Part shown: piece after piece, positions 1 through 64,000 of the stretch
Position numbering within the stretch: the first letter of the stretch is position 1
How the letters are laid out: every line of letters begins with the position of its first letter
DNA from: Lama glama
Lineage: Eukaryota
Length of the DNA: 64,000 bases
NCBI GenBank assembly: GCA_028534125.1
Contig: CM052816.1
Span: forward strand, 20,772,001 to 20,836,000
Direction of reading: 5' to 3'
Translations under genes and position numbers: made by a program
Notes under the pieces: model-generated
Seen by the model: only the letters and a program-made list of their open reading frames with translations
The model's database searches: none
Told to the model about the DNA's origin: nothing

Positions 1-3000
1 ATCTTTATTATTTCCTTCCTTCTGCTGACTTTTGCTTTTGTTTGCTCTTCTTTTTCTAATTCTTTTAGGTAATAGGTTAGGTTGTTTACTTGAGATTGTT
101 CTTGTATTTTGAGGAAGGCCTGTATCGCTATAAACTTCCCTCTTAGCACTGCTTTTGCTACACCCAATAGATTTTGTGTGGTTGTGTTTTCATCGCCATT
201 TGTCTCAACATATTTTTTAATTTCTTCTTTGATTTTGTCATTGACCCATTGGTTTTTTGGTAGAATATTGTTTAATCTCCATGCTGTTGTTTTTTTCTCC
301 TTTGTTTTTCTGTGGTTGATTTCTAGTTTCATGGCATTGTGATCACAAAAGATATTTGAAATAATTTCTATCCTCTTAAATTTGTTGAGGCTTCTCTTGT
401 GCCCGAGTACATAATCTATCCTAAAGAATGTTCCATGTGCACTTGAAAAGAATATATATTCTGTTTTTGGGGGGATGTAATGTCCTAAAAATATCAACCA
501 AGTCTAACTGTACTATTGTGTCATTTGGCATCTCTGTTGCCTTATTGATTTTCTGTCTAGAAGACCTGTCCAATGATGTTAATGGGGTGTTAAAATCTCC
601 TACTATGATTGTGTTCCCATCAATTTCTCCCTTTATGTATGTTAGTATTTGTTTTATATATTTAGGTGCTTCTATATTGGGTGCATATATGTTAATAAGT
701 ATAATATTCTCATCTTGTATTACTCCTTTAATCATTGTGTAGTGTCCTCCTTTATCTTTTTCTATGGCCTTTGTTTTAAAGTCTGTTTTGTCTGAAATCA
801 GTACTGCTACTCCTGCTTTCTTGTCATTTCCATTTGCATGAAATATTTTTTCCATCCTCTCATTCTCAATCTGGGTGTGTCCTTCTCCCTAAAGTGGGTC
901 TCTCGTATGCCACATATTGTAGGTTCTTGTTTAATTATCTAATCTACCACTCTGTGTCTTTTGATTGGAGCATTTAGTCCATTGACATTTATGGTAATTA
1001 TTGATAGATGTATGTTTATTGACATTTTGAACTTAGTTTTCCACTTGATTTGGTATTTCCTCTTTGTTCCTTCCTTTTTCTTTTTCTTTTTGTGGTTTGA
1101 TAATTTTCTTTTGTATTATCTTGGTTTCTTTTTGGTTTTTATGACTCTATTGTATGCCTTGGATCTGTGGTTACCCTGTTTTACGAATGTATTAACCCAT
1201 TACTACATCTGTTTGCTTTAAACTGATAGTTATATAAGCTCAAAGGCATCCTAAAAAGAATGAAAAAAAATTTTAATCTGTATTTTCTTGCTCCCCTTTC
1301 CCACTTTTAATGATTTTGATGTCCTCTTTTACATCTTCATGTTTATTTTGTTGTAGCTGTAGTTATCGCCTTTCCAATTATGGTTTTCTCCTTTCTATAG
1401 CACCCGGCTTCTTTTCTATTTAGAGTAGACCTTTCAATATTTCTTGCAGCATAGGTTTATTATTGCTGAATTCTTTCAGTTTTTGCTTGTCTGTGAAATT
1501 CTTTCTCTCTCCTTCTATTCTAAAGGATAGCCTTGCTGGATAGAGTATCCTAGGTTGCAGCTTTTTTTCATTCAGGACTTTGAATATATCCTGCCACTCC
1601 CTTCTGGCCTACAAAGTTTGTGTTGAGAAATCAGCTGAAAGCCTTATGGGGGTTCCCTTGTAACTGACTCTTTGTTTTTCTCTTGCTGCCTTTAGAATCA
1701 TTTCTTTATCTTTAACCTTGGCCATATTAATTATAATATGTCATGGTGTAGGTCTGTTTGGGTTCTTCTTGTTGGGAACCCTCTGTACTTCCTGTACTTA
1801 GATATCTGTTTCCTTCTTCACATTTGGGAAGTTTTCAGTCATGATTTCTTCAAATTCCTTTTCAATCCCCTTTTCTCTTTCTTCTTGTGGAATCCCTATT
1901 ATGCGTAGGTTGGCACACTTTATATTATCTCATAGATCCCTTATATTGCTTTCATTGGTTTTTACTTGCTTTTCTGTCTGCTGTTCTGATTGGGTGACTT
2001 CCGTTATCCTGTCTTTTAAGTCACCTATTCATTCCTGTGCATTGTCTTGTCTACTTTTGACTGCCTTTTGCTCAGCTCTTAGCCAGTGAGTTTGCTGTTT
2101 TTAATTGGCTCCTCTTTATAGTTTCTATAGTATTCTCTCTCTATTCTTAGTCTCTCTTATTTCCTTCAGTGCTTTTATCATCCCCTTTTTGAAGTCATGA
2201 TCTAGTAGACTATCGAGGTCTATTTCATTGATCATTCTCTCAGGAGACTTCTCTTGTTCTTTTAGTTGGGAGTAGTTCCTCTGCGTCTTCATTTTATTTA
2301 TCTCTCTCTGGCACAATGGATTACAGAGTATCAGCCACCTACTGTGGTCCTGAAGGGCTGTTTTTTTCTTTTTTAAAGAGGATGTGTTCCTGCGTAGACT
2401 GTGTGCCTCTAATAATTTTGTTATGAGGTCTGTTTTTAGTATGGATGGTTGCAATGTCTTTCTTCCGTGTGTGCTGGCTGTTATCCCATGTGTGTGGCCA
2501 GTGTTGGGATGACCAGAGCCTGCCCTGGTTGTTGAGCAGGGCCTCGTTTTCCTTCTGTGGTTGTCACAGCCCTGACAGGGGCCAGGTCTGTTCCCCTCTT
2601 GTTGGCATGGAGGCTCCGAGACCTGTTTCTGAGCTGTGGCGCTTGGGAGGTGGGATTGGAGCACTTTAAGTACTCTTCGCTGCCTCTACCCTTGTCCCCA
2701 CTTTAGCTGTGGGAATGTCATTGCTCTGCCCTGGAGTTCCCCAGTTTCTCTGCCCTCTACCAGTGCAGATCCGCCAACTTCTAGGTCACACACCTGGATT
2801 GTGGCTCGCTGTCGGGTCAGTGCTGTCCCCAGTGCCAAATGCAGCTCCTACACTCACTCTATGATCAAACTCCACGCATTTCTCTTAGAGGCCTGCACTG
2901 GTAGAGCCGCCAGCCCTGCAGCAGCTGTGCGGTCGCACTGCCAGGTCAGCACCATCACGAAGCCTAGACTCTTGCCGCCTTTCCTGCCTCACCCTGCTCT

Positions 3001-3140
3001 ACCTCCCCTCCCTGCCCCGCCAGGACATTGCATTGTTGCTATTGGAGAATCCAGATGTAGGTTGCGAGTATGATCAGTTGGCAGGTCAGTGTTGCTCTGC
3101 TGTGGGGGGCACACTGGGGGGGATAGGAACCCTGCCTCCT
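1..3140 (-). mobile_element. LINE-1, 5' part (5' UTR, ORF1 remnant, inter-ORF, ORF2 endonuclease region); runs off the left edge; decayed
   Basis: The minus strand gives an ORF1-like start at 2292 (MKTQRNYSQLKEQEKSPE...) and an ORF1 end ...KGLL* at 1420-1422. ORF2 starts at 1025 (MSINIHLSIITINVNGLNAPIKRHRV). Endonuclease motifs [27 protein letters not shown] and IVGDFNTPL are in ORF 421..855. Internal stops and frameshifts are present. GC-rich 5' UTR at about 2400-3140; that boundary is approximate. Confidence 0.93.
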
Positions 3141-3984
3141 TTATCCCGGCCCTGGTGCTGAGCACAGGCCTGGTCAGAAACAGCTGACCTAGCAAGCATC
3201 TGATAAAGGACCCATGGCGTAGATATAAGGGCAGCCCTGTCCTCAGCAGGACTGAGGTTGGTGAACTACTGGCTTGGTCATCCAGCTCCCAGTGGGCTCA
3301 GTAGGTCACATGCAGACATCTGATGCTGCAGGGCTTCCCAGGAGAGGTCCGGGAGGGCTGTGCTGCTGGAAGGCTCTCAGAGGCAGTGGGCATGCAGAGC
3401 TTCCGGGCAAGAAGACCTGGGAGGGCTGACAAGGCGCCGTGTGTGCTCAGGAGGGAAGGAACACTGCCTGGCTGAGGTACCTCGTGAAAAAGGAGTGAGA
3501 ACCTAGTAACAGATTCACCTGTGGGATGTGTTCCTTTTCACCATCATCCCAAGCATGAGTCACAAGCGTGAAAGACGTCCCTGAGCAGCTTGTGTAGCAT
3601 TCAGTGCTGTCGCCCAGCTGTGCTGCGGGGGGTTGGGTTTGGGCCCTTCTTGGCCTAACAGACAGCCTGTGCTGAGCTAAGGACACACAGACAGGGAGCG
3701 ATGTTCTCTGTCAGCTCCTCCGGCTGGGTTCTCTTTGGTCAGAGGGAGGACAGGAAGCGGAGGATGATGAAGTGCGGGAGGAGGCCCTGGCCAGCTCCCT
3801 GCCTCACTTAGGGCTCAGAAAACTCCAGGTGAACAGCAGATGTGCTGGGCAGGCAGTGTGTGGCCGGTGGGCCCAAGAGACGGAGATCCCACTCCCACAA
3901 ACAGGAGCTGGGTAGGGCTGTTCTACCCGAGACACAGTGCAGACCTGAGTGGCAACTTCTCTGTCACAGAGTCAAGACATGAAC

Positions 3985-4140
3985 TGTGAGCCAGAGAGAC
4001 CTGGGTTCAAGTCCCAGTGCTGGTACTTCCTTGACATGCAGTCTTAGGTGAGTAAACTCACCTGTGAAGTGAAGACAGCTGCAGTCCCTCCTGCTTCGCA
4101 GGCCTGATGAGCTATGTGTCAGGTACTTGGGAAATGCCTG
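3985..4140 (+). mobile_element. MIR SINE fragment
   Basis: AGACCTGGGTTCAAGTCCCAG B-box-like MIR head followed by a degenerate core; recognised by eye. Confidence 0.5.
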
Positions 4141-5884
4141 GCCGGATACAATTCAGAGTCCGAGGTGGGACAGATATGGGGGAGATTTTGTTTTCTCTCA
4201 AGCCATATTTAACAGTCAGTGGTGGAGAAAGATGATTTGAGCTGGTGGCCCCTCAGGGAGCTTCCCACCCATTATACAGATGAGAAAATCAAGACCCAGA
4301 GGAAGCTGCCAAAGCAAGGAATAAAATAGACTTCTGCCTGGAGCTGCCCCACTCCCTAGTGGCAGGGGCAGGACCCCATCCACAGGCTGGGCCACCATCT
4401 TCTGAGGCTTCCCCATCCATGACTCTGCCTTGACGTGGTTTGCTCAAGGGAACCCTTCCAGGCAACTACTTCCTCTCTCAAATGATTAATAGAACTTCCC
4501 CATAGAAGGCCTCCCAGAGATGAGGCCTGAACACTGACATGATTTATAACTTCATGCAAACCTCCGGCACTGCTTTCATAGAAAGGAGCGAAAACTTCAG
4601 ACATAAATGATGAATCCATTAAATTAAAAACACCCTTGACCTCCCCATGGTTCAGACAAGTAACGATTCCTTCCCAAAACACAATCATAATCTCCCGAAT
4701 CTGTTTATTACTCCAGCTTGGTACTTTTGTGAATGTGCCTCTTACTTAGGACGTATTTATGCTGCCTTTCACCTGGGAAATGATCGATGTCTCCCAAAGA
4801 AAACGGGCCTTTGTGTTATGTATTCAATTGTTTTCACGGGAAGGTCTTGCAAGTTTAAAAGGATACAAATGTGTTTACCCAGGCTATATTAATTTCTAAT
4901 AATTTTTAGTGTGTGAATTAACAGAAAAGAAGAGGGGAGATCAGGACCAGAGGAAAACAGTTGGGTCTTTGCCTTGTTGCTAGCAGAAAGCTTCGTCTCC
5001 ACCCGATCCCTACCCTGGGAAGGCAGACGCTTTCTCAGTCTCTCACAAAGAAAATGCAGGACTTTTCCTGACGGGGCCCCAGCCAAGCAGGGACCAAGGA
5101 GACCAAGGTCTTAGACGCCTCCCTGCCCAGGGTTCTCTTCGGGCCCTGCGTGTCCTGGCCGGAGGCTGGATCCAGGGCTCCCAGCTGCAGTCTTAGCGAC
5201 ACCTCATCACACGTGAGAACAGTTGGGTCCTGGAGGACAGTTAGCTGAGCTCCCACCCAACTCGTGGGATGATTGGGTTTTTTTTCCCCATAACATCCTT
5301 GTGCCAGTTTTCCACTTACTAAGTCAGGGCAAGATGGGCTTCTCAGGGGAGCTCCTTGGTGTCCCAGGGGGTTGCCTTCCATGTCACAGGCCTCCTTGTG
5401 TAGGGCGTGGAGCTGGGAAGCCCTCTGACCCCACTCTGGCCCAGGGGACCTGGGACTGTCTGCTGGGCCCCCTCCCACTGCTCCTGCCCAGGCTGTGCTG
5501 CTTCAGTCTCCTCCACGCCAGTCCCCCAGGAGCGACAGGAAGGGAGGCCCGGGCCGCTGGGTCACAGGCGGGGCAGCAGCAGCTTCTGCCCCCGTGAGCC
5601 CACAGTCTGTGGTCACAGACACGTACACGCAGCATGCATTCGGTGGTGTGGGCTCCGCCCCGACCCCGCGACGTGCGGCAGCCCCGTGAACTCTCTGCCC
5701 GGGCTAATGCAGGGCTAATGTTGAACTGAACTGGGTGGCACTGTTCTAGAACAAGGTGGATCCTTGACTCCCCTGCCTTGCCCTGATTGTTCCCTTGGCT
5801 GAGAAGGCTCCCTCCTCCGCCCCCATTCCCCTCTCCGCCTTGCTTTGCTGCCAGGACCACCTTAGCCTTCAGTGCCGTCATCGC

Positions 5885-7450
5885 CCATTCAACAGACATT
5901 TCCTGAGTTTCTCCCCGTGCCGCTTACCAGGCTAAGCAATGGACGGACCAAAATCCCTGTCCTCGTGGAGCACGTCAAAGGGTGAAACGTCCTAGGGAGG
6001 AAAACTTAAAAATGGGAGGGAGTAAGGGGAGTCAGAGAAAAGGTAGAAACTCTAGGTAGGATGGCAAGGGCAGGCCTTAATGAAAAGGTGACACGTGTGT
6101 CAATTTGCTGGGAAAGTCAAAGATGCCTCCTAACGATCCTGGTCTGAGTACCAGGAGTAGAGTGGCCGTTCACCAAGACGAGGAGAGGGCAGAGGAGCAG
6201 GCTTGGGGAAGAAAGATGAGGAGCCCGCGGGGACGTGATAGAGGTGAGGGGTCGTGCAGCCCCTTGGGTGTCTAAGACTGGAGTTGAAGGGGGAGGTTTG
6301 ACTGGAGATGGAAATTGCAGATGCCTCACAGAGTGGATGGTACTTAAAGTCAGTGGACCAGGATAGATCCTGTAGGAATTCAAAATGAGAATGTCCTACA
6401 GCCGAGCACGGCAGCGCTGAAAGCCGGGTGGGGAGGAGGGGGCGGTGAGAAACAGCAGCAAGGCAGGTGGAGAGGAAACCACAGAGACAGAAGAAATGTG
6501 ATGTGTGGTAGGAATGTGGCATCCGGGGCCAGGTGGTGTCTGGGCCCAAGGAGGAGGTGTGATAGGTTGTGCTGAATGCCACAGGCAGGTCAGGGAAGGG
6601 GAGGACAGAGAGCTGGCTGTTGGGTCAAGGTCAACATGGGAAGGAGGTGTCACTCTGGCCCGGAGAAGAGCCGTTTCCCTGACATGGTGGGGAAAGTCTG
6701 TCCGGAACTGGCTCAAGGGAGGAAGAGGAGTGACAGCCACCAAGTAGGACAACTTTCCAGGGTGCTTCCAAGAAGAAAAATGGGACAGAGCTGGGGAGAG
6801 AAGTTGGGGTGAAGAGGTTTTGTGAGAGTTCCAAGATGGAAATTAAAAGCATTTTATGGCCTGATAGGAAAGATCCAGTGGAAAGGGAGAGTGGGAGGGA
6901 GGTGCAGGAGCGCATCCTGGACGCAACATGAGGGGATGGAATTGAGGAATGAGGATGGCATGAGACTAAAAATCGAGCGTTTCTCTGGAGAAGGGAAGAA
7001 GAATGGTCTGGTGGTGGCAATGAGGTCCCAGGAGGACCCCTGCCCCACCACCCAGGCCCTGGAGTTAAGGGCAGAGAGACGTACATCCGATCAAGAGGCA
7101 GCAGACGGGGTGTCACCAGGTTTCCGTCTGAGCAAGAAGGTGAAGGAATGTTGACAGAAGAGTTTGAGGACAGTGGGCATTTTGCTGGTGGCACAGTGGA
7201 AGGTTCTGGGGACGAGGGATGCCCCAGAGACTTAGGCTTTTGGAAAGACTGACAGGATCCTGAATCAAGGGCATGAATGCAGGGGTCCTAATGATCCTTG
7301 GTTGGAGATGAGGGAACTAAGGAGAGGGGCCACTGGGAGGTGGAGCATGAGGGTGTCAGAGGCCATCTCTGGTCCTGCTGATGGAGGGTTGGAGGTCCAA
7401 GAAGGAATGGCCTTAGCTCCCAGGATGACTGGCTTCTGGAGACCTCAAGG
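5885..7450 (-). mobile_element. LINE-2 fragments (ancient)
   Basis: CATTCAACAGACATTTCCTGAG...AAATCCCTGTCCTCGTGGAGC resembles an antisense L2 3' end, followed by purine-rich L2-like body; boundaries approximate. Confidence 0.55.
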
Positions 7451-8399
7451 CCTGCTGACGGTGCATCTCACTCAGCATTTGTGAGCGGTCTTTTTGCCTC
7501 TGCCAGTTGCAGGCCCAGGTGTCTCTGCCCAGTAGTTGGTCCTATATTTTTAAGTGAATGTCTCATTCCACACTCTTGACTTTCAGTCAGGTTTCACTTT
7601 GTTCTAGAATAGTGCCACCCAGAATATTAGCCCTGAATTGGGCTGCAAGGGTTTCCAAGTCAGGACTGACTCAGGGTCTCCCCTGGAACCTCGTAGGTAG
7701 AAAACCCGCCATCCCCAACCCAGACCTTTGGAGTCAGACATGAGAGGTGGGGGGTGCTTGGCATTGTTTGAACAAGCGCCTCCCCGAGAGGTGCAGACAC
7801 ACATTCAAGTTTGAAAACTTCGTGGGTCCACAGATTCCTGTCAAAGGTCAGAGCAGAGGCAAAGACCAGTGTTCAAGGCTGGTGCTGCCCACTGGCCATC
7901 TCACTGAGGGGGCCAGTCCACAAACCTCCAGTCAGGTCTGTCCAGTGAACCAGGAACTCTGTCAATAAAGGGTGTGGCCCCACAGGCATCAAGGAGGTCA
8001 GGATTTCCTCTGTGAGGTGGACAGAGTGGTTCTGGGTGCCCTGTTCTGATAAGCCTTCCTGGATCCCTGTCCCATGTCCCCAGGGTTCCCTTCTGGTAGT
8101 TCTCATCACACTAGCAGTTATGTCTGATCAGCATTCCCCGATAGGAACCTTCATGAGGCCAGGCACTGGGCAGATCTTACTGCTGTGTCTGTAATGCCTG
8201 ACACTTGGCTGGGGCTCAATAATTGTTGGCTGCACAATAGTGAGTTGACAGAACTTGGTAAAATCAAACAAGACCATTAATGTGCTGGACTCCGAGATGG
8301 GAATTCCCTCAGCCCTTCCCCCTCCCCCGCCTCTCCTCCTCTCTCTACTTGCTACTATAATATTTGAAATACTTTGAAATATCTGGTATGGAAAAATCA

Positions 8400-9800
8400 C
8401 AGTCATCACTCTGCTTTTTCAAAATTTCTTCTGTTCTTGCACATTTTTGCTTCTAGCTAAATTTTAGAATTGTTTCGTCAAGACCCCACCGACTGATGTG
8501 AATTTGAATGAGGTTAAATGTTTGGCTTAATTTGGAGTATCTTGTTTCTTTTTTTTTTAACATTTTTTATTGATTTATAATCATTTTACAATGTTGTGTC
8601 AAATTCCAATGTTCAGCACAATTTTGGAGTATCTTGTTTCTTAACAACAGCAAGTCTTCCTATCCAAGCTCATCTCTCTCCAATTATTCAAGTCTTTTTT
8701 TTTTTTTAATGTCTGCAGTAAGATGTTACATTTCCCTTCGTTTCAGTCCACTCTGTTCTGTTTTGTTGCTGCTGGTCGATAAGTAAGCTATCAGTTTTGT
8801 TTTGGTGCTGGCCCTGTATGGTACTAACTTACTAAAACTTACTACTTCTGGGTTCATTATGTGGAGCGTATCATTTTTTGCCATCTTTTTAGTATTTGTT
8901 CCTCCCATTTCTTGCCTTCCATTGACAATAGCATCCAGCAGAATGTTGGTATTGCCTCCTTCCCCCTTCCTGCTTTCCCGACTTAATGTTTCACCATTCT
9001 GGAAAGACTGGGGCTGTTTCTTCTTTTTATAGGCATATTCTTCATTGTAGGAAGAAAATATTCTGCTGTTCCTATTTTATTGAGGTTTTTTCCTCCCAAG
9101 AAATGGATTTTGAATTTATTTCAAAGGCCCTTTCACCATATCTAGCAAGAGAATCAATTGGTTTCTCTTTTTTGACTGGCTTTGACTTGGATATGATTAA
9201 TTACAGCTTTCCCAATAGTTCATCGCTGTAACATAGTATACTTGGTAGTATGTTCTTTTACTACCATGCTGGGTTTAATTTGCTAGTATTAGAATTTTGA
9301 TATCTCTTGTGAGTGAGTTAGGTCATGCTCATCAATTTGGTGCTGTCTTTGGCAGGTTTTGGTGTCCAGGTTTTACTGGCTTCACGATAAAATTTGGAAC
9401 ATCTTCTGTTGTACTAGGAATTATCCATTCTTTAAATGTACAAAAGAACTTCCCTATAAAACTAATCTGGGTGCTTTAGGGGTTGGTAGTTCTTTGTTTA
9501 AGAGCTTTATTGAGGTGTAATTGATAAACTACACATCTGTAAAGTACACAGTATGATAAGCTTAGACATACGCATATACCCATGACACCATCACCACAAT
9601 CACCCATAACCGTCACGTCCACGAGTTTCCTCGTGTCCCTTTGTTTTTCTTTCTTGTTTATTTTTGCAGTCAGAACACTTAACCTGCAATCTGCCTTCTT
9701 AATAGACGTTTAAGTGCACAACATAATATTACTGATTAAAGGCTCCGTGTTGTACCGCAGGCCTCAGAGCTTACTCATCCTGCATAACTGAAGAGCAGTA
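8400..9800 (-). mobile_element. Old L1M-type fragments, including an L1MA/MB-like 3' end at ~9500-9790
   Basis: T-rich antisense L1-like sequence; AGCTTTATTGAGGTGTAATTGA...CACCATCACCACAATC is typical of old eutherian L1 3' termini. Confidence 0.55.
8551..8622 (-). mobile_element. Extremely 5'-truncated young L1 (72 bp) with perfect 20-bp target-site duplication
   Basis: TTTGGAGTATCTTGTTTCTT at 8531-8550 and 8623-8642 flanks poly(T) plus an L1 terminus that closely matches the ends at ~12020-12085 and (reverse complement) ~41155-41232. Confidence 0.92.
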
Positions 9801-12011
9801 TATTAAAGTGTTGTAAATATTCTCTTCTTAATTCCATGTCCATCCTTTAACGTTTCCTTTTAAGTGATTCATTGAGATTTTCTTATAATTGAACATGATA
9901 GTCTCATATTTTTTCATCTCCTCTGTGGTCTCTATTTTTTTCACTGACCAAACTCGCCATAATTTTGGCTATTTTATTCATGTTTATGAATAACCAGGTC
10001 TTAGATGTATCAATTCCACTCTATTTTTGTATATTTTTTAATTGAAGTATAGTCAGTTTACAATGTTGTGTCAGTATCTGGTGTACAGCACAGTGCCTCC
10101 GTCATACATATGCATACATACATTCGTATTCATATTCTTTTCACCATAAGTTACTACAAGATATGGAATATAGTTCCTTGTGCTATACAGTATTGCTTAT
10201 TTTATATTAAATATCTGCAAATCTTGAACAACCAATTTATCCCTTCCTACCCCCTTGCCTCCCTGGTAACCATATATTTGTTTTCTAAGTCTATGAGTCT
10301 CTTTCTGTTTGTAAATAAGTTTGTATGTCCTTTTTTTAGATCCCACATATAAGTGATATCATATGGTATTTTTCTTTCTCTTTCTGGCCTACTTCACTTA
10401 GAATGACAATCTCCAGGTCCATCCGTGTTGCTGTGAATGGCATTATTTTTCTTTTTTATGGATGACTAATATTCCATTATATAAAAACACCGCAACTTCT
10501 TTATCTAGTCGTCTGTTGGAGGACAATTTAGGTTATTTCCATGTCTTGGCTATTATAAATAGTGCTGCTGGAAATGTTGGAGTGCATGTATCTTTTTGAA
10601 TTAAGATTCCCTCAGAAGTGGGATTGTTGGTACATAAGGTAAGTCTATTTTTAGTTTTTTGAGAACTCTCCATAGTGTTTCCCATAATGGCTGCACCAAA
10701 CTACATTCCCACCAGCAGTGTAGGAGTGTTCCCATTTCTCCATACCCTCTCCAGCATTCATCATTCATGGACTTTTGAATGATGGACATTCTGACTGGTG
10801 TGAGGTGATACCTCATGATAGTTTTGGTTGCTTTTCTCTGATAATTAGCAATATTGAGCATTTTTTCATGTGCCTATTGGCCATTTGTATGTCTTCATTA
10901 GAGAATTGCTTGTTTAGGTCTTCTGCTCATTTTTGGATTGGGTTGTTTGTTTTTTTACTGTTAAGTTGTATGAGCTGTCTATATATTCTGGAAAGTAAGC
11001 CTTCATCAGTCGCACCATTTGCAGATATTTTTCCCAATCCGTAGGTTGTCATTTTGTTTTGCTTGTGGTTTCCTTTGCTGTGCAAAAGTTTGTAAGTTTA
11101 ATTAGGTCCCATTTGTTTATTTTTGCTTTTATTTCTATTGCTTGGGTAGGCTGCCCTCGGAGAACGCTGCTGAGATTTATGTCAGAGAATGTTTTGCCTA
11201 TGTTCTCTTCTAGGAGATTTATCATGTCTTGCCTTATATTTAAGTCTTTAAGCCATTTTGAGTTTATTTTTGTGTATGGAGTGAGGGAGTGTTCTAAATT
11301 CATTGATTTACATGCAGCTATCCAGTTTTCTCAACACTGTTTGCTGAAGAGATTATCTTTTCTCCATTGTATATTCTTGCCTCCTTTGTTGAAGATTAAT
11401 TGATCATACGTCTGTGGGTTTATTTCTGGGCTCTATTTTGTCCCATTGATCCATATGTCTGTTTTTGTACCAAGACTATGCTGTTTTGATTACTGTAGCT
11501 CTGTAGTATTGCCTGAAGTCTGGGAGGGTTATTCCTCTAGCTTCATTCTTTTTCTTCACTATTGCTTTGGCAATTCTGGGTCTTTTGTGATTCCATATAA
11601 ATTTTACGATTGTTTGTTCTAGTTCTGTGAAGAATATCCTAGGTAATTTGATAGAGATCACATTAAATCTCTAGATTGCCTTGGGTAGCATGGCCATTTT
11701 AATGATATTGATTCTTCCAGTCCAAGAGTATGGGATATCTTTCCATTTCTTTAAGATATCTTTCCATTTCTTTAAGTCATCATTAATTTCCAAAATCAGT
11801 GTTTGGTAGTTCTCCAGGTAAAAGCCTTTCAACCTCCTTGGTAAGATTTATTCCTGACTATTTTATTGTTTTGGATGAGATTTTTTAAAGAGGTGGTTTC
11901 TTTATTTTCTTTCCCTGCTAATTCATAGTTAGTGTAAAGAAATGCAACTGCTTTTTGCATGTTAATCTTATATCCTGCTACCTTGCTGAATTCTTTCATC
12001 AGCTGGAGTAG

Positions 12012-15000
12012 TTTTTTTTAAACTTTTTTTATTTGGTTATAGTCATTCTACAATGTTGTGTCAAATTTCAGTGTAGAGCACAATTTTTCAGCTATACATG
12101 AACATACATACATTCATTGTCACATTCTCTTTCACTGTGAGCCACCACAAGATCCTGTATATATTTCCTTGTGCTACACAGTACAATTTTGTTTATCTAT
12201 TCTACATTTTGAAATCCCAGTCTGTCCCTTCCCCCCAACCGCCTGGCAACCACAAGTTTGTATTTGATGTCTGTGAATCTGTTTCTGTTTTGTATTTTTT
12301 TTTTAAGATTCTGCACATGAGCAATCTCAAATGATACTTTTCTCTCTTTCTGGCTTGTTTCACTTAGAATGAAATTCTCCAGTAACATACATGTTGCTGC
12401 AAATGGCGTTATGTTGTCAGGTTTTATGGCTGAATAGTATTCCATTGTATAAATATACCACATCTTCTTAATCCAGTCATCTGATGATGGACATTCAGGC
12501 TGTTCCCATGTCTTGACTATTGTAAATAGGGCTGCTATGAACAGTAGGGTGCAGGTGTCATTTTGAAGTAGGGTTCCTTCTGGATATATGCCCAGGAGTG
12601 GGATTCCTGGGTCATATGGTAAGTCTGTTCCTAGACTTTTGAAGAATCTCCATACTGTTTTCCACAGTGGCTGCACCAAACTGCATTCCCACCAGCAGTG
12701 TAGGAGGATTCCTTTTCTCCACAGCNNNNNNNNNNNNNNNNNNNNNNNNNNNNNNNNNNNNNNNNNNNNNNNNNNNNNNNNNNNNNNNNNNNNNNNNNNN
12801 NNNNNNNNNNNNNNNNNNNNNNNNNNNNNNNNNNNNNNNNNNNNNNNNNNNNNNNNNNNNNNNNNNNNNNNNNNNNNNNNNNNNNNNNNNNNNNNNNNNN
12901 NNNNNNNNNNNNNNNNNNNNNNNNNNNNNNNNNNNNNNNNNNNNNNNNNNNNNNNNNNNNNNNNNNNNNNNNNNNNNNNNNNNNNNNNNNNNNNNNNNNN
13001 NNNNNNNNNNNNNNNNNNNNNNNNNNNNNNNNNNNNNNNNNNNNNNNNNNNNNNNNNNNNNNNNNNNNNNNNNNNNNNNNNNNNNNNNNNNNNNNNNNNN
13101 NNNNNNNNNNNNNNNNNNNNNNNNNNNNNNNNNNNNNNNNNNNNNNNNNNNNNNNNNNNNNNNNNNNNNNNNNNNNNNNNNNNNNNNNNNNNNNNNNNNN
13201 NNNNNNNNNNNNNNNNNNNNNNNNNAGAATGTTTTGCCTATGTTTTCTTATAGGAGGTTTATTGTATCTTGTCTTATGGTTAAGTATTTGATCCATTTTG
13301 AGTTTATTTTTGTGTATGGTGTAAGGGAGTGTTCTAGGTTCATTGATTTACATGCTGCTGTCCAGTTTTCCCAACACCATTTGCTGAAGAGACTGTTTTT
13401 ATTCCATTGTATATTCTTGCCTCCTTTGTCGAAGATCAGTTGACCAAAAGTTTGTGGGATCATTTGTGGGCTCTCTATTCTGTTCCATTGGTCCATATGT
13501 CTGTTTTTGTACCAATACTATGGTGTCTTAATTACTGTAGCTCTGTAGTATTGTCTGAAGTCTGGGAGAGTTATTCCTCCAGCCTCTTTCTTTCTCTTCA
13601 GTAATGCTTTGGCAATTCTACATCTTTTGTGGTTCCATATAAATTTTATTATGATTTGTTCTAGTTCTGTGAAGTATGTCCTGGGTAATTTGATAGAGAT
13701 TGCATTAAATCTGTAGACTGCCTTGGGCAGTATGACCATTTTAACAATATTGATTCTTCCAATCCAGGAGCATGGAATATCTTTCCATTTTTTTAAAGTC
13801 TTCTTTAATTTCCTCCATCAGTGTTTTATAGTTTTCTGTGTATAACTCTTTCACCTCCTTGGTTAGATTTACTCCTAGGTATTTGATTACTTTGGGTGCT
13901 ATTGTAAAGGGGATTGTTTCTTTACTTTCTTTTTCTGTTGAGTCATCGTTAGTGTAAAGAAATGCAACTGATTTTTGAATGTTAATCTTGTAACCTGCTA
14001 CCTTGCTGAATTCTTCGATTAGTTCTAGTAGTTTTTGTGTGGACCTTTTAGGGTTTTTTATATATAGTATCATGTCATCTGCATATATAGTGACACTTAC
14101 ACCTCTTCTTTTCCAATTTGGATCCCTTTTATTTCTCTCTATTGCCTGATTGCTGTGGCTAGGACTTCCAAGACTATGTTGAATAACAATGGTGATAGTG
14201 GGCATCCTTGTCTTGTCGCAGATTTTAGTGGGAAGCTTTTGAGTTTTTCACCGTTGAGTACTATGCTGGCTGTAGGTTTGTCATATATAGCTTTTATTAT
14301 GTTGAGATATGTTCCCTCTACACCCACGTTGGTGAGAGTTTTTATCATAAATGGGTGTTGAATTTTATAAAAAGTTTTTTCTGCATCTAATGAGATGATC
14401 ATGTGGTTTTTGTCCTTTGTCTTGTTGATGTGATGTATTACATTGATTGATTTGCATATGTTGAACCATCCTTGTATCCCTGGGGTGAACTCCACTTGAT
14501 CATGATGTATAATCTTTTTTATGTGCTGTTGGATTCTATTTGCTAGTATTTTCTTGAAGATTTTTGCATCTATGTTCATCAGTGATATTGGTCTGTAATT
14601 CTCTTTTGGTGATGTCTTTGTCTGGTTTTGGTATCAGGGTGATGGTGGCTTCATAGAATGAGTTTGGGAGTATTCCCTCTTTTTCAGGCTTCTGGAAGAG
14701 TTTGAGGACTGGTATGAGTTCTTCCTTGTATGTTAGGTAGAATTCCCCGGTGAAGCCATCCGGTCCTGGACTTTTATTTGTAAGGAGGTTTTTTATTGCT
14801 AATTCGATTTCATTTCTAGTGATTGGTTTGTTCAAGTGGTCAGTTTCTTCTTGATTCAGCCTTGGTGCACTGTATGATTCCAGAAACTTGTCCATCTCCT
14901 CTAGGTTATCCATTTTGGTTCTATATAGTTTTTCATAATATTCTCGTATGATATTCTGTATTTCTATGTTATTTGTTGTAATTTCTCCATTTTCCTTTCT

Positions 15001-16051
15001 TATTTTGCTTATTTGTGCTCTCTTTTTCCTTCTTTGTGAATTTGGCCAGAGGTTTGTCGACTTTATTTACTCTTTCAAAAAACCAGATTTTGGTTTGATT
15101 GATTTTTTCTACTGTTTTCTTAATCTCTATTTTATTTATTTCCTCCCTGATCTTTATTATCTCCTTCCTTCTGCTGACTTTTGGGTGTTTTTGCTCTTTT
15201 TCTAGTTCTTTTAGGTGGTGGATTAGATTATTTGAGATTGTTCTTCTTTTTTGAGGAAGGCCTGTATCACTATAAACTTCCCTTTTAGCACTGCCTTTGC
15301 TGTGTATCATGAATTTTGTGCGGTTGTGCTTTCATTATCATTTGTCTCAAGGTATTTTTTAATTTCAGCTTTGATTTCCTCATTGACCCATTGGTTTTTT
15401 AATAACATATTGTTTAATCTCCATGCTTTCCTTTTTTTCTCCTTTGTTTCTCTGTAGTTGATTTCTAGTTTCATGGCACTGTGGTCAGTAAAGATGCTTG
15501 AGATAATTTCTATCTTCCTAAAATTGTTGAGGCTTCTTTTGTGCCCAAGCACATGATCAATCCTAGAAAATATTCCATGTGTACTTGAAAAGAATGTATA
15601 GCCTATTTTGGGGGGGTGTAATGCTCTGAAAATATCCATCAAATCTAATTTTTCTATTGTATCATTTAATTTCTCTGTTGCCTTATTTATTTTCTGTCTG
15701 GAAGATCTGTCTAGTGATGTTAATGCGGTGTTAAAAATCTCCGACAATGATTGTATTCCCATCAATTTCACCCTTTATCTCTGTTAGTTGTTGTTTTATG
15801 TACTTAGGTGCTCCTATGTTGGGCACATATATATTAATGATTGTAATATCGTCATCTTGTTTTACTCCTTTAATCATTATAAAATGTCCTTTATCTTTCT
15901 TTATGGCCCTTGTTTTAAAGTCTATTTTGTCTGAAATCAGTACTGCTACACCTGCTTTTTTGGCTTTTCCATTTGCATGGAATATCCTTTTCCATCCTTT
16001 CACTCTCAATCTATATGTGTCCTTCTCCCTAAAGTGGGTCTCTTGTATTGT
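12012..16051 (-). mobile_element. Nested younger LINE-1 (~4 kb, 5'-truncated in the endonuclease domain), spanning the N gap
   Basis: Poly(T) and a young L1 terminus at 12012. ORF2 pieces: [75 protein letters not shown] is duplicated at 12007-12016 and 16052-16061. Multiple frameshifts. Confidence 0.92.
12726..13225. other. Assembly gap, exactly 500 N
   Basis: Run of N; the round number suggests a placeholder gap size. Confidence 0.99.
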
Positions 16052-17120
16052 AGTAGTTTTTATGTGGAGCTTCTAGGGTTTTCTATATACAGTATCATGT
16101 CATCTGCATATAATGACAATTTTACCTCTTCTCTTCTGATTTGGACCCCTTTTATTTCTTTTTCTTGCCAGACTGCTGTGGCTAGGACTTCTATGTTGAA
16201 TAAAAGTGGTGAGAGTGGGCATCCTTGTCTTGTTGCAGATTTTAGTGGGAAGGCTTTCAGTTTTTCACAGTTGAATATTATGCTGGCTGTGGGCTTGTCA
16301 TAAATAGCTTTTATTATGTTCAGATATGTTCCCTCTGTACCCACTTTGATGAGAGTTTTTATCGTAAATGGGTGTTGGATTTTATCAAGTGCTTTATCTG
16401 CATCTATTGAGATGGTTGTGTGGTTACTGTCCTTTTTGTGGATGTGGTGTATCACACTGATAGATTTGCATATGTTGAACCATCCTTCTGTCCCTGAGAT
16501 AAATCCAACTTGATCATGGTGTTTGATCTTTTTTATGTGTTGTTGGATTCTGTTTGCTAAAATTTTGTTGAGGATTTTGCATCTGTTTTCATCAAGTCAC
16601 ACTGACCTGTAATTTTCTTTTTTGGTAGTGTCTTTGGTTTTGGTATCAGGGTGATGGTGGCTTCATAGAATGAGTTTAGGAGTACTCCCTTCTTTTCAAT
16701 CTTTTGGACAAGTTTGAGACGGACCAGTATGAGTTCTTCTTTGTATGTTTGGTAGAATTCCCCAGTGAAGCCACCTGGTCCTGGACTTATGTTTTCAGGG
16801 AGGTTTTTTATTGCTAATTCTACTTCATTTCTAGTGATCAGTCTGTTCAAGTCATCTGTTTCTTATTGATTGTGTCTTGGTGAACTGTATGTTTCCAGAA
16901 ACTTGTTCATTTCTTCTAGGTTGTCCATTGTGTTTCCATATAGTTGTTCCTAGTATTCTCTTATGGTTTTTTTGTATTTCTGTGGTATTGGTTGTAATTT
17001 CTCCATTTTCCTTTCTTATTTGTTTATTTGTGTTCTCTCTCTTTTCTTCTTGGTGATCTTGGGCAGAGGTTTGTCAACTGTTTACTCTTTCAAAGAATCT
17101 GCTCTTGGTTTGATTGGTTT

Positions 17121-17646
17121 TTTCTTTTTTTTGTTTGTTTACTTTTTTATTGAAGTATAGTCAGCTACAATGTGTCAATTTCTGGTGTACAGCACAATTT
17201 CCCAGGCATGCATATACATACATATAGTTGTTTTCACATTTTTCATTAAAGGTTATTACAAGATATTGAACATAGTTCCCTGTGCTATAAAGAAGAAACT
17301 TTTTAAAAATATATTTTTATATATAGTGGCTAACATTTGTAAATCTCAAACTCCCAAATTTATCTCTTCCCATCCCCTTTCCCTAGTAACCATAAGATTA
17401 TTTACGACATCTGTGAGTCTGTTTCTGTTTTATAAGGATGAGTTCATAGTGTTTTTCCTTTATTTATTTATTTCTTTTTAGGTTTCACATATAAGTGATA
17501 CCATATGGTATTTTGTTTCTCTTTCTGGCTTACTTTATGTAGTATGAAGATCTCCTGGTCCATCCATGTTGCTGCAAATGGCATTATTTTATTCTTTTTT
17601 ATGGCCGAGTAGTATTTCATTGTATGTATATGTATGTATGTGTGCA
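17121..17646 (-). mobile_element. Short L1 3'-end fragment
   Basis: T-rich tail then TTTTTTATTGAAGTATAGTCAGCTACAATGTGTCAA; same terminus type as 31451-32107; ends in a (TATG)n-like run. Confidence 0.85.
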
Positions 17647-19520
17647 TGGATAAAGTATTCTTGGTTGTAAGTTTGTCTCTTTCATCACTTTAAATATATC
17701 ATCACTTTAAATGCCCTCTTCTGGCCTATAGAGTTTCTGCTAAAAAATCAGCTGATGACCTTATGGGAGTTCCTTTGTATGTTATTTGTTGCTTTGCTCT
17801 TGCTGTTTTAATATTTTCTCCTTATCTTTAATTTTTGTCAGTTTGATTACTATGTGCCTCAGTGTTTTCCTCTTTCAGTTGATCTTGTGTGGAACTCTCT
17901 GAACTTTCTAGACTTGGGTAACTGTTTCCTTTCCCAAGTTAGGGAAGTTTTCAGTGATTATCTCCCCCCAAATTTTCTCAGATCCTTTCCCTGTCTTCTC
18001 TTCCTGGGACCCCTATAATGCAAATACTAGTACACTTCATGTTGTCCCAGAGTTCTCTTACACTATCCTCATTTCATTTTACTCTTTCTTCTTTTATCTG
18101 TTCTGCAGTAGTGATTTCCACTAATCTGTCTTCTAACTTATTGATCTGTTCTTCTGCCTCATTTACTCTATTCTTGGTTCCTTCTAGTGTGTTACTCATT
18201 TCAATGATTTTATTCTTAAGCTCTGTTTGGGTATTCTTTATATTTTACAACTCTTTACTAAAAAAAACCTTCACTCTGTGCATCTGTTCTCCTCTTGAGT
18301 TCTCTGAACTTCTTTGCCATCATTACTCTTAAGCTCTTTCTCAGATAGATTGCCTACCTCCTCCAGTTATTTCTTCTTCTGGGATTTTATCTTGTGCCAT
18401 GGCCTGGGAGATATTCCTCTGCTACCTCATATTGTATAATTTCTATTTGTATTTTTAGGTAGGATAGTTACATGTCTCGACCTTGGAGAAGTGGCCCTCT
18501 GTGGGAGATGTCCTATGTGTCCCAGCAGTACACTTATCTCTTGTCACCCAAGGGCCAGGGTCCAGCTGGTCCCAGTGTAGAGTCTGGCCTACATTTGTGG
18601 ATTCCTTCCGCAGGCTTTGGGATTGTTTTTCCTTACTTCTGGTATCTGTCCCTGGTGTATAAGGCTGGACTACAGGCTTATGCAGGTTTCCTGGCAGGAG
18701 AAAACAGTGCCTGTGCACCACTAGGTGGAGCTGGATCCTGGTCCTCTGATGGGTAAGGCCTTGTCTAGGGGCACATCTAGACGTATTTGTGGCGCAGGAA
18801 GTCTGCTGGTGGCGGGACTGCATTCCCACCCAGTATGTTGTTTGGCCTGAGGCTTCCCAGCACTTTGGCTTATAGGCTGTTGGGTGGGGCTAGGTCTTGG
18901 CGCTAATGATCCAAGCAAGATATCAGCCTCAAGGAACACTGATTGAATGTCTGATGTCCACCACCAGCTTTTATGTACCCAGGGGGAGCCACAGCTGCCC
19001 CCTAACTCCCCAGGAGACCTTCCCAAAGCAGCAAAGCAGGTCTGGCCCAGGTTCCTATGAAATCACTGCCTCTGCCCTTGGACCCAGTGTGTACGAGATT
19101 CTGTGTATGCTTCCCAAGAGAGTGAAGTCTCTATTTCCCCCAGTCCTGTGGGGCTCCTAGAGTTCAGCCTTGCTGACCTTCAAAATCAGATGATCTGAGG
19201 TCTCCTCCTCCCAATGCCAGAACCCTAGGCTGGGGAGCCTGACGTGGGGCTCAGAACTCTCCCTCCCGTGGGAGAGCCTCTGCAACTTAATTGTTCTTTA
19301 GGTTACAGGTTGCCCACCTGAGGGATATGGGGCCTGAACATATTGTGAGCATGCCCCTGCTACCGTCCTGCTGTGGTTCCCTCTTTATGTTTCCAGTTGA
19401 AGATGTTTTTTGCTAAGTTCTAGTCTTTTTCTCTGGTTGTTTAGCAGTCAGTCACAATTTTGTAGTCCTGTGGAGAGGTGAGCTTGTGGTCCTACTGCTC
19501 AGCTGTCTTGACCAGAAATC
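17647..19520 (-). mobile_element. LINE-1 ORF1 and 5' UTR remnant
   Basis: 17647-18150 is visibly homologous to the ORF1 region at ~1537-2060 (e.g. AAATCAGCTGA..CCTTATGGG.GTTCC.TTGTA). GC-rich 5' UTR-like sequence follows to about 19520. Confidence 0.82.
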
Positions 19521-20707
19521 CCTCCTAACGGGTTTGACAGGAGCTGCAGAGTCTGATTCTCTCAATGAGGTGATGGAATTTTCCTTTTGTCTTCAGCCCA
19601 CCCAAGCACAGATCCATAGAAATCTTACTCAGATTCTAGGATCAACATTAGCACTTCCTTCTACATACACATCAGTTTGTTCTAGTTCTGGTCCCAAGAG
19701 TTACCGTCTCTCTCCTAATGTACTGGGTTGCTTTTTTTTTTTTTATTGGACAATAACAGCATCCAGATAACTCTGGGAAAATGTAGTTGCCTGCTTCAGG
19801 AAGAATCTATCTCCCACCTTTCCAAAAGGTGTATGATGTTTCTGTTTAGTTTAATGTGCGGGTGCCTTTACGTAAGCTGTCGCTAACCCTTTTTTGGACG
19901 TATGTAGAGTAAAATGCATGAACAAGTAAGAGTCCTCAATTCCACTGAAAATGATACTGTTTTTAATTTCCTGGGCCCAGATCTGGAGGTAGGAGGGAAG
20001 ATTCTTCAGACATTCCTCACTCCCTCCACGACCCTGCCCACAGACAGCCCACGTAAGAAAGGCCAGAGCTCCGCGGAGGGTGCTGATGCGTGGCCCACTG
20101 TGCTCATCTGATGAGTGGGCCGGGTCACATCCCAGCCCCGAACCTGACTGCCAGGGCCCACAGCTGAGTCAAGAGCCAAGGAGGCCCACCCGCCTTCACC
20201 CATGTTCCAGGGGGTGAGAGGTGGAGAAATCAACATGACCCCCGGAAGATCAGCGGGCTTCCCCAGAGCAGTGATGGAATTAGTAGCCCTGCCAGTCAGT
20301 ACCCATAAGTGCCTCATGAAGCACTTCCTGCAAGAAATTAAGCCCCTGTCCCGTGGCTTTCTGATAACAGAAATAATATATCTGAATTTTACTCATTTAG
20401 AAATGAATTTCAGCGGTTATTGCTCTTTACGTGTAGCAGCTGAACAGCCTTCAATATTTGGATGTCTTTCTGATCATATTTAGAATGATGATGAAAGCCA
20501 AGAATTACAGGGCAGAAAGCCTGATGTGTTTATTGCCTGCCATCCATTTTGTAGCCCTTCCTTTCAGGGCGTGAGTTGCTGCAGGATGACTGCAAGCTGG
20601 TTACAAAGAGAACTCCAGAGTTGCCTCTCAGTTCAGCCCTCTGGGCAGGGTCTCAGGGTTGGACCATGGGCTGGAGGCAGGTAAAGGCCTTTCCTTACCA
20701 GCACTGA

Positions 20708-21166
<459 letters not shown>

Positions 21167-21203
21167 TGAAGGGCTGTATTGTTAACCTCAACACTCTCAA
21201 TAG

Positions 21204-21563
<360 letters not shown>

Positions 21564-22340
21564 TAGACCTTCCCTGGCAACCTAGATGACTCTGGAAACA
21601 TAGACAGGGAAACTCCATGGACCACAGACAGAATCCAGGACCACAAAGAAGCCTGTATATCCTGTCCCCAGTTCTGCTTCCTACTGGCTGCATCCCTCAT
21701 CCACAAAACCGTTCACGCTATCCACCCACCACCTGCTGCCGTCCCGCCGTGGCCCAGGAACTGGCCTGTGCACTCCCGCACACGTGACTTTACTCCGGGG
21801 ATTACTGGCCACGTGGGGCCCTGAGCAGGCTCTCCTTTGTAGTCACTGGTCCCTAAGTGACACTGCAGGTGTCGTTTCAGTGGCATGGGTTTTGGGCATG
21901 GTCTCTCCCCCTTGATCAAAGACTCGGACCTGAGTCTTTATCATCAAGAGAGATAATCCGAAGTATTTGATAGTCTTCCTAAGGAGAACCCTAGTTGAAA
22001 ATCTGTTTGCTACTGGAAATAATCCCGGAGATCTGGGACAGATGTTGCTCGCTCATTATCATTTACAGAAGAGGAGAATCCCTTTAGCTTCTGTGATCCT
22101 GGGACCTGACTGATTAGGAACCAAAAGGGTCCTGAGCCCTGGAAGCATTTGTCCACTTCCAGAGTCCCTCCCCCCAGTCCTGTTGCTGAGGTGATGAACG
22201 GTGCAGATTCGGTACATGACGGACTAGACACCAGGATGCGCATGAACTGAATCACTGCAATGAAGGTTCTGACATGGCTTTCTTCTTTTTTTCCCTTCCT
22301 TCAATCATGTTCCTGCTTTCCTAATTCTCTGATGCTGCAG

Positions 22341-22367
22341 TTGCAAACATTCTATGGCGAGAGGAAG
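22341..22367 (+). CDS. FSTL4: FSTL4 27-nt microexon: (L)ANILWREE(G)
   Basis: Acceptor gatgctgcag|TT and donor GAAG|gtacca; phase 1-1. Gives [22 protein letters not shown] as recalled for FSTL4/FSTL5. Not represented in this frame in the ORF track. Confidence 0.92.
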
Positions 22368-22858
22368 GTACCATGCTTATTTGTTCTGTGTCGTGCCTGT
22401 GATCATGTGTGTCCATGGTTCTGTGATAGGCCATCTTTCCATGCGCCACCATCAGCTTTTCCCAACATCAAGCAGTGCGCCAGGTGGGGTCCATGGGCCA
22501 AATCAGATGGGACAGGGGAAGTCCATGTCAAACGCAAGTGGCACACATTGAGAGGAAAATTTAAAACCAGCTAGTGTCTTTAATGGACATTAGACCACCA
22601 GGATCTTAAAAAGGGAAGTTTCAATTTAAAGCTAGTTTGCAACCTCCACTGAAACAGACTTCTTGGCAGGGGTTCCTGGTCAGATCAGGGCCTTAAACCT
22701 TCTCACAGGAGGTGACGTTGGTGCTGGGATTTAGCGTATGCTTCCAGGAAATGCTGAAGAAAAGAGCTACCATGATTTCTGTAAGTGTGTATCTACACGT
22801 AGTTTTTAAATGAATGGTATAGGTTTTTCAAATTTGTATCTATCCAACCATCTTTAGG

Positions 22859-22941
22859 TATTAGGTTGGGCCATACAAAATTGCCATTTTTGTATATCAA
22901 AAATGGTCTGATACTGACAATGTCACATGGTTCAAAACATA
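22859..22941. mobile_element. MADE2-like non-autonomous mariner element (~80 bp)
   Basis: TATTAGGTTGGGCCATACAAAATTGCC...GACAATGTCACATGGTTCAAAACATA: decayed terminal inverted repeats, TA ends and a short spacer. Confidence 0.75.
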
Positions 22942-24129
22942 GCGGGCACATGTGGGCACTGGGTTAAAGAGCCTGAGGCTGTGCCTGGGGCACATGTGCA
23001 TTTGTGGATCCCAACCTGGCTCTGAACCCCTCCACCAGCGTCCAGAGGTGCCTTATTCTCCAGCTCAGTGGCGAGGGAGGGGAGTATGAGAAGCGGCAGA
23101 ATGCACCATGCAATTTTGGGGTTAAACACTAAATAGCCTCCTTTAAAAACCAGCATATTTCCTCTTATTTTGTCCTCAGGAACTTCGCATGCTGTTACCA
23201 TCTACCACGTGCATGCATACACATGCTCAGAGCAGTTTCCTGAATGTCAGGCACTAAAGCTCACACTGCAAGTCTGGGAGCAAAACAAAGGCAGAGTCTG
23301 GAAAACGAGTTGCCGCCAATAGGCTTTAGGGATCCTCGGAAGGACAGGTCATAACTACAGCCGCTAATCATGGACAGTGGTCCCTTGATGCCACCTGAAC
23401 CCAGCTCCCGGGCCACAGTGCACACAGAGAGCTTTGGCTCTGCGTCTTTAAAAGGTGTTTTCTCAGGGGAGTTTCCAGCAAAGGGACTCCAGTCCCCAAA
23501 GTTCAGATCTGCAGAGAATGCAGGAGGCCCTGGAGGGTGTGAAAAGCTGAGAGGGGCTCTGGGTAGGAGGGCTTCTGCCACTGGGAACAGCTAGACCCCA
23601 GCCTCTCAGAAGCTGGAAACACCCAGGAGCACTCAGCATAGGTCCCGGTGGGAATCCTAGGGTGCCCGGCGGCCCGTGCCAGTCTCATGTTGGTTCTTCC
23701 AGCTGTTGATTTTCCCTGAACCTCACAAGGCTGTTCCTGGGGTCTGTGGTTTTGCAGGGACTTTGACCCACTCTGGCCCTTAGGTTTGAGAGGGAAGTTG
23801 GCCTGGTGAGAGTGTACAGAAGAGAAGGTCCTACTGGGGCCAAGACACAGGGGTCAGAGTAAGTGCATGCCACCTCCCCAACTCCCATCTCCGGGCCGCT
23901 GTGTGGGAGCCAAGACGTGGCACTGGCCGGCTTTGTCTGGCTCTATGTATGTGATTTTCTTAGAATTCATAGAAATCTTTTCAACATTCTACCTTCAAAA
24001 GAAAGATGGGAGGGAGGAAGGTGAGAACTGTGGACCTTACCCATCCTTGTGCCACGTCTAACTTTTCTGGAGAGGCTGGTGAGGGGACAGGTCCAACCCC
24101 AGCTTGGCACAAAGGCAAGTGGCCTCAAC

Positions 24130-24215
24130 CAAGACCCTCCCTTCCTTGGGCCTCAGTTTCTTCATCTTTAAAATAAGGAGACTGAAGCAGCTAGTCCCCA
24201 AGGTCCCTCTGTGCT
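24130..24215 (+). mobile_element. MIR core fragment
   Basis: CTTGGGCCTCAGTTTCTTCATCTTTAAAATAAGG is the MIR core motif. Confidence 0.6.
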
Positions 24216-24815
24216 AGTCTAAGGAGATTTCTCCCCAGACAGCCATGGCCCTGGGCTAGGGTGTTGGGGGGCAGGGTACAGGCAGATGGCAGGACCTGGC
24301 ATGAGACTGCCACAGAGAAACGGGTAGGGCAGAGGTTGGAGCAGACTATCTTGAAGGAAGGGTTCACTGGCGCAGACTGGCCAGGTATGGACAAAGGAGT
24401 ACCAGCAATAGCTTTCTGACGCCCCCACTCTCCAGGGAGCAGTGCTGTACAGAAATGTGTTTTAAAAATCAAAGCCTTTCTTTTTTGGCATCACGTGATC
24501 CATTCTAATTTGACTAGTTGACAAGGACCAAGGGTGGCTTTGCCTTACAGAACAGGAAAGGTCAAATGTGTATCAGAGCCAAGGCTGTCATTTATTTGAA
24601 AACATGCTGATGGCCAGCGCTGGCTGAGCTAGAATGGGTGTGCGTGTCTGGGGGGACAGCCTGGGGACTGCAGAGCCCTCCATGGACGAACAGTTTCTCC
24701 CTGTGCACCGCCTGCTCATCTCCTGCACCCCATCTCCGCCAGACCTGCACTCGGTGCCTGCAGGTTTCATGTGTGCTGCACGTGGCATGTGACCCCGCCT
24801 GGGGACCAGCGCTAG

Positions 24816-24980
<165 letters not shown>

Positions 24981-26784
24981 TGAGCCTGGTGCTCATCCAC
25001 ATCACACACACAACATCCTGACTGGCAGCCTTTCACCACGTGCGCCGCCTGATTTCTTAAATTCCAGTTGCTATATGTGGTGTGCTTCCAGATGTGTTCC
25101 AGGGCTGAGGAGGGAGCATAGGAGGCTGAGAGTTTAAAGTCACTCCTTCCTGCAGTGGCCACTTCCGCACACTGAGCCCAAGGGGAGGCCAGGGAGGATG
25201 GATGGGTTTCTGGCCTCCATAAGCTCACAATCAAATGACGGAGATGGCGGTGTGAACAGGCAGCTGCCAAATAGGTACTGCTAGAAGGATCTGCAGGGAG
25301 CGCTGGAGCATTGAGAGCGGCCCCTCCAGACCTGAGGAGGGCAGAGTCAGAGAAGGCTCCTGGGGCTCAGTTGTGAAGAACAAGTGGGAATGGGTGATGG
25401 GTTTCCAGAGGAAATGCCATGAACACGGAGAACAGAGACATAAAACATCACATCACGTTCGGGGAACCACAAGTACTGTGTATGCCAGGAAGGACGAATG
25501 GATGTGGGAAGGGCCTAAGACTTAGGAGGGTCAGGGCTGCGGAGTTCTGACGGAAAGCACTGAAGGAGTTCAAGTGCAGGACGCCCCGGCCAGGGTGCTT
25601 TGGAACGTGTGCAGGGCCTCAGTGAGGGCAGTGATCAGAAGGGCTGCACTGGATGCACAGAAGTTGAGGAAGAGGCTGTGGAAATTATCCAGGTGAGGGA
25701 GGCTGGGGACCTGGGTTAAGCCAGTGGCAGTGAGATGGGGGAACTGAGTAGATTTTAGAGCTTAGAGACCCCAGGGAACAGGAGAGAACATGAACATGTG
25801 AACCCCCCCGAGCGTCAAAGCTGCTGTGAACAAAGAGAGGCCAAGTAGAAAGTGGCACCCTGACACGTGGCGGGCAGAGGCAGGGGCAGGGGAAACGATT
25901 GCGGGTAGCAGGTGCAGGAACGCCCCCTAGCCCTCAAGACCCAGCTGGCAGGAGGCGTCCCCGGCTGGGCCTTCCCACCCCACCCATGGCTCTGTGCCTC
26001 CCACTGGTATCCCCTTGGCCTTGTGTTGGTGGTTTCTTGCACGAGGTCTGGCCTCTTCTGCTAATCCCTAGCTACTTGAGGATAGAACTATGGCATTAAT
26101 CGGAGGGTCACTTAGAAGTCCCCCATGCCCTCTCCTTGAGGACACACAGTGAATAAACTGGGGAACAGTGATGGGCTTGGCGCTCATGGAGCAAGTGGGT
26201 CTGGCCCAGGCAAGTTCCAAAAAGTTTGTTGCCATTGCTATGCTGGCTATTGGTGTATCTTGGGCTGTTGGCATTTCTCACATTTGTAACTTGGGAACAG
26301 CTCTTTTCCAGGCTACTTAATTTGAATTAATTATTTTCTAGAAGTGTTACCTGTGATGAGTTTTCCATGTGAGAGCCATGAAACCATCCAGAGAGAGTAC
26401 TCCTAGTTCATTTCTAGCAGTTAGGTTTGAAAAATTGCACCCCAGCACATTGGCACTAATATCTCATATATGTGCAATAATCTAACAGGTAGCCTGCAGG
26501 GGAAGTCTCTCAAATCCTAACCAGGGCTCAGTTTTCTGAAGAAGTTAGAACAAGACACAGTAGGAGGGGTCCTGAAGGCATTTCAGGCAACCCAAGACCA
26601 CCATTAGCTGTGGGACAGTCCCAGCAACAGTGTTCTCATCTAGAAAATGCCCAGACACCTCACAGGAAGGTGAACTAACCCTCTTTTTAAAGTGCTGAGT
26701 GAGTAGGAGGTTGGAGCATCTCCAGCCTCTCTGCTGGACTAGATGTCCACTTTGTCCAGCGTGAAGCAGCAGGATTAACAGGTA

Positions 26785-26945
26785 AGGGGACAGGCTTTAG
26801 AACTAAGATCTGTGCAGGTAGGTGCAGATCCCACTGCCGTCACTCAGCAGGCTGAGTGGCTTCAGAACAGTTACTCAACCCCTCTAAGCCTCCATTTTCC
26901 CACATGCAGATTGGGGTTATTGTGAGGATGAGACGTGATGATAGA
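26785..26945 (+). mobile_element. MIR SINE
   Basis: AGTTACTCAACCCCTCTAAGCCTCCATTTTCCCACATGCAGATTGGG...GTTATTGTGAGGATGAGA matches the MIR core and tail. Confidence 0.65.
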
Positions 26946-27416
26946 GAGTGGCCAGTGGAACAGGAGAAGGACTCAGTGAGGATGATGAGTTGTGTAGGAG
27001 AAGAATCAAAGATGCTTTGAACTTGGCTGACCAGATGCTGATGGGGACCCAGAAGGAAGAGCAGGGATGGAGGTGAGGAACAAGTCAGGTGTGGGTGTTG
27101 AGTATGAGATGACTATAAGAGGACCACATGGGAACTGGAAATGGTGGTTCTGAGCTAAAGCAAAGATCTGGGAACCATTAACCTGCAAGCACCAGCTAAA
27201 GCTAGGATGGCAGAAAGGTGGGTGTGAGTGATTTGAGTTGAGCACTAGCACAACCCTGAGGATTATCAGCAGTGAAGGGGCAGAAAGACCAAGGTGAACC
27301 ACAAAGACTGAGACAGCGACAGGCCAGAGTCAGAATGACAAACATGAGAATGTATATCATGGAAGACAAGGGAAAAGAAGGCCCCCTTTGCACTCATTTT
27401 TTGTTCAAAAAATATC

Positions 27417-27964
27417 TTTTTTTTACATATATGTACTGTTCATTGTTTCTAAGAACAGTTTAGAGCTTTAGCTTTTTAAATTTACATAGTTAGCAAAGGG
27501 ATAAAGCCAACCACAAAATAAGAATCAACAGAATGTGGTAATCCAGTCATAAAGGACAGTCAGCTGTGCTTACACATATTGAAGAAATCAATCATCTAAG
27601 TTACAAATAAAAAGTAGTTCATTTGTGTCTTTTTTAGATTCCACTTACAAGTGATATCATACGGCATTTTTCTTTCTCTTTCTGGCTTACTTCACCTAGA
27701 ATGACAATCTCCAGGTCCATCCATGTTGCTTCAAATGGCATTATTTTATGGCTGAGTAGTATTCCATTGTGTGTATGTGTATAGACCACATCTTCTTTGT
27801 CCTGTCATCTGTTGATTGACATTTGAGTTGTTTCCATGTCCTGGCTATCCTATATAGTGCTGCTGTGAACATTAGGGTGCATGTGTCTTTTTGAATTATA
27901 TTCTTCTAAGGATATATGCCCAGGAGTGAGATTGTTGGATCATACAGTAAGTCTATTTTTAGTG
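27417..27964 (-). mobile_element. L1 3' fragment with atypical 3' tail (copy 1)
   Basis: Poly(T) at 27417-27424; ~190 bp absent from the other L1 ends in the window; standard L1 sequence from ~27615 (TTTAGATTCCAC...TTTCTGGCTTACTTCAC). Confidence 0.85.
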
Positions 27965-29455
27965 TTTTTCCCCCTTTTACAGTTTTATTAGGTAGAATTA
28001 CTACAGTTTGCACATATGCATTATATTCCATGTAAATGCAACATATACAATATACTGCACTTTGTTTTAGTTTACATAGATGTACTGCTCATTGTTTCTA
28101 AGATTACAGCTTTAGCTCTAGATTTTTAAACTTACATAATTCTCAAAGGAATAAAGCCAACCACAAAATAAGAATCAACATAATGAGGTAATCCAATCAT
28201 AAAGGACAGTCAAATGTGCTTACACATATTATTTGTAACTTAGATGATTGATTTCTTGAATAAGTAGTTCATTTGTGTCATTTTTTTTTAGATTCCACAT
28301 AATATATCATATGGCATTTTTCTTTCTCTTTCTGGCCCAGTTCACTTAGAATGATGATCTTCAGGTCCATCCATATTGCGGCAAAAGTCATTATTTTATT
28401 CTTTTTTATGGCTGAGTAATGTTCCATTTGTATACGTGTATCACATCTTCTTTATCCAGTCATCTATTGATTGACAGTTGAGTTGTTTTGATGGCCAAAC
28501 TATTGTAAATAGTGCTGCTATGAACACTGTGGGGCATGTGTCTTTTTGAATTTTATTTTTCTCTGGATATATCCCCAGGAGTGCTGGATCACATGGTAAG
28601 TCTATTCTCAGTTTTTTTTAGGAGCCTCCATACTGTCCTCCATAGTGGCTGCACCAAACTATACTCCCACCAACGGTGTAGGAGAGTTCCCTATTCTCAG
28701 CACCCTTTACAGCATCTATTGTTCGTGGACTTTTCAATGATGGCCATTTTGCCTGGTGTGAGGTGATACTTCACTGTAGTTTTGATTTGCAGTTTTCTGA
28801 CAATTACTGATGTTGAGCATCTTTACATGTGCTTGTTGGACATCTGGATGTCTTCTCTGGAGAGAGGTTTGTTTAGGTCTTCTGCACATTTTTTAATGGG
28901 CTGCTTGTTTTTCTGATATTAAGGTGTATAAACTGTTAGGATATTTTGGAAATTAGTCCCTTGTTGGTCACATCACTTGCAAATATCTTCTCCCATTCTG
29001 TGGATTCTCTTTTTCTTTTAGTGATGGTATCGTTAGCTGTGCAAAAGCATTTAATGACACCTCGTTGGTTTATTTTAGCTTTTATTTCCATTACTCCATG
29101 AGCTGGTTCAAGAAATTATATTGGTACAATTTATGTCCAAGAGCGTTCTGCCTTTGTTTTCCTCTAGGACTTTCATAATATCTGGTCTTACATTTAAGTA
29201 CTTTATACTACAAGATACAGTAATCAAAACAGTATGGTGGAGGCATTTATGTAGATAAATGGAATAGGATAGAAAGTCCAGAAATAAACCCATTCACTTA
29301 TGGTTAACATAAACAATGGTTGCAAGTATATAAAATGAAGAAAAGACACTTTCTTCAATAACAGTGTGAAAAAAACTGGACAGCTACTGCTAGAAGATTC
29401 TCTAATACCATATACAAAAATAAACTCAAATGGAGTAAAGACTTAAGACGTAAAG
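27965..29455 (-). mobile_element. L1 3' fragment with atypical tail (copy 2) and a 5' inversion (29207-29455 on +)
   Basis: Tail at 27965-28262, antisense L1 to ~29206, then the adjacent upstream ORF2 segment in + orientation (ACAGTAATCAAAACAGTATGG...CCATATACAAAAATAAACTCAAATGG). Confidence 0.85.
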
Positions 29456-29489
29456 GTAAGATCAAGAAATACGTTATTTTTTTCTTTCC

Positions 29490-30850
29490 TGGGTGGATGG
29501 ATGGGGAGGGAGGGAGAGAGAGAAAGAAAAGAAGGCGGGTGGACAGGGATGTAGGTTCATAGATAGATGAACCCAAAGGTGTGTGGCTGGACAAATTGAT
29601 AGGTACGTAAAGAAACAAAAAGATAGGAGGGTGGATAGGTAGGCTCATAGAAAGAGAGAGAGACAAAGAAAGAAAAAAAGAAGTGTGGGGAGGTAAGTTT
29701 CTAGATGTATGGATCCAAAGTGTGTGTGCCTGGACAAATGGATAGGTAGGTAAAGAAACAGACAAATAGGATGCATACCTGTGCAGGCAGGCTAAAAGAT
29801 AGATACATAGAGACAGAGACAGAGGGGGAAGGCGAGTGATAAATAGGCGACAGAAAGAAAGGCAGGTAAAAAAAAGAATAGGAGGGTGGGTGATAAGTAA
29901 GTAGGTAGATTGGAAGGAAGGAAGGAGTATAGTGAGGTAGATTTCCATATGTATGGATCCAAAGTGCACGTGCCTGGACGAAAGGATAGGTATGTAAAGA
30001 GATAGATAAATAGGAGGGTGCGTGGCTGCGCAGTCAGGCTAAAAGATAGATACATAGGGGGAAAGCGAGAGGTAGATGGAAGAGAGGGAGGAAGGAAAGG
30101 TGGCTGTGTGGGTGGATAGGGTAGTAGGTTCCTAGATCGATGTATCAAAAGGTGTGTCCCTGGATGAACTGATAGGTAGGTAAGGAAACAGAATAATGGG
30201 TGGGTGGGTGGATAGGTAGGTTGATAATAGGTAGGCTGATAGATCGAAGGAAGGAAGGAAGAGTGAGGTAGGTTTCTAGAGGTATGGATCCAAAGAGTGT
30301 GCCTGGATGAATGGATAGGTAGGTAAAAAGACAGACATAGAGGGAGGGAGATAGCCTGGTAGCTAGCTAGATTGGAAAGGAACGAGAGAGAGAAAGGAAG
30401 GATGGATAGGGAGATAGGTTCCCAGATAGATGGGTCAAAAAGTGGGTGGCTGGGTGGATAGACAGGATATAAGTTAGATTATAGATATATAGGTAGGTAG
30501 GTAGATCGATTGATCAGGAAGGAGAGAGGAAGGGAGGAAGGCAGGAAAATTGGTGGGTGGATAGGGAGTTGGACTGTTAGATCGATTTATCACAGGGTGT
30601 GTGACTGGACCAATCAATAGGTAAAAAGGTAGGTAGATAGATGGGTTGGTGGATGGGGAGGGAGGAAGGGAGAAAGAAACAGAGGGAGGAAGGGAGAGAG
30701 AGGAAAAAAGAGAGAAGGGAAAGGAAGGAAGAGAGAAAGAGAAAGAGAGAGAGAAAGGGAGGGAGGGAAGGAAGGAAAGTTGAGTCTATGGATAGGCAGG
30801 TTCATGGGTTGGCAGATGGACGGATGGAAGGCTTGATAGGAAGGAAGCAA
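29490..30850. repeat. Purine-rich degenerate tandem array (about seven ~60-bp cores separated by GGAA/GATA/GGTA-type simple repeats)
   Basis: Core ...TAGATGTATGGATCCAAAG.GTGTG.CTGGA..AATGGATAGGTAGGTAAAG recurs near 29569, 29711, 29955, 30142, 30286, 30432 and 30587. Confidence 0.85.
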
Positions 30851-30864
30851 GAAATGAACGGAGC

Positions 30865-33342
<2,478 letters not shown>

Positions 33343-33937
33343 TAGGAGAGGTGGTCAGACTTAGGGGGAAGGCGAAGAAGATTCATGTGCATTTCTCATC
33401 AAACATCACCTACTATGTGCCATACTTTGGTCTAGGTGCTTGGAAAACAACCATCAATATGCAAGCCGAACAACTTCTAGTTGGGGAGACAGACCCTCAA
33501 TCAGAAGTTCAGGGCGCTGTAGACAGTCAGAGCTATTTACAGGTTATATAGGACAGAGGAACTGCAGGACTTTGTTAAAGTGGCTCCTCCCTCCAGAGGT
33601 GAACAAATCTGAGATCCGAATGCCAAGTGGGATTCCTGCTCTGGCAGCAGAGGGAAAGGCAGTGGGGCTAGAGTAGAGTGATGAAGGGAAGAGTGGGATG
33701 TGCAAAGTCAGGGTTAAAGAAAGTCCACTGAGATAGCAAGCCACTATGAGTGTTTTTATCAAGAGGGTGACATAATCTGACATTTTGAGAGTCGATCTGC
33801 TGCTCAATTAAGAGCATAATGGAAGATTATGTAGAGATGTGGCCACTGAAATAATCCAGGTAAGAGATGATGACACCAGTGGAGGTGGTGAGAAGTGATC
33901 AGTCTTGATACATTTAAATGTGAGGTCCAAAGGATTT

Positions 33938-34438
33938 TCTGCTGGGTTGAATAATGGCCGCCAAGATGTCCACATCCTAATCCCAAGAACCTATGATGTC
34001 ACCGTGTATGACAAAGGGGACTTTGCAGGTATGATTAAATTTAAATTAAGGATTTTGAAATGGAAGAGTTAACCCTGGATTTTCTGGGTGAGCTTTAATT
34101 GCAAGGCGCAATTATCCTCAAGAGGGGGAGGCAAGAAGAAATGTGACCACAGGAGAAGGAGGCAATATAAGGACTAAATTAAGTTTGTTACAATGCTGGC
34201 TTCGAAGATTGGTGGAAGGGACTGTGAGCCAAGGAGTGCAGCTCTAGAGGCTGGAAGTCAATGAAATGCTTTCTCCCCTAGAACCCCTAGAGGGAGCACC
34301 ACCTTGCAGACATACTGATTTTGCTCGGTGAAACTAATTTTGGACTTCGAGCCTCCAGAACTGTAAGAGAATAAATTTGTGTTGTCTTAAGCCACCAAGT
34401 TGGTGGCAGTGTTACTGGAGCAATATGAAACTAATACA
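33938..34438 (+). mobile_element. MaLR solo LTR (MLT1C/D-like)
   Basis: GAATAATGGCCGCCAAGATGTCCACATCCTAATCCC start; CCTCCAGAACTGTAAGAGAATAAATTTGTGTTG..AAGCCAC...AAACTAATACA end. Confidence 0.85.
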
Positions 34439-34439
34439 C

Positions 34440-36900
34440 TATAATAGAGACTTTGAGCAAGACGGGGGGGTACAGGTCATGAAACAGAGGGGAGAATTAG
34501 GAATTCAGTTTTGGATCTGTTAAGTTTAAGCTGCTCTAGAATATAGTTAAGTAGAGGTGTCAAGGAAGCAATTGGATAAAAGGGTCTGTTGTCAAAGGAG
34601 AGGTCTAGGCTGGAGACATCAGCTTGGGTATCGTGGCCATATGAACTGTGTTAAACCCAGAGAACTGGAGAAAATCGCTGATAGCATAGAGGTCAAGGGT
34701 GGAGCCCTGAAGTACTCCTGATAAAGATCAGGGATGAGAGAGGAAGCCAACAAAGGGGACCAGGAAAGAGTAGCCTGAAAGGTAGAAAGAAAGTGAGGAA
34801 AGGGTGGTATTCCAGAAGCCCAAAAAAGAGCGTTTTAAGGGAGAGTTCATGGCCAGTGGCGTCATATGTTGCTGACGGCATTTGTATGTTATGAAGATTG
34901 AGAACTAACCTTTGGATTTGGTGCCACATGGATCCCCTTGGCAGGAACAGGTAGGATGATAATGGCAGAACGCGAGCTTGCAGGAGTGGATTCAAGTTCG
35001 AGTCGTAAGGGAAGGAGCGGAGATAGTGAATACAGCCAGCCATTTTGAAGGGTTTTGCTGTAAATGTGAGTAAAAGTAGACAAATGAGGCATTAGCTGGA
35101 AGAGAATGCAAAAAACTTTTAAAGAAGGTGACATTACAGCATTTGCATGCTAACGGGGAAAACTGCTCCCACAACTCTCCCCTTTCTTCTGCGTCACCAC
35201 AGCAGGCAGGTGTCCGTGGGATCCAGGGCATGCAGGTGGCGATGCTAGTCTTGGACGGAAAGCACATTCTTTTGTCATAACAGAAGGAAATGGAAAGTAT
35301 TCAGGCACAGGTGCAAATATGTGATACAGTTGGTGATAGGTGGATGACCTTCTCTTCTGGTTGTCTCTGTTTTCTCAGTGAAGAAAGAAGGAGAATTATC
35401 ACTAAGGCTGGAGGTCTGAGGAAAGAGCTGAAATTGTATGTGAGGTGGAACTGACCAGGAGAATGAGGCAGGACTGGGGGGGCCATAGTGAAGGCCCACT
35501 TAAGGATCGTGTGTGCAAATTTAAAGTCAGACCAGTGAGCAGGGTTTTGAGAATTATATTAATGTTTATCGATTTATGTTAATCCTATAGTTTTGTTAAT
35601 GTTTATTTTTTACTGAAGTATAGCTGCTGTATACCTGAAACACTGTGAATCAAAGTGATTCAGTTACACATATGTATTCTCGTTTAGCTTTTCAGTCTCC
35701 TTCTCTACACTAGCTCAGAATGAGAATATGAAATATGATTGGAGAAAGTCAAGCAGAAAGGAGAGAGAATGCCTGAACTCCAGACTTAAGGGAAGTTTGG
35801 GAAGAGGGCAGACAAATGGGGTAGCTGGAGGAGAATGTGTAATCAAGGTTTTTAAGAGAGAGAGACAACAAAATATTAGTGACAGTGTCAAGGTGGTTAT
35901 CATTACTGGTGGGCTAAGAAGCTCTGGGTAGATGAAGACAGTGCCAGACTGCAGGCTTTGGTAAATGAAGAGAAGCTGGCAGATGATAGAAACAAGGAGG
36001 AGTAGCTGGAGGCAGGAACAAAGGACCTGGGGTATGTGAAGCATAGGAAAACAGATACACCATCTGCTTGGGGCTTCAGGGCACAGGAAGTTTTAAGTAG
36101 AGCAGGAAAGTAAAAGGAGACTTCAAAAGTGGTGATGACTGGAGAAGAAATATATTTCAGCAGAGGTGGGCAAAATCAAGAGTTCTTTTTTGTGTGTATG
36201 TTGAGGTCATCAACAGAGGAATGAATTCTAAAGTTATCAGAGTATAGTGGATTATTTGAAACTATAGCTATACATTCAATGAGCTCACTTAGGGAAAGGA
36301 TGTAGACAGAAGGAGGTCAGAGATGAAGACGTGGCACAAGCCAACATTTAGAAGTAGCTAGATGTCAGGATGAGGAAGAGAAGCCAGAGAGGTGGGAGGC
36401 TGAGTGAAGAAAACACTTCTAGAAGGGAATAGTTAACCATGTGGAATCTTGCTGAAATGTCAAGAGAAGGATCACAAAGTGATCTGTGAATTTGCCATGA
36501 AGCTCAAAAACAGTTCAGTGAAGCAATGAAGAAAAAGTGGACTCAGAGACTCCACAGACATTTCTTTAGAGAATTTTTAACCAATAGGACAGAGATGATA
36601 GCTCCCCACCCCCAACCCAGACAGGCTAGACTATGGTGGATTAAAACTGAAATTTCAGAACTTGTATTGACAAAGTGTAAGTTATGGTGGCTGCATTGGG
36701 GAGGAAGAAAATATCATTGAAACCAAGAAGGAACTGAGAAAGCAGGGATTTGAATGAAGTCACCAAACTTGGGGACAGAGAAAGTGTCAGAGAAGGCAGT
36801 GTCTTGATGAAGAAAGGGAGTGCTTAAGAGACTGGCCAATGCCAGAAAGGGCAGGGGTCATAGTCAGAGGATGTGTATCATGAAACAGAGGTTTAGAACT
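34440..36900 (-). mobile_element. LINE-2 fragments (ancient, patchy)
   Basis: GGAATTCAGTTTTGGATCTGTTAAGTTTAAG, GAGAGGTCTAGGCTGGAGA and AAGATTGAGAACTAACCTTTGGATTTGG are typical of antisense L2; boundaries approximate. Confidence 0.55.
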
Positions 36901-37432
36901 TATAATACTATATTATGAGAAGGAGAAAACATTTCCATTTGACCAGGCCACTGGGGAAGCTCTGTCCCCGGGAGACAGCAGAATGTGAGTTACAGTAGTA
37001 GGAAAAGACTACCTTGTGCTGCAGTCAGAGTCCTAGGGGCTCCAGGTGAAGGATGTACCAGGCAGCATCTGCGCCAAGTTATGAGACAGGTATTAATGGG
37101 TATCTCAAAGTCAGATGGCCCCGTGGGAGGAGCTGGGGAACGCTGAGAGGTCAAGAGGCCCCAAAGGCTTCCAGGAGAGGTGATAGGAGGGTCCTGAAAC
37201 TGATTCTTGAGTGGAAAATGGAAAGCCTCTGTGTTGAGGCTTTTGCCAAGATGATCTGGTTCCCCTTTAAGTAAAATGTACAAAAAGTTTTTAAAAGGGA
37301 GAACATTATTGACAACCAACTTTATGCCTCTGAAGACAAACCCACAAGGGTTTTGCCCTGGGTTCCCAAACAGGCTCATTGCCAAAGCTGCTAAGCTGGC
37401 TTTCCACTCACCCAAGAGTGGCCCAGAAATGA

Positions 37433-37594
<162 letters not shown>

Positions 37595-39454
37595 TGAGCA
37601 CATGGAAGCCACCTGCAGGAAAGGACTCTCTCCCTGTCTGACAGATGTCTCCTGCTTCCCTAGGTGGCTAATCACATTTATCTAATATATGTCCATGGAG
37701 GCTGAGGAGATAGTAGAAAACACCTCAGGACAATACCCTTTGGAGCAGTTAATCAGCCAGGTCTGCTGTCCAAGACAAAAATACTGATGATGGATAGGAT
37801 TCTGATGTCATGACAACCAGAATGTGGCTCTTGGCCCCCACCCACCTGCACCACCTGTCTCTCCTGAGCCAGGAGCTCCTGGGGCCAAGCAGGAATGAGC
37901 CTCTGGACTCCAAGCAGTGAGAAAGGAGCCAGGGCTTTCCTCACCTTGGGCCGTGTGGGCTGGGGGACAGTGTCACAGCAAGCGCTGGCTAGTAAGGAAG
38001 GAGAAAGCAGCCAGTATGTTCACACGTTACTACTGAGAGCTCCCGGTGTGCTCGGGTACAGGGAAGGTTAATAACTGGCCCTGGTCCAACCCTCAGCATA
38101 CATTCAGCCACTGCACTGTGCTGCCTCCTGGGAAGAGCTTGGGCCCAGGAGGCCTCGGGGATTCCCTCCTCCACCAGTCGGGGAAGGTCAACACCAACCC
38201 GGCGTTCAGTGTGCCTGGCTCAGCCTTTCTCATCAGGGGTACATAAGACGAGGAAGCCCTACAAAAAGTGCTTTGAATGCTTGTTTCCTTAACTCTCCCA
38301 AAGATGGTGCATAGAACTGTTCTAGAGGCACAGGAGAGGTGTTAATTCATTGCATACGATGGATACCTCGGGATTGTAGGCTTATATTCTCTCCCAGAAC
38401 CTCAGATGAGAAGGGCTGCAAATGGAGCCAAGTTCACCCTGTTCCCAAGATTGGTAAGAGGTCAGGGACACACAGTCTCCAGAAGCTTCCTCCCAGGGAC
38501 TGGCCATCTGCCTTGCCTACCTGTGCTGGGCCAGGGGAAGGACACTCTTTCACCACCTGTAAACTGAGACTGTTGCTGCTCTGCGGACACCATCAACCTG
38601 TCCTGGGCCCCAGCGAGCTGATGACAGCTAACAGCAACTCACTGAGAGGACTCAGGGGCCAGAATAAAGGTCTCTCAGAACAGAATATAAGCCTGGAAAT
38701 TTAGTCTGGTAACTGTAAGAAAGCATATAAGAAAATTCGAGAGGAGGGACTACTAAAAAAAGTTTTCCAGAACTAAAAATTAACAAAAATGATTTCCTAA
38801 TTTAAAACTGCAGTAGATGAGTTGAAAAGGCATGGTTCCTACTGAGACTCAAAATAGTAGCCTGAAAGATAAAGAGCAAGAAAATCTCTCAAGTCACAGA
38901 ACAAATATATATGAAAAGACTGAGATGTGAAGTCTCAAAAGGAGTTTCAAAGTCCAAAGAAATTTAGAAAGAGAAATGGTAACAGCTGGAATGGAGTCAA
39001 ACATTAAATAAATTGGGAATAAAACTTCCAAGTTGAAAAAGTTTATCACATAGATTGAAAGGGATCTACAAGTTCCCAACTAAATCGATGAGGAACACCA
39101 CATTTCTGCTCTTCTTGCTAAAACTCTGGACTTCCAGGAATAGGTGTGAAAATACTAGAAATTTCAAGGCAGAAAGAACAAATCACCTGTAAAAGAAAGA
39201 ACCGCCAGGTTGGCATTGGACTTCCCACCTGCAACAGCAGCTCCGAGACCACAGGATCACATATCCATGTTACTAAGATAAAAGGGCTGATCGCCAAGGT
39301 ATCATTTACCTTTCAGGACAGAAGAAAGGCCTGAGGATGTGCAAGAATTCAGAGAGTGTATCATGGAAGATACCAGAAAAACATCAGATGAACCAGATCA
39401 GAGACATCAAGATGGAGAACACTAAGAGGAGACAGCCCTAAGTAATAAACCTAG

Positions 39455-39570
39455 AGAGGAAGGTCCAAAATTAAAATACGATTGATGAGGAGAGACTATC
39501 TGGAAGTGCGTAAGAGGAAGGTCCAAAATTAAAATACTATCGATGAGGAGAGACTATCTGGAAGTGTGTA
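39455..39570. repeat. 58-bp tandem duplication (2 copies, 3 mismatches)
   Basis: AGAGGAAGGTCCAAAATTAAAATAC...TGGAAGTG(C/T)GTA at 39455-39512 and 39513-39570. Confidence 0.95.
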
Positions 39571-40500
39571 GGTGTTAAATAAAGACATTTGAATTAGAAG
39601 AGATGCACTGAAAGTCTGATACCAGCCTATAACTAAAAGTGATAAATTATTTCAGTAAGAGTAGGGAGTGGAGGAAAGAGTAGTAAAAACACTCAAAAAT
39701 GTCATCTTATGGGGATAAGAGACGCTATAGAGAATACTGTATGAAATTAATAGTTGAGAAAGTTAAATATCTACTTATTCCCAATGTGACAAACTGATTT
39801 CTCCTGTTAAAAGCAGAGATGATCACATTGGCTTTGGAAGGGAGGGAGGGAAAGAAAACTAGCTATTACCTGTTTACAAGAAACACATGAAGCAAGGTGA
39901 GAATAAAAAGCTGAACTGAAAGGAGTGGGAATAGTGATGATAGGGGAACAATAAGATATGCATGGGTGTAATATTAATATCAGACAAGGTGAAATGTAAG
40001 GTTAAATGCACTAAACAGCCTAAGGAGAGATACTATGTGAAGATGAACAGCCAAGACATAGCAAACAACATAACTAAATACATAAAACAACAGTGATTTA
40101 AAATACAAGGAGAACTTGATTTAAACTGCACCTAAGTTGTACATACCGAAAAGACAAAATAATGGCATGGGAAAATTAATATGAGTAAGGAACCTGGTTT
40201 AATATAAAGGAACCCTTTCCTCTGCCAAAAAAAATTTTCCACAGGTTCATGTATCAGTAATTACAAAGAAAATTTTAACAAATTTTGTAACAGTCGATGT
40301 TATAGGCTACATTATCTGATAATTAAAATAATTAAAATGTGGCCTAATAAGGAAACACTCCTAGATAGCTGCTGATCAAAGAGGAAATTAAAAGGGAAAT
40401 TACAAACTGTCTCAAAAGCAACGAATACGAGACTCCTCTCAGCAAAACCTGTGGACACAGAGAACGCTGTGCACAAGGAATACTTGTGACTTAAAAGCCT

Positions 40501-41232
40501 GCTGGGGGGAATGCGGTTTGGTGCAGCCACTATGGAAAACAGTATGGAGATTCCTCAAAAGACTAGGAATAGACTTACCCTATGACCCAGGAGTCCTGCT
40601 CCTGGGCATATATCCAGAAGGAACCCTACTTCAAAAAGACACCTGCACCTCAATGTTCATAGCAGCACTATTTACAATAGCCATGACACAGAAACAGCCT
40701 AAATGTCCATCAATAGATGACTGGATAAAGATGATGTGGTATATTTATACAATGGAATACTATTCAGCCATAAAAAACAACATAACGCCATTTGCAGCAA
40801 CATGGATGTCCCTGGAGAATGTCATTCTAAGTGAAATAAGCCAGAAAGAGAAAGAATGTTACCATATGAGATCGCTCATATGTGGACTCCAAAAAAAAAA
40901 AAAGAAGAAGAACATAAATACAAAACAGAAAGAGACTCATAGACATAGAATACAAACTTGTGGTTGCCAAGGGGGAGAGGATTGGGAAGGGACAGACTGG
41001 GAGTTCAAAATTTGTAGATACTGACAGGCATATGTAGAATAGATAAACAAGATTATACTGTATAGCACAGGGAAATATATACAAGATCTTGTGGTAGCTC
41101 ACAGCAAAAAAAAAAAATCTGACAATGAATTTATGTATGTTCATGTATAACTGGAAAATTGTGCTCTACACTGGGATTTGACACATCATTGTAAAATGAC
41201 TATAACTCAATAAAAAAATGTTAAAAAAAAAA
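40501..41232 (+). mobile_element. 5'-truncated young L1 (~730 bp), sense to FSTL4
   Basis: ORF2 C-terminus [15 protein letters not shown]...[13 protein letters not shown] (ORF 40518..41024), 3' UTR, AATAAA at 41209 and an A tail. Imperfect TSD AAAAGCCTGC / AACAACCTGC at a TT/AAAA site. Confidence 0.92.
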
Positions 41233-44200
41233 CAACCTGCAGAGGAAGTATGTGTATTAAGAAATTAGAAAAAGAACAAAGTAACTGGCAGGAAGGAATT
41301 ATTTAGAAGACTGAAATTAGTAGAAACAAAACAAAGAACAAACAATAACTAGGAAACCCTTTGGAAATCTGATAAAGAAATGGACAATTGCTTGAAAAGT
41401 GCAGAAAAAAATGAACTGACCTAAGAAAAGGAAAACTTGAAAATGAACAATTACCTGAGAAGAGGTTTTTTAAAGATAAGCTCTACCACAGAAAAATGTA
41501 CAGCTGAGTTTTATCAAATATTCAAAATATAATTTCAGTATGATTTGAACTATCCCAGACCATAGCAGGGAAAATGTGCAGCTCCTTAGTATTAAAAATA
41601 GAGTCCAACAGTGCATCTAAATGCTCAAGCAAGGAAAAAATTCCTGGGAGGCAGTGATGGTTCCCTCTCAGGAAATCAGTCAACATTTTTTATAACACAA
41701 GCTAATTAAAACAGAAGAAAATTATAATATTTTCAATAAGTGCTAGAAAGGCATTTAACTAAATGCAGCAGCAGGCATTCTTAATAAAACAAACCTAAAA
41801 ACAGGAATAAAAGGAAATTCATAAACATGATGAAGACCGTTTCCTAGAAACCTAGATCAAATTTTACCTAAATGACAAAACACTAAAAGCATTTTAATTA
41901 ATAACAGGAATTAGACCATGCGGCTCACCATCACCATAATTGGAAAGTCTAAGAAAATGACTATGACAAGAAAATGAAATTGACTAAATAAACCTACCTT
42001 CATCTCTGTAGGCTAGGTAGGGTTCAGGAAACCACTGCTTGCAAAAGCTGCTCCGAGGAATGTCAGCAGGCACAACTTTGTGGTAAGCCATTTGGAAATG
42101 TGAACCAGAAGCCTCAAAACACCACCTCCAGTCCAGCAACCTGACATCACAGGCTGTGATCAGGGATGGAGACAAAGATTTAGCTCCAACACTGTGTTAC
42201 TGAATTGTTCATATTTACAAAACATTCAAAATAATATCCTACTGTTTCTAAATATCCAACACTAAAGAACTGGTTAAACAAACTTTGCTCTGACTACATG
42301 AAAGCAGGCCTATAAATGAGGCTCATTCCACCAAGGCTCTCCCCCAGGAGCCAGTGTTCGAACCTCTGGCATCTTCTTGAATCCTGCCCATCACACTCAT
42401 GCCACCTCACTCCCAGGCCCAGCTTTTAGCTGCCTCTCAGCCTGTCCCACTTGGTACTTTGTGCCCTGCCCTTCCGCAGCTGTCACCTCTCAGCTGTCTT
42501 CGTCCATCCCCCTGAAGCTGACGCTCAGACTTCCTCACCTCATGCTGATTACCACCTAACCCAATAAAATCTCCTGCTATCCAGCCACCAATGTGCACCT
42601 CCTGAACCAAGCCAAAGAGCCAGCAACTTTGAGAGGCTCAACAGTGATCTCTTGCTTACAAACGTGCCAAGCCATGTGCTAGGACACAGGCCAAGAAGGA
42701 ACTCGTGACTCACTAGAGAAACAAGGCTGATGAGCCCACATCAGTTCAATGGCCCATGACTACTGGGTTTTGATGAAGTAACCTCTGAATATAGGGTGTC
42801 AGAATGGTGAAGCGTGAATGACACTGACCGCTGACAGCCTGTAATTTTCCATCTCTGTTATAAGCTAAAATGACAGGCCTGATACCAAGCAATCATTGCA
42901 TGGCTTCTTGGAATTCTCTGGCATTTTCGCCCAGACTCTCTAAGATCCAGTTTCCTGATACTGATATGTTCTCAGTGCCCACTTCTGAGTTTTGTGCCAT
43001 GGACCTGCCGTGGAGGTGTCATTTGGCCATTTATTTTTTAATCACAGGAAAATAACCTAACTGTAGAGCTGCCCCAAGACTGAATATCACAGCCCTCATC
43101 ATTCTACTCCGGCATTCTGCCAGCTGACCCCCTGAGGGACACATGATTCAAAAAACTTTTATGACAAGACAAACAGCACCCGGCCTGCTTCCTAGGGCAG
43201 GTTTGAGGCTGGAGTAAGAGCCAGAAGGCAGTCCCACCCTTAAAAGGTAAAAAGCATCCAGAGCTCAAAGCCATGAGAGTCACAAAGTCCCACCAGACAA
43301 TGTCCTCAGCCTCAGGCTGCCAAAATCTGGATCCTTCCTTCTATATACACGGCCACAAAATGAAGATCAGGAAAAGCGTCTCACCTCCCTGGTCTGGGTC
43401 TGCCTCCTGTCCTGCTCAGAGGGTCTGGGCCTGCCCCTGGGGTGCTCCAGCCAAAACTGCCCACAAGCTGGCCAAGCCCCTTATCTGGCTGCAGGTCTGC
43501 CACCTTTCTGGGTGAGCGCCTGAGCTTGGAGGCTCAGAGCACATGCAGAAGGCAAGAGGTGTCTCTGGCCTGCCCGTGCCCAAAGCCTCACTGCTGATGG
43601 CCGGAAGCCCAGCCTGACTACAGGGGGCTTTCTGGCAGGACCTCCAAACCATTCTATTATCCTGTCTCACCTCAGACATCACTTGGCTCAGTTCTGGGCT
43701 GCCAGTGGGCCCTTCCCTAATACAGACACAGCAGGGACACACACCAAAGAACGGCTCAAGTTGCCTCCTGCCAAGATCACAGGGGAGAAAAAGTGTTACC
43801 TCCAGGAGAACAGAGGCAGCCATGCTCTGTCACTACAAATTTGTACAAAACACAGGACCTAATTCTTCACTTCTCACAGCAAGTCCCCTTTGTGAAACTG
43901 GAACCCTCCCCAGCATTCTAATCACAGGCATCTAAATGGCTGGCATCTCTGAAAGGATGCTGCCTTCTCTAATAAACGATGGAGTCAGTTGTCAGAGATG
44001 CCTCTGCGAGCAGGGTGTGACAGAGACGCTCAACAGCCCGGCACCAGGAGAAATACAGAACCAGTACACAATTCCACCATCTAACATTCTCGTTATTTCA
44101 AAGCTCGCTCTCTCTCTTCCCAGGGTGGTCTAGGTGTTGAGAAGATGGGATTACCTGTTGTAGGGGAACTTGTCTCTGAGCAGACATGTTTCCATTCTGG

Positions 44201-44533
44201 GGATCTTCAGAAGCCCTGACATGGTCCCTGCAAGTGTTCACTGCTATCACATCACAGCAGCTGACAATGTGCAGTCAGAGGCAGGCCTGGCAGAGCAGGA
44301 GGGAACAATGCAGGCGATGGCCCCTGCCCCAACCTTCCTCTCCCAGGAAGGATGGGCCCCTGCCTACGACATTCCCAAGCAGCTCCCACTCTGCTGCCCT
44401 CACCCCTTCCCTGAGACTGGCCTGCCCAGCGTCTCTCTCACAAGCAGCCTGTCTGCTGGGGTCTCCAGATGTCTGCGGGTTTGCAACCCCCTGCTTGCAT
44501 GGGCTCTCACAAGGACTCCCTTCTATGTGGTAG

Positions 44534-44644
<111 letters not shown>

Positions 44645-44979
44645 TAAGACTGCCCTGCAATGACCTAAGCTGCTCCTTGCCCCGGCTCAGCCCTGCATGG
44701 GGGAGCTTCACCCAGGAGGGCCCTGCTCCTTTTCAGTACCTCCCTCACTCCTTCTGGACTTCCTTTGGACCCCATCAGAAAGGGACAGAGAACTCGAACC
44801 ATCCCTAGTCCTTAACTGTTAAATTTAAGGAAGGTACCCAGCTCCTAATGCCCTCAGGGGCCCAGTGAGGTCAGGAAGTCTCATCCTTGGGTGAAGACAG
44901 TAGAGGAAAGAAGGAAACAGCTGTGGCTAGTTGAGTCCCTCTCCTTGCTTGATGTAAAAAACTAGCAGAGGTGGTCTCA

Positions 44980-45085
44980 AACCTGTTTTATAGATGAGGA
45001 AACTGAAGCTCACAGAAGTTGACACTGGCCGAAGTCACACAGCCCGAAACTGGCAGAGTCAGGCTAAATGCAAAGTCAGCTCTCC
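44980..45085 (-). mobile_element. MIR SINE fragment
   Basis: CCTGTTTTATAGATGAGGAAACTGAAGCTCACAGAAGTT...AAGTCACACAGC. Confidence 0.7.
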
Positions 45086-46667
45086 TTTCAGTGCCCCATC
45101 CTGCCTCATTCTCTGCTAAGCACAACCTGTGGTTCCTCTAGGAGTCCCCAGAGTGGCGACGCAGGGGGCCCACAGGGAAATGAGGCTTCCTGGGTGCCTG
45201 CTTGGCCACCATCCAGAAGAACAGCTTAATAATGACAGCTGTGGCCTCAGCTGCAAGCCTTGTCCCAGCCTGGCCTCTCCCCTCCCCTCATCACTTCAGA
45301 GAACCCTGACACTTTCTGTAAAGGCACCACTGCCAGAAGACTGAGCGGGCCCTTCTATAAAGTCATCAAGACCCAAACATCTTGTGGCAGTATTTATGCC
45401 TTCCTTTAATCTGACATCAAGCACCTTTTCCCAAGGAGGAAATGGCTGATTTTTGCGAGCTCAAGCTGAACTTGTAAAAACAGGACTCTCCCATTTATCC
45501 TTGCCCAAGAGAGAGAATAACCACTTTATGACCTCCCTGTCTCACTGCAGAGAATAGCTAGGGAGCAGCCTCTAAAAGGACTGTAAATGGTGGAACCCTC
45601 TCAAAGCAGCTGGATTCAGCTAGGAGTAGTGCAAACCCAGCTCTGCAGAGCCTGCACGTGGCTTTGACATTACGGTTCCTTATAGTGTGCTCTTTCCTTG
45701 CTCTGGCTCTTTAAAGATATTTTAAAGATGCTGTAAAGTGGGCATTTTCCTCACTCTGAGGTGCAGTTAGTTAGTCAAGAGAAAACAGTGGAGGAGATTC
45801 TTCTCTACTCCTGCAGGTGTACATATCACCCAGCGGTCTCTGTGAGCAAGGGATGTAGGCAGAGCCTCTTACAATTAGAGGGAAGTCCTGCCCGGAGTCA
45901 GGCCCTTCTGCAGCTCGCAACCAGCCCCCAAAGAGGAATTTCACAAAGTCCAGGTGTGAGCAGCTACCACCCACTGGGCTCTGCCACTAAAGTTCCCTCT
46001 TAGATTGAATCCTAACAACAGCCCTTGGAAGGAACGACCCTCTTCAGATTTGCAGAGGCTCTGGAAGCCAAGCCACGTGCCCCGTGGCTTGGCTCTGCTA
46101 GCGGGGAGCTGCAGCAGCACCGAGCTGTCCTCAGCCCCAGCCCAGGGAAGAGGCTGCCCTCATGTTCCTCTCCCAGAGCAAGAGAGCACCGTTAGGACAT
46201 CTGTCCTTGTTCCACTGCATCTGCATCCCCAGATTCTGACTCACCAGTTAGTCCAGAAAACAGCTCGGATATAGGCTCACCTGTCCTGTCCTCCTCGCAG
46301 ACAGAGTCAGGGAAGGCAGCCCTGGTCCTTTGCCTCCAGCCACAGGCCCACCACTTTCCAGCTGGCACAGGGCATCAGGAAAACCGAAGCAAAGGCACGC
46401 CAGAGGGAGAAGCCGCTGCAGGCAGTTTTGCCCTCCTCCTCTACCATTTCTGAAGATGCGTGCATGTTACAAGAGCATCTGTCCAGGAATATGTTGTAAC
46501 AACTGCACTTGGTTTGAGATCTTGGATGAATCGCTTATGAGACCATCCCCTGCAGAGTGGTAGATCTGATTAATAGGCTGTTGGATCACTGAAGGATTAT
46601 GATAAAGGGAGCAGTTGTTTAAGACAAATGACAGATCCCCTACCCAAAAAGGCCTCCCGACCTCTGA

Positions 46668-47393
<726 letters not shown>

Positions 47394-49995
47394 AGCAGCC
47401 ACAGAGCACCACCCCGTCCTGACACCGAGCCCCGAGCAGACGCCCTGTACATTTTCACAGACAAAAGCAAAAACCTGTCTTCGCTTTGTGGTTCAACACT
47501 GGTCTCCCTGCAAGTTTGCTAGTATAAGGTACGCGCTGCTAATGAAATCGGGGTTTTTCGTTAAGAAGTATGATTTCTGCCTTGAGCTACGATGAGAACA
47601 TGCCACCGTGTAAAGGAATCATTTCTGCGCCCAGCCACGCACCACGTTATCTGGGCTGCTGGGGAACCAGGAAGGAACTCCTGCTTCCCAGGCTGACGCT
47701 TCTCTCGGTTGCCTTCGCATAGTCATTCTCCTTTCCCGCCGGGTCCTGCCAGACTTTACCCTGATGGAGGGGCCTGAAACCGGGCCTGGAGTCACAGGCT
47801 CCCCCCAGGAGCAGCGCTTTCCCTCCTGGCATGAGGGCCGCAGCCACCCTCTTTCTGGACCTCATTTTCTCCTTTGCAGCTGCTTCTCGCTTTTCTTTCC
47901 ATCTGACTTGTTGTGAGCCTGAGGGAGCACCAACAAGACTTACTGCATCTTGGGGAATGGGGAAATCACTCACTTTATTTTGGAAATTTTGATTAAAAAA
48001 TAATTTTTTATAGTCTCCAATGCTAATAAGCAGAAAGACGCTCTCCGAGGTCCAGCTGTATTCTTCCCTGCCTTAGGTCACGTCTCTGTGTCACCACCCC
48101 ACAGCCAGAAAGAAGACTGATGGTCATCGAAAGATGGAGGTCCTCTGCACCCGGACACCCCCAAGTGCAGATCAGGCCACAACATTGGTAAAGACTGCGT
48201 TCTGGGTTGGGTCCGCATGAGACCAAGACCAACCCCAATGTGCCTGCTTTTACCACTGAAGGGGGACATTTATCAGCCAGGCCCAGGACGCCAGATTCAG
48301 GGTGTGGGTGGCCTGCAGAACAGTGCCCTCCAGGCTCAATGCAGAAACCCCAAGGATACAAGTGGGGTCCAGGCAGGTTCCTTAGGGTGTATCTGTTTTA
48401 AAACCCAGTTTCCTTTTCGCCTGTCCTGTGGCCCTGCATCATCATGGCACAGACAGCACATCTGGGTCCCTCTCTCCCCAGTAACACACACTCCAGAAGT
48501 CAGAATCAGAAGGACGCGGGCTGGCACGGGTGCATTATTCCCAAATGTCTCAGGCTGTGGCGGACTCCCCAGTGGGCATCCAAGAAGTACAATTTAACAA
48601 CTCTGTGAAGACAACCTGTGTTGGAGAATCTCAGCAAGGAGAGGCTCTCTTGGGCTCTCCGAACATCCCATTTCTTCTCAGGCACAGCAGTGGCCAAAGC
48701 ACGCTTACATGCTTTCCGACTTGTATAATCATTGTTCACGCTGCCATGAGTGGGAGAAGTGGTCCCATCACAGACATGGTAGCAAGTTGAGTTGCCTTCA
48801 TTTGCCAACATGGCCAAATGTTCCTGTGCTGCTGAGGAATGGCCCCTCTCAGGGAGAGGAAGACCAGAGACCCTGTCTCACTGGAAATACACATAACTGC
48901 TCCTCACTCCCACCTAACTACCCAACCCCCCTCCTTCCCCCACCCCCAACAGATTTCCTGAGATCAGCCAGTCCTCTGGTGTGTCTCATGTATCTTGGTC
49001 CACCAAACTCTTGTCCCCTACAACTCCCGAGAGTGTGCCTAGATGTGTATATTCATATTTTAGGTTTTTTAAAGTAAAACATGTAAATACAAGTTGAGGA
49101 AACTGACCTCAAAGCATATTTAGTTTCACAGTGACTGCGATAGGCGGAAAACAATCTTACCTTTTTTTTTTCTCCCCATTCTTGCCTCAATCCCTTGACA
49201 CATTACTTCCAAACTCCTACTGCTATCACTGAAACTCTCCAAGTTTCACAAGCTTCTCCATTTGAAACAATCTTCTAAATCGTCTGGCAGCCCCTGGAAG
49301 AAAATCAAAGTCTCTGAGCCTAGCAGAGGAAGAGCCCACCAGCTGCCAGGCCAGAATATCAGCCCCCTGGGTTGCAGGATTCCTGAGTACAAGACCAGAC
49401 CAGCCCCCACTGGCCATTTACATTGGGAGTGACTTCAGCAGTACCTGGTTCCTTTTCCACTACTCCTTCCACTTCTGAGTGTGTCTGGATAGTGTATCTG
49501 CCCCTCGCTGTTTTCTCTGTGCAGCTATGAAGCTGGAGACGGACCCTTGAGGTCTTGCTGCCAGCATCTCAGACACAACTAAATAGGACCAGGGAATCAC
49601 GGGCCTGAAAACTGAAATTTGCAAATCCACAAAGGTAGGAAGGTAAATGTTTTTCCAGCAGTGTAACCAACAGAACTGCTTGGGTGGGAGGCAGGAGACT
49701 GGCTGGCCAGCACGCTGCCTGCTCCTTCCTCCCACACGTCAGCCCCAGAAGAGGCTCATGGAACACAGTTTGAAAGCCCCTGGTGTGCAAAGTCATGATG
49801 ACAGCTGGGCCTTGAAGCAAACCCAGCCAGTGATCCTTCTGATGAACACAAGCGACCAACTAACTACTGTTATTTCACATTAAAGAAATGTTCCCTTTAC
49901 CAAAAGAATCACCCAAAAAGAATCACCACTCACGTAATGAACTACTCCAAAATTTCTGAATTTTCAAATAAAATTAGTTCCACAAAAATTCAACA
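47394..49995 (+). other. FSTL4: FSTL4 3' UTR (to the first strong poly(A) signal; may extend to ~52920)
   Basis: Repeat-poor sequence after the stop; ATTAAA at 47992-47997, AATAAA at 49967-49972, Pumilio-type TGTAAATA at 49082-49089. The 3' end is inferred. Confidence 0.65.
49967..49972 (+). terminator. Candidate poly(A) signal AATAAA
   Basis: Canonical hexamer with a GGT(T)n tract about 25-40 nt downstream. Confidence 0.6.
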
Positions 49996-52891
49996 TAGGT
50001 TTTTTTTTTTAGCTTAAACACACAAGTAATCTACACCTATGACATTAAGGATTTTAAAAGGAGGCCTTCATTGTTCTGCCCAAGTGAGCAGGACTCTGCC
50101 TGCATAGAGGTGCTGGGTCCAAAAGCCCGCCCAGACACCCATAGATTGATGGTATGAAGAGGGATTGGTCTGCTTCTAGACAACTGCATGAACTTTCTAC
50201 ACGAGAAGGCTGGGTTGTAGACCACACACAATGAGGCAAATGCCGTCATCCCAGCCCCAGCAACCGTGACCCAGCAAGCCCTGCCTGGGGCTGGCGCAGG
50301 CTCCTTTCTTGAGTCTCCAAGGCATTTGGGGGTCCCATTGCCTTCTCTCAGCCCCCAGAAGTAGCCAGAAGAGCCCTGTAAAGTCTTAGCTGGGCCCACA
50401 CTAATACCAAGCTTCCGGTCCTTTGACCTAGAGCTCACATCACTGGAGACAGGAGCTCAGTCCCTGCAATTCCCACTCCATCCCGGCCATCTCCCCTCCT
50501 CCCAGCTCCAGGTAGGCACCCAGGACAGCTCTCAAGCCCAAATAAAGCCAAGAACCACCTGCTACCCTGGGGAATTGTAACCGCTGAGTCTTCATGGAGG
50601 GAAGCAGCCTGGGGTTGGCTTCGTGCAGCCACTTCTTTTCTGTTGACCAATAACCTGTGAACTAATGGAGATTTCAGAACTGAGATATGAAACAGATTCA
50701 TGCTGGATATATTTTTCTACAAGGGGCTTAAAAAGTAATTGATTCATTTTTCACAATGTGTTTCATTCATATGCCATGGATGCCATACCATCTTCATTAC
50801 CAAATCCCACAACTCACTCCCCTATCCTCCTCTTCAGAAGCCAGCCTCTTTGAGCATTCACACTGCTCCTAACTCCCTCCTATGCATCCACCAATATACC
50901 TCACATCTGTCTCCCTGCACCCAGCACCCCTGGAATGTGGCCCCTGTGCCAGGCCAGAGAGGTGACATAGGATGACAATGATACTGACAAAGTCCTTTGC
51001 CATCCTCCCCTACCCAGGACCCTGGGTACCACTCCAAGTGCAGTCAGAACCCATTGGGACTCAGCTCCTTGCTGCCCAGAATCACACCCCCAAACCCTAG
51101 CTCACAGCCCTTTGGAGTTAGGTGATCAAGACTAGAGAGAACTCACAACTGTCAGGGAAGTCAGCTATTATCAGAAACTATCAGACAGGAATACAGACCA
51201 TGACATCTCAGCCAAGCCTCGTCCGTTAGAGGGTCTGAGCTACACCTCCATCCACTCCCACTCTGTTCTCTGCCTTTCCTGCTCCCTTCCTGTGCCTTGG
51301 GCCTCCTGCTCATGAGCCACTCCTACAATTCAAGGGGCAACTCACCTGACCGCCACACCAGCCCCCCGTGGCCTTTGCCATGCTGCTTCCTTACTTTGGG
51401 GTACAAGTGAGAAGTCATTCGTAGGGCCATATGCTTCTATTTGCTCTCAGAATGGCACAGAGGCAAAGTAGTTCTCTTCAAGAAAGTCACTAGCTGCCTT
51501 GATTTCTCTCCAGAATAATAGAGATCATAGAACAGAGAGGCTTCAAAGATTCAAGGAAGAAATATATAGTGCCTGTCCCCAAGGTGTGACTGCAAGACCC
51601 CAAATACCTGGTGGAATGCCACCCACTCCTGCTTTTGTCTACATCAGATTACAGGCCAAGCCACTCGAGTATTTGAAAATTTTCTCTGAGCCTTCACAGT
51701 TTAGGCACCAGCCACCCAGCAGACACCGGGAGCCCAGCAAGCATGGTCTTATGCATCCTTTGGACCTGTGAACAGCAGTGGGAATTTAACCAAACACAAT
51801 GTGTGAAGTTATGGAAGGTATAAGGAGAGTGGGGATTGACCTGCAAAATTTCACAGTGAGGCTTCTTTAGCCAGCACGAGAGGATTGAACACGTGCTTGT
51901 TTTTTTGGACACAACCACCATTCACACACCTCTTTACAACTCACCTTGACTAATATGGGGCCATCCCTTTACCCTGTAACCCCAGAAAGCAGGCCATGCA
52001 CTACAGAGCTGTAAAAGGCACAGCCTACCCTCCACAGCATAACTGCTGACCTGCCCCTCCACCCAGCCTGGTGACACACGACTCCCCACCTGTCACCATG
52101 GCAGGATCAGATAACGCTGCCCCCCTGGGGATACCCTCTTCAAGATCAGAGCTGTGTTTCTGAGGAAGGCCACCAGTACTGGTTGGACATGGGGCACAGG
52201 AGCTCTCAAATGAGAACATTTCCTAAATCTAAACCTTCATCTACTGCCCAGCATGACATCTGCCATAGCTGTGCTACTTCAGCTGCTTCAGAGAGGTGAG
52301 GGACAGCAGTCTGCAAGCCCCCGACCCACAGCACACCCTCTGTGGTGCCCCCAGCCCACACCCTGACTTCCCCATCCCCATTTCTGGCCTGGCCCCTCCA
52401 CACCCCACCATTCCCTCCGCCTGCTGCTCATACTTCTGAAGGCAAGGCATGGAGTTTTGCTGCGGTCGTCACACACACTGTGTTCACACAATAGTGAACA
52501 ACCCTCAAGACATGAAGTCACACACACACACACCAGTTGTCCAGATCTCTGATATCGAGGCAGATTACATTATTTTGAGCAGTTGTGTAGACTCCAAAAT
52601 ATATTTTCTGTAATCACTGGTTTTTCTCAAAAGGCCTCCTGTAATTACTATACATGTGAATTTTTCCTTATTTATAAGATATATATAAATTATTTTTAAT
52701 ACATCAACTTTAGTAGAAATTTGTACCAACACAGTAACTGTATGTGACATCAGAAATAAGTTTGTGTTTACTTTGATGTATTGCACAGTATTGGACACGC
52801 CATGTATTTGCAGGACCACTTGATATGAAGACAATTCACAGATTATCATAAAGTATTGTCATTGTAAATGCTCTTTTTCTGAGGATTTTAC

Positions 52892-52897
52892 AATAAA
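52892..52897 (+). terminator. Candidate distal poly(A) signal AATAAA
   Basis: Ends a ~330-nt AU-rich block with upstream TGTA motifs; followed by U/GU-rich TTTTTTGGTGCCAGTCTGTT. Confidence 0.6.
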
Positions 52898-53412
52898 ACT
52901 TGAGAAAAGTTACCTTTTTTGGTGCCAGTCTGTTCGCACTTGTTAAAGTGAAAAATGATTAAGGCAGGACTACCGGGGGTCCTTCTCTATTGTCATTATG
53001 GGTCCTTGATGGCCAAGGTGAGATGGCCCCTGCTGTGGCCCAGTCCAAAGAGAGGCTGGACGAAGGCAGGCACCAACTCCACAAGTCTCTCTTCCCCATG
53101 CTGAAGTTTCAGCTCCCAAAATGCACAACCAACATCTGGTTGAAAACTTCTCATCACCTGCCCTGCAGGCCCTTAAAATCTAATCCAGTCCTCAGACTCT
53201 AATTGGTTCTTGAGTCCAGTCACTCTTGGTTCTCACTGGGACAGACTTTCCAGCTAGGATGTAGGATGTATCAAGTGCTCAGTAATCACCAAGCTACTGA
53301 TGTGAAGCACCTGCTATGTGCCAGCATGGCGCCAGGTAGGGGGACAGAGGACAGGACAAAGGAGACACAGCCCCTGCCCTTGGTGAGCTTCAAGGCCACT
53401 GCACCATGATCA

Positions 53413-53844
53413 TTATTTAGTGTAGGTTCTCCAGAGAAACACACACTGTGTGTATGTGTGTGTGGTGGGGGAAGCCAGGGGGAGAGGAAGATACATCTCA
53501 AGGAATTGGATCGTGCAATTGTGGAAGCTGGAAACTCCAAATCCAAAGGGCAGGTGGACAGTTGGAGACCCAGAGAAAAGTTGCAGTTTGAGTCCAAAGG
53601 CAGTTTGTTTGCTGAATTTCCTCTTCCTCAAGGGAACTCAGGCTTTTTCTGTTAAAGCCTTCAACTGATTGGATAAGTCACACCCACACTATGGAGGGTA
53701 ATTTGCTTTACTCAAAGGCTACCGATTTAAATGTTAATCTTATTAACAAAAAATACTCTCACAGAATCATCTAGAATAGTGTTTGACTGAGTATCTATTT
53801 GAGTACTGTGGCCTAGCCAAGTCGACACAAAATCAACTATCACA
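53413..53844 (-). mobile_element. ERVL solo LTR (MLT2-like)
   Basis: GGTTCTCCAGAGAAACA start; CCTTCAACTGATTGGAT, TACTCAAAG..ACCGATTTAAATGTTAATC; GGCCTAGCCAAGTCGACACAAAATCAACTATCACA end. Reverse-complement similarity to 60243-60566. Confidence 0.85.
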
Positions 53845-54635
53845 ATGACATATACAAGACGCTGCTCCCCCTCTCCTGAGGGAGTAACCGCTATGCGCCC
53901 CACTCTGTGATACGCACTTAATAAGCATCTGTTTTAAACCTTACCACACCGTCAGCATGGCAGGAGGAATTGTTATCATCTCCATTCTATAGACAAGGAA
54001 ACAGACTCAGAGCCACAATTCAAATCCAAGTCTACAAGACCCAAATACACACTCTTAAACCATTAAACCTGCTCCCTGCAATACCCACCTTGACAAAAAG
54101 TCTGAACCACAGCTGCTCCTGCCTCACTTCCTTGCAGGGCAGTGCCTGGATGGTAGAGGTCATGTGTGGTAGGGGTTCTGCTCTACTCTAATTTCTGTGA
54201 AGAGAGCTAACTGCCCAGACCAGCCCTGAAGATCTGGGGTCCGGCCAGTCCCCTCAGGCAAGAAGAAGTGCATCTAATTAGAAACCAAAAACTCTCAGTA
54301 GAAAGCAGACAGCAATAGTCAATTTGCTCACTGCCCACAGAGGCTGGGCTCAGCACTGCACCGCCCCTGGATTTCTACGTTCTGCTCACAGGCCCCAGGA
54401 CACCAGGTGTTGGGACTAGGGGTTGAGGGGGGAGGAACAGCAAAACTGCAGCCCGCTACAAGACCCACCCCAAACAGGTGACAGAAGCTTCTAGCCTATC
54501 CAGTGTTACACCAGTTCCCTCCCAGCCCGGCTGAAACGAGGCCATTCAGAGAGAGGCAAAGTGCTTGGTCCTAGCTCCCACACGCCCAGTTCCGGGAGAT
54601 GGAGCAGGAGGGCAGGCTCTCCAGCTCCACCCATA

Positions 54636-54885
54636 GCCAGAACATTGTCACAGCCTTCACAATGTACTCACTCTCTTTTTCAACTATCACCTTCCAAAAA
54701 CTATCTTTGTGCCCAGGTCCTGCCCAGGTGCAGCCCACAGTCTGCAGGAACTGAATGGACCCAAGGCCAGAACTCCATCACAGCCTTCACAATGTACTCA
54801 CTCTTCTTGTTCAACCATCACATTCCAAAATCCATCTTTGTGCCCAGGTGGAACCCACAGTCTGCAGGAGTCGAATGGACCCAAG
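54636..54885. repeat. Diverged tandem duplication (130 bp + 120 bp)
   Basis: GCCAGAAC...TCACAGCCTTCACAATGTACTCACTCT...CCCACAGTCTGCAGGA...GAATGGACCCAAG at 54636-54765 and 54766-54885. Confidence 0.92.
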
Positions 54886-56916
54886 AGCCACTGGCACACA
54901 GGGTCACCAAGGGACCTGCAGGGGGGCTTGGTGAGAAAGGCTCTCTGGGAGAGGTGATGTGAAAGTCAATGGTAAGGCCTGATAAGAGGCTGCAGGGGTG
55001 AGGGCTTGCCTGCAGACAGGAAGAGCAAAAGCAAGGGACTGACACGAGAGAAGGCAAGAGTGATGGCACCAGAGGCATGACAGCTATGTGAGGGGAGCCC
55101 ACCACACACAGCAAAGCCAGCAGCACCATGGTGGGGTGCCATGTTGTCCTAGAAACAGAGAGCATCCTTTGGGCTCTGGGGAGCACCTTCCCAGCCAGGA
55201 ACTGGGGCCGCAGAGTGCAAGAAGGAGAGATGCTGCCAAGAGCAGTGATTCTGTCTCCCAGCCTGCATCCAGGACCCAGATGCCTTGAGGCTCAGGCACT
55301 CGATTACCCATAGCCTGGGGGTCACTATGCTCAAGGGGAGGCTGTAGGAATAAAGACAGAGAAAGCAGATGCCCCTATGGGAAGCAGGCAGAAACCGACA
55401 GATGGCCATGCACAGATCCTTTCCTATGAGCACAGAACCCTGGGACCCTGATGACCACAGAGGAGCTTCTATCAGGAGCTACAGGGACAGGGGTCTGGTA
55501 GGCCAGAGGTGTCCAAACAAGCTGGGGCTCCATAGGGTGGGGTGGGGACATATGAGGATGAGAATGAGGTGCTGGGAGAGAGGGGAATACAGGAGGGAAA
55601 GAGAGAACTGAGAAGTAGGGGGGTACACAGTCCCCAGAGGGGGCTGAGCAAACTAAGACAGGCCTAGGGTCCTAATAACCCAACACACAGGGGGCCAGTG
55701 AGCCATGAAGGAAGACTGGATGGATGGAGGCTAGCAGATGGTCCCAGAAACACAATTCTCTATTAGCCAGTGCTGGCTATGCCTGAATCTAAAGTTAATA
55801 TCAAAATTTTAAAACCTAAATGTTATGCAATAAATAGTACATTATATCATATTCAAGTCTAGACGGGTGCCATCCTTTTGTGTACAAAGATACCATTTTT
55901 ATCTGTCCAAAGAAAATTCATTTCTTTCCTTAGTCCACCTTCTCCAAAGACACTGGCCATCAGAGTTTATCCCTTCAAGCCAGAGTTTCCTGCCAAGTGA
56001 AATCCAGTTTCCAGATAGGCAATGTTGGTCAGGAGTGGCCAGAAGAACTGCTGGGTAGTGTCCCGAGCAGCCCAGGAGGAAGGGACAGGAACAGACAATC
56101 AACAGGGCCCACCAAGTGTACAATGGGCAGAACACACCCCCCAGACAGACCAACAGGGAGACATTAAGCCTCCCCGGGGGCACAAGGAAGAGAACGTGAC
56201 TCACAGACATCCTGGGGAAACCTTAAAAGGAGCCATGGTCCTGTGTTCACACTGATCGGGCTTCCTGAAAACCGAAGGGCAATCTGAATCAGCACTGGCT
56301 GATGTACTGCTAGGCAACCACACCAGTACTGCTTCAGGATACAGCAACACTCATGCTGTATGCTCTCATTTTTGTAAAAGAATACTAGCGGGAAAATGGG
56401 CCCAAATGTTTATCACTGAATTCTGGGATCTTAAGTGGTCCAGTTTTCTTCTTTATGCTTATTTGTATTTTCTAAAATGTCTACAATGAACTATATTATT
56501 CTAAATTATGTCTATATTAAGAGGAGGAACCTGACATTGACACCCAACCATGAATCACACAGGTGCAAGGCAGAGAGTCATGTTTTCCATCCACTCTTGT
56601 TCCCTCTAGGGCAGGCAAGGACAAGAAGGACCCTGTCTTTGGTGAATGAGGGCACTGTGAGGGGAGACACTCATCTCCCAAGTGAAAGCAACAAGAAAAA
56701 GTCAAACCTGCCTTATCCTCTCCAAACAACTGCAGGAAGAAAGACAAAACCCAGGAGGGCTAACGGAAAGATGATGGAATCCTTCCCACAGTCCAGCCAC
56801 TACCATATTAATGCTTCATCAATTCCTACCTCAGAAACAGTGGTCAGACTTCCCTCCCTGAGCATATGGCAGATTCAATCACTCCAACAACCCAACCATT
56901 AAAAATGCTGGATAAA

Positions 56917-58322
56917 TCGTAGCAATGTTCTCCTTAGCAATGTCCTATCCAGGCAATAGAAGTAAAAGCAAAAATTAACAAATAGGACCTAAGTAAACTT
57001 ACAAGCTTTTGCACAGCAAAAGAAATCATAAGCAAAACAAAACAACAACCTACAAAATGAGAGAAAATATTCACAAATGATGTAACTGAAAAAAGTTTAA
57101 TTTCCAGAAACTATAAATAGCTCATACAACTTAATAACCAAAAAACAAAGAACCCAATCCAAAAATAGGCAGAAGACCTAAACAAGCAATTCTCCAATAA
57201 AGACATACAAATGGCCAATAGGCACATGAAAAACTGCTCAATATCATTAATTATCAGAGAAATGTAAATCAAAACTATAATGAGGTATGACCTCACACCA
57301 GTCAGAATGGCTATCATTCAAAAGTCCACAAATGACAAATGCTGGAGAGGCTGTGGAGAAAAGGGAATCTTCCTATAGTGCTGGTGGGAATGTAGTTTGG
57401 TGCAGCCATAATGGAAAACAGTATGGAGAGTCCTCAAAAAACTAAAAATAGGCTTACCATATGATCCAGCAATCTCATTCCTTGGCATATATCCAGAGGG
57501 AACTCTAATTTGAAAAGATACCTGCACGCCAATGTTCAAAGCAGCACTATATCCAATAGCCAAGACATGGAAACAACCCAAATGTCCACCAACAAATGAC
57601 TGGATAAAGACATTGTGGTATATTTATACAATGGAATACTATTTAGCTATAAAAACTGACAACACAATGCCATTTGTTTGCAGCAACAAGGATGTCCCTG
57701 GAGAATGTCATTCTAAGTGAGGTAAGCCAGAAAGAGAAAGAAAAATACCATATGAAATCGCTCATATGTAGGATCTAAAAAAACAAAAACAAAACCAAAA
57801 TAAAAACAGATTCATAGACAATGAATACAAACTTGTGGTTGCCAAGGGGGAGGGGGGTGGGAAGGGACAGACTGGGAGTTCAAAATGTAGAACAGATAAA
57901 CAAGATTATACTGTATAGCACAGGGAAATATATACAGGATCTTGTAGCTCACAGCAAATAAAAAATGTGCGACAATGAATATATGTATGTTTATGTATAA
58001 CTGAAAGATTGTGCTCTACACTGGAATTTGACACAACATTGTTAAATGACTATAACTCAATAAAAAAATGTTAAAAAAATAAATAACAAAAAGATGAAAG
58101 CTCACTTTAGAGGAAAAAAAACTTTCTGTATAGCACAGGGAACTAAATTCAGTATCTTGCAATAACCTTTAATAAAAAAAGAATGTGAAAACAAATGTAT
58201 GTATATATATGCATGACTGGGACATTGTGCTGTACAACAGAAGTTGACACATTGTAACTGATGCTACTTCAATAAAAAAATTTTTAATTTTTTAAAAAAA
58301 GAACATCTGGCAAACAGGAAAA
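56917..58322 (+). mobile_element. 5'-truncated L1 (56917-58080) plus ~240-bp 3' extension containing a second L1 terminus, all inside one TSD
   Basis: ORF2 3' end, 3' UTR and A tail at ~58060-58085. AAAAAT(G/A)CTGGATAAA duplicated at 56901-56916 and 58323-58338. Confidence 0.88.
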
Positions 58323-59032
58323 AAAAATACTGGATAAAAATATCTTAAAAGGAGATCATCTTCTTAAACATCAAGCAGGTGAGAAGAGCGTAAGAAAATG
58401 AGTGGGAACCCAGAGCTGGAAGCAGGGCCGTGAAGTTTTCCTAAGAGGACTTGTCTAACCAATGGGCTTTCATTCCAACAGCCTCACAAGGAAACAGTCA
58501 GGACCCACTCAAGGTGGGAGTCTGCTAGGACATCCTCGCCCCCAGAAAGCTGGGGCCTCAAAGGGCTATACCCTCTGGCTAAGGATGAACTAGAGGTCAA
58601 CTAACTCATCCCCACCCCAGCTCCAGGGAACCTCAAGGAGGCTGTGTTGGTGCTGAGGAGAGCAGGGGGCAAGGTTTCTGAAAAATCGTAATCACCTCTG
58701 CAGACCAAACTCAAAACACCCACACTCAAAAGACCTTAAGCCTCAAGTTTAGTTTAAAGATGTTTCAGTTATATATAAAATAGGTAACATGGTCACAGAA
58801 AGAAGATGATTTCAAGGGACTTTGGGACATAGTAGTTTGCTCATCCTAAGAAGGTCATATTGAGAGCTAGAAGAACTGTAAAAAGAAATATTAAACTTCA
58901 CTCAGTAGCATTATTGCTAATAATATTATAGTATATATCTAACATATACCATAATGATATTATGATTAATATTATTTGTATTGTTATTTTTAAGCTGTCA
59001 TATATTTAGCAGGATAAAGCAAGTAAGAAATG

Positions 59033-59434
59033 GTATCAGTCTGGATAGATTTTGCTGTAATAATAATTAACTTTGGACCCTCAGTGGCCTGAAACAACAG
59101 ATTTATTCCTTGCACATTCCATACATCCAATAGAGATCATCAGGATGTGATGCTCTGTTCATTATAGTTTCACAAGGACCCAGGCTAATAAAAACTCCAT
59201 CTCAATGCATTTTCACAATTGCTGAGGCTAGGCAAAAGAAACTGGAGCCAGAATCGGCAATTAGGTGATCTAGCCTGGAAGTGAAAAAAATGCTATTTCT
59301 CCTCATAACTCATTGGCCAGAATCATGTCAGGGGGGCAAATTCCACCACAAGAGGGCGAAGAAGTTCAGAATTGTATATGCTCCTGCAGAGCTAAAAACA
59401 GAGTTATCAGGTGAGTAACATTAAAGACCACCAC
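59033..59434 (-). mobile_element. Old MaLR solo LTR (MLT1J/K/L-like)
   Basis: CTCAGTGGCCTGAAACAACAGATTTATT..., GGACCCAGGCT, GCCTGGAAGTGA, CATTGGCCAGAA and an ...ACCACCACA end. Confidence 0.65.
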
Positions 59435-60242
59435 AGGATTTATGTTAACACACAAGAAAAGAGGTACAAATAAAAACTCCAGAAAAGTTCATTAAAACCC
59501 TATAATTAAATTATGGATTGGAAATAGCAATATAAACTCAAATTTAAGTCTCTACTAATCAAAACTCTCAAACTCCAAAAGGAAAAATTACTAACACTCA
59601 CTCAAGAAGAAATAGATAACCTGCATAGCTCTACATCTATTGAAGAAAATTAATTTATAACTGGGAAGCTTCCCACAAAGAAAACTCTATGCCACATGGT
59701 TTCATTCTGCAAAATATTTAAGAAAAAATAGTACTAATTCTACAAAAATTAAAAAATTCCAGAAAAGCAGAGGAGGAAACAACACTTCCCAACTTATCCT
59801 ATGAGCCAAGCATTACCTACATAACAAAATCAGGTCAAAAAATTACAAGGGAAAAAAACAGACCAATACTTCTCAAGAGGAAGAATGTAGATTCAAATTT
59901 CCTTAGCAACATTTTAAAAATTCCAATCCAATATCATATAAATAGAATAACACATCATGACCAAGTAGGATTTATCCCAAAATGCAATATTGGCTTAAAA
60001 GGTGAAAATCAATTAATGTAATTTACTATATCAATAGAGTAAAAACAGAAAAACCATGTGATCATGTTAAGAGAAGCAGAAAAAGAATTTGATAAAATTC
60101 CACATCTAATCATGATTTAAAAAAAAAAAAAAAGACTCTCAGCAAAGCAGAAATCGGAAGGAACTTCTGCAGCCTGATAAAGGACACCTACAAAAAACTT
60201 ACAGCTAACATCGTCTTTAATGGTGAACAACTAAATGCCTTT

Positions 60243-60566
60243 TGTGAGGGTTAATTTTAACATGTAAATCAATAGACTTTAAGTAAAGCAGATTACTCTC
60301 CATAGTGTGAGTGGACCTCACCCAATCAATGGAAGACCTTAAAAGGAAAAAACTGACACCCCTGGAAGAGGGAATTCTGCCAGCAAACTGCCTCTGGACT
60401 CAAACTGTAGCATCAATTCTTTTCAAGGTCTCCAGCTACCGGCCTACCCTGTAAATTTTGGACTTGGCAGCCTCCACAACATATGAGCCAATTCCTTTAG
60501 ACAGACACCTACCCACATCCATACGTACACCCTGTTGGTTCTGTTTCTCTGAAGAACTATAATACA
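60243..60566 (+). mobile_element. ERVL solo LTR (MLT2-like, internally deleted)
   Basis: TGTGAGGGTTAATTTTA start and TTGGTTCTGTTTCTCTGAAGAACTATAATACA end; 5-bp TSD CCTTT/CCTTC. Confidence 0.82.
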
Positions 60567-60583
60567 CCTTCCCTCAAGATTGG

Positions 60584-61346
60584 TGTGCAGTTACCAAGTG
60601 AGCCTTTCTCAACTCCAAACCTCCCTTCCTCTCCCCTGAACTGTGACAGTGGAGCTGAACTCTGCATACCTTCCTTCTGTGCCAGCAGGCTCAATGTTAT
60701 GCTTTTCTGCAGAGGGCTCTGGCAGACACTGAATCAGTAGACGCAAGAAGGCACTGTCCTTCTTGAGTCCTCTTCTCCTTCCTTTTCATTAAGCTGAAGA
60801 GCCAGAGGGCTAGTATGGGAGACTCGCTGATGCTCACATCAGCAGCCCTCACACACAAGCCCAGCTGCACTTTCAGGGACACCCCAGGTCATGCCCTCTT
60901 CACCTGGAATACACTTTGGCGGCAGTCTGACCGGAAGCCCTCAGACCACACTCTCACAGCCCAGCAGCCACTTCCGTTCCATGTCTAGCTGCACCCTCGG
61001 GCATGTGTCTCCCCACCTGGCAAATCAACTGAGGCTCACTGTCCCTAGCAAGTTTCTTCAGCACTGACTGTGTGTTACTATTGTATCCATGCCTTCCTTG
61101 AGGTGATCTGAATCTCAGCCTTGATGGAGGGATGGGATGTGCCCTGCCTGCCAAGACCTAGTTCTTTCACTATCCACTCTTCTCTACATCAGGCTGTCAG
61201 CAACGTTTTTGTACTTGGCACTTTGGACCACATAGAATCCTCTTAAACCTCTGTTAGTAGTTAACCACTTGACACTAGCTATGAATTCTTTATATAAATT
61301 TCTGCTGTTCAAATTGGTAGATTCAATCTCCTGATTGACTGATATA
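60584..61346 (+). mobile_element. ERVL solo LTR (LTR33/LTR41-like)
   Basis: TGTGCAGTTACCAAG...TCTCAACTCCAAACC...GCCAGCAGGCTCAATGTTATGCTTT...AGAGGGCTCTGG start; ATAAATTTCTGCTGTTCAAAT...GACTGATATA end; 5-bp TSD ATTGG/GTTGG. Confidence 0.7.
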
Positions 61347-62009
61347 GTTGGGAACAAGGCAACATAACTGGGAATGGTCTGCTCACTGACTTTTGACAAA
61401 GGTGCTAAAGAAATTCAATGGAGGAAAGACAGCCTTTTCAACAAATGGTGCTAGAGCAGTTAGACATCTACATGCAAAAAATAAAGAACCTCAGCCTACA
61501 ACTCACGTCTTACAGAAAAATTAACTCAAAACAGATCATGAACTTAAATGTAAAAGATGAAAACAGAAAACTTTTAGGAAAAAATAGAAAATCTTCAGAA
61601 CCTAGGGCTAGGCCAAGAGTTCTTAGTCTTGACACCAAAAGCATGATCCATAAAGAAAAAATCTGTAAATGAGCACTCACCAAAATTTAAAATGTTTGCC
61701 CTGTGAAAGAGCCTGTTAAAAGAATGAAAAGATAAACTATTAATTAGGAGGAAATATTTGCAAACCATCTATCCAGTGAAGGACATGTATCTTTGTGTAT
61801 TACAAAGAACATTCAAAATCAACAGTAAAATATCAAGCAATCCAATTAGGAAATGCACTAAGTACATGAATTCTAAAATTCTAAAGCCAAACTTTCACCA
61901 AAGAGAATATATAGAAAGTAAATAAGCACATGAAGATATTCATCATCATTAGCCATAAGGGAAATGCAAATTTAAACCACAGTGAAAAATCACTACACAC
62001 CTATCAGAA

Positions 62010-62129
62010 TTTTTTTTTTGGAGGGGTAAATAAGTTTATTTATTTATTTTTAGTGTAGGTACTGGGGATTAAACCCAGGACCTTGTGCATGCTAAGCAGG
62101 CACTCTACCACTTGAGCTATACCTCCCCC
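62010..62129 (-). mobile_element. tRNA-Ala-derived SINE (camelid Vic-1-like)
   Basis: The reverse complement GGGGGAGGTATAGCTCAAGTGGTAGAGTGCCTGCTTAGCATGCACAAGGTCCTGGGTTTAATCCCCAGTACC resembles tRNA-Ala(AGC) with A and B boxes, followed by (TAAA)n and an A tail. TSD TCAGAATTT at 62004-62012 and 62130-62138. Confidence 0.9.
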
Positions 62130-62874
62130 TCAGAATTTCTTAAATACTACTGTGCTAAAATAAAAAAGTCACAACCCTAAATGCTGCTGAAGATGCAGCA
62201 AAAAAATGTATCACTCATATACTGCAGATGGGAATGTAAAATGGAAGACAGTTGAGCAGGTTTTTCAACTACTCTCTGACCAAATAATTACATTCCTGGG
62301 CATTTATCCTACAGAAACGAAGATTTAGCTTCACATGAAAACCTGTATCCAAGTGTTCATAACAGCTTTATTCATAACAGCCCCAAACTGGAAACAACTG
62401 AGATGTGAATCATTACACAAGCCATGGCACATCCACACCATGCAACACCACTCAGCAAAAAAGAAGAACAAACTACTGACACACGCAGCAGCCTTGAATG
62501 AATCTCCAAAAATTATGCTGAGTAGTGAAAAGGCTTGTACCAAAAGGTCGCATTCTGAATATAGGATTCCATTTATATTACTTCCTGAAATGGCAAAATC
62601 ATAGACAAGGATAGCAGATTAGTGGTTGTCGGAGATTTAGAAAGGGCACAAGGGTGGGAGGACACCGTGTCTGGCTATGAAATGACAACATGGAAGATTC
62701 TTGTTGCAGTGGAAATGTTGTGTCGTGACTGTGTCAACGTCAAGATCCTGGCTGTGAGGCTGTACTCTGTGCAAGATATGGAGGAACCTGGATAAAGGGT
62801 ACAGAAGACCTTTCTATATTATTTCTCACAACTATATGTGAATCTACAATTATCTCAAAGTTTTTTTTAAATTT

Positions 62875-64000
62875 AAAACCTCCAGGCCCAGACAGTGTCG
62901 CCAGTGAATTCTATCAACATTTAAGGAAGGCATTACACCTGTTTTATAGATTCTTCCACAGAATAGAAAGAAAATGCTAAAATTCCCAACTCATTTTGTG
63001 ATGCCAGAATAACCTTTTATACCAAAACCCAACAAGATCAATCCAAGACAGAAAAAGTTAAAAGCCTATCTGACTTATGAAATAGATACCAAAATCCTAA
63101 AAAAAATATCAGCAACTGAATCCAACAACTTAGAAAAGGGATCATGAATTATGACCAAGTCTGATTAATCTGAGAAATGCAAAGTTGATTTAACATTAGG
63201 AAATAATAACTGATATAATTTACCACATTATCAGATTAAAGGAGGTAAAACACATGAGCATTTCAATAGATGTAAAAAAAAAAAGCACTGAAAAAAAATT
63301 CTAACTCCATTCACTTTCATAGTGTCCTCTTTGCAAAGTAAAATTAGAAGAAAACTTTATTATTAAGATGAAAATCTACAGCAACATTCTTCATGGTAAA
63401 ACATTGAAAGTGTTCCTGTTCAGATGGGGAACAAGGCAAAGATTTTACTTGCCATTTCAATTCAGCCCTGTACACTGTGGTCCCAACTAGATCAATAAGA
63501 TAAGAAAATCGAAACAAAAGGTACAAGGATTTGAAATAAATAAATAATATTATATGATTGTGTAGGTAGAAAATTAAAATAAATATACAGCATACATTAT
63601 TAAAAGGAATGAATAAAGTCACTGTAAACACTTAAAAATAATAAAGTATAAAAAATAAAATTAATGAGAGCTCTGTAAGGTTACTGGATAAAAGAATTAG
63701 TACGACAAAATCAATTCTATCTCTGTATGTTGGCACAAACAGTAAAAATAAAATTTACTCTTTTGAAAGATGCCATTTACAATAGCATTAAAAGTGTACC
63801 CAGGGATAAAATCAACAAAGATATCTTAAGATCTCTCTGAAGAGAACTCTACGTGAGAGATATTAACAACACTAAATAGAGAGGCATACCATGTTGGTGG
63901 ATGGGAAGATTTAATAATATACTGATGTTAATTTTCCCCAGGCTGATTTACAAAATAATTATCATCTCAATCATCATTTCAAGAGCTGATTTTGGCAAGC
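62875..64000 (+). mobile_element. Old L1 ORF2 fragment (runs off the right edge)
   Basis: CCAGGCCCAGACAGTGTCGCCAGTGAATTCTATCAACATTTAAGG (SPGPDGF-like region); ATACCATGTTGGTGGATGGGAAGATTTAATA. Confidence 0.8.

What the first reader, a model, noticed from the sequence alone, without database searches (positions are those of the whole stretch)
27417..28262. Two diverged L1 copies whose normal 3' terminus is replaced by an unrecognised mRNA-like tail
Seen: the other young L1 ends in the window (10030, 12012, 17121, 31451, 41232, 58080) carry one of the ordinary termini. These two adjacent copies instead join the L1 body (AGTAGTTCATTTGTGTC..TTTAGATTCCAC) to a different AU-rich sequence: about 190 bp in copy 1 and about 290 bp in copy 2. 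Copy 2 extends ~100 bp further, to a minus-strand AATAAA (TTTATT 27984-27989). Copy 1 has its poly(T) at an internal point of the same tail. The copies differ at many positions, so this is not a fresh tandem duplication. Inference: an L1 lineage captured a cellular 3' UTR or flanking DNA as a new 3' end and amplified with it, using two alternative polyadenylation points. I could not identify the source. It may already be catalogued as a camelid L1 subfamily.
Basis: partly seen in the sequence, partly recalled or inferred. Interest (0 to 1): 0.72.

Follow-up and report, generated by a model that had tools for sequence, protein, structure and literature searches.

The report
L1 subfamily with swapped 3' end
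These two jumping-gene (L1) fragments belong to a widespread family in this mammal that replaced almost its whole untranslated tail with an unrelated 290-base sequence of unknown origin and still spread to hundreds or thousands of sites.

Summary
Two minus-strand L1 fragments leave L1 homology 18 nt after the ORF2 stop and continue into a shared tail (191 and 296 bp, 90% identical) unrelated to the six ordinary L1 ends in the window. The tail is not local. In two genomic runs, 2,068 and 1,533 contigs match it; depth bounds the copy number at roughly 500 to 17,000. Dozens of contigs end in poly(A) at the distal AATAAA with unrelated flanks, and others show the same L1 junction. So this is a dispersed L1 subfamily that swapped its 3' UTR and lost the G-rich tract typical of mammalian L1. 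Not shown: that the tail comes from a host mRNA (no mammalian sequence database was available), or that the internal end is a second recurring poly(A) site. New details: copy 2 has a private 28-bp inversion and a twin-priming 5' inversion, and copy 1 starts in copy 2's A-tail. No paper or earlier scan note describing the tail was found; Repbase and Dfam could not be checked, so it may be catalogued. Verdict: real, a variant of a known kind, moderate interest.

The parts
27417..27424 (-). A8 tail of copy 1; coincides with an internal A-rich stretch of the long tail
   Evidence: table 3 (28064 G>T in 94% of X1 depth)
27425..27615 (-). non-L1 tail, short form (191 bp); carries the family-majority allele at 6 of 6 listed near-fixed sites
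27439..27444 (-). AATGAA, possible weak poly(A) signal 14 nt before copy 1's A8 (status as a variant signal is recalled)
27616..27636 (-). ORF2 stop (27634-27636) and the only 18 nt of ordinary L1 3' UTR kept
27637..27964 (-). L1 ORF2 3' end of copy 1, decayed, 5'-truncated at an A-run that abuts copy 2's A-tail
27965..27969 (-). A5 remnant of copy 2's poly(A); other family copies carry long poly(A) from this point
   Evidence: table 7 (32, 37, 9 contigs)
27970..28265 (-). non-L1 tail, long form (296 bp), the high-copy family 3' end
27984..27989 (-). AATAAA, 14 nt before the recurrent poly(A) start
28231..28258 (.). microinversion in copy 2, bounded by a 4-bp inverted repeat; copy 1 and the other family contigs have the other orientation
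   Evidence: tables 5 and 7
28266..28290 (-). L1 3' UTR stub and position of the ORF2 stop in copy 2
28291..29203 (-). L1 ORF2 3' part of copy 2, not inverted
29204..29465 (+). inverted 5' segment of copy 2; its outer end meets the L1 position where the non-inverted part starts (twin-priming pattern)
27405..27418 (.). candidate left target-site duplication of the whole 2-kb unit (weak)
   Evidence: 11 of 14 match; 17 of 1000 background positions score as well; unanchored: 166 of 1000
29462..29475 (.). candidate right target-site duplication (weak; overlaps the last bases of L1 homology)

Best explanation
Both fragments are decayed, 5'-truncated copies of one dispersed L1 subfamily whose founder replaced its 3' UTR. 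Shown: the junction lies 18 nt after the ORF2 stop; the tail is unrelated to ordinary L1 ends and lacks the G-rich tract; it is present at many sites, ends in poly(A) 14 nt after AATAAA and joins L1 at the same place. Inferred: an active L1 lost its own 3' end and became joined to host DNA, so its transcript ended at the first strong signal about 280 nt on; because L1 copying primes on the poly(A) tail (established knowledge), the chimera stayed mobile and founded the family. For the source I give about 45% to anonymous flanking DNA after a 3' deletion, 40% to a host mRNA 3' end gained by a reverse-transcriptase template switch, and 15% to an older repeat. Inferred for this locus: copy 2 came in by twin priming. 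Copy 1 either landed later in copy 2's A-tail or was made in the same event, and its short tail most simply reflects priming or cleavage at the internal A-rich stretch.
For:: 2,068 (X1) and 1,533 (X8) contigs laid on 351 bp. Peak summed depth is 276,466 against 15.8 for this locus's own contig in X1, and 144,775 against 9.03 in X8; one search turns this into bounds of 564-17,498 and 517-16,033 copies. Loose ends before 27965 are poly(T) plus mixed flanks (32, 37, 9 contigs; agreement 0.42-0.53; median 255 letters). Loose ends before 28227 (16 contigs in X8, 7 in X15) read as the L1 stub with the same junction as copy 1. Four of the 32 listed pieces run from the tail into the L1 body (records 7, 8, 12, 16); the two bodies share 9 changes absent from the other copies; 26 of the other 27 pairs share 0-3. 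Searches place the ORF2 stop; at most 7-8 G per 30 nt in the tails, 14-20 in the six ordinary ends.
Against: All four runs are contigs, so summed depth is not a copy number; the tool says so and the bounds span 30-fold. No full-length copy was seen: the longest L1 stretch tied to the tail is about 1.2 kb, so autonomy is inferred. Only 24 of 376 loose-end rows and 32 of 4,133 pieces were shown. The donor sequence was not found. The tail's GC content equals that of ordinary ends.
Confidence: 0.87

Rival explanations
1. The tail is the 3' UTR end of a conserved host gene, captured from its mRNA. This is a version of the best explanation with a specific donor.
For: It ends 14 nt after AATAAA, has a second signal-like hexamer 100 nt upstream and no CpG. 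One tail variant with a shorter distal part shows as a joint in RNA run X15 and as a matching loose end in X17, and is absent from the listed DNA joints (tables 5, 5c, 7; weak).
Against: RNA depth profiles track the DNA profile (Spearman 0.98 and 0.89), as repeats in DNA or pre-mRNA would; no dominant transcript is seen. The tool drops human-like contigs, so this is weak. Any flanking DNA taken by read-through would also end at an AATAAA.
Confidence: 0.4
2. This is simply the 3' end of an L1 family already catalogued in Repbase or Dfam.
For: A repeat this abundant would be picked up by de novo repeat finders. Repbase holds L1-1_Vpa and L1-2_Vpa (PMC6726744, supplement 4).
Against: In part 1 of 6 of that table, several pieces matching the last 70-500 nt of L1-2_Vpa do so at only 73-84%, which fits an old ordinary terminus (inference; no sequences seen). 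No paper describing such a tail came up in 10 searches.
Confidence: 0.6
3. The two copies are an old local tandem duplication of one insertion rather than two insertions or one compound insertion.
For: They are adjacent, share 9 private L1-body changes, and both have C at one tail site where the loose-end consensus of X8, X15 and X17 reads T (table 7).
Against: At 6 of 6 listed sites where at least 90% of family depth differs from copy 2, copy 1 has the family allele (38 rows hidden), so they share no listed private decay. Copy 1 starts exactly at copy 2's A-tail. Shared changes are expected within a subfamily, as for the 12012/41232 pair (9).
Confidence: 0.12
4. The tail is an independent short retroposon or processed pseudogene family that happens to sit beside L1 here.
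For: Some long loose ends beyond 28217-28227 do not read as L1 (2 contigs in X1, 2 in X15).
Against: The most numerous loose ends at this side continue in copy 1's orientation (56, 53, 9, 8 contigs) and then into the L1 stub (16, 7). No Rfam match up to E=1. Copies truncated inside the tail explain the odd ends.
Confidence: 0.06

Closest known systems
Mammalian L1 families with lineage-specific 3' UTRs (Boissinot and Sookdeo 2016, PMC5381506; passages read)
   Same: The 3' UTR is poorly conserved, varies from 148 to 2,751 bp, and ends in AATAAA plus poly(A).
   Different: The paper says mammalian 3' UTRs carry a G-rich tract, absent only in rabbit among those studied, and discusses wholesale replacement for the 5' UTR. 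Here the 3' UTR is swapped at one sharp junction and the G tract is gone. Alpaca is not mentioned in its main text.
L1 3' transduction (mentioned in PMC5381506; mechanism otherwise recalled)
   Same: Non-L1 DNA is carried at the 3' end and ends at a downstream poly(A) signal.
   Different: Transductions keep the L1 3' UTR and add DNA behind it, usually in few copies. Here the UTR is missing and the foreign part became the family's end.
Chimeric retrotranscripts made by template switching, such as U6-L1 (recalled, no call)
   Same: Two RNAs fused in one insertion at a sharp junction.
   Different: The usual order is cellular RNA 5' and L1 3', as dead single copies. Here L1 is 5' and the product was amplified.
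Repbase L1-1_Vpa and L1-2_Vpa (names and match coordinates seen in PMC6726744 supplement 4)
   Same: Camelid L1 consensus families; one of them, or an uncurated Dfam family, may include this tail.

Membership tests
LINE-1 | ORF2 homology up to the C-terminus | tested here: met
   An alignable copy in the window matches human ORF2p 1139-1273, E 4e-48; copy 1 ends in the homologous MISLVSGI-stop. Short 36-39 aa pieces gave no Pfam hit.
LINE-1 | 3' poly(A) after a poly(A) signal | tested here: met
   AATAAA 27984-27989; poly(T) loose ends at 27965 in three runs
LINE-1 | 5' truncation or twin-priming inversion | tested here: met
LINE-1 | target-site duplication | tested here: inconclusive
   11 of 14 match around the whole unit; 17 of 1000 anchored, 166 of 1000 unanchored; anchor chosen after inspection
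Typical mammalian L1 3' UTR | G-rich purine tract | tested here: not met
   7-8 G per best 30 nt against 14-20 in six ordinary ends
Amplified L1 subfamily | many dispersed copies with one shared junction | tested here: met
   tables 1, 2, 5, 7, 8; bounds
Autonomous L1 subfamily | full-length copies with 5' UTR, ORF1 and ORF2 | not testable with these tools
   no genome held
Host mRNA capture | tail homologous to a single-copy gene 3' UTR conserved in other mammals | not testable with these tools
   no mammalian nucleotide collection; a 20-mer scan of three microbial or viral collections gave 7 loci, none matching beyond 20-28 bp
Classical 3' transduction | intact L1 3' UTR and poly(A) ahead of the foreign DNA | tested here: not met
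   only 18 nt of UTR kept
Spliced L1 (SpIRE) | GT donor in L1 at the junction | tested here: not met
   ordinary copies show no GT at the homologous position
Repbase/Dfam camelid L1 family | match to a catalogued consensus | not testable with these tools
   libraries not available; supplements of PMC8605555 could not be read

The most novel reading that the evidence does not exclude
An autonomous camelid L1 lineage took the last 290 nt of a host mRNA as its entire 3' UTR, dropped the G-rich tract thought near-universal in mammals, and scattered thousands of copies of that gene's regulatory 3' end and poly(A) signals across the genome, possibly in two steps (a 190-nt form first, then a 100-nt extension).
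Probability: 0.3. Interest if true: 0.65.

Novelty: new variant of a known kind. Interest (0 to 1): 0.45.

Why it matters
It is a natural experiment on what an L1 3' UTR is for. Passages in PMC7952902 say the UTR is dispensable for human L1 in culture but required for the mole-rat element, and that its G-quadruplex raises activity. A lineage that swapped the whole UTR, lost the G tract and still reached high copy number shows the tract is not needed for success in a germ line. If the donor is a host mRNA, thousands of copies of its 3' regulatory sequence were dispersed. In practice the tail may be an unmasked repeat in these assemblies and a clade marker.

Tried and rejected
No whole genome is held for this window, so no direct copy count was possible. 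A 20-mer shared by both tails gave 3 metagenome, 3 viral and 1 prokaryote-genome loci; none extends beyond 20-28 bp, so all 7 were treated as chance. Rfam found nothing up to E=1. Tail 1 folds only slightly better than shuffles (z -1.74; 9 of 200 as good), so no structure is claimed. No long reading frame lies in the tails. The same 20-mer and its reverse complement are in no paper of the library. Earlier scan notes hold no look-alike. A relative-rate test cannot order the two copies (19 against 30 private changes, p 0.15). Tail against body divergence is borderline (10.1% against 16.8%, p 0.054). One X15 contig of depth 222 at 28104-28113 first looked like an expressed donor; it is about a tenth of the depth of neighbouring bins and contig breakage at indels explains it, so I rejected it as evidence. 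A splice junction was considered and rejected (no GT donor). Supplements of PMC8605555 could not be read and might hold a repeat library with this family.

Full report
Observation. The region 27417-29465 holds two minus-strand L1 fragments in tandem. Each leaves L1 homology at the same point and continues into a tail that occurs twice in the window and nowhere else in it. The tails are 191 and 296 bp and differ at 16 of 158 aligned sites; the L1 bodies differ at 53 of 315. The tail is unrelated to the six ordinary L1 ends: local scores 24-44 with shuffle means 25-34, against 154-450 among the ordinary ends. Its GC content (0.29-0.31) is the same as theirs (0.29-0.35), so AU-richness says nothing about its origin.

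Where the junction lies. An alignable L1 copy in the window matches human ORF2p up to residue 1273, and copy 1 ends in the homologous peptide with its stop at 27634-27636. Only 18 nt of ordinary UTR follow before the tail begins. So nearly the whole 3' UTR was replaced. The G-rich tract is lost: 7-8 G in the best 30 nt of the tails, 14-20 in the ordinary ends. There is no GT donor at the junction, so it is not a splice product.

The tail is a dispersed, abundant repeat. No genome is held, so I laid four public runs, all assembled contigs, on 27945-28295 at 80% likeness (runs). Contigs laid: 2,068 and 1,533 in the two DNA runs, 394 and 63 in the two RNA runs. This locus itself is present (0 differences in 189 bp at depth 15.8 in X1; 1 in 191 bp at depth 9.03 in X8). 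Peak summed depth is 276,466 and 144,775. Summed contig depth overcounts by up to 31-fold because contigs overlap, which gives bounds of about 500 to 17,000 copies, and 93 to 4,361 for the distal part. My estimate is thousands; that is an inference. Independent of depth, 32, 37 and 9 contigs leave the reference at 27965 as poly(T) followed by unrelated sequence (agreement 0.42-0.53), which is what separate insertions ending after the distal AATAAA look like. At the other side, 56, 53, 9 and 8 contigs continue in copy 1's orientation, and 16 (X8) and 7 (X15) continue into the L1 stub with the same junction. Only 24 of 376 loose-end rows, 40 of 78 substitution rows and 32 of 4,133 pieces were shown.

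This locus. Copy 2 carries a 28-bp inversion at 28231-28258 bounded by a 4-bp inverted repeat. Copy 1 and the other contigs have the opposite orientation, so it arose in copy 2. Copy 2's 5' part (29204-29465) is inverted, and its outer end meets the L1 position where the non-inverted part starts, the twin-priming pattern (name recalled). Copy 1 begins at an A-run that abuts copy 2's A5. The two bodies share 9 changes absent from the other six copies; 26 of the other 27 pairs share 0-3 and one shares 9. At 6 of 6 listed sites where at least 90% of family depth differs from copy 2, copy 1 has the family allele, so each copy decayed separately. One site goes the other way: both have C where three loose-end consensuses read T. 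A possible target-site duplication surrounds the whole unit (11 of 14; 17 of 1000 anchored; 166 of 1000 unanchored). Insertion of copy 1 into copy 2's A-tail and a single compound event both fit; the rate test does not separate them (19 against 30, p 0.15). Divergence of 5-8% per copy means roughly 10-17 million years at the camel rate quoted in PMC8605555 (passage), or 25-40 million at a slower recalled rate.

Two poly(A) sites are not shown. The distal end recurs. The internal end is seen only in copy 1. It has an AATGAA 14 nt upstream, but it also lies on an A-rich stretch of the long tail, so cleavage at a weak signal, internal priming, or a relic of an earlier short form all fit. No loose-end cluster at that point is among the rows shown, though such ends would scatter over several positions.

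The donor is unknown. No mammalian nucleotide collection was available. Rfam, three microbial or viral collections and the paper library gave nothing. RNA depth follows DNA depth (Spearman 0.98, 0.89), with no dominant transcript; the tool drops human-like contigs, so a conserved donor could be hidden. I put 45% on flanking DNA reached after a 3' deletion, 40% on a host mRNA end gained by template switching, 15% on an older repeat.

Comparison with what is known. PMC5381506 (passages) reports that mammalian L1 3' UTRs vary widely, carry a G-rich tract except in rabbit, and end in a weak signal often read through. PMC7952902 (abstract and passages) reports the UTR as dispensable in human L1 and required in the mole-rat element. 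PMC5203782 (passages) and PMC8605555 (passages; supplements unreadable) say nothing on camelid L1 ends in what I saw. PMC6726744 (passages; supplement 4 search and part 1 of 6) shows that Repbase holds L1-1_Vpa and L1-2_Vpa, without sequences. Ten searches listed no paper on this tail; apart from the five papers named I saw only listings and abstract openings. The library lacks Repbase Reports and most subscription journals. Earlier scan notes hold no look-alike; notes e1-7801847 and e1-7801848 describe a different L1-derived element carrying a host gene in the same genome, unchecked by me.

Verdict. Real and not local: an L1 subfamily with a replaced 3' UTR. It works like any L1 and is a member of L1, but fails the G-tract feature of typical mammalian ends and is not a classical transduction. 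Changes of L1 ends are a known theme and the family may already sit in a repeat library, so interest is moderate (0.45); it would rise to about 0.65 if a host-gene donor is found.

Noticed in passing
window 29490-30870: Strongly purine-skewed, degenerate tandem repeat with units of about 140-150 bp (GC skew up to 0.62), directly beside the L1 unit.
   Followed up: no
window 27999-28061, runs X15 and X17: A tail variant about 40 bp shorter in the distal part appears as a joint in X15 and as a matching loose end in X17, not among the listed DNA joints. Could be an expressed copy or the donor; one or two contigs only.
   Followed up: partly
window 12012, 41232, 58080 against 10030, 17121, 31451: The ordinary L1 ends fall into at least two groups; the 12012 and 41232 copies share 9 private changes and differ by 11.5%.
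   Followed up: partly
window 12726-13225: Assembly gap of 500 N inside an L1; several long 'ORFs' listed there are artefacts of it.
   Followed up: no
window 39455-39570: 58-bp tandem duplication, 94% identical.
   Followed up: no
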